Made by a program: the position numbers and the translations under genes
In this document: positions 1-32,000 of the stretch, piece after piece
How positions within the stretch are numbered: position 1 is the first letter of the stretch
Layout of the letters: every line of letters begins with the position of its first letter
DNA from: Candidatus Saccharimonadota bacterium
Lineage (GTDB): Bacteria; Bacillota_I; Bacilli_A; Mycoplasmatales; Hepatoplasmataceae
NCBI RefSeq assembly: GCF_000582535.1
Contig: NZ_CP006932.1
Span: 30,001-62,000, forward strand
Length of the DNA stretch: 32,000 nucleotides
Reading direction: 5' to 3'
Notes under the pieces: generated by a model
The model's input: only the letters and a program-made list of their open reading frames with translations
What the model was told of the DNA's origin: nothing
Databases searched by the model: none

Positions 1-426
1 TTTACAATTGCTGTAAATAGAAGAGTTCGTAGCAATAATAATAATAATCAACAACAGCAGACAGATTTTATTGATTGTAAAGCATGAAGAGGAACAGCGG
101 AAACAATGAGCAATTATTTACATAAAGGTTCACTTATTGCAATTGAAGGAAGATTAGAAGTTTTTAATTCACAATTAGAAAATGGACAATATAATCGTAG
201 AGTTAGTGTTGTTGTTGATCAATTTAGTTTCTTAGAATCTAAAGGGGCAAGAACATTAGAATTAGAAACAAATGATTATAATCAAACTCCAAATAATAAT
301 GAAAATTTTTCAGAAGATAATAATAATTTTTCAGATTCAAAAGAAAATATAAATTTTGCTTCTGAAAGTAAATTAAAAGAAAGTGATGATTTTGATGAAA
401 TCAATTTTGATGAAATCAATTTCTAA
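1..426 (+). CDS. ssb: single-stranded DNA-binding protein, 5' end outside window
   Basis: Frame 1 is open from nt 1 when TGA=Trp. It reads ...DCKAWRGTAETMSNYLHKGSLIAIEGRLEV, an OB-fold SSB signature. The tail is acidic with a hydrophobic tip, DDFDEINFDEINF. rpsR lies immediately downstream, the conserved rpsF-ssb-rpsR order. Confidence 0.9.
391..420 (+). repeat. exact 15-bp tandem duplication (tttgatgaaatcaat x2) encoding FDEIN-FDEIN at the SSB C-terminal tip
   Basis: Nt 391-405 and 406-420 are identical, read directly from the sequence. Confidence 0.9.
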
Positions 427-442
427 ATAAAGAGAGGTTATA

Positions 443-703
443 ATGCCAAGAACAGCAAAAGGTCGCAGAAAACCAATTAAAAAACAATATAAAGTAATTC
501 GTAAAAAATGTTTATTTACACAACAAAATATCGAATATATTGATTATAAAGATATAGAAGTTTTAAAAAAATTTATTTCGTCTGTAAATGGAAAAATTTT
601 GCCTAGAAGGATTACAGGGACTTCAGCAAAATATCAAAGAAAATTAGCAAAAGCTATTAAGCAATCACGTGAAGTTGGATTATTACCATTTGTTGCAAAA
701 TAA
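443..703 (+). CDS. rpsR: 30S ribosomal protein S18
   Basis: 86-aa ORF with ...[49 protein letters not shown], a typical S18 sequence. A GAGAGG RBS lies upstream. Confidence 0.95.
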
Positions 704-740
704 ATAAAATTAATTTAAAAGGGAATTTAAAATTTATATT

Positions 741-2711
741 ATGAAAAAGCAAAAGTATTTAGAATGATTAAATATCATTGGTTTAGTTTTAATCTTAATT
801 CTAGTAATTATAATGATAGCTTTACAGGATTATATAGTTATTCTATTATCAATTGCTTTTTTAATTTTATTTATTTTTTTTATTGTTGACATAATTTATT
901 ATTTTTATACTGGATTTATCAATGAACAAAAAATCAGTAAATTAATTCCAGATATTGAAAGTCAAATTGAAAGAAATTTTAAATATGGTTATTTAATATA
1001 TGATGAAAATGATCGAATAATTTTTATTAGTAATTATTTATCTCTAGTGGGTTTTAATCGTTTATTAGGAAAAAGAATTACTGATTTAAAATTAAATGAA
1101 AAACAACAAGCAAAATCAGAATTTTTATTTGATAATAAAAATTACGAAACAATTAAATTAATTAAAAAAAGAATAATTCTTTTTAGAGATATTTCGGAAA
1201 TATCAGCATATCGCGAGCAAATTAATAGTAATTGAATTTCTGTATTTTATATTGATAAATATTATGATCAGAAAATGGCAGAAGATGAATTAAAAAGAAT
1301 TTCAATTGATGTTAAAATTAATTCCTTTTTAAGAGAATGAATTTTGAAGAATAGAGGAATTTTTAAAATTGAAGGAGCAAATGATAAAAATGTACTTTTA
1401 ATTTCCAAATGAAAATATTTACATGAAGATATTTTAAATGAAAAACTTTTAAATGATCTTATTAAAATTATGAATGAAGAAGAACGAAAAAATGTTTCAA
1501 TTTCAATTGGTTGTTCTTATGGTAATTTTGAATTAAATAAATTATCAGAAAGAGCAAAAAAATCTTTAGAACTTTCAAAAATGCGTGGAGGTAATCAAAT
1601 TACAATTTTCCATGCAGATAATCGTTTGGAAAATGTCGGTGAAAAATCAACAAATGTAACTGAACAAAATATTCGAAATCTAACAATATTTGCTGAAAAT
1701 TTAAACAATAATTTAAATAAATATTCTAATTTTATTATTATTTCCCACGATAATGCTGATATTGATGCTGTTGTTTCTTCAATTGCAATTGCAAGATATA
1801 TAAATCATTTTTCAATTAAAGCAGAAATTTTAATTTATAATTTTGATAATTCTGCAAGTAAATTATTTGCTAATCTTTCAGAAAATTTAAAAAGATTATT
1901 TATTGATCCAAGAGAACTTAAAAATCGTTTAAATAATAAAACAGGAATTTTTATTATGGATGTTTCAAATACAGTTTTAATTAAAGAATGAAATGAAATT
2001 AATAGTAAAGTTGTAAGCGAAAATATTTTCTTAATTGATCATCATACGATTAATGAAAAAAATATCAATTTAATTGGAAAAAATAGTTATGTTGATATAT
2101 CTTCATCTTCTACTTCTGAAATTATTGCGAATATTTTTAATATTAATCCAAAATTTAGAAATTTAATTACAAAAGAAGAAGCAGATTTATTAATTTCAGG
2201 AATATATACTGATTCAAAAAATTTTACAAGAAATATTAGTCCTTCTACTTGTGATGTTTTATCCTATCTTACTCATGCTGGAGGAGAAATTGATAAAGCT
2301 GTTGATATTTCAAAAAATGATCTTGAATATATTGAATTGCTAATTGAATTATTTAATTCTATTAGCAAACCAATTACAACAAATATTTTGTTAGGTGTTA
2401 TGCCTAAAGAACAAGTCCTAAATGATATTATTGTTTCAAAATTAGCAGATGAATTACTCAATTATAATAATATTGATGCTTCATTTGTATTTGCAAAAAT
2501 TAGTAATAATAAATACAAATTATCAGCAAGATCTAATAATAATATAAATGTTCAAAAAATTTGTGAATCTTTAGGTGGTGGTGGCCATCATAATATTTCT
2601 GCTGTTACATTTGAATTAAAAGATAATCAATATGATAAAATTTTAAGTAAAATTAAAAATTTAATAAAAAGATATGAACATAAAATTGATAATATCTTAG
2701 AAAATAAATAA
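741..2711 (+). CDS. gdpP: GdpP-like membrane DHH/DHHA1 phosphodiesterase (probable c-di-AMP phosphodiesterase)
   Basis: Four track fragments in one frame are joined through TGA codons, giving 656 aa. The N-terminus has 2 TM helices, followed by a PAS-like segment and a degenerate GGDEF-like segment (MRGGNQ). DHH motifs are present (ISHDNADIDAV, LIDHHT), and the DHHA1 motif is GGGGHHNISA. Confidence 0.8.
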
Positions 2712-2739
2712 TTTTTTAAATAAAATTATTATTACAAAT

Positions 2740-4089
2740 ATGCAGACAGATGATACTAATTATTATAAGGATAATGAAATATATTCAAAAGAGACTGAAA
2801 AAGCAATTTTAGGACTTTTGATATCTAATCCAACATTACTTGCAAAATGTTCAGGAAAATTAAAAATTGAACATTTTTTTAATTATGATTATCGTTTAGT
2901 ATATCAAACTTTATTGGATAATTTTGAAAATAAATTAAAAATAGATTCGACACTTTTAATTGATTTACTTAGTAAAAGTAAATCAGGAAAAAATACTAAT
3001 TATTGAAAACAATTGATTTTTGATATTTTATTTGATAAAGGAATTGAATCTAATCTTTCAGAATATATTCAAACAATTCAAGACAAAAAACAATTAAGAG
3101 ATTTAAATCTAACTTTAAAAGAATCAATTAAAAATATTTATGAAAATCAAAATAATCCACAATTTGTAATTGAAAAAATTGAAGGAGATATTTTTTCAAT
3201 TACAAAAGATAGAGAATTAAAAGATTTTGTAAATATTAATGATCTTACAAATACTTATCTTGATAAATTAGAAAAAATTAAGAAGAGTGGTTATCAAGAA
3301 GGAATAAGAGTTAAATTAAATCAATTTGATAATTTGCTAGGTGGATTTAAAAAAAGTGAATTTATTGTTCTTGCAGGTAGACCATCAATGGGGAAAACAG
3401 CAGTTGCTTTACAATTTATTTTTAATATTTCAAATACAAAAAAAGTAGCTTTATTTTCACTTGAAATGCCTTCGGAATCAATTATTCAAAGGTTTATCTC
3501 AAATGATTCAATGGTAAGTCAAGATGAATTAAGAAATTATGATAATTTAAATCAAAATAAATTATTAAGAATTGATAATTCAATTTCAACTTTAAAAAAG
3601 AAATTAATTTGAATAGATGATAAAGCAGGAATGAAAATAGGAGAACTTATTTGAAAAATTCGTAAATTACATTCTGAAGCTCAATTAGATATTGTTTTTA
3701 TTGATTATCTTCAATTAATTGAATCAGAAAATATAAGATATGAATCAAGGCAAGAATCAATTTCTAATATTTCAAGAATTATTAAAAGTTTAGCAAGAGA
3801 ATTAAATATTCCAATTGTTGCTCTAAGTCAACTTTCAAGAAAAGTTGAGACAAGAGAAGAGAAAAGACCGATGATGTCTGATCTTCGAGAATCAGGAGCA
3901 ATTGAACAAGATGCTGATGTTGTTTTGCTTTTATATAGGCCAAAGTATTATAATAATAAAGATGATGATTTTAAAAACAGTATTGTAGAAGAATTAGAAA
4001 TAATTATTGCTAAAAATCGTAACGGTAAAACCGGAATTGCTAATTTAGATATTAATATGGAAATTGGAAAAATAACCTCATCGAACTAA
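2740..4089 (+). CDS. dnaB: replicative DNA helicase DnaB
   Basis: Three same-frame fragments are joined through TGA, giving 449 aa. Walker A is GRPSMGKTA. Also present are ...IDYLQLI..., SRIIKSLARELNIPIVALSQLSR and SDLRESGAIEQDADVV. Confidence 0.93.
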
Positions 4090-4107
4090 ATAATAGGAAG
4101 AATAATA

Positions 4108-4338
4108 ATGGCATTTGCATTTAAGATAATTTTATTAATAATTTCAATAGTTTTATTAGTCCTTCTATATTTACAATCAGGAAAAGTAAAAAATGTTGGA
4201 TCTTCAATAATTGGAACAAAAGATGTTGAACTTTTTGAAAATATTAAACACCGTGGAAGCGATCGTGTTTTACATATCATTACAGTCACTCTTATAATTT
4301 TATTTGTTGCAATTTCCTTTGCTTTACTTTTTATTTAA
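4108..4338 (+). CDS. secG: preprotein translocase subunit SecG (small 2-TM protein)
   Basis: 76 aa with two TM helices flanking YLQSGKVKNVGSSIIG, which resembles the SecG loop. The position upstream of rnr-smpB-ssrA matches the Firmicutes secG-rnr-smpB synteny. Confidence 0.65.
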   Translation: MAFAFKIILLIISIVLLVLLYLQSGKVKNVGSSIIGTKDVELFENIKHRGSDRVLHIITVTLIILFVAISFALLFI

Positions 4339-4344
4339 CAAATA

Positions 4345-6431
4345 ATGAAAAATGAAATAGAAAAATTGTTGAAAGAAAATACCAACGGAATTAGCTTTAA
4401 ACAATTAAAAAATCAATTAAATCTTAATAAACAAAACGATGGATATAAGTTAAATCAATGATTAAATGAACTTATAAAAGAAGAAAAAATTTTTTATCGT
4501 AAAAAAACAGAATTATATTATATTAAAGATCAAAAAAGTGTAATTGGTACTTTTCGTACTACATTTAAAGACTTTGGTTTCGTAGAAGATGAAGAAGGAT
4601 CTATTTTTATTCCAGCAAGATTTGTTCTTAATGCATTAGAAGGTGATACTGTAAAAGTAGTTTTATTTTCTGATCTTAATAATCCTAAGAAAACTGATGA
4701 TAACAGAAGAGCAGGAAAAATTGTTCGTGTTATTAAAAGAAACGGTGGAAATATTGTTGGAAGAATAAAAAAAAAAACAATAAGTTAGAATTTGTTCCTG
4801 ATGATATTGATCCTAAATATGAATATCAAATTGTAGATAATAATAATCTAAAAGAAGGACAAATTGTAATTGTTACTTTTAAAGATTTTGCTGATCGAAA
4901 AATTTATGTTACTCTTAAAAAAATTTTAGGAGATGAAAAAGATCCTAGTCTTGATTATTTATTAATAAAATATAAAAATAATCTAAAAGAAGAATTTTCT
5001 GAAAAAATAATAAATGAATTAAATAATAAGGATTTTTCAAAAGAAAAAAATCAAGAAAAGCGCATAGATTTAAAAGATCGTTTAATAGTTACAATTGATG
5101 GGGAAGAATCAAAAGATTTAGATGATGCAATTGATTTTAAGATTATAAATGATAATTTATATCATTTAGGGGTTCATATTGCTGATGTTTCTCATTATGT
5201 GAAAACAGATAGTGAGTTAGATTTTGAAGCTTATGATCGTGGTAATTCGATTTATCTTATTGATAAAGTATTTCCGATGCTACCTAAAAAATTATCAAAT
5301 GATCTTTGTTCTTTAAACCCTAAAGAAGAAAAATTAACAATATCATGTGATATGAAAATTAATAGTGAGGGTAAAATTTTAGAATCTAAAATTTATCCCA
5401 GTATTATTAAATCTTCTTATAGGTTAACTTATAATGAAGTAGATAAACTTTTAAATAATGAGATTCCTTTACTTTTTAATGATAAAAATTTATCCAAAAT
5501 GCTAATAGATGCAAATAAAATTGCAAATAAAATGCGTAAATATAAATTGCAAAATGGGATGATTGATTATCAATTAAAAGAAGTAAAAATTAAATTAGAT
5601 CAAAACGGAAATCCAATTTCTATTTATGAAAAAATTCAAACACCATCAGAGGCCTTAATTGAAGACTTTATGGTTGCTGCAAATGAGTCGGTTGCTAAAT
5701 GATTTTCAGATCATAAATTACCGACCATTTTTCGCGTACATGCAAAACCAAAATATGAAAACTTAGAACCTTTTTATAATATTTTAAAATTATTTAAATT
5801 TGAATTTAATTTTAAAAATTTAAATTCCAGAAATTTTCAGAATTTTTTAGAAAAATATAAAAATAATCAAAATATTGAAATAATTAAAAAAATAATGATT
5901 CAAGCAATGGAAAAAGCAATTTATCTTGAAAGAAATGATGGACATTATGCTTTGGGATTAAAAAATTATCTTCATTTTACTTCACCAATTAGAAGATATC
6001 CTGATCTTTATGTTCATAGATTATTAAGACTATTTTTATTTCAAAATAAAAAAGATATTGATAAAAAAGATCTATTAAATAAACTTCATGAAATTGCTAA
6101 TCATTGCTCATTAAAAGAAAAAGAAGCAATGGTAAGTGAAAGAAAATTGGCAGATATTAAAAAAGTTCGTTTTCTTGCTAATAAAGAAGGAGAAAAAATT
6201 ATTGGGACAATTGTTAATTTTTCAAATTTTGGTATTTTTGTTGAATTAGAAAATAATACACAAGGAATGATAAGATTAGATAATTTAAAATTAAGTGCAA
6301 AAAATTACGAATATGATGAAAAGAAATTTTTACTTAAAGTAGATGAAAAAAAATATCAAATTGGTGATCAAGTGTCTGTTAAAATAATTTCATTAGATAC
6401 AATAAGAGGATTAATTGAATTAGCATTATAA
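4345..6431 (+). CDS. rnr: ribonuclease R (VacB), reading frame interrupted by a 1-nt deficit in an A11 tract at 4767-4777
   Basis: The N-terminal part (4345-4785, frame 1) encodes a winged-helix plus cold-shock-like region, GTFRTTFKDFGFVEDEEGSIFIP, and ends at TAG 4786. The rest (frame 3, readable from about 4779) carries RNB motifs (TIDGEESKDLDDAI, GVHIADVSHYV, YALGLKNYLHFTSPIRRYPDL) and a C-terminal S1 domain. The total is 2087 nt, which is 3n-1. Confidence 0.85.
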
Positions 6432-6438
6432 TTTTATT

Positions 6439-6885
6439 ATGAAAATAATTACAATAAACAAAAGAGCAAAACGAGATTATATTTTATTTAAAAAATATAT
6501 TGCAGGAATTTCCTTATTGGGAGGAGAAGTAAAATCAATTCGCGCAGGTAAAGTTGATATTACAGGCTCTTTTGTAACTTTTGATTATAAGAATAATTTA
6601 GTAGTTCATGGGATGAATATCGAACAATATAAATATCAGACACAAGATCATTTTGATAGTTTAAGAACAAAGCAGCTTCTTTTAAATAAACAAGAAATTA
6701 GGAAAATAAATGATAAAATTAAATTGGAACGATTAACTGTTGTTCCAACAAAATTATTTATAAATGATAATAGCTTAATAAAATTAGAAATTTCTCTTGC
6801 AAAAGGTCGTAATAAAAAAGATATGCGAGAATATTTAAAAGAGAAAGAATTTAAAAAAAGTAAAAAATCATATATCAATATTTAA
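6439..6885 (+). CDS. smpB: SsrA-binding protein SmpB
   Basis: 148 aa reading NKRAKRDY...GISLLGGEVKSIR.GK..I..SFV. It lies directly upstream of the tmRNA. Confidence 0.93.
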   Translation: MKIITINKRAKRDYILFKKYIAGISLLGGEVKSIRAGKVDITGSFVTFDYKNNLVVHGMNIEQYKYQTQDHFDSLRTKQLLLNKQEIRKINDKIKLERLTVVPTKLFINDNSLIKLEISLAKGRNKKDMREYLKEKEFKKSKKSYINI

Positions 6886-6890
6886 TTTTT

Positions 6891-7234
6891 GGGGGTGCAG
6901 TGGATTTGACAGTTAAGGATAAGCTTAAAGGGCAGTGGTCTAGTAAACCATAATACTATTTAAAGATAATCGGAAACGATGATTCTGCTGTTGATTTTGC
7001 TTTAATGCAAGAACAAAATTTTCAAAATTCAAACTTTGCATTAGCATAATAAATTAACACTTTAACTATTTTTTTTCGCTTGGAATTTAGTTAGAGAGGC
7101 TTACAAGCGAGTGTAGAATTATTTAAGTAGTGAGTTAAACTTACTTTGTTTGCTAATTTTTTAAATTAGATAAACTGTAGATCTTTAAGTATTTTTTTAA
7201 TTGGACTCGGGTTCGATTCCCGACACCTCCACCA
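6891..7234 (+). ncRNA. ssrA: tmRNA (SsrA)
   Basis: The 5' end GGGGGTGCAGTGGATTTGACAG pairs with the 3' end CACCTCC-ACCA, giving a 7-bp acceptor stem with a G3:U70 pair. A T-arm GGGTTCGATTCCC is present. The internal tag ORF reads GGA AAC GAT ... TTT GCA TTA GCA TAA TAA (6972-7052), encoding GNDDSAVDFALMQEQNFQNSNFALA. Confidence 0.9.
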
Positions 7235-7240
7235 TCTAAA

Positions 7241-9019
7241 ATGAATTTAGCAATAATTCCATTTATTTTTCTTAATCTCTTTTCAATAGTTGTTATTTTT
7301 GTAATTTATTTTTCGCTAAAAGAATATTCAAGAATAAAAAATAATCAATTTTCTCCGCTTTCACTAGCGATAATATTTTTATTTTTATTTCCCATTATTT
7401 TTATTTTTGAATATTTTTTTTCTTTTTATAATAATCTTTATTATTTGAGTTTAGTTCCTATTTTAATAATTTTCTTTTCTTTTTATTTTGACAATCGTTT
7501 TTCCTATCTCATTTTTGCAATTTTTCTTTTTTCTTGAATATTTAAAGTAATGAATTTAGAAGAAGATGGTAGTTTTAATCCCGTTTATCTTTTACCTCTT
7601 ATTGCAAATTTATCATTAATTTTGATTATTAATCTAAAAGAAATTTCAATATTTAGTAATTTTAAAAATCATTTTTTTGCTTTAAGTATTATCTTTATTT
7701 ATATTTTCATATTATTTTTATTTTCTATTTTTTTCTTTTTTATTTTAGATTTAAATGATTTTTATGATAATCCTCCTTTAGATTTTTTTATATTACTTTT
7801 ATCTGAAGTTATCTATTATTATTTTTTCTATATTACAATATTTTTTGTAATTATAAGTTTAGATGCCATTTATAATAATTTTTTTAAACTTGAAAGTTTT
7901 GCTGATCAAAACGAAGTTTCTTATTTTAAAATAACTTTAGCACAAGATTATTTAAGAGATTATATTTCTAAAAATAATTATAAATATGGTTTTTTAATTT
8001 TATTTAATATTGATAATAAATTTCTTGTAGAAAATAATGATATTAATTTTATTTTAGAATATTTAAAATTAAAAATTGAAAAAAATTATCAAGATTCATT
8101 TTTTTTAAAAATTAATAGTAATTATTATTCTGTTTTTATCCCTTTCAAAAGAGAGGAAATTGATCTTGAATTAATTCATAAAAATAGTGAAAAAAATAAT
8201 CATAAAGGTGACTTTTTTGAAAAATTAGAAAAAATTCTTAGAACAGTAAAGATAAATAATAAAAATGCTAGTGCAGTAGTTTCAACTTATGGATTAGATT
8301 CTTGTGATTTTAATCAATTAATATATGATGCATCATATCTTTTAAATTCTGCAATTAAACAAAAAAATATAACTTTAAATCTTTATGATTTTCGTAAAAT
8401 AAAAGATCGATTATCACGTAACAATAAGATAAGTTATTTAATTGAAACAATTAAAAATTATGATCTTACTTACATTAGATCAAATACAAAGCAAAAAATT
8501 TATTATCCTTTAATTTATCTATCAACAGAGGAAAGCAATAAGAAAATAAATTTATATGATTGAATTAATACAAAAAAATTCACAAAAAAAGAAAAAATAA
8601 TTATTGAAAGATATTTTGCAAATATAATATTAAAGAATTTTCAAAATTATAATTTTGATAAATTAATTTTAAATTATTCATTTAATTATTTAATTAGTAA
8701 TGATTTTGACAGAAATGAATTTTTAAATAATCTAAAAAAGGAAATAGAATTAGAAAAAGTTGTAATTGGTGTATTTGTAGAAGATAAATTTCGTGATCCT
8801 AATAAATTTATTAAATTAAAACATTATTTTAAAGAATTAGGAATTGAATTTGCTCTTTTAGATCTTGAAAATATTAATGAGGATTTTTATAAAATTTTAA
8901 AACCTGATTGATTTAAATATTATAAAGAACATAATATTTGAGAGATACTTAATTTTAAAAATAAATTAAGTGAAGATAAACTTAAAAAATATAAAATCAA
9001 GGATAATCTTTTAAATTAA
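7241..9019 (+). CDS. polytopic membrane protein with degenerate GGDEF-like and EAL-like cytoplasmic regions
   Basis: Fragments 7241-7537, 7550-8563 and the following stretch share one frame and are joined via TGA, giving 592 aa. The N-terminal roughly 230 aa are very hydrophobic. The middle region YGFLILFNIDNKF...FLKINSNYYSVFIPF fits a GGDEF scaffold with GGDEF replaced by NSNYY. The C-terminal region YYPLI...INLYDW...VVIGVFVED...FALLDLEN...KPDWFKY fits an EAL scaffold that lacks the catalytic Glu. Confidence 0.55.
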
Positions 9020-9049
9020 AGATTATAATATTGTTAAATTAAATTTGCG

Positions 9050-9634
9050 ATGGAAACTGAATTTTGAATACTAGCTGTATTAATCATTATTTTTACAACT
9101 ATCCCCTGATTAATTTTTTATTTTCAAAACTCTTCTTTTTTGAAAAGAAAAATTAAACATCAAACAAATGAAGAAGAAAAGATTAATGTAATACAATCAA
9201 TTGATCTTGCTGTAGAATCATTAATTGCTGATAAAAAGGGTGCTACGATAGTTCTTGATGATTATGATGATGTTGAAAAATATGTTGCTGATTTTGAGTA
9301 TCTTGATGCCTATGTATCCTCATCACTTATTATCAACATTTTTGAAGGAACACACACACCTTTACATGATGGTGCTTTAATAATAAATAATAACCGAATA
9401 AAAAGTGCAGCTGCCTATATTTCGCGATTATCAAGTCAGAAATTACCTAAAAAGTTTGGTACAAGACATCGTTCAGCTTTAGGTTTAAGTGAAGCAACAA
9501 ATGCAATAATTATTGTTTTATCAGAAGAAACGCAAAATATTCATTTTTTTTATCATGGTGATTATGAAAAAATTGAAAGAAAAGAATTTTTTGAAAAGAT
9601 TTATAAAATTTGAATAGAACAGAAAGAAGTTTAA
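9050..9634 (+). CDS. cdaA: diadenylate cyclase (DAC/DisA_N domain) with a single N-terminal TM helix
   Basis: ATG 9050 is in frame with track ORF 9140-9613 through TGA codons. The TM helix is WILAVLIIIFTTIPWLIFYF. DAC motifs present are HDGALII (DGA) and GTRHRSALG (RHR). Confidence 0.85.
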
Positions 9635-9635
9635 A

Positions 9636-10355
9636 ATGACAGCACATAATGAAGCTAAAAAGGAAGATATTGCAAAAATTGTTTTGATGGCAGGAGATCC
9701 ATTGAGAGCTAGTTTTTTTGCAAAAAAATATTTAAAAAATTATAAATTAGTTAATTCATTAAGAGGAATGCTTACTTTTACAGGATATATAAATGATCTA
9801 AAAGTTACAGTAATGGGTCATGGAATGGGAATGGAATCAATTGGTATTTACGCTTATGAACTTTATAAATTTTATGATGTAGATATTATTATTAGATTTG
9901 GTTCATGTGGTGGTTATATTAAAGAATTAAATTTATTTGATTTAATTATTGCGGAAAAAGCTTATAGTGAATCAAATTATGGATTAGGATTTAATAATGA
10001 AATTAATGATACAATGGAAGCTTCACGTGATCTTGTTGAAAAAGCAATTTTAGCTAGTCAAAAATTAAAATTTATGCAAAAAACAAAAATTGGTAAAATT
10101 CATTCTTCATTATGATTTTATACAGAAGGTTTTAAAACACAAATTAAAGATTATGTAGATAAAAAGATAATAGCAGTTGAAATGGAATCCTATGCTCTTT
10201 ATTTAATTGCAAAAACCCTTAATAAAAAAGCTCTTACTATTCTTACTGTTTCGGATAATTTAATTACAAAAAAAGAAATAAAGGGAATTGAAAGACAAAA
10301 AGGATTTATAGATATGTTTGAACTTTTAAAAGAAATAGTAACTAATTTAAATTAG
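9636..10355 (+). CDS. deoD: purine nucleoside phosphorylase, DeoD type
   Basis: VLMAGDPLRA...GHGMGMESIGIYAYEL...RFGSCGG...VEMESYALY. The track ORF is extended through TGA 10113-10115 to TAG 10353-10355. Confidence 0.9.
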
Positions 10356-10365
10356 ATTTTATATT

Positions 10366-11967
10366 ATGGAAAATAAGAATAAATTAATTTTAAAAGCAAT
10401 TGAAAAATATTATAAAGAAGGTGATTTTAAAAAAATAAATCATCTCGTTTCTGATATTCATCCTAATTTATTTTATGATTATTTTATTAAACATACAAAT
10501 TGAAAAGAAGAAGATTATATTATTTTTTTAGAAAATTTAAAAGCAGAGTATGCTTCAAAATTATTTTCTAATTTTTCAAAAAATTATCAATTGAATTTAA
10601 TTGATGTTCTTTCGGACGATACACTTAAAAAGATTTTTTCAGAATATTATATAGATGAGGCTGTTGATTTATTGGAAGAATATCCCTATGAAAAAACAAG
10701 ATATATCATTAATCTTTTAGAAGAAAAAGAAGCAAAAAAAATTATTGATATTTTTAAATATAAAAAATATCAAATTGGTTTTCATATGGTTGTTGATTTT
10801 GTTGCAATTAAACAAAATCTTACAATTAAAGAAGCAAAAAATGATATTAAAAACAAAGTAAAAAAATCATTAGAAATTATTGGTAATATTTTTGTATTAG
10901 ATGAGGAAGAAAAACTTGTTGGTTACATTACTCCTGATAGTATTATTGTAGAAGCAAATGATAAAAAAGTAAGTGATTTTTTAATGCCAATTGATTTTAT
11001 TTATCCTATTGATAAAATTAATAAAGCAGAAAAAATTCTTGCAAAATTTGATGTTCCTTCTGTTCCTGTTGTTGATCAAGAACAAAAAATTGTTGGAGTA
11101 ATTGAAGCTGAAGATGTAATTGAAATGTATGATGAAATTGATGATGCTTTTTTTGAAGTTCCAAAAGAGAAATATGGATCAAAAGCTTATTTTGATTTAA
11201 AAATAATTGATCTTTTCAAATCAAGAATTGTCTGACTTTTAGTATTACTTTTTATTGGAATTCTCTCGCAAGTTATTGTAATGGAATTTCAGAATATTTG
11301 AGAAGCAAATGGAATTTATGGATCAACAAGCAGTGATGCAACAGCTGTAATTATTAGTCAAATTGTTACACTTGCTTTATTTACAGCTCTATCTGCTTCT
11401 TCTTCTATTAATGATTCGGCTGGAAATAGTGGTTCACAAACTTCTTCTACAATTATAAGATCAATTGCAATTGGTGAAATTGAAGAAAAGGATTTTGGAA
11501 GAGCAATTTGAAAAGAAACAAAAGTGGCTTTTTATCTTGGATTAGCAATGTTAGTTGCTTCTTTTTTTCGAATATTTTTTGTTTGATGAATAGTTGGATC
11601 TTTAAGAGATATTCCATCTGAAGCAACTGAACTTGGATGAAGTGAGGGAAAAGTTTGATCATGATATATAATAATTGCTTTAATTGCTTCAGTTACTTTT
11701 TTTCTTGCAATTTTAATTGGAAATTTAATTGGAGTCTTACTTCCAATAATTGCTTATAAATTTAATTCTGATGGAACTTTAATTTCAGGTCCATTACAAA
11801 CAACAGTTGTTGATATTGTTGTTGTTACCTTATATTTAGGATTAACTACGGCAATTTTTGTTCCGCTTTCACAAAGTGGATATTTTGATGTTGATACTAC
11901 AACAAACGTAGTTTCAAATTTTAGTTCAATCAGCAATTTCGGACAATTTATTAGTTTTCAAATTTAA
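10366..11967 (+). CDS. mgtE: magnesium transporter MgtE
   Basis: An N-terminal MgtE_N-like region is followed by two CBS-like repeats. The TM domain carries AGNSGSQTSS and SGPLQTTVVDIV motifs. Many in-frame TGA codons lie in the membrane part. Confidence 0.85.
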
Positions 11968-12050
11968 AATATTATTATATTAATTATTTTAAAAATAAAT
12001 ATCTAAATTTATTAATATTTTATTTATGATAAATTTAAAAGATTAATAAT

Positions 12051-12059
12051 TGTTATAAT
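12051..12059 (+). promoter_or_regulatory. candidate extended -10 promoter element TGTTATAAT upstream of tRNA-Ser
   Basis: This is an exact TGnTATAAT match 21 nt before the tRNA 5' end. The same 9-mer precedes tRNA-His. Confidence 0.35.
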
Positions 12060-12079
12060 TATTAAGAACATTATTAATT

Positions 12080-12171
12080 GGAGTAGTACTCAAGTTTGGT
12101 TAAGAGGCCTCTCTGCTAAAGAGGTAGTTGGGGAAACCCATTCGCAGGTTCAAATCCTGTCTACTCCACCA
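12080..12171 (+). tRNA. tRNA-Ser (anticodon GCU), CCA encoded
   Basis: The acceptor stem is GGAGTAG/CTACTCC. The anticodon stem is CCTCT/AGAGG with loop CTGCTAA. There is a long variable arm and a T-arm GCAGG-TTCAAAT-CCTGT. Confidence 0.92.
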
Positions 12172-12200
12172 TTTTTTATTATTGTTATATTTTTAAAAAG

Positions 12201-13724
12201 ATGAAGCAGAAAATTAATTATTATAAGTTTTTAACTTATTTTCACTATTTAATCTCATTATTACTTTTAGTTTTGCTAATTGTTTCGTTTATTTTTTGAG
12301 TTTATATTGGGGCAATATTAATTTTAATTTATTATCTTTTTAATTTATATTATTTTATTTTTGATATTTCTTTTAGTGATTTGAATTACCAAGATAAAAG
12401 AATTTGATTTATTATTTTGCTTTTTTTACCCGGAACAGGAAGTTATTTATTTTTAATTTTTAAAAAAAATTCAGATAAAAAATTTATTGAAAAACAAAAT
12501 ATATCGATAATAAAAAATGGTTGATCAGAAAATGATGATTTCTTTTTTAAAAAAGATAATTTAAATTTAGTAAAACAAAAAATATTTAATAGCAAAATTG
12601 AAAATTTTATACTAGAAAAAGATTTATTTTTTATAAATGATAAAAGCAAAGAAATCGATTTTTTTATAAGTGAAATTAAAAAAGCAAAAAAAGAAATTTG
12701 TTTATTTTTATCATCTTTAGATTATGGAATAGTTTGAAAAAAAATTGAAGAGGAATTATTTTTAAAATTAGAGAAAAATGAAAATTTTCAAATTATTTTT
12801 TTACTTGATTATTTTGCAATAAATTCAAATAATAAAAAAATAATAGAGAAATTTAAAAATAAAAAAAATATACATTTTTCAATTTTAAATAAAATTCATT
12901 TTTATAAAAATTTAACTTTTAAAAAATTTCATGGAAATTTAAATTTTGTAATTATTGATCAAAAAATAGTTTATCTAAATTCTCTTTTACTTACAGAAAA
13001 AAATGATCTATTTTCAAAAAATGGATTTATGTTTAATAGTGGTTTTAAATTAAAAAATAATTCAGTAAATTATTTTAATTCCCTTTTTAATTATTTTTTT
13101 AGTTTTAAAAATTTAGAATTAGCAGCTAAAAGAAATCAAGAGTTATTAAAATTAAAAACAACAGAAAATTTTATAAATAATTCTAATAATATTCAATTTT
13201 ATATGAATGGAATTTTTATAAATGATTCTTATTATAAAAGTTTTATTAATTTAATAAATAGTTCCAATACTTCAATTGATTTGATTGTTCCGAATTTATT
13301 TTTGCTAAATGATTTTAAAAATTTATTAATTGATGTACTAAAAAGAAACATAAAATTAAGAATAATTGTTTCAGAAACTGAGAATAAATCTTTAAAGACA
13401 AAATTAAGCCGTTTATATGAACAAGAAATAATTTCACTTGGAGGAGAAATTTTTAAATTAAAAAATTCAGGTATTAATACAATCTTGTTAATAATTGATA
13501 ATAAATTAATCTCTTTTTCAACATCAAATTTTAAATATGATTCAATATTTGATAATCTTAACATCTATTTAATATCAGATTCAAAAGAAATGATTACAAA
13601 AGCCAATTTATTTTTAAATAATTATTTAAAAATTTCATATAAAGAAACATCAAATTATCTTAAATGATCAATATTTAAACAATTTTGATATAAAATTGTT
13701 ATTTTATTTTATCCTTTTTTATAA
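12201..13724 (+). CDS. cls: cardiolipin-synthase-like (PLD superfamily) membrane protein with degenerate HKD motifs
   Basis: 507 aa are joined through several TGA codons. The N-terminus has 2 TM helices plus WFIILLFLPGTGSYLFLIF, which resembles the Cls N-terminal motif. Two PLD-like repeats are present, but the HxKxxxxD positions read FHGNLNFVIID and NTILLIID. Confidence 0.55.
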
Positions 13725-13753
13725 AAAAGTTATTTCAAAATATGAATTTATTA

Positions 13754-13759
13754 TATAAT
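13754..13759 (+). promoter_or_regulatory. candidate -10 box TATAAT upstream of tRNA-Gly
   Basis: The exact consensus hexamer lies 12 nt before the tRNA 5' end. The AT-rich background makes this weak evidence. Confidence 0.25.
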
Positions 13760-13771
13760 TATTTTAGTGGT

Positions 13772-13846
13772 GCGAGTGTAGTATAGCGGCTATTATGTCT
13801 GGCTTCCAACCAGAAGATGAGGGTTCGATTCCCTTCACTCGCTCCA
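13772..13846 (+). tRNA. tRNA-Gly (anticodon UCC), CCA encoded
   Basis: The acceptor stem is GCGAGTG/CACTCGC. The anticodon stem is TCTGG/CCAGA with loop CTTCCAA. The T-arm is GAGGG-TTCGATT-CCCTT. Overall it is close to the canonical bacterial tRNA-Gly(UCC) layout. Confidence 0.9.
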
Positions 13847-13941
13847 TTTTTTTTATTAAAAAAGCAAAATTTTTAATTTATAATTGTTTTTGTAAATAAT
13901 ATAAATAAGTCTTTTAGAAAAGGATTATCTCTTTAATTTAT

Positions 13942-15663
13942 ATGGAAAAATTATTAAAAGGAATAGCAGCATCAGAAGGTATTGCTATTGCAAAAGTCTA
14001 TAAACTAGAAAAAGCAAAATTAAATATAAAAAAAATATTAATTAATGATTTTCAAAAAGAAATAACAAAATTAGAAGAAGCTTTAATAAAAGCGAAAGAA
14101 CAAATAAATAATTTAAAATTAAAGGCATTAAAAAAATTAGGTGAGGAAAAAGCTGCAATTTTTGATGCACATTTAGGAATATTATTAGATCCAGAATTAA
14201 AAGAACAAGTTTTTAATATGATTAAAAATGAAAAAATAAATGCCTCTTATGCATTTTTAATCATATCTAAAAATTTTCAAGAATTATTTGCACAAATGAA
14301 TGATCCTTATATGAAAGAAAGAGCATCTGATATAAAAGATGTTTCTGAACGTGTTCTTTCTATTTTAGAAGGAAAAGAAATCAAAGATTTAAGTTTAATA
14401 AATCAAGAGGTTATAATTTTAGCACACGATTTAACTCCTTCTGAAACTTCACAACTTAATCCAAAATTTGTAAAAGGTTTTGTTACAGAAATAGGAGGGA
14501 AAACTTCACATTCAGCAATTATGGCAAGAACTTTACAAATTCCTGCAATTGTTGGTATTGGTGATGAAATTTTTAAATTTAAAGATCAAAGTCAAATTTT
14601 AATTGATGGAACAGACGGAATATTAATTTGTCATCCTGATCAAAAAACAAAAAAACTTTATCAAACAAAAAAAGAACAAGAATTAATTTTTAAAAAAGAA
14701 GAAAAGACATTTAAAAATAAATCTTCACAATCAAAAGATGGTTGAAAAACAAAAATTGCTGCAAATATTGGATCACCAGATGATTTAGTTAGTTATCATA
14801 ATTTTGGAGCAGAAGGAATTGGATTATTTCGTAGTGAATTCTTATATATGGAATCAGAAAATTGACCAACTGAAGATGAACAATTCAATGCTTATAAAAA
14901 GGTATTACAAGATTTAAAATCTAATCTTACTGTAATTAGAACACTTGATATAGGTGGAGATAAAACTCTAAAATATTATCAATTTCCCAAAGAAATGAAT
15001 CCTTTTTTGGGATACAGAGCAATAAGAGTTCAATTAGATCAAAAGAAATTATTAATTACACAAGCGAGAGCTTTGCTTAGAGCTTCGGCTTATGGAAATT
15101 TAGGAATTAATCTTCCAATGATTGCTACTGTAGATGAATTTTTGGAAGTTAAAGAAGTTTTTAAAAAAGTTGAAAATGATTTGAAAAAAGAAGGTATAAA
15201 AATAGGAAAATATCAATTAGGAATTATGGTGGAGATTCCTTCTACTGTAATTCTTGCAGATAAATTTGCTAAATATTCAGATTTTTTTTCAATTGGAACA
15301 AATGATTTAATTCAATATACTTTTGCTGTTGATCGAATGTCTAAATCTGTTTCATATCTTTATCAACCATTTAATCCTGCAATTTTAAAATCAATCAAAA
15401 CAGTAATTGATAGTTCGCATAAATATAATAAATGAACAGCAATTTGCGGAGAAATGGCAAGTGAAGAAAAATTAGCACCTTTATTTGTTGGAATGGGACT
15501 TGATGAATTTTCAATGTCAGCAACATCTGTTCTTAAAATAAGAAGAATAATTTCAAAAGTTGATAAAAAAGATGCTGAAAAATTAGTAGAAAAAGTTCTT
15601 AATTTAGAAACATCACAACAAGTAGAAAAAATTCTTACTGATTATCTAAATAAAATTTTATAA
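13942..15663 (+). CDS. ptsI: PTS enzyme I (phosphoenolpyruvate-protein phosphotransferase)
   Basis: Three same-frame fragments are joined via TGA, giving 573 aa. The active-site His region is [14 protein letters not shown]. Also present are [10 protein letters not shown] and IGTNDLIQY. Confidence 0.95.
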
Positions 15664-15735
15664 TAATCAAGAAATTATATAAAGATTATATATAATTTAA
15701 TGTGTATTACATTATTTTTGTAATGGAGGAAGAAT

Positions 15736-16245
15736 ATGTTTTTTTGAAAAAAGAAACAACTTAATGAAAATGAATTAGAAATTCTTTCACCCTGTGAAGG
15801 AAAAGTAAAAGATCTTGCAAAAGTAGATGATGCAGTTTTTGCTGAAAAAATGACAGGTGATGGAATTGCTATTATTCCTAAAAATGGAAAAATTTTAGCT
15901 CCTTTTAAAGGAAAAATGCAAGTTGTATTTGAAACTGGTCATGCTTATGGAATTAAAAGTGATTTAGGACCAGAAGCATTAGTTCATATTGGGATTGATA
16001 CTGTTGCTTTAAATGGACAAGGTTTTACTAAGAAAGTATCACAAGGAAAATCAGTAAAAGCATTAGCTGAAATAGCTGAAGTAGATCTTAAAGTCATAAA
16101 TGAACTTTCTAAAGGATCAGATGTTATTGTAATTTTAACAGATGATTCATTAGAAGGAAAATGAAAATTAGAAATGGTTGTAAAACCAGGTGATGAAGTA
16201 AAAGCAGGAGATTTGTTATTCAAAGCAATTAAAAAAGAACAATAG
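15736..16245 (+). CDS. crr: PTS glucose-family EIIA component
   Basis: ATG 15736 is preceded by a GGAGGA RBS. Motifs are DAVFAEKMTGDGIAI and GHAYGI....EALVHIGIDTV. The ORF is extended through TGA to TAG 16243-16245. Confidence 0.9.
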
Positions 16246-16258
16246 GAAATTTACACAT

Positions 16259-16519
16259 ATGGAAATAAAAATTAAAATAATAGATCCTATCGGATTACAT
16301 GCTCGTCCTGCATCAATTGTTGTTCAACAAGCAAGTAAATTTAAATCAAATATTAAATTAATTGCAAACGGAAAAGAAGCAAATTTAAAGTCTATTATGT
16401 CTATTATGGCATTAGGTGTTAAAACTAATACAGAAATTACAATCATTGCTGATGGTAACGATGCAAAAGAAGCATTAGAAAAAATTAAAAAAACAATGCA
16501 AGAAAATAAATTAATTTAA
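16259..16519 (+). CDS. ptsH: phosphocarrier protein HPr
   Basis: 86 aa with GLHARPAS (His15 site) and LKSIMSIMALGV (Ser46 region). Confidence 0.95.
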   Translation: MEIKIKIIDPIGLHARPASIVVQQASKFKSNIKLIANGKEANLKSIMSIMALGVKTNTEITIIADGNDAKEALEKIKKTMQENKLI

Positions 16520-16532
16520 ATAATTTATAAAA

Positions 16533-16557
16533 ATAGAGGATCAAATCCTCTATTTTT
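16533..16557 (+). terminator. rho-independent terminator after ptsH
   Basis: ATAGAGGA-TCAAA-TCCTCTAT forms a perfect 8-bp stem followed by a T-run. Confidence 0.75.
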
Positions 16558-16639
16558 ATTTAAATAATGTTATGATATTAAAGTAATAAATTTGTTAATA
16601 TAAACACTATTATGGTTGAAGAAAAGAAAGGAACTAAAA

Positions 16640-17062
16640 ATGCCTACTATAAATCAATTAGTTCGTAAAGGAAGAGATAATAAAGTTAAGAAAACAAAAA
16701 CTCCTGCCTTGCAAATAAGAAAAAACACTTTAAAAAATAAAGAAGTAAAAAAATCATCACCACAAATGAGAGGGGTTGCAATTCGTGTTGCAACAATGAC
16801 TCCAAAAAAACCTAATTCAGCATTGAGAAAATATGCAAGAGTTCGTCTTTCCAATGGCGAGGAAGTAAATGTTTATATTCCTGGGGAAAAACATAATTTA
16901 CAAGAACACTCAGTAGTTTTAATTAAAGGTGGAAAAGTAAAAGATTTACCTGGAATTAGATATCGTGTAATTAGAGGAACTTTAGATACTTCTGGTGTTG
17001 AAAATCGAAAACAAAGTCGCTCACTTTATGGAGCAAAAAAACCAAAAGATAATAAAAAATAA
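16640..17062 (+). CDS. rpsL: 30S ribosomal protein S12
   Basis: The canonical N-terminus [12 protein letters not shown] starts at ATG 16640. The track's upstream start at 16616 adds a non-canonical MKKRKELK. Confidence 0.93.
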
Positions 17063-17073
17063 GGAGAGAATTT

Positions 17074-17544
<471 letters not shown>

Positions 17545-17586
17545 TAAATTGATTTTTTAAGTTTAAATAAGAGGAGAAATATTTAT

Positions 17587-19674
17587 ATGGTAAAGCGAAA
17601 AGAACCAATTGAAAAATTTAGAAATATTGGAATAATGGCTCATATTGATGCTGGAAAAACAACAACAACTGAGCGAGTTTTATTTCATTCGGGTAAAGTT
17701 CATAAAATTGGCGAAACTCATGATGGACAATCGCAAATGGATTGAATGGAGCAAGAAAAAGAACGTGGAATAACAATTACTTCTGCTGCTACTACAGCTT
17801 CATGAAAAGGATATCGTATTAACATTATTGATACACCTGGACACGTTGATTTTACAGTAGAAGTAGAAAGATCTCTTCGTGTTCTTGATGGTGCTGTTGC
17901 TGTTCTTGATGGACAAGCAGGAGTTGAACCACAAACAGAAACAGTTTGACGACAAGCAACAAATTATTTAGTTCCAAGAATTGTTTTTGTAAATAAAATG
18001 GATAAAATAGGTGCTGATTTTTTTTATTCTGTAGAAAGTTTAAGAAAAAAATTAGGAGCAAAAGTAGCTGCAATTCATGTTCCAATTGGAAAAGAAGATA
18101 CTTTTGAAGGATTTGTTGATGTAATTGAAAAAAAAGGATATCTTTTTGATCATAAACCGGAAGAGTTATTCAAGGAAATTGAAATTCCTGAAAATTTAAA
18201 ATTAGATGTAGAAAAAACATATAATAGACTATTAGAAGAAATTTCTGAATTTGATGATAATCTTATGCTTAAGTTTTTAGATGGAAAAGAAATTACAAAA
18301 GAAGAAATTTATAAAACAATTCGTAAAGGTGTAATATCTGCAAAATTTCATCCTGTATTATCAGGTAGTGCTTATAAAAATGTTGGAGTAAAACATTTAT
18401 TAGATGCAGTAATTAAATTTCTTCCCTCTCCTATTGATATTCCTTCAATTAAAGGGCATGATTTAAATGATCAAAAAATCGAAAGAAAAGCAGATGATAA
18501 TGAACCTTTTTCAGCATTGGCTTTTAAAATAATGACAGATCCCTTTGTAGGAAAATTAACATTTTTCCGTGTTTATTCAGGAACTTTAAAAGCAGGTAGT
18601 TATATTGTAAATACAACTAAAGGTAAAAAAGAAAGAGTTGGAAGAATTTTGCAAATGCATGCAAATCACCGATCAGAAGTAGAAGGTGTTGTTGCGGGGG
18701 AGATCGCAGCTGCTGTTGGTCTTAAATCAACAACAACAGGAGACACATTATCAGATGAAAAAAATCAAGTTATCCTCGAAAAAATGATTTTTCCTGAACC
18801 AGTTATTTCTCTTGCTGTTGAACCAAAAACAAAAGCAGATCAAGATAAATTAGGATTATCACTTGGAAAATTAGCAGAAGAAGACCCAACTTTTCATACA
18901 AGAATGAATCATGAAACAGGACAGACAATTATTTCAGGAATGGGTGAATTACATTTAGAAATAATTGTTGATAGATTGAGAAGAGAATTTAAAGTAGGCG
19001 TAGATGTAGGTAATCCTGAAGTTTCTTATCGAGAAACTTTAACAAAAAAATCAACAATTGAATCAAAATACATCAAGCAATCTGGGGGACGTGGACAATA
19101 TGGCCATGTTGTTATTGATTTTGAAAGTAATAAAGATAAAGGTTTTGAGTTTGTTGATAAGATTGTTGGAGGAAGAATTCCTAGAGAATATATTTCTTCA
19201 ATTAAATCAGGTCTAGAAGAAGCAATGGCTGGAGGAATTCTTGCTGGATATCCAATGATTGATGTAAAAGCAACACTTCATGATGGATCTTATCATGATG
19301 TTGATTCTTCTGAAATAGCTTATAAAATTGCTGCATCTAAAGCTCTTAAAAAAGCAAGATCATTATCAAATGCTATTTTATTAGAACCAATTATGGATGT
19401 TGAGGTTACAACACCAACAGATTATTTTGGTGACATAATGGGTGATATTTCTGGAAGAAGAGGGCTTATTAATGGGCAAGAAGAGAGAGGGAATGCTCAA
19501 GTAATAAAAGCAAATGTTCCTCTTTCAGAAATGTTTGGTTATTCAACAAAATTACGCTCAATGTCTCAAGGTAGAGCTGTATATACAATGCATTTTTCTC
19601 ATTATTCTACAACTCCAAGAAATATTGCAGAAAAAATTATTAAAGATCGTGGATTTGATAATATTGAAGAATAA
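17587..19674 (+). CDS. fusA: elongation factor G
   Basis: ATG 17587 follows a GAGGAG RBS. Motifs are [26 protein letters not shown] and NKMDK. The 5' part contains conserved Trp positions encoded by TGA (QMDWMEQE, TVWRQA). Confidence 0.96.
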
Positions 19675-19701
19675 TTTACTTTAATAATAAAGGTATTTAT
19701 T

Positions 19702-20616
19702 ATGAAATATAATAATAAACAAAAAATTACCAAAGCTGTAATTCCTGTTGCGGGACTAGGAACTAGATTTCTTCCTTTTACAAAAACAATTCCAAAGGAA
19801 ATGTTACCAATTTTAAATATTCCATCAATTGAATATATTGTAAAAGATGCGGTGAATGCTGGAATTAAAGATATTATTTTTGTAACTTCTGCAAGAAAAA
19901 AAGCACTTGCAGATTATACTGATTCTTATCTTTGATTAGAAGATGAATTACGAAAAAAAAATAAAATTGAGGAGTTGAAATTAATTCAATTCCTTCCAAA
20001 AATTGCAAATTATATTTTTGTAAGACAGTCAAAACAATTGGGATTAGGAGATGCTGTATTAAAAGCAAAATATGCAATTGGTAATGAACCCTTTGCTCTA
20101 CTTTTGGGAGACGATATTTTACTTAATAATTTTAAAAATATTACAAATGATTCAATTTTAAAAAATTTAATAAATTCTTATCAAAAATATCAATCAATAA
20201 TTGTTCTTTTAAAAAAAATTGAAGGAAAAGAAATTGAAAAATACGGAGTTGTAGGAATAGAAAAAAAAATTGATCAAAAAAATTTCCTTTTAAATTCACT
20301 TATTGAAAAACCAACATTTAAAAAAGCTCCTTCAGATCTTGCAATTATGGGTCGATATATTTTAGAACCTAAAATATTTGATTATCTTGAAAAAGAGCAA
20401 ATAGATCCAAATACAGGCGAAATTCAATTAACTAATGCAATAAGTAAATATCTTCTAGATAAAAATAATGTTTATGGAGTATTATTTGAGGGTAAAAGAT
20501 ATGATATGGGAAATCTTTTGGGTTTCTTAGAAGCAAATATTGATTTTGCTCTTAATGATAAAAAATATCGTAAAGTATTTGCTGAACTTTTAAAAGAAAA
20601 AATTAAAAATATTTAA
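19702..20616 (+). CDS. galU: UTP-glucose-1-phosphate uridylyltransferase
   Basis: [27 protein letters not shown] and [13 protein letters not shown]...LLGDDI. Two fragments are joined at TGA 19933-19935. Confidence 0.9.
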
Positions 20617-20627
20617 TAATTATAATC

Positions 20628-21494
20628 ATGAAACAAATTACTTTTGAAGAATTTCAAAAATTAAATCAAGAAGGATTTATTAAGATAAATAAAGCAATAA
20701 TTTCCTTAGGAATAAAATGATGAGCTCATTCAGGTACCTTGATTGGTGTAGTTCGCGAGAATGGATTTTTATCATGAGACGATGATATTGATATGGGAAT
20801 GGCAATTGATGATTATTTAAAATATCTCGAAGATTTAAATAAAATTGCAGAAGAAAATAATTATTATTTTGCTGATCGTTTTAAAAATATAGGAATGACA
20901 GTCTCTAGATTTATTTATAAGGAAAAATTTATTATTTCTTATGAGGGAAAAAAATATGTTTCTTCTCCTTTTATAGATATAATGATTGCAATACCTTTTA
21001 AAAAAGAAAATAAATTAAAATTTAAAATTTGAGAATGACAAAATAAATATTTTTTTCTATTTAGTAGTCTTCCTCCTGTTCTTCCAAAAATTGATACAAG
21101 ATATGGTAGAGTACGCAAATTACATTGATATCATCAACTTGGCTCAGTAGTTGGACAAATATTACTTTTCTGAACAATTCCTTTATTTTATTTACAAAAT
21201 TATTGATTAAAAAAGAAAGCAAAAAATAAAAAAAAATATAAAAATTTAATTCTTTTTCATTCTTATACTTCAAGATTTTTTATATATAGAAAAGATCAAT
21301 TAATTGAAAGAAAAATTTTAAATGGAAAAACAAAAATTTATATTTCAAAATTCTATATTAAAGAATTAAATGCTTCTTTTGGAAAAAATTGAACAAAAAA
21401 ACCACCAATTGAAAAACAGATTCCTCATCACATAATTTATAATCCTTATAATCCTAAAAAGGAACCAAAAATTTATCCACATATTGTAAAATAA
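20628..21494 (+). CDS. licD: LicD-family phosphotransferase, copy 1
   Basis: WWAHSGTLIGVVRENGFLSWDDDIDMGM is the LicD/NTase-fold signature. 288 aa are read through 7 in-frame TGA codons and checked codon by codon. It is a paralog of 27578-28435. Confidence 0.8.
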
Positions 21495-21878
21495 TTAATT
21501 TTCTTTTTCAATATTATTAAAAGATTTTAAATCTTTTTCTCTTTTTAATTCTTTTTTAAAAATAAGGGGAATAGACATTATTGAAAGAAAAGATCCTATT
21601 GCATTACCTAAAGCTCCAATACAGGTAATTAAAAGGGCTTCGCTGATATCAATATCAGTAGTTCCTTCTGGTGTTGATCAATAGATAGCAATTCAAGCGA
21701 TTAATGGAACAGTAATTGATGAAATAAAAGTAGCATATACTCCATAGATTGCAGCACTTACATATCTATTTCTTTTTATTTTGAATATTTTTATATTAAA
21801 AGCCAATGATATTGTGTATTGAGCAATTAAAATTATCAAAAAGAAAACAAATAAAAATCATCCTGTATTAATGTTCAT
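21495..21878 (-). CDS. small 3-TM membrane protein, downstream member of an overlapping pair
   Basis: 127 aa reading MNINTGWFLFVFFLIILIAQYTISLAF..KIKRNRYVSAAIYGVYATFI..CIGALGNAIGSFLS. The minus strand was translated codon by codon with TGA=Trp, and no TAA or TAG was found. The K/R-rich loop and tail fit an N-out, C-in topology. Confidence 0.6.
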
Positions 21879-22227
21879 TATTTTTTTCCTTTTGTTCTTT
21901 TGCTTTTATTTTTTTATCATGACCAACTTTTTTAGATACATAAGGAACTAAAATTGCAGCAAAGAAATTACCAATCGCTGTTGCAAATGCAGCTATTAAA
22001 ATAATTCATCAAGGAGCTTGCTCTCCATCTGTTAATGCAACAACTATTAGCGGTGTAATTGCCATCGTTAATATAAATAAAAAAGATGCTACAGCTCCCA
22101 TTAATGCTGCTGTAAAAAATTGGTCTTTTGATATCATATATATTCGATAATTAAAAAAAAATCCTACTATTAATTCTACAAAAGGATATACAAATAATAT
22201 TATTAGTGCTACTTCTCAATTTTCCAT
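21868..22227 (-). CDS. small 3-TM membrane protein, upstream member of an overlapping pair and paralog of the downstream one
   Basis: 119 aa reading MENWEVALIILFVYPFVELIVGFFFNYRIYMISKDQFFTAALMGAVASF...AAFATAIGNFFAAILVP. Its stop overlaps the next gene's ATG by 11 nt (ATGAACATTAA). Confidence 0.6.
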
Positions 22228-22238
22228 TTTCTTTTTAA

Positions 22239-22273
22239 ATTTAATTAAGTATACTCTTTATATTTAATTAAGT
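22239..22273. repeat. 12-bp direct repeat ATTTAATTAAGT x2 (22239-22250 and 22262-22273) in a divergent intergenic region
   Basis: Read directly from the sequence. Each copy contains the palindrome TTAATTAA, and start-to-start spacing is 23 bp. Confidence 0.6.
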
Positions 22274-22285
22274 TATCTTAAAGTG

Positions 22286-22291
22286 TATAAT
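22286..22291 (+). promoter_or_regulatory. candidate -10 box TATAAT for the hydrolase/glycosyltransferase operon
   Basis: The consensus hexamer lies 27 nt upstream of ATG 22319. Confidence 0.3.
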
Positions 22292-22318
22292 TTTTTAGAT
22301 ATATTAAATTTATAAATT

Positions 22319-23038
22319 ATGAACAAAAAAAAAGATAATCGCGTTATATTATTAATTCATGGATTTAAGCGTGGAAATGAAAATGATTTTGAGTATTTAG
22401 AAGATCCTCTTATGAAATTTAATTTACCAATAATAAATTTTGAATATTATGATAATTATGATAAAAAAACGCTTAATTGAAAATTATTTTTTAAGAAAAT
22501 TTCTAAGCAAATGGAAGAATTGAAAGATAATGAAATAATAGTAGTTGGTTATTCTATCGGAGCAATAATTGCAATTTATTTAGAAAATTATTACCCAAAT
22601 ATAATTCAAGTTATATCAATCTATCCTGCTTTTAAAATTTATCTTTTTGATTGATTAAAAAGATTAAAAGATTTATATTTTAAAAGAAAAAGACTTAAGA
22701 AAAAAATTGGAAAAGAACGTTTTAATAAACTAAATGAAGCAGCAAAGAAAAATAAAATTGTTGAAAAGTATCCTGTAAAAATTACAAGAAATATTAATAT
22801 TTTTCGTTCAAAACTTAGAAAAAAAATAAAAAATATTAATATTAATAAAACAACTTTAATTTTATCTGAAATAGATGAAATCGTTCATTATAAAAAAACA
22901 TATAAATATATAAATAAATTTAATATAAGTGAGAAAATTATATTTTTTAATTTAAGTCATTATTCGGCAATGAAGGATGGACAAAATTTGCGTAATTTTA
23001 TTATTAGTGAAATTAAAAGATTTAATTTTGATAAATAA
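22319..23038 (+). CDS. alpha/beta-hydrolase (esterase/lipase-like)
   Basis: 239 aa, read codon by codon through the GYSIG motif (to about nt 22570) and by eye beyond it. Motifs are VILLIHGF, the nucleophile elbow VVGYSIGAI (GxSxG), a later SEIDEIV Asp and LSHYSAM His, in S-D-H order. Confidence 0.7.
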
Positions 23039-23058
23039 AAAAACTAGCATATTACAAT

Positions 23059-23775
23059 TATGAATAATATTGGTAAAATTAGTGAAAATGACAATAAAAT
23101 AATTCATTATATATGAATAAAAAATAAAGATGATATTCCAGCAAGTCAAAAAAAAATAATGAATAAGACAATAAGTCTTAATAGTGAATTTTCAATAAAA
23201 ATATGAGATTTAAATAATATTAATGATTTAAATATTAAAAGTAAGTATTTTAAAAAAGCAATTACTGAAAAAAAATGAGCTTTTGCTTCTGATTATTTAA
23301 GAGCAAAAATATTATATGAATATGGAGGTGTATATATTGATATAGATTTATATCCTTTAAAGAAATTAATTGAATTTCTTGAAGAAGAAGATGATTTTAA
23401 TTTATTGATTGGTTTTGAATATAAATATCTTATTTCTACAGGTTTTATATGAGCAAAAGAAAAAAATAATTTAATTTTAAAAAAATTATTAGAACATTAT
23501 GATTATTTTGATAATTTTAAAGAAGATAAAATTAAATTTATAGTAAATAATTATATTTGAACAAATATTTTAGTAGATGAATATAATTTAAAATTTGATG
23601 ATAAAAAACAATATTTAAAAGATAAAACTTTAATTGTTGATCATAGATATTTTTCTTCGATAAAAAAAATAAGATTAGAAAGTTATTTTTTACATAAACA
23701 TTTATTATCATGAAAAAAAAATGATTTTATGAAAAAAATAATGATGCAAATTTTAGCTTTTATACAAGAACATAA
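23059..23775 (+). CDS. GT32-like glycosyltransferase (DXD sugar-binding region family)
   Basis: 238 aa. IIHYIW..., then WAFASDYLRAKILYEYGGVYIDIDL matches the Gly_transf_sug/OCH1-like signature with a DxD motif. Confidence 0.7.
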
Positions 23776-23855
23776 AATTTTAAATATTTTCCTTAAAATC
23801 GAAATTAAATTTAAATTAAGAAGAGTCAAGAATATATATAAATATTTAATAAAAA

Positions 23856-24884
23856 ATGAACGATAAACTTAAAAGTAAAACATTTGGTGTTATTATTCCA
23901 ATTTATAATACAAAAAAAGAATGATTTTTAAAAGCAATAGATTCTGCAATAAAATCATATTTTGCAGTTGATAAAGATTTTGAAATAATAATAATAGATA
24001 ATGGTTCAGATAATAAAGATATATGAAAATATTTAAATGATAATTATAAAAAATACGATTTTATTAAATTAAAAAGATTTGATAAAAATGAAGGAAAACA
24101 AAAAGCAACAAAATATGGTTTTTATAATTTAAATGCAAAATATTTTCAAGTATTAGATTCTGATGATTGAATAGATTCTAATAAAATTAAAAATATTATT
24201 AATATTTTAAAAAAAGTAGATGGAGATATATTTTTTTTAAATTATTACTATTTTAATGATAAAAAGCAAACTATAAGAAAAGAAAGAAAAATTTATAAAA
24301 AATCTCCCCTTGATTATGTTAAATTAGAAAATATTCCAAGATCTTTTTGACATTTTAATGCAAATACAATATTTAATAAAAAATTTATGATTAATAATAA
24401 TTTTAAATTTCCAGAAACTAAAATTTATTATGAGGATGCTTATATGAATATGTGGAATTTATCTAAAATAAGAAATCCTTATTTTATTAATGATTCTTTT
24501 TATTATTATCGAGTTAATATTGGAGGAACAAATTTATCATCAACTAATAAAATGTTTGAATATATTGATTATTTTGAAAAAATGTATCGAGAGACCATTA
24601 AATTAGATTTTTCTAATAAAATTACAAGGAAGAATATGATTAATCTTTCAAGTTTACAATTTTTAACATTGTCATTTTTTTGAACATCAAAGGAAAAATT
24701 CAATGTATCTCGTAAAAAAATAAAAATTTTAAAAAAAGAAATTAAAGAAAACAAAAATTTATATTATGCAAAAGGTTTAAAAAGACCGAGAGTAACAATT
24801 ATTGGGGATTTACTTATATGAAATGGTTATTTGTTTTTTTTAATTAAACCCTTTTCAAAATTATTTATTAAATTTAGAAGATAA
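23856..24884 (+). CDS. family 2 (GT-A) glycosyltransferase
   Basis: 342 aa, verified codon by codon from ATG 23856 to nt 24387 and read by eye beyond that. Motifs are FGVIIPIYNTKKEW..., EIIIIDNGSDN, NEGKQKATKYG and FQVLDSDDWI (DxD). The C-terminus is hydrophobic. Confidence 0.8.
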
Positions 24885-24888
24885 AAAT

Positions 24889-25554
24889 ATGGAAAAAAAA
24901 ACACCTAATAAATATAATATTTGTTTAACTTATGGAACTTTTGATATGTTTCATTTTGGTCATCTTTCCCTTTTATTAAGATGTAAAAATCAATGTAATC
25001 AATTAATTGTTGGTGTTGCAACTGATAAATATAATAAATTTAAAAATAAAGAGTCATTTCAATCTGAAAATCAAAGATTTAATTTCATTAATATGCTTCC
25101 ATTTGTAGATAAAACTATTTATGAACATAATTTTTCCACACAATGAAAAAAAGATTACAAGAAATATAAGGCAAATGCAATTATTATGGGTGATGATCAT
25201 GTTGGAGAATTAGATTATTTAATTAAAGAGGGTCTTAATATTATTTATTTGAAGCGCACAACAGGAATATCCACAACAGATATTAAAGAAAAATTAAAAT
25301 GCAAAAAATATTCTTTTTTTATTCAAGAAAAATGAATTGAAACTAAAAATATATTTAATAGAATTAATAAAAATATAAATAAGAATGATCATTTTTCAAT
25401 TTTAGGAATAAGTAATAAGATTGAGGCACATTATGAACTTTATCAATTTTGAAATAATAGCAAAAAAGTAGATTTAATTTTCTTTTTTGATGATATTGAA
25501 GAAATAAATCTATTAAAAAGAAAAATTAATTACTGAAAAAAATTAAAAGGTTAG
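24889..25554 (+). CDS. tagD: TagD-like cytidylyltransferase, copy 1, with about 85-aa C-terminal extension of unknown function
   Basis: CLTYGTFDMFHFGHLSLL (HxGH) and RTTGISTTDIK are glycerol-3-phosphate cytidylyltransferase family motifs. The ORF continues through four in-frame TGA codons to TAG 25552-25554, giving 221 aa. Confidence 0.75.
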
Positions 25555-26394
25555 TCATTTAAATTTAAAGAAAATCATATAAAAGATTCATATTTTTGTT
25601 TTTAATTTTTTAATTTTAATTTCTTTTTTTATTTGTTTAAAATACTGTCTTCTTGTATTAAAGAAATTTTTATTTAAAGCATATTTTATAAAATTAGGTT
25701 TGAATGTTTTATCTATATTATTAGAGTATTTATTATAAAAATCTAATAAGATAACCAAATCATTTCAATATTCTTCTTTTTGTTTTTGATTTATTTTCCC
25801 TTTTTTTATTTTTTCCAATATATTATTGTATATAAGATAAGGTATATTAATATTTTTTCAACTAGAATCAATTCCAAAAGCCATTCCAATATATTGAAAT
25901 TCAAAGTGTTTAATATTAGTTAATAAATATTTTTTATTTTTAATTGCTTTTTTTGTTTTAAAAATCGTATTATGAGTTAATAAATTAAGTTTCTTATTAT
26001 TATATTTTTGTTCTCCACTTTTATATTTTTTATAAAATGAATGTTGTATTAGATCAACATTAGTATTAGTTAATTCATATATAAGATTTTTTAATCAATT
26101 AAAAATTATTTTATCTTTTGCTTTTATTAATTTAAAATATTTGCTGTCTATTTTTTCAAGATTTTCATATAAAAAATCCGTTTTTTTTAGATTTTTTTCA
26201 TTTTCTAAAATTGTTATCTTTTTATTAAAAGCTTTTGTAATTTTATAATTATTAATATAAATTATAATTTGTACTAAATTATCAAGAGAATTATCTTCTA
26301 AATATTTTTGGAAAAAATTAATTCTAGTAATTTCTTCTAAATTAATTTTTTCGTCAATTGTATATATAAAGCTTAATATTTTTTTGTTTTTCAC
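25543..26394 (-). CDS. hypothetical protein (Lys/Asn-rich), possibly a degenerate GT-A-like fold
   Basis: The track ORF 26095-26394 is extended through TGA codons to TAA (forward TTA at 25543-25545), giving 283 aa. The start is GTG. The N-terminal pattern ILSFIYTIDEK...VQIIIYINNY...NEKNL...YFKLIKAKDKI loosely mimics GT2 strand/helix spacing but lacks DxD. Confidence 0.4.
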
Positions 26395-26551
26395 AATATT
26401 TTGTAATTTTACACTTCTTATTATTAATTTATAATAATTATAAGAAACAAATATTTAAAATATTATCATATTTTTTATAAAAAATAATTTTTATTAATTT
26501 ATATAAATTTGTATTTATAAAATTTGCTATTATTAATATGAAGTGAAAGAA

Positions 26552-27568
26552 ATGGGATTTTTACTACAAAGAGTTAATGATGATTTTTTAAAAAAATATT
26601 TTAATAAAAATGAATATTTTGAATATTTAGAAAATATAAATTATGGAAAATACATAAATAAAGAAATTTATTCAAAAATAAAAATTTTAAATGATTATTT
26701 AAAATCAAAAGATTTCGAATTATTTAATTTTATTACAGAAAATATAATATCTTTTGATCAGGAAAATAAAAATATTTTAAAAATTTATGATGATTTTTTT
26801 ATCTATCATCAAAGAATACTTTTAATATTTTTTGAAAGTTTTACACAATTTGAGAAATTAATTAAAAACAAAATAATAAATTCTATTAATTATTTAAATG
26901 TTAAATCTCTTTATCAATTAATTAATATTATTATTAAAGATAGCAAAAAGAATGAAAAGGAATTAAAAGGATTTCCCAAAAGATGTGAAAATATTTTATC
27001 ATATTTTTGTGCTCCTAATTTAGAAGAAGTTCGTGAAAAAATCGGAATATATAATATTAATGAAAAAGATTCTTTTAATATGTTTTATAAAAAAGCAAAT
27101 AAATCAGAAAAAAGATATTTTGATTATAAATTAATAAATGAATTTTCTTTTTCTGATATTAGTGAATTTTTTGAAATTCTTAAAAAGCAAAATTATAAAA
27201 ATTATTTAAATATTAGAGATTTTATTAAAGATCTTTTGGGTGAAAAGAAATATAATAAATTTTATGAAGATAATCAAAGCGATAATGGAATAAAACCAAT
27301 TATAGATTGATTCTTATCAAATTATAAAAATGTAAAAATATTACGAAATAAAATTATGCATAATAAAGTTTTATTTGCTAATATAAAAGAATTAAATAAT
27401 GGAATAAATAGTTTATTGAAATTATCTAATCAAAAGAAAAACAATATAGGTGATATTACTTTAAAAAAATTTTTAAAAGAAACACTTTCTATTCTTGGAA
27501 AAATTAAACAAGAAAAGGCAAGGAAATTTTTTAAGGAGAAAATAATAAATTTAGAAGATAAAAATTAA
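26552..27568 (+). CDS. Abi_2 (AbiD/AbiF)-like HEPN-motif protein, candidate abortive-infection/defence protein
   Basis: Track ORFs 26543-27310 and 27356-27568 share a frame and are joined by TGA 27308-27310. The start is ATG 26552, or alternatively GTG 26543. The C-terminal region reads WFLSNYKNVKILRNKIMHNKVLF, which contains R-x4-H (27344-27361). Overall length (about 340 aa) and helix-rich composition fit Abi_2. Confidence 0.5.
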
Positions 27569-27577
27569 TAGAAATTT

Positions 27578-28435
27578 ATGAAGAAAATAAGTTTTGAGGA
27601 ATTTCAAAAATTAAATTTTGAAGGTTTTAAAAAAATAAATGAAAAAATACTACAAAATAATATAAAATGATGAGCTCATTCAGGATCATTATTAGGATTT
27701 ATTCGTGATAAAAAATTAATTTCTTGAGATGATGACATTGATATGGGGATGAGATTATATGATTTTAAAAAAAATTTTCAATTATTATCTAAAATTGCTA
27801 ATGAAGAAAATTATAAATTAATTGATAGGTTAGATTATTTTGGTCTTGATGTTGCAAGATTTATTTATAAGGAAAAATATATCATTGAATATAAAGGAAA
27901 AGAATATATATCCTCTCCTTACATTGATGTAATGATGGGTGTTTCTTCTAAAAATAATAATCTTTTGAAAAGAAAATTGTGATCTTGAACAAATAATTAT
28001 TTGTTTATATTTAATTCTTTCTGAAAACCTCTTCCATATTTTGGTTGAAAATTTAATAAAGTTAAAAAAATTCATTGATATGAACAATTTAGTGTATTTA
28101 TTGTAAGAATAATTTTATTTCCTTTATTTTTAGCTTTACCATTACAAAATTTATGATTAAAGCATAAAAGTAAAGATAAAAGTGATAAAGTTTCATTTTA
28201 TTATAATTACGATAATTTAGGAATAATATATGATGTAAATAAATTGCAAGAAAAGAAAATAAATGATTTTAAAATTTTAGTAAATGATAATTATTTAGAA
28301 GAATTAAATTTAAGATTTAAAGAATGAAAGATTTTACCCTCTAAAGAAAAACAAATTCCTCATCATATATTTCTTACACCAAATTTGAATAAATATAAAA
28401 ATAAATATAAAATAGATCCATTTATAATTAAGTAA
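27578..28435 (+). CDS. licD: LicD-family phosphotransferase, copy 2
   Basis: WWAHSGSLLGFIRDKKLISWDDDIDMGM. 285 aa, verified codon by codon through 10 in-frame TGA codons. It is collinear with copy 1 from N- to C-terminus (...KQIPHHI...). Confidence 0.8.
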
Positions 28436-28536
28436 ATAATTTTTAATTTTAATTAAATTTTTAGATAATATTATTGTTATTATTTATTTTTTAAATATTA
28501 ATTGATTAATTTTGGAATGGTTTTATAAATAATTGT

Positions 28537-28965
28537 ATGAAAAAATATAAAAATTGTATCACTTATGGAACATTTGATTTGTTTCATTATGGTCATAAAA
28601 GACTATTTAAAAGAATAGATAAATATTGTGAAAATTTAATTGTAGCAATTTCAACTGATCAATTTAATAAACTAAAAAATAAAAAAGCTTTTGATAATTA
28701 TATAGTTAGAAGTGAAAATGTTTTAAATTGTTCTCCTACTATTAAAAAAGTAATTAAAGAAGTTAATTGAGAACAAAAAATAGAAGATGTTAAAAAATAT
28801 AAAATAGATTGTTTTATTATGGGTTCTGATTGAAAAGGAAAATTTGATTATTTAGATAAGAATTGTGATGTTCTTTATTTAAGCAGAACACCTTTTATTT
28901 CTTCAACTTATTTGCGCAATAAAAAAATTGAAGAAAAAAATCTTCAAACTAATCATAACAATTAG
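28537..28965 (+). CDS. tagD: TagD-like cytidylyltransferase, copy 2 (short form)
   Basis: CITYGTFDLFHYGHKRLF (HxGH) and ...IMGSDWKGKFDYL...LSRTPFISSTYLR. 142 aa. Confidence 0.75.
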
Positions 28966-28968
28966 TTA

Positions 28969-28977
28969 TGTTATAAT
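28969..28977 (+). promoter_or_regulatory. candidate extended -10 promoter element TGTTATAAT upstream of tRNA-His
   Basis: Exact TGnTATAAT match 33 nt before the tRNA. It is identical to the 9-mer upstream of tRNA-Ser. Confidence 0.35.
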
Positions 28978-29009
28978 TTTATATGTTAAAACTTATTAAG
29001 TTAAGTTAT

Positions 29010-29087
29010 GGCGAGTGTGGCGAAGTGGTTAACGCATCGGATTGTGGTTCCGACATTTCGAGGGTTCGATTCCCTTCACTCGCCCCA
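29010..29087 (+). tRNA. tRNA-His (anticodon GUG) with encoded G-1 and CCA
   Basis: An extra 5' G pairs with C73. The acceptor stem is GCGAGTG/CACTCGC. The anticodon stem is TCGGA/TCCGA with loop TTGTGGT. The T-arm is GAGGG-TTCGATT-CCCTT. Confidence 0.92.
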
Positions 29088-29113
29088 TTTTTTTATTTTT
29101 AATTATTAATAAA

Positions 29114-29536
29114 ATGATTAATAAAGCAATTGCAAATAATGAATTTGAAACAGAAAAAATCGGAAAAGATTTAATAGTTAATTTTCCTGAAAATAAATTA
29201 ATTATTATAATTGGCGAAATCGGTTCAGGTAAAACAGTCTTGGTAAAAGGTATTGCTAAGGAATTGGGTATTTCTGATATTGTAAATTCTCCTACTTTTT
29301 CTATAAAAAAAACTTATAAAAATTTAGTTCATTATGATCTTTATTTTGCAACTAAAAAACAATTATCAATTAATGAATTTAATGCTTTAATTGCAGAAGA
29401 TTTAGTTGATAATTATGTTGTAATTGAATGGGGTGATAATTTACTTTTAAAAGATATAAAGAATTTTTTAAAAGTGAATATTACTGTACAAAAAAATCAA
29501 AAAAGAAATATTAAATGAAAATTAAAAGGAAATTAA
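29114..29536 (+). CDS. tsaE: tRNA t6A37 biosynthesis ATPase TsaE
   Basis: GEIGSGKTVLVKGIAKELGI..VNSPTFSI....HYDLY. The start is ATG 29114, after the tRNA. The ORF reads through TGA 29516-29518 to TAA 29534-29536. Confidence 0.85.
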
Positions 29537-30093
29537 TGAAAAAATTATTTTTAGATACTGCTGGTGAGTATTTTAATATTGCAATAATTGAAAATAATAA
29601 AGTGGTTTTTTTTGAGTCCAAAAAAAATAATAATGATGTTGTAAATCAATCCTTGAATTATTTACATATATTTTTAAATAAAAATAAAATTTCTCTTAAA
29701 GATATTAAAGGATATTATTTTACAATTGGTCCTGGTTCTTTTACAGGAACAAAAGTAGCTTTAAATATTATTAATAGTTTTAACTTAGTTTTTCCAACTT
29801 TTGATTTTAATTATATTACAAATTATGATTTATTAAAAAATGAAAATAAAAGATTTGTTTTAATAAAATTAAGTAAGCAAAAATATTATTTGCATGATTT
29901 TATGAAAAAAAATCAAAGAAATTCAGGAAGAATAATAGATGTTTTACAAACAAAAGAAGATTTTAATATTGTTAATGGTTATAAAGAATTTAACAAAAAA
30001 GTTTTAGAAGAAAAATTGATTAAAAACAAATTTAAAAAGGTAGATAATTTAGTAAAAATAAATTTATTTTATGCAAATGATTTTGTTAATTAA
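29536..30093 (+). CDS. tsaB: tRNA t6A37 biosynthesis protein TsaB
   Basis: MKKLFLDTAGEYFNIAI...YFTIGPGSFTGTKVAL. ATG 29536 overlaps the tsaE stop (TAATG), and an AAAGGA RBS lies upstream. Confidence 0.8.
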   Translation: MKKLFLDTAGEYFNIAIIENNKVVFFESKKNNNDVVNQSLNYLHIFLNKNKISLKDIKGYYFTIGPGSFTGTKVALNIINSFNLVFPTFDFNYITNYDLLKNENKRFVLIKLSKQKYYLHDFMKKNQRNSGRIIDVLQTKEDFNIVNGYKEFNKKVLEEKLIKNKFKKVDNLVKINLFYANDFVN

Positions 30094-30111
30094 ATTATAA
30101 GGATTAATAAA

Positions 30112-31464
30112 ATGGAAATAAAAGAAGCATTACAAAAGAAAAATATAAATAAAGAATTAGAAATTTCAGGTTGAGTTAGATTTAATAGATCTTCAAAAAA
30201 AATTGTCTTTATTGATCTATATGATGGTTCAAATTTAAATGGAATTCAAATTGTTTGTAAAGAAGAATTATTAAATAAAAAAGATTTTAATCTTTTATTT
30301 AAAGCTCCTCTTTATTCTGCTTTTACTTTAAAAGGAAAAATTATTTTTAATATTAAAAAAGAAAAATATGAATTCTGGCCTTTTAAAATTGAATATTTTA
30401 GTTTTTCTGATTCAAAATTTCCTCTAGGAAAAAAAGATCATACCTTAGAATTTTTAAGATTACAATCTCATTTAAGAATTAGAACTAAGTTGTTTCAATC
30501 AATAATGAAAATTAGATCTTATTGTAGTCAATTAATTCATTTGTATTTTATGAAAAATGAGTTTTATTATATTCATACACCAATAATTACAAAAAATGAT
30601 GCTGAAGGAGCAGGCGAAACTTTTTTTGTAAAAACAAAAAATAATCAATCCTTTTTTAATAGTCAAGGAACATTAACAGTTTCAGGACAATTGCAAGAAG
30701 AATCATATACTCAAAGTTTAAAAAAAACTTATACTTTTGGTCCAACTTTTCGTGCAGAAAAATCAAATACTCCAAGACACGCAAATGAATTTTGAATGAT
30801 AGAACCAGAAATAGCTTTTGCTGATTATTTTAAAGCTATGGATTTAGGGGAGAATCTTTTAAAGTTTATAGCAAAAAAAATATTAAATAATTATTTAGAA
30901 GAATTAAAATTTTTAGAAAATTATTTTAAAACTAATTTAATAGAAAATTTACAAAATATAATTAAAAAAAAATTTAATAAAATAAAATATGAAGAAGCAC
31001 TTAATATTTTAAAAGAAGGTAAATTAAAAGATAAAATTTTTCTAAATGATAAATTTAATTTTGGTGATGAATTATCAACTGAACATGAAAAATATCTTGC
31101 TGAAATTTATGAAAAAGGACCGATTTATATTTATGATTATCCATATAAAAATAGTTCTTTCTATATGTATAAAAATAATGATAATAAAACAGTTCGGGGA
31201 TTTGATTTATTAGTTCCAAAAATTGGTGAATTAATTGGAGGATCTCAAAGAGAAGATAATTATGAAAAATTAATTAATATAATAAAAGAAAAAAAACTGG
31301 AATTAAAAGAATTAAATTGATATTTAGATTTAAGAAAATATGGATATGCTAAATCTTCAGGATTTGGAATTGGTTTTGAAAGATTAATTATGTTTATTAC
31401 AGGAGTAGAAAATATTCGCGATGTTTTACCATTCCCAAGAACACCAGGAAAATTGGAGTTTTAA
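30112..31464 (+). CDS. asnS: asparagine-tRNA ligase
   Basis: Same-frame fragments are joined via TGA, giving 450 aa. Motifs are [28 protein letters not shown] (the W is TGA-encoded) and [12 protein letters not shown]. Confidence 0.92.
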
Positions 31465-32000
31465 ATGGATCAAAAAATAGATAAAAAAGTTGTAATGGCA
31501 ATTGAAACATCTTGCGATGATACATCAATTGCTATTTTGCGTAATGATATAGTTATTTCTCAAATTACCCATTCTCAAATAGAAAATCATAATAAATTTG
31601 GTGGAATAATTCCTGAGCTTGCAGCAAGATTACATTCAAAAAATATTTTTAATTTAATTATTGAAGCCTTAAAAGATTGTTCTTTAAATTTAAAAGATCT
31701 TGATTCAATAATAGTAACAGAAGGTCCAGGCTTAATAAATACATTACAAGTTGGGTTTTTAGTAGCTAAAAGTTTAGCTTATGCTTTAAATATTAAATGC
31801 TTTAAAGCTAATCATTTAATAGGACATGCATATTCTCCTTTTATAAATGAATCAATAAATAAAATACCAAATAAAGCAATTACTTTAATTATTTCGGGAG
31901 GACATACAATTATTGCAATTAAAAAAAATCATAATTTTGAAATAATTGGATCTACAAGAGATGATGCAATCGGAGAAGTTTATGATAAAGTTGCAAGAAT
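31465..32000 (+). CDS. tsaD: tRNA t6A37 N6-threonylcarbamoyltransferase TsaD, 3' end outside window
   Basis: VMAIETSCDDTSIAIL...GGIIPELAARLH...VTEGPGLINTLQVG...ANHLIGH. Confidence 0.92.
   Translation, partial: MDQKIDKKVVMAIETSCDDTSIAILRNDIVISQITHSQIENHNKFGGIIPELAARLHSKNIFNLIIEALKDCSLNLKDLDSIIVTEGPGLINTLQVGFLVAKSLAYALNIKCFKANHLIGHAYSPFINESINKIPNKAITLIISGGHTIIAIKKNHNFEIIGSTRDDAIGEVYDKVAR

What the first reader, a model, noticed from the sequence alone, without database searches (positions are those of the whole stretch)
4767..4788. RNase R is split by a 1-nt deficit inside an A11 homopolymer
The rnr N-terminal part (HTH/CSD, frame 1 from ATG 4345) runs into the run of 11 A at 4767-4777 and terminates at TAG 4786. 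The RNB and S1 portion continues in the -1 frame from about 4779 with all catalytic motifs intact. Twelve A's would give an uninterrupted 695-aa protein reading ...GRIKKKNNKLEFVPDD.... In reduced mollicute genomes RNase R is reported to be the main or only 3'-5' exoribonuclease, so true loss would be surprising. Long poly(A) tracts in AT-rich reduced genomes are known sites of transcriptional slippage that can restore frame in a fraction of mRNAs, and of phase variation. Both halves look undecayed, which argues for a recent, reversible or error-derived shift.
Basis: partly seen in the sequence, partly recalled or inferred. Interest (0 to 1): 0.6.

Follow-up and report, generated by a model that had tools for sequence, protein, structure and literature searches.

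The report
Conserved poly(A) frameshift in RNase R
The only RNase R gene of the woodlouse gut symbiont Candidatus Hepatoplasma crinochetorum is broken by a one-base shortfall in a run of 11 A's, but the break is old, is shared by every strain sampled, and the part after it is still under strong selection, so the cell almost certainly makes the full enzyme by slipping on the A-run during expression.

Summary
The -1 frame continues to 6431 with CSD2, RNB and S1 intact, and one extra A gives a 695-aa protein that passes the RNase R equivalog model end to end.

It is not a sequencing error and not recent. The window is Ca. Hepatoplasma crinochetorum. The same A11 and stop occur in eight DNA sources from different platforms, including a lineage with dS about 0.45. 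One short contig has A10, and no in-frame allele exists among about 15 billion proteins. Two sister species are in frame with no homopolymer.

It is not a pseudogene. Downstream of the break, substitutions fall on codon position 3 of the -1 frame (27/35 and 81/117), giving omega 0.08-0.09, like the intact neighbours. The only indel is in frame.

Best explanation: a maintained frameshift corrected during expression, mainly by RNA polymerase slippage on A11, possibly helped by -1 ribosomal slippage on A_AAA_AAA. This would yield an 82-kDa RNase R and a 17-kDa HTH-CSD1 fragment. That is a known kind (Buchnera/Blochmannia genes, Citrobacter tssM1). I found no earlier report for rnr or Hepatoplasma. 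mRNA and protein evidence is lacking.

The parts
4108..4338 (+). secG (76 aa), immediately upstream of rnr
   Evidence: ORF. PF03840 SecG is recorded on the orthologous gene in L001 and other loci.
4345..4788 (+). rnr ORF1 in frame 0: HTH plus CSD1 (OB_RNB), 147 aa, 17.1 kDa, ending IKKKTIS then TAG 4786-4788
   Evidence: The exact 147-aa product is carried on 9 contigs from NCBI, Logan and ENA.
4767..4777 (+). A11 homopolymer, the recoding site. It lies in a linker of variable length between the conserved NIVGRI (end of CSD1) and the invariant F-x-PDD (first strand of CSD2). In frame 0 it contains two overlapping A_AAA_AAA slippery heptamers.
   Evidence: conservation across strains. (linker). 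(the only A/T run of 10 nt or more in 32 kb, against about 15 expected).
4776..6431 (+). rnr ORF2 in the -1 frame: NNKLEFVPDD... through CSD2, RNB and S1 to TAA 6429-6431. The frame is open from 4737.
   Evidence: Purifying selection specific to this frame.
4806..4808 (+). ATT used by the public annotation as the start of a 541-aa 'ribonuclease R family protein' (P0001). It lies after the invariant PDD of CSD2.
5199..5201 (+). GTG, the first canonical start codon in the -1 frame. It lies downstream of the catalytic DGEESKDLDDAID motif, so a product started here would lack part of the active site.
6439..6885 (+). smpB (148 aa), 7 nt after rnr
   Evidence: PF01668 SmpB is recorded on the orthologues.
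6891..7234 (+). ssrA (tmRNA). The locus is secG-rnr-smpB-ssrA.
   Evidence: ARAGORN. Rfam RF00023, 98.4 bits.

Best explanation
The genomic rnr gene of the Ca. Hepatoplasma crinochetorum clade really is out of frame, with A11 where A12 would be in frame, and has been for a long time. Full-length RNase R (695 aa, about 82 kDa) is made because the A11 tract is slippery during expression. RNA polymerase realigns on the run and adds one A (or removes two, or adds four) in a share of transcripts. Ribosomes may also slip -1 on A_AAA_AAA. Every productive event gives the same protein apart from the number of lysines (KK, KKK or KKKK) in a linker of variable length between CSD1 and CSD2. Unshifted expression ends 3 codons after the tract and gives a 17-kDa HTH-CSD1 fragment. 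Shown here: the frameshift is real, conserved, old and located at the tract, and the downstream frame is under protein-level selection. Inferred from precedent: that slippage is the correcting step, and its efficiency (20-60% in enterobacterial A11 systems).
For: (1) The break is real and shared. A11 with the frame-0 TAG occurs in the window (Illumina assembly), AP027132.1 (ONT plus HiSeq), ENA ERZ923669, JGI 3300039426 and Logan runs SRR17180998, SRR35255167, SRR3458570 and ERR14656831. These differ from the window by 0-36 substitutions in rnr, or much more for ERR14656831. A ninth sample has the identical 147-aa ORF1 but no DNA available. (2) No in-frame allele. The repaired 695-aa sequence is absent from about 15 billion proteins, and no full-length hit above 76% identity exists. 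(3) Selection after the break. Window vs L001: 26 synonymous and 9 nonsynonymous changes, omega 0.076, 27/35 at codon position 3, p = 1.4e-12. Window vs L011: dS 0.447, omega 0.094, 81/117 at position 3, p = 4e-28. The two wrong frames give omega 1.5-6.6. Neighbours: dnaB 0.07, smpB 0.10, orf592 0.15. The only indel downstream is an in-frame 2-codon insertion in L011. (4) The shift is pinned to the tract. Homology to frame 0 runs to NIVGRI (4765) and homology to the -1 frame starts at LEFVPDD (4785). Sister species L003 and L004 are in frame, with the same length and no homopolymer. (5) No independent start. There is no ATG, GTG or TTG in the -1 frame before GTG 5199, which lies past the catalytic Asp motif, and ATT 4806 lies after the invariant F-x-PDD. 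(6) Precedent. An 11-A cassette gave 63% -1 frame product in E. coli (PMC3711429). Citrobacter tssM1 has 11 A's before a premature stop, transcripts with 10-15 A's, 20-25% full-length protein, and loses the effect with AAA-to-AAG changes (PMC4256274). Conserved poly(A) frameshifts without gene decay in Blochmannia and Buchnera are attributed to transcriptional slippage (PMC3017870, citing Tamas 2008 and Wernegreen 2010). (7) RNase R appears to be the only 3' exoribonuclease in M. genitalium and matures tRNA there (PMC12320835), so loss would be costly.
Against: There are no transcript or protein data for this organism, so the correcting step is inferred. [quoted passage not shown] Purifying selection on ORF2 would also be expected if ORF2 were translated on its own. 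Absence of a Shine-Dalgarno sequence is uninformative because rnr and smpB lack one too (read). AAA makes up 91% of Lys codons, so conservation of the tract is not by itself significant. I did not check whether Hepatoplasma has a second exoribonuclease. No stimulatory RNA element was found, although none is needed for an 11-nt run.
Confidence: 0.8

Rival explanations
1. Ribosomal -1 frameshifting or sliding on A_AAA_AAA is the main correcting step, as in dnaX, and transcription plays little part.
For: Two perfect X_XXY_YYZ heptamers (A_AAA_AAA) lie in frame 0 at 4767-4773 and 4770-4776. A_AAA_AAA is among the heptamers listed for programmed frameshifting (PMC3711429). The reporter figure of 63% for 11 A's does not separate transcription from translation. 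The protein product would be identical.
Against: No downstream structure: 4778-4850 gives z = +0.14 and 4778-4900 gives z = -1.64. The upstream fold (z = -3.8) is not specific to the frameshifted clade, since the in-frame sister L004 gives z = -2.9. Runs of 9 or more A's are the classic transcriptional slippage substrate, and the tssM1 A11 case was shown to be transcriptional. If the A10 allele in L013 is real, it would need a -2 or +1 ribosomal shift, whereas RNA polymerase slippage covers both lengths.
Confidence: 0.25
2. This is a split gene. ORF2 is translated on its own, by re-initiation after TAG 4786 at a non-canonical start such as ATT 4806 or TTA 4785. The cell would then use an RNase R lacking HTH and CSD1, with or without a separate 17-kDa N-terminal protein, and no fusion is needed.
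For: NCBI annotates exactly this as a 541-aa protein starting at ATT 4806. Purifying selection on ORF2 fits this reading equally well. From my own knowledge, not tested here: E. coli RNase R truncations lacking the cold-shock domains keep exonuclease activity.
Against: There is no ATG, GTG or TTG before 5199. ATT 4806 lies after the invariant F-x-PDD strand of CSD2, which stays conserved (FVPDD/FIPDD) in all strains. This reading does not explain why the break sits in, and stays in, the only run of 10 nt or more in 32 kb. On an 11-A run, fused product is expected anyway.
Confidence: 0.08
3. This is DNA-level phase variation. Replication slippage switches the tract between A11 (OFF) and A12 (ON), and populations are mixtures.
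For: Long poly(A) tracts are known phase-variation switches in mycoplasmas, for example M. fermentans p78 (PMC3711429). One strain, L013, shows A10, so tract length may vary at the DNA level.
Against: None of about 10 samples has an in-frame consensus. Eight DNA sources show A11 and one shows A10, which is also out of frame, and no 695-aa product is on record. rnr is a housekeeping gene and not a surface or contingency gene. An OFF consensus for the probable sole 3' exoribonuclease is implausible.
Confidence: 0.05
4. This is a sequencing or assembly artefact, and the true genome has A12.
For: Homopolymers are the commonest site of indel errors. This is the longest run in the window. One short contig disagrees, with A10.
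Against: The length is identical in assemblies from Illumina/SOAPdenovo, ONT plus HiSeq, an ENA metagenome assembly whose contig is named k127_470266, JGI and several Logan assemblies, across strains differing by 0-36 substitutions and in a divergent lineage. All nine A9 runs in the window lie in uninterrupted ORFs.
Confidence: 0.03
5. This is a true pseudogene, with RNase R function lost or being lost.
For: The coding sequence is formally interrupted. The Av genome paper counts four pseudogenes without naming them in the text.
Against: Omega of 0.08-0.09 downstream of the break over dS up to 0.45, a codon-position-3 bias with p down to 4e-28, no further stops or out-of-frame indels in any lineage, and intact catalytic motifs.
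Confidence: 0.03

Closest known systems
Conserved poly(A)/poly(T) frameshifts in the insect endosymbionts Buchnera and Blochmannia, rescued by transcriptional slippage (Tamas et al. 2008 PNAS; Wernegreen et al. 2010 MBE; as summarised in PMC3017870)
   Same: An AT-rich reduced genome with a single-base indel inside a long A run in an otherwise intact housekeeping gene. The frameshift is shared by diverged lineages without gene decay, and there is purifying selection downstream.
   Different: The host lineage is a mollicute using code 4 that lives extracellularly in the isopod hepatopancreas, not an intracellular gamma-proteobacterium. The gene is rnr. Long runs are strongly purged here (1 observed against about 15 expected), whereas Blochmannia carries more than 100 runs of 9 nt or more in coding regions. 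Transcript heterogeneity has not been shown here.
Citrobacter rodentium tssM1 (PMC4256274)
   Same: A run of exactly 11 A's shortly before a premature stop. Adding one A restores the frame. Two products are expected, a truncated N-terminal form and a full-length form. No nearby RNA stimulator is present.
   Different: For tssM1 the transcripts (10-15 A's), the 20-25% efficiency and the need for both isoforms were shown experimentally. None of this is known for Hepatoplasma rnr. tssM1 is an accessory secretion gene, while rnr is core RNA metabolism.
dnaX tau/gamma recoding (E. coli -1 PRF on A_AAA_AAG; Thermus thermophilus transcriptional slippage on A9; PMC3711429, PMC5009743)
   Same: An A-rich slippery site in an essential housekeeping gene gives a short and a long product from one gene.
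   Different: In dnaX the long product is the unshifted one, and the E. coli site uses a Shine-Dalgarno-like element and a stem-loop (from my own knowledge, not checked here). Here the long product needs the shift and no stimulators are detectable.
Mycoplasma poly(A) phase-variable genes (for example M. fermentans p78; cited in PMC3711429)
   Same: A mollicute with a coding-region poly(A) tract and a frame-dependent product.
   Different: Those are surface or transport genes with ON and OFF alleles segregating in populations. Here no ON allele was seen in about 10 samples, and the gene is a housekeeping nuclease.

Membership tests
RNase R (TIGR02063 equivalog; RNB family) | Full-length match above the curated cut-off | tested here: met
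RNase R (TIGR02063 equivalog; RNB family) | Domain order HTH-CSD1-CSD2-RNB-S1 with the catalytic Asp cluster | tested here: met
   Pfam: OB_RNB 68-128, CSD2 152-219, RNB 240-566, S1 614-691. DGEESKDLDDAID starts at residue 252. Gapless alignment to 8cdu_C.
RNase R (TIGR02063 equivalog; RNB family) | Encoded as one uninterrupted reading frame | tested here: not met
   A11 causes a shift to the -1 frame. ORF1 stops at 4786-4788.
Poly(A) frameshift rescued by transcriptional slippage | A/T homopolymer of 9 nt or more exactly at the frame break | tested here: met
   A11 at 4767-4777. The break is bounded by homology to 4765-4785.
Poly(A) frameshift rescued by transcriptional slippage | Frameshift conserved across diverged lineages | tested here: met
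   Eight DNA sources, including L011 at dS 0.3-0.45.
Poly(A) frameshift rescued by transcriptional slippage | Purifying selection on the out-of-frame downstream part | tested here: met
   Omega 0.076 and 0.094. Wrong-frame controls give 1.5-6.6.
Poly(A) frameshift rescued by transcriptional slippage | Heterogeneous tract length in mRNA but not in DNA | not testable with these tools
   Needs cDNA and gDNA amplicon reads. No read-level data are available.
Poly(A) frameshift rescued by transcriptional slippage | Full-length protein detected | not testable with these tools
   Needs proteomics or a western blot.
Programmed -1 ribosomal frameshifting (dnaX / IS3 type) | X_XXY_YYZ slippery heptamer in the zero frame | tested here: met
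   A_AAA_AAA occurs twice within the tract in frame 0.
Programmed -1 ribosomal frameshifting (dnaX / IS3 type) | Downstream stem-loop or pseudoknot stimulator 5-9 nt after the site | tested here: not met
   4778-4850 gives z = +0.14. 4778-4900 gives z = -1.64. L011 gives z = -1.9 with a different fold.
Programmed -1 ribosomal frameshifting (dnaX / IS3 type) | Upstream stimulator (Shine-Dalgarno-like or structural) | tested here: inconclusive
   The upstream 67 nt fold at z = -3.8, but the in-frame sister L004 also folds well (z = -2.9) and L003 does not. Pairing to the anti-Shine-Dalgarno sequence was not evaluated because the 16S rRNA is not in the window.
Phase variation by slipped-strand mispairing | In-frame and out-of-frame alleles segregating among strains | tested here: not met
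   Alleles seen are A11 (8 DNA sources, plus one more sample known only from ORF1) and A10 (one). None is in frame.
Phase variation by slipped-strand mispairing | Within-population length heterogeneity in DNA reads | not testable with these tools
   No read data are available.
Pseudogene | Relaxed selection (omega near 1) and accumulation of further lesions | tested here: not met
   Omega of 0.09 or less, and no further stops or frame-breaking indels.

The most novel reading that the evidence does not exclude
The frameshift is not merely tolerated but used. It would set a fixed ratio between a free 17-kDa HTH-CSD1 RNA-binding protein and full-length RNase R, as with tau/gamma of dnaX or the two TssM1 isoforms. 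That would act as a built-in dosage control for the sole 3' exoribonuclease in a genome with few regulators, inside the rnr-smpB-ssrA trans-translation locus. The lack of any reversion to in-frame A12 in about 10 samples, despite a highly mutable tract, would then reflect selection for the out-of-frame state.
Probability: 0.2. Interest if true: 0.7.

Novelty: new member of a known kind. Interest (0 to 1): 0.55.

Why it matters
It changes how this gene should be read. Public annotation lists a 'hypothetical protein' of 147 aa and a 541-aa 'ribonuclease R family protein' with an ATT start that cuts off an invariant CSD2 strand. The evidence instead points to one recoded rnr gene.

It adds a well-supported candidate to the short list of chromosomal housekeeping genes that depend on slippage. 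As far as I could find, it is the first for RNase R and for the Hepatoplasmataceae: neither genome paper mentions it, and the GeneTack survey lists no ribonuclease cluster.

If RNase R is the only 3' exoribonuclease here, as it appears to be in M. genitalium, the organism's whole 3'-end RNA processing and decay would depend on expression-level infidelity at one tract. That is directly testable with RT-PCR and proteomics on isopod hepatopancreas.

It is also a caution for pseudogene counts and metabolic reconstructions in AT-rich reduced genomes.

Tried and rejected
(1) The ORF listing and translate use table 11 and fragment every gene at TGA. I redid all translations with table 4 in Python.
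I reached it through the listing of cluster members and then P0121.
(3) Genome contigs (a protein scan and a DNA pattern) and metagenome contigs (a DNA pattern) returned nothing, not even the source species. The source is probably masked or absent, so these nulls carry no weight.
(4) The downstream RNA structure is not better than shuffled sequence.
(5) The upstream hairpins (4700-4733 and 4741-4758) looked promising (z = -3.8), and three substitutions in L011 keep or strengthen pairs. However, all of those changes are one-sided, and the in-frame sister L004 folds similarly. I rejected them as a specific stimulator.
(6) Tract conservation as evidence of selection was rejected because AAA is 91% of Lys codons.
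(7) P0055/L014 looked like a second split rnr, but it is intact under code 4.
(8) P0056/L015 is out of frame in the same linker, through one extra base at a T5 run, on a single contig named '2x'. It remains unverified and is not used as evidence.
(9) The full texts of Tamas 2008 and Wernegreen 2010 are not held. I cite them through PMC3017870.
(10) I did not search for a second exoribonuclease (PNPase, RNase II, YhaM) because only 32 kb of the genome is available and I had no reliable query sequence.
Full report
**Observation**

The window uses genetic code 4 (in-frame TGA inside conserved proteins) and has 22.1% GC. From ATG 4345, frame 0 encodes 147 aa ending ...NGGNIVGRI-KKK-TIS and stops at TAG 4786-4788. 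The homopolymer is exactly A11 at 4767-4777, the longest run in the window. The -1 frame is open from 4737 to TAA 6429-6431.

Adding one A gives a 695-aa, 81.6-kDa protein. It matches the RNase R equivalog TIGR02063 over its whole length (643.6 bits, cut-off 597.85). Pfam finds OB_RNB 68-128, CSD2 152-219, RNB 240-566 and S1 614-691. It aligns without a gap across the junction to B. subtilis RNase R 8cdu_C (E 3.7e-124). The catalytic DGEESKDLDDAID and HFTSPIRRYPDL motifs are intact.

**Source and context**

The C-terminal ORF is 100% identical to a 541-aa 'ribonuclease R family protein' of Candidatus Hepatoplasma crinochetorum on a 657,101-bp contig. That is the size of the strain Av genome from the woodlouse Armadillidium vulgare (PMC3942034).

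The locus is dnaB-secG-rnr-smpB-ssrA, with tmRNA at 6891-7234. This matches the rnr-smpB-ssrA operon arrangement described for B. subtilis (PMC12320835). rnr is the only large gene in the 32 kb that is interrupted.

**It is not an error and not recent**

DNA for the same locus was recovered from these sources:
- AP027132.1, an ONT plus HiSeq MAG
- ENA ERZ923669
- JGI 3300039426
- Logan assemblies of SRR17180998, SRR35255167, SRR3458570 and ERR14656831

All of them have A11 and the same frame-0 TAG. They differ from the window at 0, 5, 10, 16, 16 and 36 positions of rnr (the run of SRR3458570 being identical), and ERR14656831 differs much more. A further run, SRR29904083, carries the identical 147-aa ORF1, but its DNA could not be fetched.

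One short contig (L013, ERR14657703, 1,241 bp) from a distinct strain has A10. That is also out of frame, and I could not verify it.

The repaired 695-aa protein is not among about 15 billion proteins, and no full-length relative above 76% identity exists. The nearest full-length relatives are L003 and Ca. H. scabrum L004 (74-76% identity). They read GRIKKIKNNLEF and GRIRKINQKLEF at this spot, in frame, with the same length as the A12 repair and no homopolymer. In the DNA alignment the crinochetorum clade shows a single one-base gap at the tract. The shift therefore arose after the split from those species and before the crinochetorum-clade lineages diverged.

**It is not a pseudogene**

All divergence among lineages that share the frameshift accumulated with the frameshift in place. 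If instead the shift arose repeatedly, the out-of-frame state must be the favoured one. Either way the gene works with A11.

| Comparison, downstream of the tract in the -1 frame | Synonymous | Nonsynonymous | dS | omega | Changes at codon position 3 | p |
|---|---|---|---|---|---|---|
| Window vs L001 | 26 | 9 | not computed | 0.076 | 27 of 35 | 1.4e-12 |
| Window vs L011 | 76.5 | 40.5 | 0.447 | 0.094 | 81 of 117 | 4e-28 |

The same substitutions scored in the two wrong frames give omega 1.5-6.6. ORF1 gives omega 0.04. Intact neighbours give 0.07 (dnaB), 0.10 (smpB) and 0.15 (orf592). No lineage has a further stop or a frame-breaking indel, and the one indel seen, in L011, is an in-frame two-codon insertion.

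**Where and how the frame is restored**

Homology in frame 0 runs to NIVGRI (ending at 4767). Homology in the -1 frame starts at LEFVPDD (4785). The switch must therefore happen in or right next to the tract.

The tract lies in a linker between CSD1 and CSD2 whose sequence and length vary among mollicute homologues. It is flanked by the conserved NIVGRI and the invariant F-x-PDD. Products from A9, A12 or A15 transcripts would differ only in having two, three or four lysines there.

Both non-productive frames stop almost at once (IKKKTIS* and KKKQ*).

The -1 frame has no ATG, GTG or TTG before GTG 5199, which lies beyond the catalytic Asp cluster. The ATT at 4806 used by the public annotation lies after the invariant PDD. 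Independent translation of ORF2 is therefore not excluded, but it is poorly supported. The lack of a Shine-Dalgarno sequence is uninformative because rnr and smpB lack one too.

**Mechanism**

An 11-A run is a strong slippage substrate.
- In E. coli reporters, cassettes with 11, 9 and 7 A's gave 63%, 40% and 10% -1 frame product (PMC3711429).
- Citrobacter rodentium tssM1 has exactly 11 A's before a premature stop. Its mRNAs carry 10-15 A's, 20-25% of its protein is full length, and AAA-to-AAG changes abolish the effect (PMC4256274).
- In Blochmannia and Buchnera, frameshifts in poly(A) tracts are conserved without gene decay and are attributed to transcriptional slippage (PMC3017870, citing Tamas 2008 and Wernegreen 2010).

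The tract also contains two A_AAA_AAA heptamers in frame 0, so -1 ribosomal slippage may contribute. I found no stimulatory element. The sequence downstream folds no better than shuffles (z = +0.14). An upstream fold (z = -3.8) is also present in an in-frame sister species.

I therefore rank transcriptional slippage first and a ribosomal contribution as possible. If the A10 allele is real, it favours transcription, because polymerase slippage produces a spread of lengths.

As a caution, CirSeq in Buchnera saw slippage rise exponentially with run length but found no frame-restoring events (PMC5574713).

**Is the tract itself special?**

Long runs are purged from this genome. A first-order Markov model expects about 15 A/T runs of 10 nt or more in 32 kb, and only this one is present. 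That fits selection against slippery runs in general, with this one tolerated or favoured.

Conservation of the tract's sequence is not informative on its own, because AAA is 91% of Lys codons.

The absence of any A12 allele in about 10 samples, despite a tract that should mutate often, hints that the out-of-frame state is at least not disfavoured. The samples are phylogenetically related, so this is weak evidence.

**Comparison with known systems, and novelty**

Functionally this belongs with the conserved homopolymer frameshifts corrected during expression: endosymbiont genes, tssM1 and T. thermophilus dnaX. It meets the sequence-level criteria of that class: a run of 9 nt or more at the break, conservation across diverged lineages, and purifying selection downstream. 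The defining molecular criteria, heterogeneous mRNA and full-length protein, cannot be tested here.

It fails the criteria for a pseudogene and for ON/OFF phase variation, and it lacks the stimulators typical of classic programmed -1 frameshifting.

I found no earlier mention of it. The two Hepatoplasma genome papers contain no occurrence of 'frameshift', 'ribonuclease' or 'RNase'. The GeneTack survey has no ribonuclease cluster. The 2016 recoding review mentions RNase R only in a reference title.

It is a new member of a known kind. It is notable because RNase R appears to be the only 3' exoribonuclease in M. genitalium and matures tRNA there (PMC12320835). Whether Hepatoplasma has another such enzyme was not tested.

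**Verdict**

| Question | Verdict |
|---|---|
| Observation | Confirmed |
| Real, old, maintained frameshift corrected at the A11 tract during expression | Confidence about 0.8 |
| Transcription as the main correcting step | Preferred over the other routes, but unproven; no separate probability assigned |
| Interest | 0.55 |

Noticed in passing
L013:1180-1189 (Logan ERR14657703_85454): A distinct H. crinochetorum strain (14 differences in 1,178 nt from the window) has A10 in place of A11, so ORF1 ends GRIKKKQ* (P0123, 145 aa). This is also out of frame. The contig is only 1,241 bp and ends 52 nt after the tract, so this could be a real length polymorphism or a low-coverage artefact.
   Followed up: partly
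L015:1098-3183 (ENA ERZ26693861 ctg123481_2x_l): A distant mollicute rnr (about 48% identity) is also out of frame in the same CSD1-CSD2 linker, but through one extra base at a short T5 run (GTTTTTCATA; IIGRVF | IEENEKKFSVDD). Its neighbours dnaB, secG and smpB are intact. It is a single contig whose name includes '2x', so it may be an assembly error.
   Followed up: partly
L011:2668-3899 (Logan ERR14656831): The divergent crinochetorum-clade lineage carries an in-frame 6-nt insertion (adding 'FA') in the variable region before the RNB domain, downstream of the frameshift. The contig ends inside rnr.
   Followed up: yes
window 6891-7234: A tmRNA gene lies immediately after smpB, giving a compact secG-rnr-smpB-ssrA locus. 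The predicted tag peptide is GNDDSAVDFALMQEQNFQNSNFALA.
   Followed up: partly
window 19675-28965: This is a surface-glycan or teichoic-acid-like gene cluster with duplicated modules: an NTP transferase, LicD (twice: 20607-21494 and 27572-28435), cytidylyltransferase-like (twice: 24844-25554 and 28510-28965), a GT2 and a DXD glycosyltransferase, and an alpha/beta hydrolase. Eight of the window's nine A9 runs lie at 19953-24901, seven of them inside this cluster's uninterrupted ORFs and one (22153-22161) in a neighbouring minus-strand ORF.
   Followed up: partly
window 4700-4758: Two hairpins just upstream of the tract fold better than shuffled sequence (z = -3.8). In L011 three synonymous changes (C4743T, T4752C, T4755C) keep or strengthen pairs of the proximal hairpin. 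The in-frame sister L004 has a similar fold, so the structure is probably a by-product of the conserved NGGNIVG coding sequence.
   Followed up: yes
window 4806 / P0001, P0002, P0121: Public annotation splits the gene into a 147-aa 'hypothetical protein' and a 541-aa 'ribonuclease R family protein' starting at ATT. Other pipelines-aa (from GTG 5199) or 167-aa and 178-aa pieces (table 11). None flags a frameshift.
   Followed up: yes
window, whole: A/T runs of 10 nt or more are strongly depleted (1 observed against about 15 expected under a first-order Markov model), and runs of 9 are about half of expectation (9 against 16.7). This suggests genome-wide selection against slippery homopolymers despite 22% GC.
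   Followed up: partly

What the first reader, a model, noticed from the sequence alone, without database searches (positions are those of the whole stretch)
19702..28965. Teichoic-acid/phospho-glycan style biosynthesis locus in a presumably wall-less mollicute
Between fusA and tRNA-His lies a cluster with all the ingredients for a phospho-substituted glycoconjugate. These are a UDP-glucose supply (galU), two glycosyltransferases (GT32-like DxD and GT2), two LicD-family phosphotransferases, two TagD-like cytidylyltransferases that make a CDP-activated alcohol (CDP-glycerol by family precedent), an alpha/beta hydrolase, and two tiny membrane proteins that could act in translocation. LicD enzymes transfer phosphocholine, phospho-ribitol or phospho-glycerol from CDP donors. 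Phosphocholine glycoglycerolipids are known in Mycoplasma fermentans, and glycerophospho-glycolipids in Acholeplasma. The TagD+LicD pairing suggests a glycerophosphate (or similar) decoration of a membrane glycolipid or exopolysaccharide. No TagF/TarF polymerase, Wzx/Wzy or ABC exporter is visible, so this is not a standard teichoic acid or capsule pathway.
Basis: inference. Interest (0 to 1): 0.7.

Follow-up and report, generated by a model that had tools for sequence, protein, structure and literature searches.

The report
Glycerophosphate-glycoconjugate gene cluster in Hepatoplasma
A wall-less gut symbiont of woodlice keeps a conserved 12-gene cluster that most likely attaches glycerol-phosphate groups to a membrane sugar-lipid or surface glycan; this chemistry is known from teichoic acids and capsules but has not been described in mollicutes.

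Summary
The window must be read with genetic code 4 and is essentially Candidatus Hepatoplasma crinochetorum Av. Two further genes were overlooked: a GT2-like protein that has lost its DxD motif, and a 341-aa unknown.

The block is not strain-specific. It is syntenic in every Hepatoplasma assembly I retrieved, has no indels within the species, and all 12 genes are under purifying selection. Across the family Hepatoplasmataceae the fixed core is a short TagD orthologue next to, or one gene from, a LicD, while the glycosyltransferases vary.

The short cytidylyltransferase is 45-56% identical to solved TagD/TarD. A second "long" type always accompanies it and is fused to it in Tyloplasma. The GT2's closest solved structures are teichoic-acid glycosyltransferases. 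The LicDs are distant, full-length relatives of the M. fermentans glycolipid enzyme Mf1.

CDP-glycerol-dependent glycerophosphorylation of a membrane glycoconjugate is therefore the best reading. The product is inferred, not shown. The small membrane pair belongs to an uncharacterised 3-TM family, and a translocase role is unproven.

Verdict: new variant of a known kind, moderate interest.

The parts
19702..20616 (+). galU, UTP--glucose-1-phosphate uridylyltransferase (304 aa); supplies UDP-glucose
   Evidence: PF00483 at 106 bits. TIGR01099 galU at 302 bits is the best hit, just under the 326.8-bit cut-off. [11 protein letters not shown] motif present. 79-81% identical in H. scabrum and strain Ps.
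20628..21494 (+). LicD1, LicD-family phosphotransferase (288 aa) with one hydrophobic helix at about residues 171-189
   Evidence: PF04991 at 58 bits. The only NCBIfam hit is Mf1 (NF045866) at 26 bits over model positions 22-227 of 240. WDDDIDM, AHSGT and PHH motifs are invariant in the clade. Hydropathy.
21495..21878 (-). Small 3-TM membrane protein A (127 aa), paralogue of the next gene
   Evidence: Codes for a 3-TM protein. 23-29% identical to its neighbour. Member of an uncharacterised family. dN/dS 0.12-0.26.
21868..22227 (-). Small 3-TM membrane protein B (119 aa); overlaps gene A by 11 nt, so probably a translationally coupled hetero-oligomer
   Evidence: AF2 model at pLDDT 93 shows three long helices. 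No PDB fold match; best E = 3. No Pfam family. Homologues lie directly downstream of tagD-licD in L090, but next to efp and dNK genes in Bathynomus symbionts.
22319..23038 (+). alpha/beta-fold serine hydrolase (239 aa); role unknown (esterase, lipase or acyl-remodelling candidate)
   Evidence: Hydrolase_4 at 25.7 bits, just under the 27-bit cut-off. UPF0227 at 22.0 bits against a 21-bit cut-off. Weak Abhydrolase_1 and _2 hits. GYSIG nucleophile elbow visible in the sequence. 82-85% identity between species, dN/dS 0.10-0.15.
23060..23866 (+). GT32-like DxD glycosyltransferase (268 aa)
   Evidence: PF04488 at 47 bits, PF12919 at 32 bits, PF05704 at 26 bits. DID motif in YIDIDLYP. Two paralogues occur in the Tyloplasma locus.
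23856..24884 (+). GT2 (GT-A fold) glycosyltransferase (342 aa) with a helical C-terminal domain and a hydrophobic or amphipathic tail; no TM segment
   Evidence: PF00535 at 78 bits. AF2 model at pLDDT 85.7. Top PDB folds are RmlT, TarP and TarS, E about 1e-13, TMq 0.60-0.65. D48, DSD101-103, E193-D194 and Y218 are present. Fused to cytidylyltransferase domains in P0138 and P0139.
24889..25554 (+). Long (L-type) TagD-like cytidylyltransferase (221 aa): catalytic domain plus an extension of about 85 aa
   Evidence: PF01467 at 57 bits. TIGR01518 at 107 bits against a 165-bit cut-off. 97 bits to TarD 2B7L. HFGH and RTTGISTT are kept, but GDDHVGELDYL replaces GDDWEGKFDFL.
25543..26394 (-). GT2-like protein (283 aa) lacking the DxD motif (KAKD instead), with a hydrophobic C-terminal tail; candidate pseudo-enzyme or scaffold.
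   Evidence: PF00535 at 18 bits, E = 0.0027, below cut-off. hhalign to the Tyloplasma GT2-like protein, which keeps DPDD, gives E = 3e-4. Alignment. dN/dS 0.14-0.16.
26543..27568 (+). Unknown 341-aa protein, conserved in the genus; carries an Rx4H (LRNKIMHN) motif.
   Evidence: No Pfam, NCBIfam or PADLOC hit. 62-64% identity in other Hepatoplasma species, dN/dS 0.37-0.44. Only a weak motif-level match to a Tyloplasma protein.
27578..28435 (+). LicD2, LicD-family phosphotransferase (285 aa), 47% identical to LicD1
   Evidence: PF04991 at 47 bits. Mf1 model at 31 bits over positions 2-233 of 240. Identical protein in several H. crinochetorum assemblies.
28537..28965 (+). Short (S-type) TagD orthologue (142 aa), predicted glycerol-3-phosphate cytidylyltransferase that makes CDP-glycerol
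   Evidence: TIGR01518 at 127 bits against a 165-bit cut-off. 123 bits to B. subtilis TagD 1COZ and 120 bits to S. aureus TarD 2B7L, compared with 32 bits to ECT and 26 bits to CCT. 45-48% identity to TagD/TarD, with HYGH, KNKK, NWEQK and GSDWKGKFD conserved.

Best explanation
The block is a cytoplasmic-face pathway that builds a glycerophosphate-substituted membrane glycoconjugate in a wall-less bacterium. The product is most likely a glycoglycerolipid or short lipoglycan, in effect a small lipoteichoic-acid-like molecule.

Proposed steps:
1. GalU makes UDP-glucose.
2. The peripheral-membrane GT2 and the GT32-like enzyme build or extend a glycosyl head group on a membrane-anchored acceptor.
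3. The short TagD orthologue converts CTP and sn-glycerol-3-phosphate into CDP-glycerol. Hepatoplasma has glpF and glpK.
4. The two membrane-associated LicD paralogues transfer glycerol-phosphate from CDP-glycerol onto sugar hydroxyls. They would act either at two positions or one after the other, as fukutin and FKRP do with ribitol-phosphate.

The long TagD-like paralogue is always present with the short one. It either forms a heterodimer with it or activates a second phospho-alcohol.

The hydrolase, the DxD-less GT2-like protein, the 341-aa unknown and the 3-TM pair are conserved accessories whose roles are unassigned. The 3-TM pair is the only candidate in the block for moving the product to the outer leaflet.

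Shown: gene content, family relationships, conservation, selection, gene linkage and fusions.
Inferred: donor identity, acceptor identity, order of steps and export.
For: - Gene families.
- Short cytidylyltransferase: 45-56% identical to solved TagD/TarD. It scores 123 bits against TagD and no more than 32 bits against ethanolamine- or choline-phosphate enzymes.
- Linkage: TagD and LicD are adjacent or one gene apart in Hepatoplasma, GLR43, Tyloplasma, L090 and L091, while the partner glycosyltransferases change between GT2, GT32 and GT8.
- Relatives: GLR43 adds pgm and a PF04464 CDP-glycerol glycerophosphotransferase in the same neighbourhood.
- Fusions: L-type and S-type TagD are fused in Tyloplasma, and a degenerate CT, TagD and GT2 are fused in P0138 and P0139. 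These tie the cytidylyltransferases and the GT2 to one pathway.
- LicDs: catalytic WDDDIDM, AHSGT and PHH motifs are invariant. By sequence the only solved relative is the CDP-ribitol enzyme FKRP. The only NCBIfam hit is the glycolipid-acting Mf1, matched over its full length. Each LicD has one hydrophobic helix.
- GT2: it has no TM segments, so it is not a synthase or exporter type. It has a GT-A domain plus a helical domain like TarP, TarS and RmlT, and the same length and catalytic-residue layout as the lipid glycosyltransferase MG517.
- Selection: all 12 genes are under purifying selection, and there are no indels among four assemblies.
- Substrate supply: glycerol uptake and kinase genes are reported for Hepatoplasma (PMC10928387).
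Against: - No biochemical or lipid data exist for this uncultivated organism.
- Both TagD-like proteins and GalU score below the NCBIfam equivalog cut-offs.
- The LicDs score only 26-56 bits against Mf1, whose cut-off is 225, so the acceptor cannot be transferred by homology.
- The GT2's closest solved folds glycosylate polyol-phosphate polymers, not diacylglycerol. No direct comparison with MG517 was possible.
- No recognisable flippase or exporter is present. The 3-TM pair lies far from glycan genes in the Bathynomus symbionts and in L092.
- The role of a second, differently pocketed cytidylyltransferase is unexplained.
Confidence: 0.55

Rival explanations
1. The locus makes a true teichoic-acid-like polymer or capsule, for example poly- or oligo-(glycosyl-glycerol-phosphate) on a lipid anchor. 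LicD-type phosphotransferases and glycosyltransferases would act alternately in place of a TagF polymerase, and the product would be exported by an unrecognised route.
For: - The GT2's best solved structural neighbours are the wall-teichoic-acid glycosyltransferases RmlT, TarP and TarS.
- There are two LicDs and two or three GT-like proteins.
- TagD-GT2 fusions occur in relatives.
- Related loci carry a TagB/TagF-type enzyme (GLR43), or large polytopic membrane proteins, several GT8s, a pyruvyl transferase and GalE (Tyloplasma and L091). These are typical of polysaccharide loci.
- Hepatoplasmataceae form mats on gut surfaces (PMC10928387).
Against: - In the window there is no polymerase (PF04464), no Wzx/Wzy, no ABC exporter and no synthase-type multi-TM GT2.
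- LicD enzymes are known as single-addition transferases. This rests on my knowledge of the LicD and FKRP literature.
- The large membrane proteins of the relatives are absent here and are unrelated to the 3-TM family.
Confidence: 0.2
2. The locus makes a phosphocholine- or phosphoethanolamine-substituted glycoglycerolipid like the GGPLs of Mycoplasma fermentans. The TagD-like enzymes would act as CDP-choline or CDP-ethanolamine synthases.
For: - The LicDs' only curated-family hit is Mf1, matched over its full length.
- Mf1 accepts both CDP-choline and CDP-ethanolamine (PMC11982090).
- The L-type cytidylyltransferase has altered alcohol-side residues. It scores 45 bits to human ECT, so it might activate another phospho-alcohol.
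- Host tissue is rich in choline and ethanolamine.
Against: - Both cytidylyltransferases match TagD/TarD far better than ECT or CCT: 123 and 97 bits against 26-45 bits.
- There is no choline kinase (LicA), choline transporter (LicB) or LicC in the block.
- Mf1 scores are 26-56 bits against a 225-bit cut-off.
- A relative pairs the same module with a CDP-glycerol glycerophosphotransferase.
Confidence: 0.12
3. The block is a decaying or non-functional remnant of an ancestral Firmicute teichoic-acid or capsule locus and has no current product.
For: One member (the 283-aa GT2-like protein) has lost the DxD motif. No exporter is recognisable. The genome is highly reduced.
Against: - All 12 ORFs are intact in every assembly.
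- dN/dS is 0.10-0.46, like neighbouring housekeeping genes.
- Differences within the species are mostly synonymous, and there are no indels over 9.5 kb.
- A 0.65-Mb genome keeps 9.3 kb for the block.
Confidence: 0.03

Closest known systems
Mycoplasma fermentans GGPL pathway (Mf3 glucosyltransferase plus Mf1 LicD-family cholinephosphotransferase)
   Same: A wall-less mollicute in which a glycosyltransferase makes a glycosyl-diacylglycerol and a LicD-family enzyme adds a phospho-alcohol from a CDP donor at the cytoplasmic face. The Hepatoplasma LicDs match the Mf1 model over its full length.
   Different: Only distant homology: 26-56 bits against a 225-bit cut-off. The donor-forming enzymes here are TagD-type (CDP-glycerol), not choline-related. 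There are two LicDs and two cytidylyltransferases. The GT2, GT32-like and accessory genes are not described for M. fermentans.
Gram-positive CDP-glycerol pathways: TagD/TarD with TagB/TagF (wall teichoic acid), and TagD-like (Gct) plus LicD-family transferases in streptococcal capsule loci (the capsule example is from my own knowledge)
   Same: A TagD orthologue (45-56% identity). The logic of a CDP-activated polyol-phosphate transferred onto a glycan. A GT2 whose fold is closest to the teichoic-acid glycosyltransferases TarP, TarS and RmlT. A relative (GLR43) even has a PF04464 enzyme.
   Different: The window has no TagO/TagA primer enzymes, no TagB/TagF, no TagGH exporter and no LCP ligase, and the organism has no wall to attach the product to (PMC3942034). 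The anchor must be a membrane lipid.
Fukutin / FKRP / ISPD (tandem ribitol-phosphate on alpha-dystroglycan)
   Same: Two LicD-fold paralogues, together with a dedicated cytidylyltransferase, transfer a polyol-phosphate from a CDP-polyol onto a glycan. By sequence, FKRP is the only solved relative of these LicDs.
   Different: That system is eukaryotic, acts in the Golgi lumen, uses CDP-ribitol made by an IspD-fold enzyme, and has a protein O-mannosyl glycan as acceptor. Similarity here is limited to the catalytic motif.
MG517/MPN483-type GT2 glycoglycerolipid synthases of Mycoplasma
   Same: 342 aa against 341 aa. A GT-A domain of about 220 residues with Asp, DxD, an E193-D194 pair and Tyr218 in place of the usual His. 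No TM segment, and a C-terminal region ending in a hydrophobic or amphipathic helix.
   Different: No direct sequence or structure comparison could be made. The homology search returned no mycoplasma glycolipid synthase at E <= 1e-5.

Membership tests
LicD family (PF04991) phosphotransferases | Match to the family HMM above the gathering score | tested here: met
   LicD1 58.3 bits and LicD2 46.8 bits against a 22.6-bit cut-off.
LicD family (PF04991) phosphotransferases | Conserved catalytic acidic motif (DxDxD-type, as in FKRP) and GxLLGxxR nucleotide-binding stretch | tested here: met
   WDDDIDM and AHSGTLLGxxR are invariant in 15 clade members. This stretch aligns to FKRP 294-332.
LicD family (PF04991) phosphotransferases | Transfers a phospho-alcohol from a CDP-alcohol donor | not testable with these tools
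   Needs an enzyme assay.
Mf1 diacylglycerol/glucosyl-DAG cholinephosphotransferase (NF045866 equivalog) | Score at or above the equivalog cut-off (225 bits) | tested here: not met
   26, 31, 45, 54 and 56 bits for five clade members, although the alignment covers nearly the whole model. They are distant relatives, not orthologues.
Glycerol-3-phosphate cytidylyltransferase TagD/TarD (TIGR01518) | Score at or above the equivalog cut-off (165.4 bits) | tested here: not met
   127 bits (short) and 107 bits (long). Both are below the cut-off, but TIGR01518 is clearly the best-scoring model.
Glycerol-3-phosphate cytidylyltransferase TagD/TarD (TIGR01518) | HxGH and RTxGISTT catalytic motifs; the Lys44/Lys46 region; the NWEQK and GDDWEGKFD substrate-side motifs of solved TagD | tested here: met
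   The short form has HYGH, KNKK, NWEQK, GSDWKGKFD and RTPFISST, and is 45-48% identical to 1COZ and 2B7L. The long form keeps HFGH and RTTGISTT but has QW and GDDHVGELD. The feature is met for the short form and only partly for the long form.
Glycerol-3-phosphate cytidylyltransferase TagD/TarD (TIGR01518) | Closer to TagD than to the choline- and ethanolamine-phosphate cytidylyltransferases | tested here: met
   Short form: 123 bits against TagD, 32 (ECT) and 26 (CCT). Long form: 97 bits against TarD, 45 (ECT) and 32 (CCT).
GalU (TIGR01099) | Equivalog score (326.8 bits) | tested here: inconclusive
   302.5 bits over the full model length. It is by far the best hit but sits slightly below the cut-off.
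Classical wall teichoic acid pathway | TagO/TagA primers, a TagB/TagF (PF04464) primase or polymerase, the TagGH ABC exporter and an LCP ligase | tested here: not met
   None of these domains occurs in the 12 genes. PF04464 is present only in the relative GLR43. The rest of the genome was not searched.
LtaS-type lipoteichoic acid pathway | A polytopic LtaS sulfatase-fold polymerase that uses phosphatidylglycerol | tested here: not met
   No such domain occurs in the block. The genome outside the window was not searched.
MG517-type GT2 glycoglycerolipid synthase | A GT-A domain with D40, DxD, an E193/D194 base and Y218, plus a C-terminal amphipathic membrane-binding helix and no TM segment (PMC3849446, PMC6506492) | tested here: inconclusive
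   Equivalent residues D48, DSD101-103, E193-D194 and Y218, and a hydrophobic C-terminal tail, are present. No MG517 sequence or model was available for alignment. The AFDB library was unavailable.
Known small lipid or glycan flippases and transporters (SMR/ArnEF, GtrA, Wzx, SemiSWEET, Fluc) | Family HMM match or fold similarity | tested here: not met
   No consistent Pfam hit in 39 family members. For the pLDDT-93 model the best PDB Foldseek E-value is 3, with SMR Gdx at TM 0.23 and Fluc at about 0.35.

The most novel reading that the evidence does not exclude
Hepatoplasmataceae, although wall-less, make a genuine membrane-anchored teichoic-acid-like polymer, with repeating glycosyl-glycerol-phosphate units. 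They would assemble it without a TagF polymerase, by alternating LicD-type and GT2/GT32 transferases. A heterodimeric TagD (S-type plus L-type) would supply the donor, and a previously unknown hetero-oligomeric 3-TM translocase would move the product outward. This polymer would be the matrix that lets the symbiont coat the host brush border.
Probability: 0.12. Interest if true: 0.75.

Novelty: new variant of a known kind. Interest (0 to 1): 0.42.

Why it matters
Mollicutes have no wall, so their surface chemistry is carried by membrane lipids, lipoproteins and occasional glycans. The only LicD-dependent decoration described in mollicutes is phosphocholine on the glycolipids of M. fermentans.

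A conserved, selected CDP-glycerol/LicD module across a whole family of crustacean gut symbionts would add an anionic, teichoic-acid-like surface molecule to mollicute biology. It would be made by a different route from the LtaS and TagF pathways of walled Firmicutes.

It gives a concrete candidate for how Hepatoplasma adheres to and coats the hepatopancreas brush border. About 1.4% of a 0.65-Mb genome is spent on the block.

It also flags three uncharacterised components for study: the L-type TagD paralogue, a DxD-less GT-A protein and a rare 3-TM family.

The genes are already annotated by family name in public records, and the chemistry has precedents, so this is an incremental rather than a categorical novelty.

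Tried and rejected
1. Table-11 ORF calling gave only fragments. I replaced it with code 4.
The 341-aa unknown could therefore not be modelled, and its HEPN-like Rx4H motif stays a lead only. hhalign to the Tyloplasma protein gave 5% probability, and there were no Pfam or PADLOC hits.
4. I first read the three small genes after licD in L090 as a fragmented GT2. Code-4 translation and an HMM search showed they are three members of the small 3-TM family.
5. I tested whether the large polytopic membrane proteins of Tyloplasma and L091 are concatenated 3-TM units. They are not. Two multi-stretch hits in the profile search (P0229, P0239) are unrelated repeat proteins.
6. The promoter and terminator scan was uninformative in this AT-rich DNA: 92 promoter-like sites found against 103 expected, and no terminators.
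7. Phase variation through homopolymer tracts: A8-9 runs are no denser than elsewhere in the window, and there are no length differences among four assemblies. Rejected.
8. Strain-specific island: rejected.
9. Literature searches linking TagD or CDP-glycerol to mollicutes, and for a glycerophospho-glycolipid precedent in Acholeplasma, found nothing relevant.

Full report
**Source and reading frame.** The window has about 20% G+C. With table 11 the region between fusA and tRNA-His breaks into short ORFs. With genetic code 4 it resolves into 12 closely packed genes. The GT2 protein is 100% identical, and LicD2 is identical, to proteins of Candidatus Hepatoplasma crinochetorum Av (657,101-bp genome). 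LicD1 is 99% identical to strain Tokyo2021. This organism is an extracellular, uncultivated mollicute that lines the midgut-gland brush border of terrestrial isopods. It is reported to lack a cell wall entirely (PMC3942034; PMC10928387).

| Gene | Coordinates | Strand | Evidence |
|---|---|---|---|
| galU | 19702-20616 | + | TIGR01099, 302 bits |
| LicD1 | 20628-21494 | + | PF04991 |
| LicD2 | 27578-28435 | + | PF04991 |
| Small membrane protein A | 21495-21878 | − | 3 TM |
| Small membrane protein B | 21868-22227 | − | 3 TM |
| alpha/beta hydrolase | 22319-23038 | + | GYSIG elbow; Pfam hits near the cut-offs |
| GT32-like DxD transferase | 23060-23866 | + | PF04488 |
| GT2 | 23856-24884 | + | PF00535 |
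| TagD-like, long (221 aa) | 24889-25554 | + | PF01467 |
| TagD-like, short (142 aa) | 28537-28965 | + | PF01467 |

Two genes inside the block were not mentioned. The first is a 283-aa protein on the minus strand (25543-26394) with a sub-threshold GT2 match whose DxD motif reads KAKD. The second is a 341-aa protein (26543-27568) with no family match in Pfam, NCBIfam or PADLOC. No TagB/TagF, Wzx/Wzy, ABC-exporter or LtaS domain occurs in the block.

**Conservation.** It is not.
- The same 12 genes in the same order lie between fusA and tsaE in H. crinochetorum Tokyo2021, in two metagenomic assemblies, in strain Ps and in Ca. H. scabrum.
- Amino-acid identity between species is 61-85% for every gene, including the unknowns.
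- Four assemblies of the species differ by 0.2-0.8% over 9.5 kb, with no indel. Most of these differences are synonymous.
- Against the other species, dN/dS is 0.10-0.46 for all 12 genes. The neighbouring housekeeping genes tsaB and asnS give 0.19-0.31.

The block is therefore functional and maintained in a 0.65-Mb genome.

**The invariant module.** Full-length relatives of these LicDs are confined to Hepatoplasmataceae and unnamed relatives in metagenomes. Elsewhere only the N-terminal catalytic motif matches. In five divergent lineages the LicD gene is adjacent to, or one gene from, a short TagD-like gene, while the partner genes change.

| Lineage | Gene content around the module |
|---|---|
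| Hepatoplasma | licD2-tagD, within the 12-gene block |
| GLR43 | galU-pgm-tagD-licD-licD-GT2-long tagD beside rpsL-rpsG-fusA, followed by two GT4 genes and a PF04464 CDP-glycerol glycerophosphotransferase |
| Tyloplasma litorale | GT32, fused double TagD, GT32, LicD, GT2-like, a 775-aa polytopic membrane protein, GT8, GalE fusion |
| L090 | tagD-licD followed by three small membrane proteins |
| L091 | licD and tagD with three GT8 genes, a pyruvyl transferase and a polytopic membrane protein homologous to the Tyloplasma one |

Gene fusions tie the parts together. Tyloplasma fuses a long-type and a short-type cytidylyltransferase domain into one 301-aa protein. Proteins P0138 and P0139 fuse a degenerate cytidylyltransferase domain, a TagD domain and the GT2.

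**The donor.**
- The short cytidylyltransferase is 45-48% identical to B. subtilis TagD and S. aureus TarD. Its orthologues in relatives reach 56%.
- It keeps HxGH, the Lys-x-Lys stretch, NWEQK, GxDWxGKFD and RTxxISST.
- It scores 123 bits against solved TagD, 32 bits against ethanolamine-phosphate cytidylyltransferase and 26 bits against choline-phosphate cytidylyltransferase.
- It falls below the strict NCBIfam equivalog cut-off (127 against 165 bits).

CDP-glycerol is the best-supported product. The TagB/TagF-type enzyme next to the same module in GLR43 fits this, as do the glpF and glpK genes reported for Hepatoplasma.

The long form keeps both catalytic motifs but has different residues on the alcohol side (xQW, GDDHxGELD) and an extension of about 85 residues. 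It occurs wherever the short form and the GT2 occur. In one lineage its counterpart has lost HxGH. It may be a heterodimer partner or may activate a second phospho-alcohol. This is unresolved.

**The transferases and the acceptor.**
- *LicDs.* Both retain the invariant WDDDIDM, AHSGT and PHH motifs and one hydrophobic helix. By sequence their only solved relative is FKRP, a CDP-ribitol ribitol-phosphate transferase. Their only curated-family hit is Mf1, the M. fermentans enzyme that adds phosphocholine to glucosyl-diacylglycerol. The alignment covers almost the whole model but scores only 26-56 bits against a 225-bit cut-off.
- *GT2.* It has no transmembrane segment, so it is not a synthase or exporter type. 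Its confident model (pLDDT 85.7) shows a GT-A domain, a helical domain and a poorly ordered hydrophobic tail. Its best solved structural neighbours are RmlT, TarP and TarS, the cytoplasmic GT2 enzymes that glycosylate wall teichoic acids (E about 1e-13, TMq 0.60-0.65).
- *Comparison with MG517.* The GT2 has the same length and the same catalytic-residue layout as the M. genitalium glycolipid synthase MG517: Asp, DxD, E193-D194, Tyr218 and a C-terminal membrane-binding helix. MG517 has no solved structure, and the AFDB library was unavailable. The two acceptor models, a lipid or a polyol-phosphate chain, could not be separated.

**The small membrane proteins.**
- The two genes overlap by 11 nt and are paralogues (23-29% identity). 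Each protein has three long helices.
- They belong to a rare family: 46 clusters among 1.84 billion representatives. Members occur in tandem sets of two or three.
- The family has no Pfam model, and the pLDDT-93 model has no structural neighbour in the PDB.
- Linkage to the pathway is mixed. Three family members lie directly downstream of tagD-licD in L090. In the Bathynomus symbionts Bg1 and Bg2 the pair lies between efp and deoxynucleoside kinase genes, and in L092 it lies beside unrelated genes.
- A translocase role is possible but unsupported.

**Most likely mechanism.** This is inferred, with confidence about 0.55.
1. GalU supplies UDP-glucose.
2. The GT2 and the GT32-like enzyme build a glycosyl head group on a membrane-anchored acceptor at the inner leaflet.
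3. The short TagD makes CDP-glycerol.
4. LicD1 and LicD2 add glycerol-phosphate to the sugars.

The product would be an anionic glycerophospho-glycolipid or short lipoglycan. It would then have to reach the outer surface by an unidentified route.

**Rival explanations.**
- A real polymer assembled by alternating LicD and GT steps (0.2).
- Phosphocholine or phosphoethanolamine decoration as in M. fermentans (0.12).
- A non-functional remnant (0.03, contradicted by the selection data).

**What is known and what is new.** The two Hepatoplasma genome papers do not mention LicD, glycosyltransferases, cytidylyltransferases or teichoic acids. Searches linking TagD or CDP-glycerol with mollicutes found nothing relevant. 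LicD homologues in mycoplasmas are discussed only as Mf1-type phosphocholine transferases. The logic of a CDP-polyol plus a LicD-family transferase is established elsewhere: in FKRP and fukutin and, from my own knowledge, in streptococcal capsule loci. The genes already carry family-level names in public records.

I therefore class this as a new variant of a known kind, of moderate interest. It would be the first predicted CDP-glycerol/LicD surface-decoration pathway in mollicutes. It is conserved across a symbiont family and has three uncharacterised accessory components.

Noticed in passing
window 4345-6431 (frameshift near 4765-4777): The RNase R-like gene is split into two reading frames at an (A)11 homopolymer run. 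This could be a sequencing error, a pseudogene or slippage.
   Followed up: partly
window 26543-27568; L009 6288-7109: The unknown 341-aa protein carries WFLSN...LRNKIMHN, an Rx4H (HEPN-like) motif. A 273-aa Tyloplasma protein just upstream of that genome's glycan locus shares the motif.
   Followed up: partly
window 25543-26394 (minus strand): A GT2-like protein has its DxD replaced by KAKD, yet it is among the most constrained genes of the block (dN/dS 0.14-0.16). The Tyloplasma counterpart keeps DPDD. It may be a pseudo-enzyme or scaffold.
   Followed up: partly
L009 8021-8926; proteins P0138 and P0139 (L094 10001-11764): Domain fusions occur in relatives. Tyloplasma has one 301-aa protein with a long-type and a short-type TagD domain. 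P0138 and P0139 combine a degenerate cytidylyltransferase domain (no HxGH), a TagD domain and the GT2.
   Followed up: yes
L090 10864-11869; L088 10001-10730; L092 2602-3317; L093 386-1077: The small 3-TM family always occurs as tandem sets of two or three paralogues. Sometimes the set lies next to tagD-licD and sometimes in unrelated neighbourhoods such as efp/dNK or DUF2779.
   Followed up: yes
L007 13681-17618: The marine relative GLR43 has two GT4 genes and a PF04464 TagB/TagF-type CDP-glycerol glycerophosphotransferase directly after fusA. This sits beside its galU-pgm-tagD-licD-licD-GT2-tagD block, so the locus is closer to a teichoic-acid pathway than the one in the window.
   Followed up: partly
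L009 11624-13951; L091 11243-13279: Homologous large polytopic membrane proteins (775 and 678 aa; 24% identity, E = 6e-17) accompany the TagD-LicD module in Tyloplasma and in an unnamed relative. They have no Pfam family and are unrelated to the 3-TM family. They are candidate polymerases or exporters in those lineages.
   Followed up: partly
window 6891-7234: A tmRNA gene with tag peptide GNDDSAVDFALMQEQNFQNSNFALA.
   Followed up: no
window 29042-29536 against tRNA-His 29011-29087: The longest code-4 ORF for tsaE (TTG start at 29042) overlaps tRNA-His. Public annotation of the orthologue uses a later start giving 140 aa, so the true start is probably near 29114.
   Followed up: no

What the first reader, a model, noticed from the sequence alone, without database searches (positions are those of the whole stretch)
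26552..27568. Abi_2/HEPN-like (R-x4-H) abortive-infection candidate embedded in the glycan locus
The roughly 340-aa protein has the size and helix-rich character of AbiD/AbiF (Pfam Abi_2) proteins. Near its C-terminus it carries WFLSNYKNVKILRNKIMHNKVLF, which matches the family's conserved ...RN..AH... block and the HEPN RNase motif R-x4-6-H (Arg codon 27344-27346, His codon 27359-27361). Abi_2 proteins are HEPN-domain phage-defence effectors in Firmicutes. A defence gene sitting between duplicated surface-glycan modules fits the idea of a variable anti-phage island: surface glycoconjugates are common phage receptors, so receptor modification and abortive infection would be co-located. Defence systems in mollicutes remain sparsely characterised.
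Basis: partly seen in the sequence, partly recalled or inferred. Interest (0 to 1): 0.6.

Follow-up and report, generated by a model that had tools for sequence, protein, structure and literature searches.

The report
Divergent Abi_2/HEPN RNase-like gene in Hepatoplasma
This gene of an isopod gut symbiont encodes a very divergent relative of the AbiD/AbiF phage-defence RNases that standard detectors miss, but it is a fixed, vertically inherited gene and not part of a variable defence island.

The parts
26552..27568 (+). CDS of the Abi_2/HEPN-like protein, 338 aa under table 4 (X271_00052). An alternative GTG start lies at 26543.
27308..27310 (+). In-frame TGA that encodes Trp253. It truncates the ORF to 255 aa under table 11.
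26852..26878 (+). Block E101-K-L-I-K105-N-K-I-I109. It contains the HEPN E-x3-[KR] motif, and 7 of its 9 residues are invariant in all 9 family members.
27344..27361 (+). R265-N-K-I-M-H270, the predicted HEPN catalytic R-x4-H motif with a polar residue after R. It is invariant, and it lies at the end of model helix 247-270.
26395..26551 (+). Divergent intergenic region upstream of the gene. It has a promoter-like TTTACA-16-TATAAT at 26408-26435 and a conserved block AAAATTTGCTATTATTA at 26519-26535. It has no abiF RNA, no tandem repeats and no conserved fold.
27578..28965 (+). Context: LicD2 (27578-28435) and the CTP_transf_like gene (28537-28965). LicD2 starts 9 nt after the target's stop codon, with no predicted terminator between them, so co-transcription is likely.
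25543..26394 (-). Context: divergently transcribed 283-aa gene with a weak GT2 match. It is conserved in Hepatoplasma but is not found next to the distant homologs.

Best explanation
The gene encodes a stand-alone, all-helical protein of 338 aa. It is a highly divergent member of the Abi_2 (AbiD/AbiF) branch of the HEPN superfamily, in a small clade seen so far only in genomes that read TGA as Trp. The following points are shown here. The ORF is intact. It is homologous to Abi_2 through intermediate sequences. The two HEPN active-site signatures, E101-x3-K105 and R265-N-x3-H270, are fully conserved. The gene is inherited vertically at a fixed position and is under purifying selection. The abiF-type RNA antitoxin is absent. 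The following points are inferred from what is known of AbiF, AbiD1 and other HEPN proteins. The protein probably forms a homodimer whose R/H motifs make a metal-independent RNase site. That site would be kept silent by low expression or an unknown trigger. On activation, for example by an infecting mobile element, it would cleave RNA and arrest growth. Its position ahead of LicD and a cytidylyltransferase gene is best read as where the gene became fixed, not as a functional defence island.
For: A profile of the five Hepatoplasma proteins finds only P0006-P0009 among 1.84 billion representative proteins, at E 3.8e-26 to 9.5e-15. P0008 matches Pfam Abi_2 at 27.3 bits (E 5.4e-6, profile positions 8-184 of 184) and P0007 at 24.6 bits. 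The consensus of the 9-sequence alignment matches at 30.6 bits (E 5e-7), and the consensus of the four distant sequences at 24.2 bits. P0006 carries a faint precomputed Abi_2 hit. Ten reversed or shuffled controls give no Abi_2 hit at E<=10. All hits place R at profile position 173 and H at 178. The only hhalign local alignment puts R265/H270 on R202/H207 of AbiF, and those residues are the catalytic pair (PMC12373285). Sixteen of the 30 family-invariant residues lie in the two motif blocks, which make up 32 of 338 residues (P about 5e-11, with blocks chosen after the fact). The motifs fit the published HEPN criteria: a polar residue after R, an upstream E-x3-[KR], and the R..H motif at the end of a helix entering a loop (PMC3710099; model helix 247-270). 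dN/dS is 0.14-0.31. P0006 lies in tandem with a second Abi_2-like gene next to GmrSD and a DEAD/ResIII helicase gene.
Against: The target and all its Hepatoplasma orthologs fail Pfam Abi_2 and PADLOC AbiD directly. The consensus also fails PADLOC, whereas genuine AbiF scores 316 bits there. hhalign against 27 AbiF-clade proteins is not significant (E 0.15 and 0.1), and neither are local HMM searches in either direction. Foldseek with a confident model found nothing in the PDB or BFVD (best E 0.4, TM at most 0.26) and did not return the solved AbiF 8vz6, which is in the PDB copy. Fixed synteny in five lineages, no mobile or defence neighbours and genome-typical GC3 are all unusual for a defence gene. 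No antitoxin RNA or small ORF was found. No activity data exist.
Confidence: 0.6

Rival explanations
1. It is a domesticated HEPN protein. It descends from Abi_2 but now has a housekeeping or regulatory RNA-processing role in Hepatoplasma, possibly controlling the LicD and cytidylyltransferase genes that are probably transcribed with it. It would not act in abortive infection.
For: The gene has the same position in all five Hepatoplasma lineages and shows purifying selection similar to its neighbours. It lies 5-18 nt upstream of LicD2 in every lineage, with no predicted terminator. It has been kept in a genome of about 0.6 Mb. No antitoxin was found. HEPN domains are known to act in RNA processing as well as in defence (PMC3710099).
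Against: Distant homologs lie in unrelated contexts, one of them a defence-like cluster with GmrSD, so the glycan linkage is specific to Hepatoplasma. Tight gene spacing is normal in this genome, so it says little about function. dN/dS is somewhat higher than for the housekeeping neighbours.
Confidence: 0.2
2. It is not a HEPN protein. It would be a lineage-specific helical protein, for example a scaffold or accessory factor of the LicD phosphotransfer pathway, and its RN..H motif and weak Abi_2 scores would be coincidental.
For: There is no direct HMM hit. There is no fold match. Profile-profile and local HMM comparisons with a genuine AbiF clade are not significant. R-x4-6-H is common by chance in this proteome. 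The Abi_2 scores lie close to the gathering threshold.
Against: Several related sequences hit the same Pfam family over nearly its full length and in the same register. None of 10 composition-matched controls does. Conservation is concentrated on the two HEPN motifs. Homologs occur away from any glycan genes.
Confidence: 0.13
3. It is the toxin of a toxin-antitoxin pair whose antitoxin was not recognised here, such as a very AT-rich RNA unrelated to RF03085 or an antisense transcript.
For: AbiF proteins are toxic and are neutralised by an upstream ncRNA (PMC12373285). A 17-nt block is conserved in the upstream region.
Against: No Rfam family matched at E<=10, while the positive control worked. 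The upstream region does not fold better than shuffled sequence (z = -0.69), has no tandem repeats, and shows no covariation across five lineages. Only chance ORFs of 16-17 codons are present.
Confidence: 0.07

Closest known systems
Pfam Abi_2 (PF07751): AbiD, AbiD1 and AbiF abortive-infection proteins of Lactococcus, AbiF of C. difficile phages, and PbAbiF (PDB 8vz6)
   Same: It is a single-gene, all-helical protein of about 300-350 aa. The motifs occur in the same order: E-x3-[KR], then a central helical insert, then W..L..(I/L)RN..xH near the end of the domain. The RN-x3-H motif aligns with the catalytic R202/H207 of AbiF. Two family members and the family consensus match the Pfam model. 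One relative lies in tandem with another Abi_2-like gene beside GmrSD, a layout reported for Abi_2 genes (PMC12373285).
   Different: The target itself scores below every threshold in Pfam and PADLOC. The spacing between the E motif and the RN motif is 158-165 aa in Hepatoplasma, against 115 aa in AbiF_Cd. There is no abiF RNA (RF03085) upstream. Foldseek does not link the model to 8vz6. The gene is chromosomal, fixed and syntenic across a genus, whereas Abi_2 genes are typically patchy and carried on plasmids or prophages.
HEPN superfamily, Abi2/Swt1 clade (Anantharaman et al. 2013, PMC3710099)
   Same: It has R-x4-H with N after the R, an upstream E-x3-K motif, the R..H motif at the end of a helix entering a loop, and a large variable helical insert between the two motif helices.
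   Different: The four-helix core and the spatial proximity of the two motifs were not verified by structure comparison. RNase activity is untested.
Type III toxin-antitoxin-like AbiF-RCd22 system of C. difficile
   Same: The predicted toxin belongs to the same protein family.
   Different: There is no repeated abiF RNA motif, no terminator-controlled leader, and no structured or conserved upstream RNA.

Membership tests
Pfam Abi_2 (PF07751) | The protein itself matches the Abi_2 HMM at or above the gathering score of 25.6 bits | tested here: not met
   The target and all five Hepatoplasma members give no Abi_2 hit at E<=10. The Hepatoplasma-only consensus gives none either.
Pfam Abi_2 (PF07751) | The family matches Abi_2 through significant intermediate sequences (transitive homology) | tested here: met
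   Profile A1 reaches P0006-P0009 at E 4e-26 to 1e-14. P0008 scores 27.3 bits and P0007 24.6 bits. The 9-sequence consensus scores 30.6 bits over profile positions 22-183 of 184. Ten controls are negative.
Pfam Abi_2 (PF07751) | The RN-x3-H catalytic motif lies at the C-terminal end of the domain, aligned with AbiF R202/H207 | tested here: met
   It is invariant in 9 of 9 sequences. All Pfam hits imply profile positions 173 and 178. hhalign pairs target residues 257-277 with AbiF residues 194-214.
Pfam Abi_2 (PF07751) | Fold similarity to the solved AbiF structure (8vz6) | tested here: not met
PADLOC AbiD/AbiF defence model | Match to the PADLOC AbiD HMM | tested here: not met
   There is no hit for the target, the orthologs, the distant homologs or the consensus. 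The control AbiF_Cd scores 315.8 bits.
AbiF-ncRNA (type III TA-like) systems | An abiF RNA motif (Rfam RF03085) or repeated ncRNA lies upstream of the gene | tested here: not met
   No Rfam match was found at E<=10 in 25400-28600, nor in L001, L003, L004 or L006. The control, phiC2 AbiF, has RF03085 at 37.6 bits. There are no repeats, no significant fold and no covariation.
HEPN superfamily | R-x4-6-H motif with a polar residue after R | tested here: met
   R265-N266-K-I-M-H270 is invariant in the family. The criterion comes from PMC3710099.
HEPN superfamily | An upstream conserved acidic residue in an E-x3-[KR] motif | tested here: met
   E101-x3-K105 is invariant in 9 of 9 sequences. It corresponds to E87-x3-R91 in AbiF, which is invariant in A4. 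The criterion comes from PMC3710099.
HEPN superfamily | [quoted passage not shown] | tested here: met
   In the model, helix 247-270 ends at H270, followed by a loop at 271-277 and a helix at 278-291.
HEPN superfamily | A four-helix core with the two motifs side by side, confirmed by structure comparison | tested here: inconclusive
HEPN superfamily | Metal-independent RNase activity that depends on R and H | not testable with these tools
   This needs biochemistry.
Variable defence island | Presence or absence, or position, varies among related genomes, and the gene has mobile or defence neighbours | tested here: not met
   Gene order is identical in five Hepatoplasma lineages. The neighbours are glycan and housekeeping genes. 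GC3 is 0.077, within the genome's range. Only the distant homolog P0006 has defence neighbours.

The most novel reading that the evidence does not exclude
This would be a previously unrecognised, mollicute-restricted clade of Abi_2/HEPN RNases that works without the abiF guide or antitoxin RNA. In Hepatoplasma it would have been domesticated into a core gene co-transcribed with LicD/TagD-type surface-glycan genes. It would then be either a constitutive RNA-processing or regulatory enzyme, or an RNA-free, differently triggered Abi. That would bear on how AbiF-like proteins function before or without RNA partners, which matters for the proposed AbiF-to-Cas13 evolutionary path.
Probability: 0.2. 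Interest if true: 0.55.

Novelty: new member of a known kind. Interest (0 to 1): 0.33.

Why it matters
Published defence inventories of Hepatoplasmataceae list only restriction-modification and CRISPR-Cas9 (PMC10928387), and this gene is annotated as hypothetical in every source. It shows that strongly AT-biased minimal genomes can hide recognisable defence or toxin families below the thresholds of Pfam and PADLOC, and that these families can be recovered with intermediate sequences or a family consensus. A HEPN toxin-like gene kept at a fixed site, without a visible antitoxin, in a 0.6-Mb symbiont genome is a small puzzle in its own right. Beyond that it is one more divergent Abi_2 homolog with no functional data, so its general significance is modest.

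Tried and rejected
- Direct scans of the target against Pfam, PADLOC and NCBIfam gave nothing. NCBIfam does not recognise even genuine AbiF, so it is uninformative for this family.
- PDB sequence searches with profiles A1, A2 and A5 gave only noise.
- tblastn of P0001 and P0008 against plasmids, and of P0006 against phages, found no match.
- pNP40 (accession DQ534432, recalled from memory) is not in the plasmid collection.
- hhalign and local HMM comparisons with the AbiF_Cd clade were not significant.
- I rejected the idea of a conserved two-gene module with the upstream 283-aa gene, because the neighbours of the distant homologs are unrelated to it.
- I rejected a hidden RNA or peptide antitoxin as far as these tools can test it.
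- I found no support for recent horizontal acquisition, because GC3 is typical of the genome and synteny is fixed.
- The first structure model, built on 5 sequences, was too poor to use at pLDDT 61.

Full report
**Observation.** The window is about 22% G+C and uses TGA as a Trp codon. Under table 11 the ORF stops at 27310. Under table 4 it runs from ATG 26552 to TAA 27568 and encodes 338 aa. An in-frame GTG at 26543 is the start used by RefSeq, giving 341 aa. The quoted peptide is residues 253-275. R265 is CGA at 27344-27346 and H270 is CAT at 27359-27361. The protein is 100% identical to X271_00052, a hypothetical protein of Candidatus Hepatoplasma crinochetorum Av. The two LicD genes (48% identity) and the two cytidylyltransferase genes (42% identity) are old paralogs, not a recent duplication.

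**Is the motif more than chance?** A bare R-x4-6-H motif occurs in 6 of the 28 + strand ORFs of at least 100 aa in this window, so it proves nothing on its own. The context is what counts. RN-x3-H occurs once among those ORFs, in the target. It uses one of only two His residues in the protein. It is invariant in all nine family members, which fall to 26% identity with the target.

**Homology.** The target and its Hepatoplasma orthologs hit nothing in Pfam or PADLOC even at E<=10. Only five close homologs exist, all from Hepatoplasma.

- A profile of the five, searched against 1.84 billion representative proteins, found only four more relatives: P0006 to P0009, at E 3.8e-26 to 9.5e-15. All four have in-frame TGA codons and lie on contigs of 22-24% G+C, so they come from mollicute-type genomes.
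- P0008 matches Pfam Abi_2 at 27.3 bits, above the gathering score of 25.6, over profile positions 8-184 of 184. P0007 scores 24.6 bits. P0006 has a faint precomputed Abi_2 hit.
- The consensus of the nine-sequence alignment scores 30.6 bits (E 5e-7, profile positions 22-183), and the consensus of the four distant sequences scores 24.2 bits.
- Ten reversed, locally shuffled or globally shuffled controls gave no Abi_2 hit at E<=10, so composition does not explain the match.
- All hits place the Arg at profile position 173 and the His at 178.

**HEPN criteria.** Anantharaman et al. (PMC3710099) define the HEPN active site by three features: R-x4-6-H with a polar residue after R, an upstream acidic residue in an E-x3-[KR] motif, and the R..H motif at the end of helix-3 entering the loop to helix-4. 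The target meets all three.

- The family has R265-N266-x3-H270 and E101-x3-K105, both invariant.
- In the AlphaFold2 model built on nine sequences (pLDDT 85.6, pTM 0.82), helix 247-270 ends at H270 and is followed by a loop.
- Sixteen of the 30 invariant residues fall in the two motif blocks, which cover 32 of 338 residues. The hypergeometric P is about 5e-11, but the blocks were chosen after the fact, so this is descriptive.
- AbiF has the equivalent invariant residues E87-x3-R91 and R202-N-x3-H207. R202/H207 match the catalytic R210/H215 of PbAbiF in PDB 8vz6 (PMC12373285).

**Evidence that weakens membership.**

- hhalign of the family against 27 AbiF_Cd-clade proteins aligns only the RN..H block and is not significant (E 0.15 and 0.1). 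Local HMM searches in both directions are also non-significant.
- The PADLOC AbiD model scores genuine AbiF at 316 bits but does not see this family's consensus.
- Foldseek with the confident model found nothing in the PDB (best E 0.4, TM at most 0.26) or in BFVD. It did not return 8vz6, which is in the PDB sequence copy searched.

**RNA partner.** AbiF of C. difficile and PbAbiF are neutralised or guided by an upstream ncRNA carrying the abiF motif, RF03085. A permissive Rfam scan of 25400-28600 found nothing at E<=10, and nothing relevant turned up in the homolog loci. The same search found RF03085 at 37.6 bits upstream of phage phiC2 AbiF, which served as the positive control. The 157-nt upstream region does not fold better than shuffled sequence (z = -0.69). 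It has no tandem repeats, no covarying pairs across five lineages, and only chance ORFs of 16-17 codons. It does contain a promoter-like site and a conserved 17-nt block.

**Context and evolution.** Gene order from EF-G to UvrD is identical in the window and in four other Hepatoplasma lineages, including H. scabrum and H. crinochetorum Ps.

- The target's orthologs are 63-89% identical, within the range of its neighbours.
- dN/dS is 0.20, 0.14 and 0.31 in three genome pairs. That indicates purifying selection, looser than for TsaB or CTP2 but similar to the glycosyltransferases.
- GC3 is 0.077, typical of the genome.
- LicD2 starts 5-18 nt after the target's stop codon in every lineage, with no predicted terminator in the window, so co-transcription is likely.

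None of this looks like a variable defence island. The distant homologs, by contrast, sit elsewhere. P0008 lies between the SecY operon and two tRNAs. P0006 lies in tandem with a second Abi_2-like gene (22.5 bits, motif IRNHVAHN), beside GmrSD and a DEAD/ResIII helicase gene. That setting is typical for Abi_2 genes (PMC12373285). The neighbours of the distant homologs are unrelated to the 283-aa gene upstream of the target, so there is no conserved two-gene module.

**Interpretation.** The most likely reading (confidence about 0.6) is a divergent, stand-alone Abi_2/HEPN protein with an intact RNase-type active site. It was inherited vertically within Hepatoplasma after an old acquisition. Its RNase activity, dimerisation and abortive-infection role are inferred from the family, not shown here. 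The rivals are:

- a domesticated HEPN protein with a housekeeping or regulatory role tied to the LicD operon (0.2);
- a non-HEPN helical protein whose motifs are coincidental (0.13);
- a toxin with an unrecognised antitoxin (0.07).

**Novelty.** Abi-like genes have been noted in a few mollicutes (PMC13375369). The Hepatoplasmataceae defence inventory lists only RM and CRISPR-Cas9 (PMC10928387), and every source calls this protein hypothetical. It is a new, very divergent member of a known family. Its interest is modest, mainly as an example of a defence-family gene hidden by extreme AT bias and fixed in a minimal genome without a visible antitoxin.

Noticed in passing
window 4345-6431 (+): An RNase R-like gene (RNB-type motifs DLDDAIDF and HIADVSHYV) appears split. 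A 147-aa N-terminal ORF ends at 4788, and the rest continues in another frame that is open from about 4737 to 6431. The shift lies in an A-rich run near 4765-4790. This could be a pseudogene, a sequencing error or ribosomal slippage.
   Followed up: partly
L006 1656-2438 and 3098-5269 (contig JBEVUJ010047769.1): The distant homolog P0006 is followed in tandem by a second Abi_2-like gene of 260 aa (motif IRNHVAHN; Pfam Abi_2 22.5 bits). The cluster also holds a GmrSD type IV restriction gene and a DEAD/ResIII helicase gene. It is a defence-island-like cluster on a contig that reads TGA as Trp, within a very large (probably host) genome assembly.
   Followed up: partly
L004 7148-7903 (-) and 8969-9148 (-): The homolog P0008 lies between the SecY/ribosomal-protein operon and two tRNA genes. 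Its divergent upstream neighbour (251 aa) begins MYYIGIDETGT, which resembles a DUF3800 start, but it hits nothing in Pfam or PADLOC.
   Followed up: partly
window 25543-26394 (-): A 283-aa gene lies on the minus strand inside an otherwise mostly + strand glycan locus. It gives only a weak GT2 match (18.1 bits), has the lowest G+C of the genes I measured (0.151), and overlaps the 3' end of the upstream cytidylyltransferase gene by 12 nt. It is conserved at 73-91% identity in the other Hepatoplasma lineages.
   Followed up: partly
window 20628-21494 / 27578-28435 and 24889-25554 / 28537-28965: The two LicD genes (48% identity) and the two CTP_transf_like genes (42% identity) are ancient paralog pairs kept in all five Hepatoplasma lineages. 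The first cytidylyltransferase carries an extra C-terminal extension of about 80 aa (221 aa against 142 aa) and evolves fastest in the locus, with dN/dS 0.21-0.38.
   Followed up: partly
window 26543-27568: Annotations of this gene differ between sources. GenBank AHK22169.1 has 338 aa (ATG start at 26552). RefSeq WP_128824159.1 has 341 aa (GTG start at 26543). A JGI/IMG entry has 255 aa, which is the table-11 truncation at the TGA Trp codon.
   Followed up: yes
window 6891-7234, 12080-12168, 13772-13843, 29011-29084: These are a tmRNA gene and three tRNA genes. The tRNA at 29011-29084 lies directly after the second LicD-cytidylyltransferase module and overlaps the 5' end of the longest ORF call for TsaE, so the true TsaE start is probably near 29114.
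   Followed up: no
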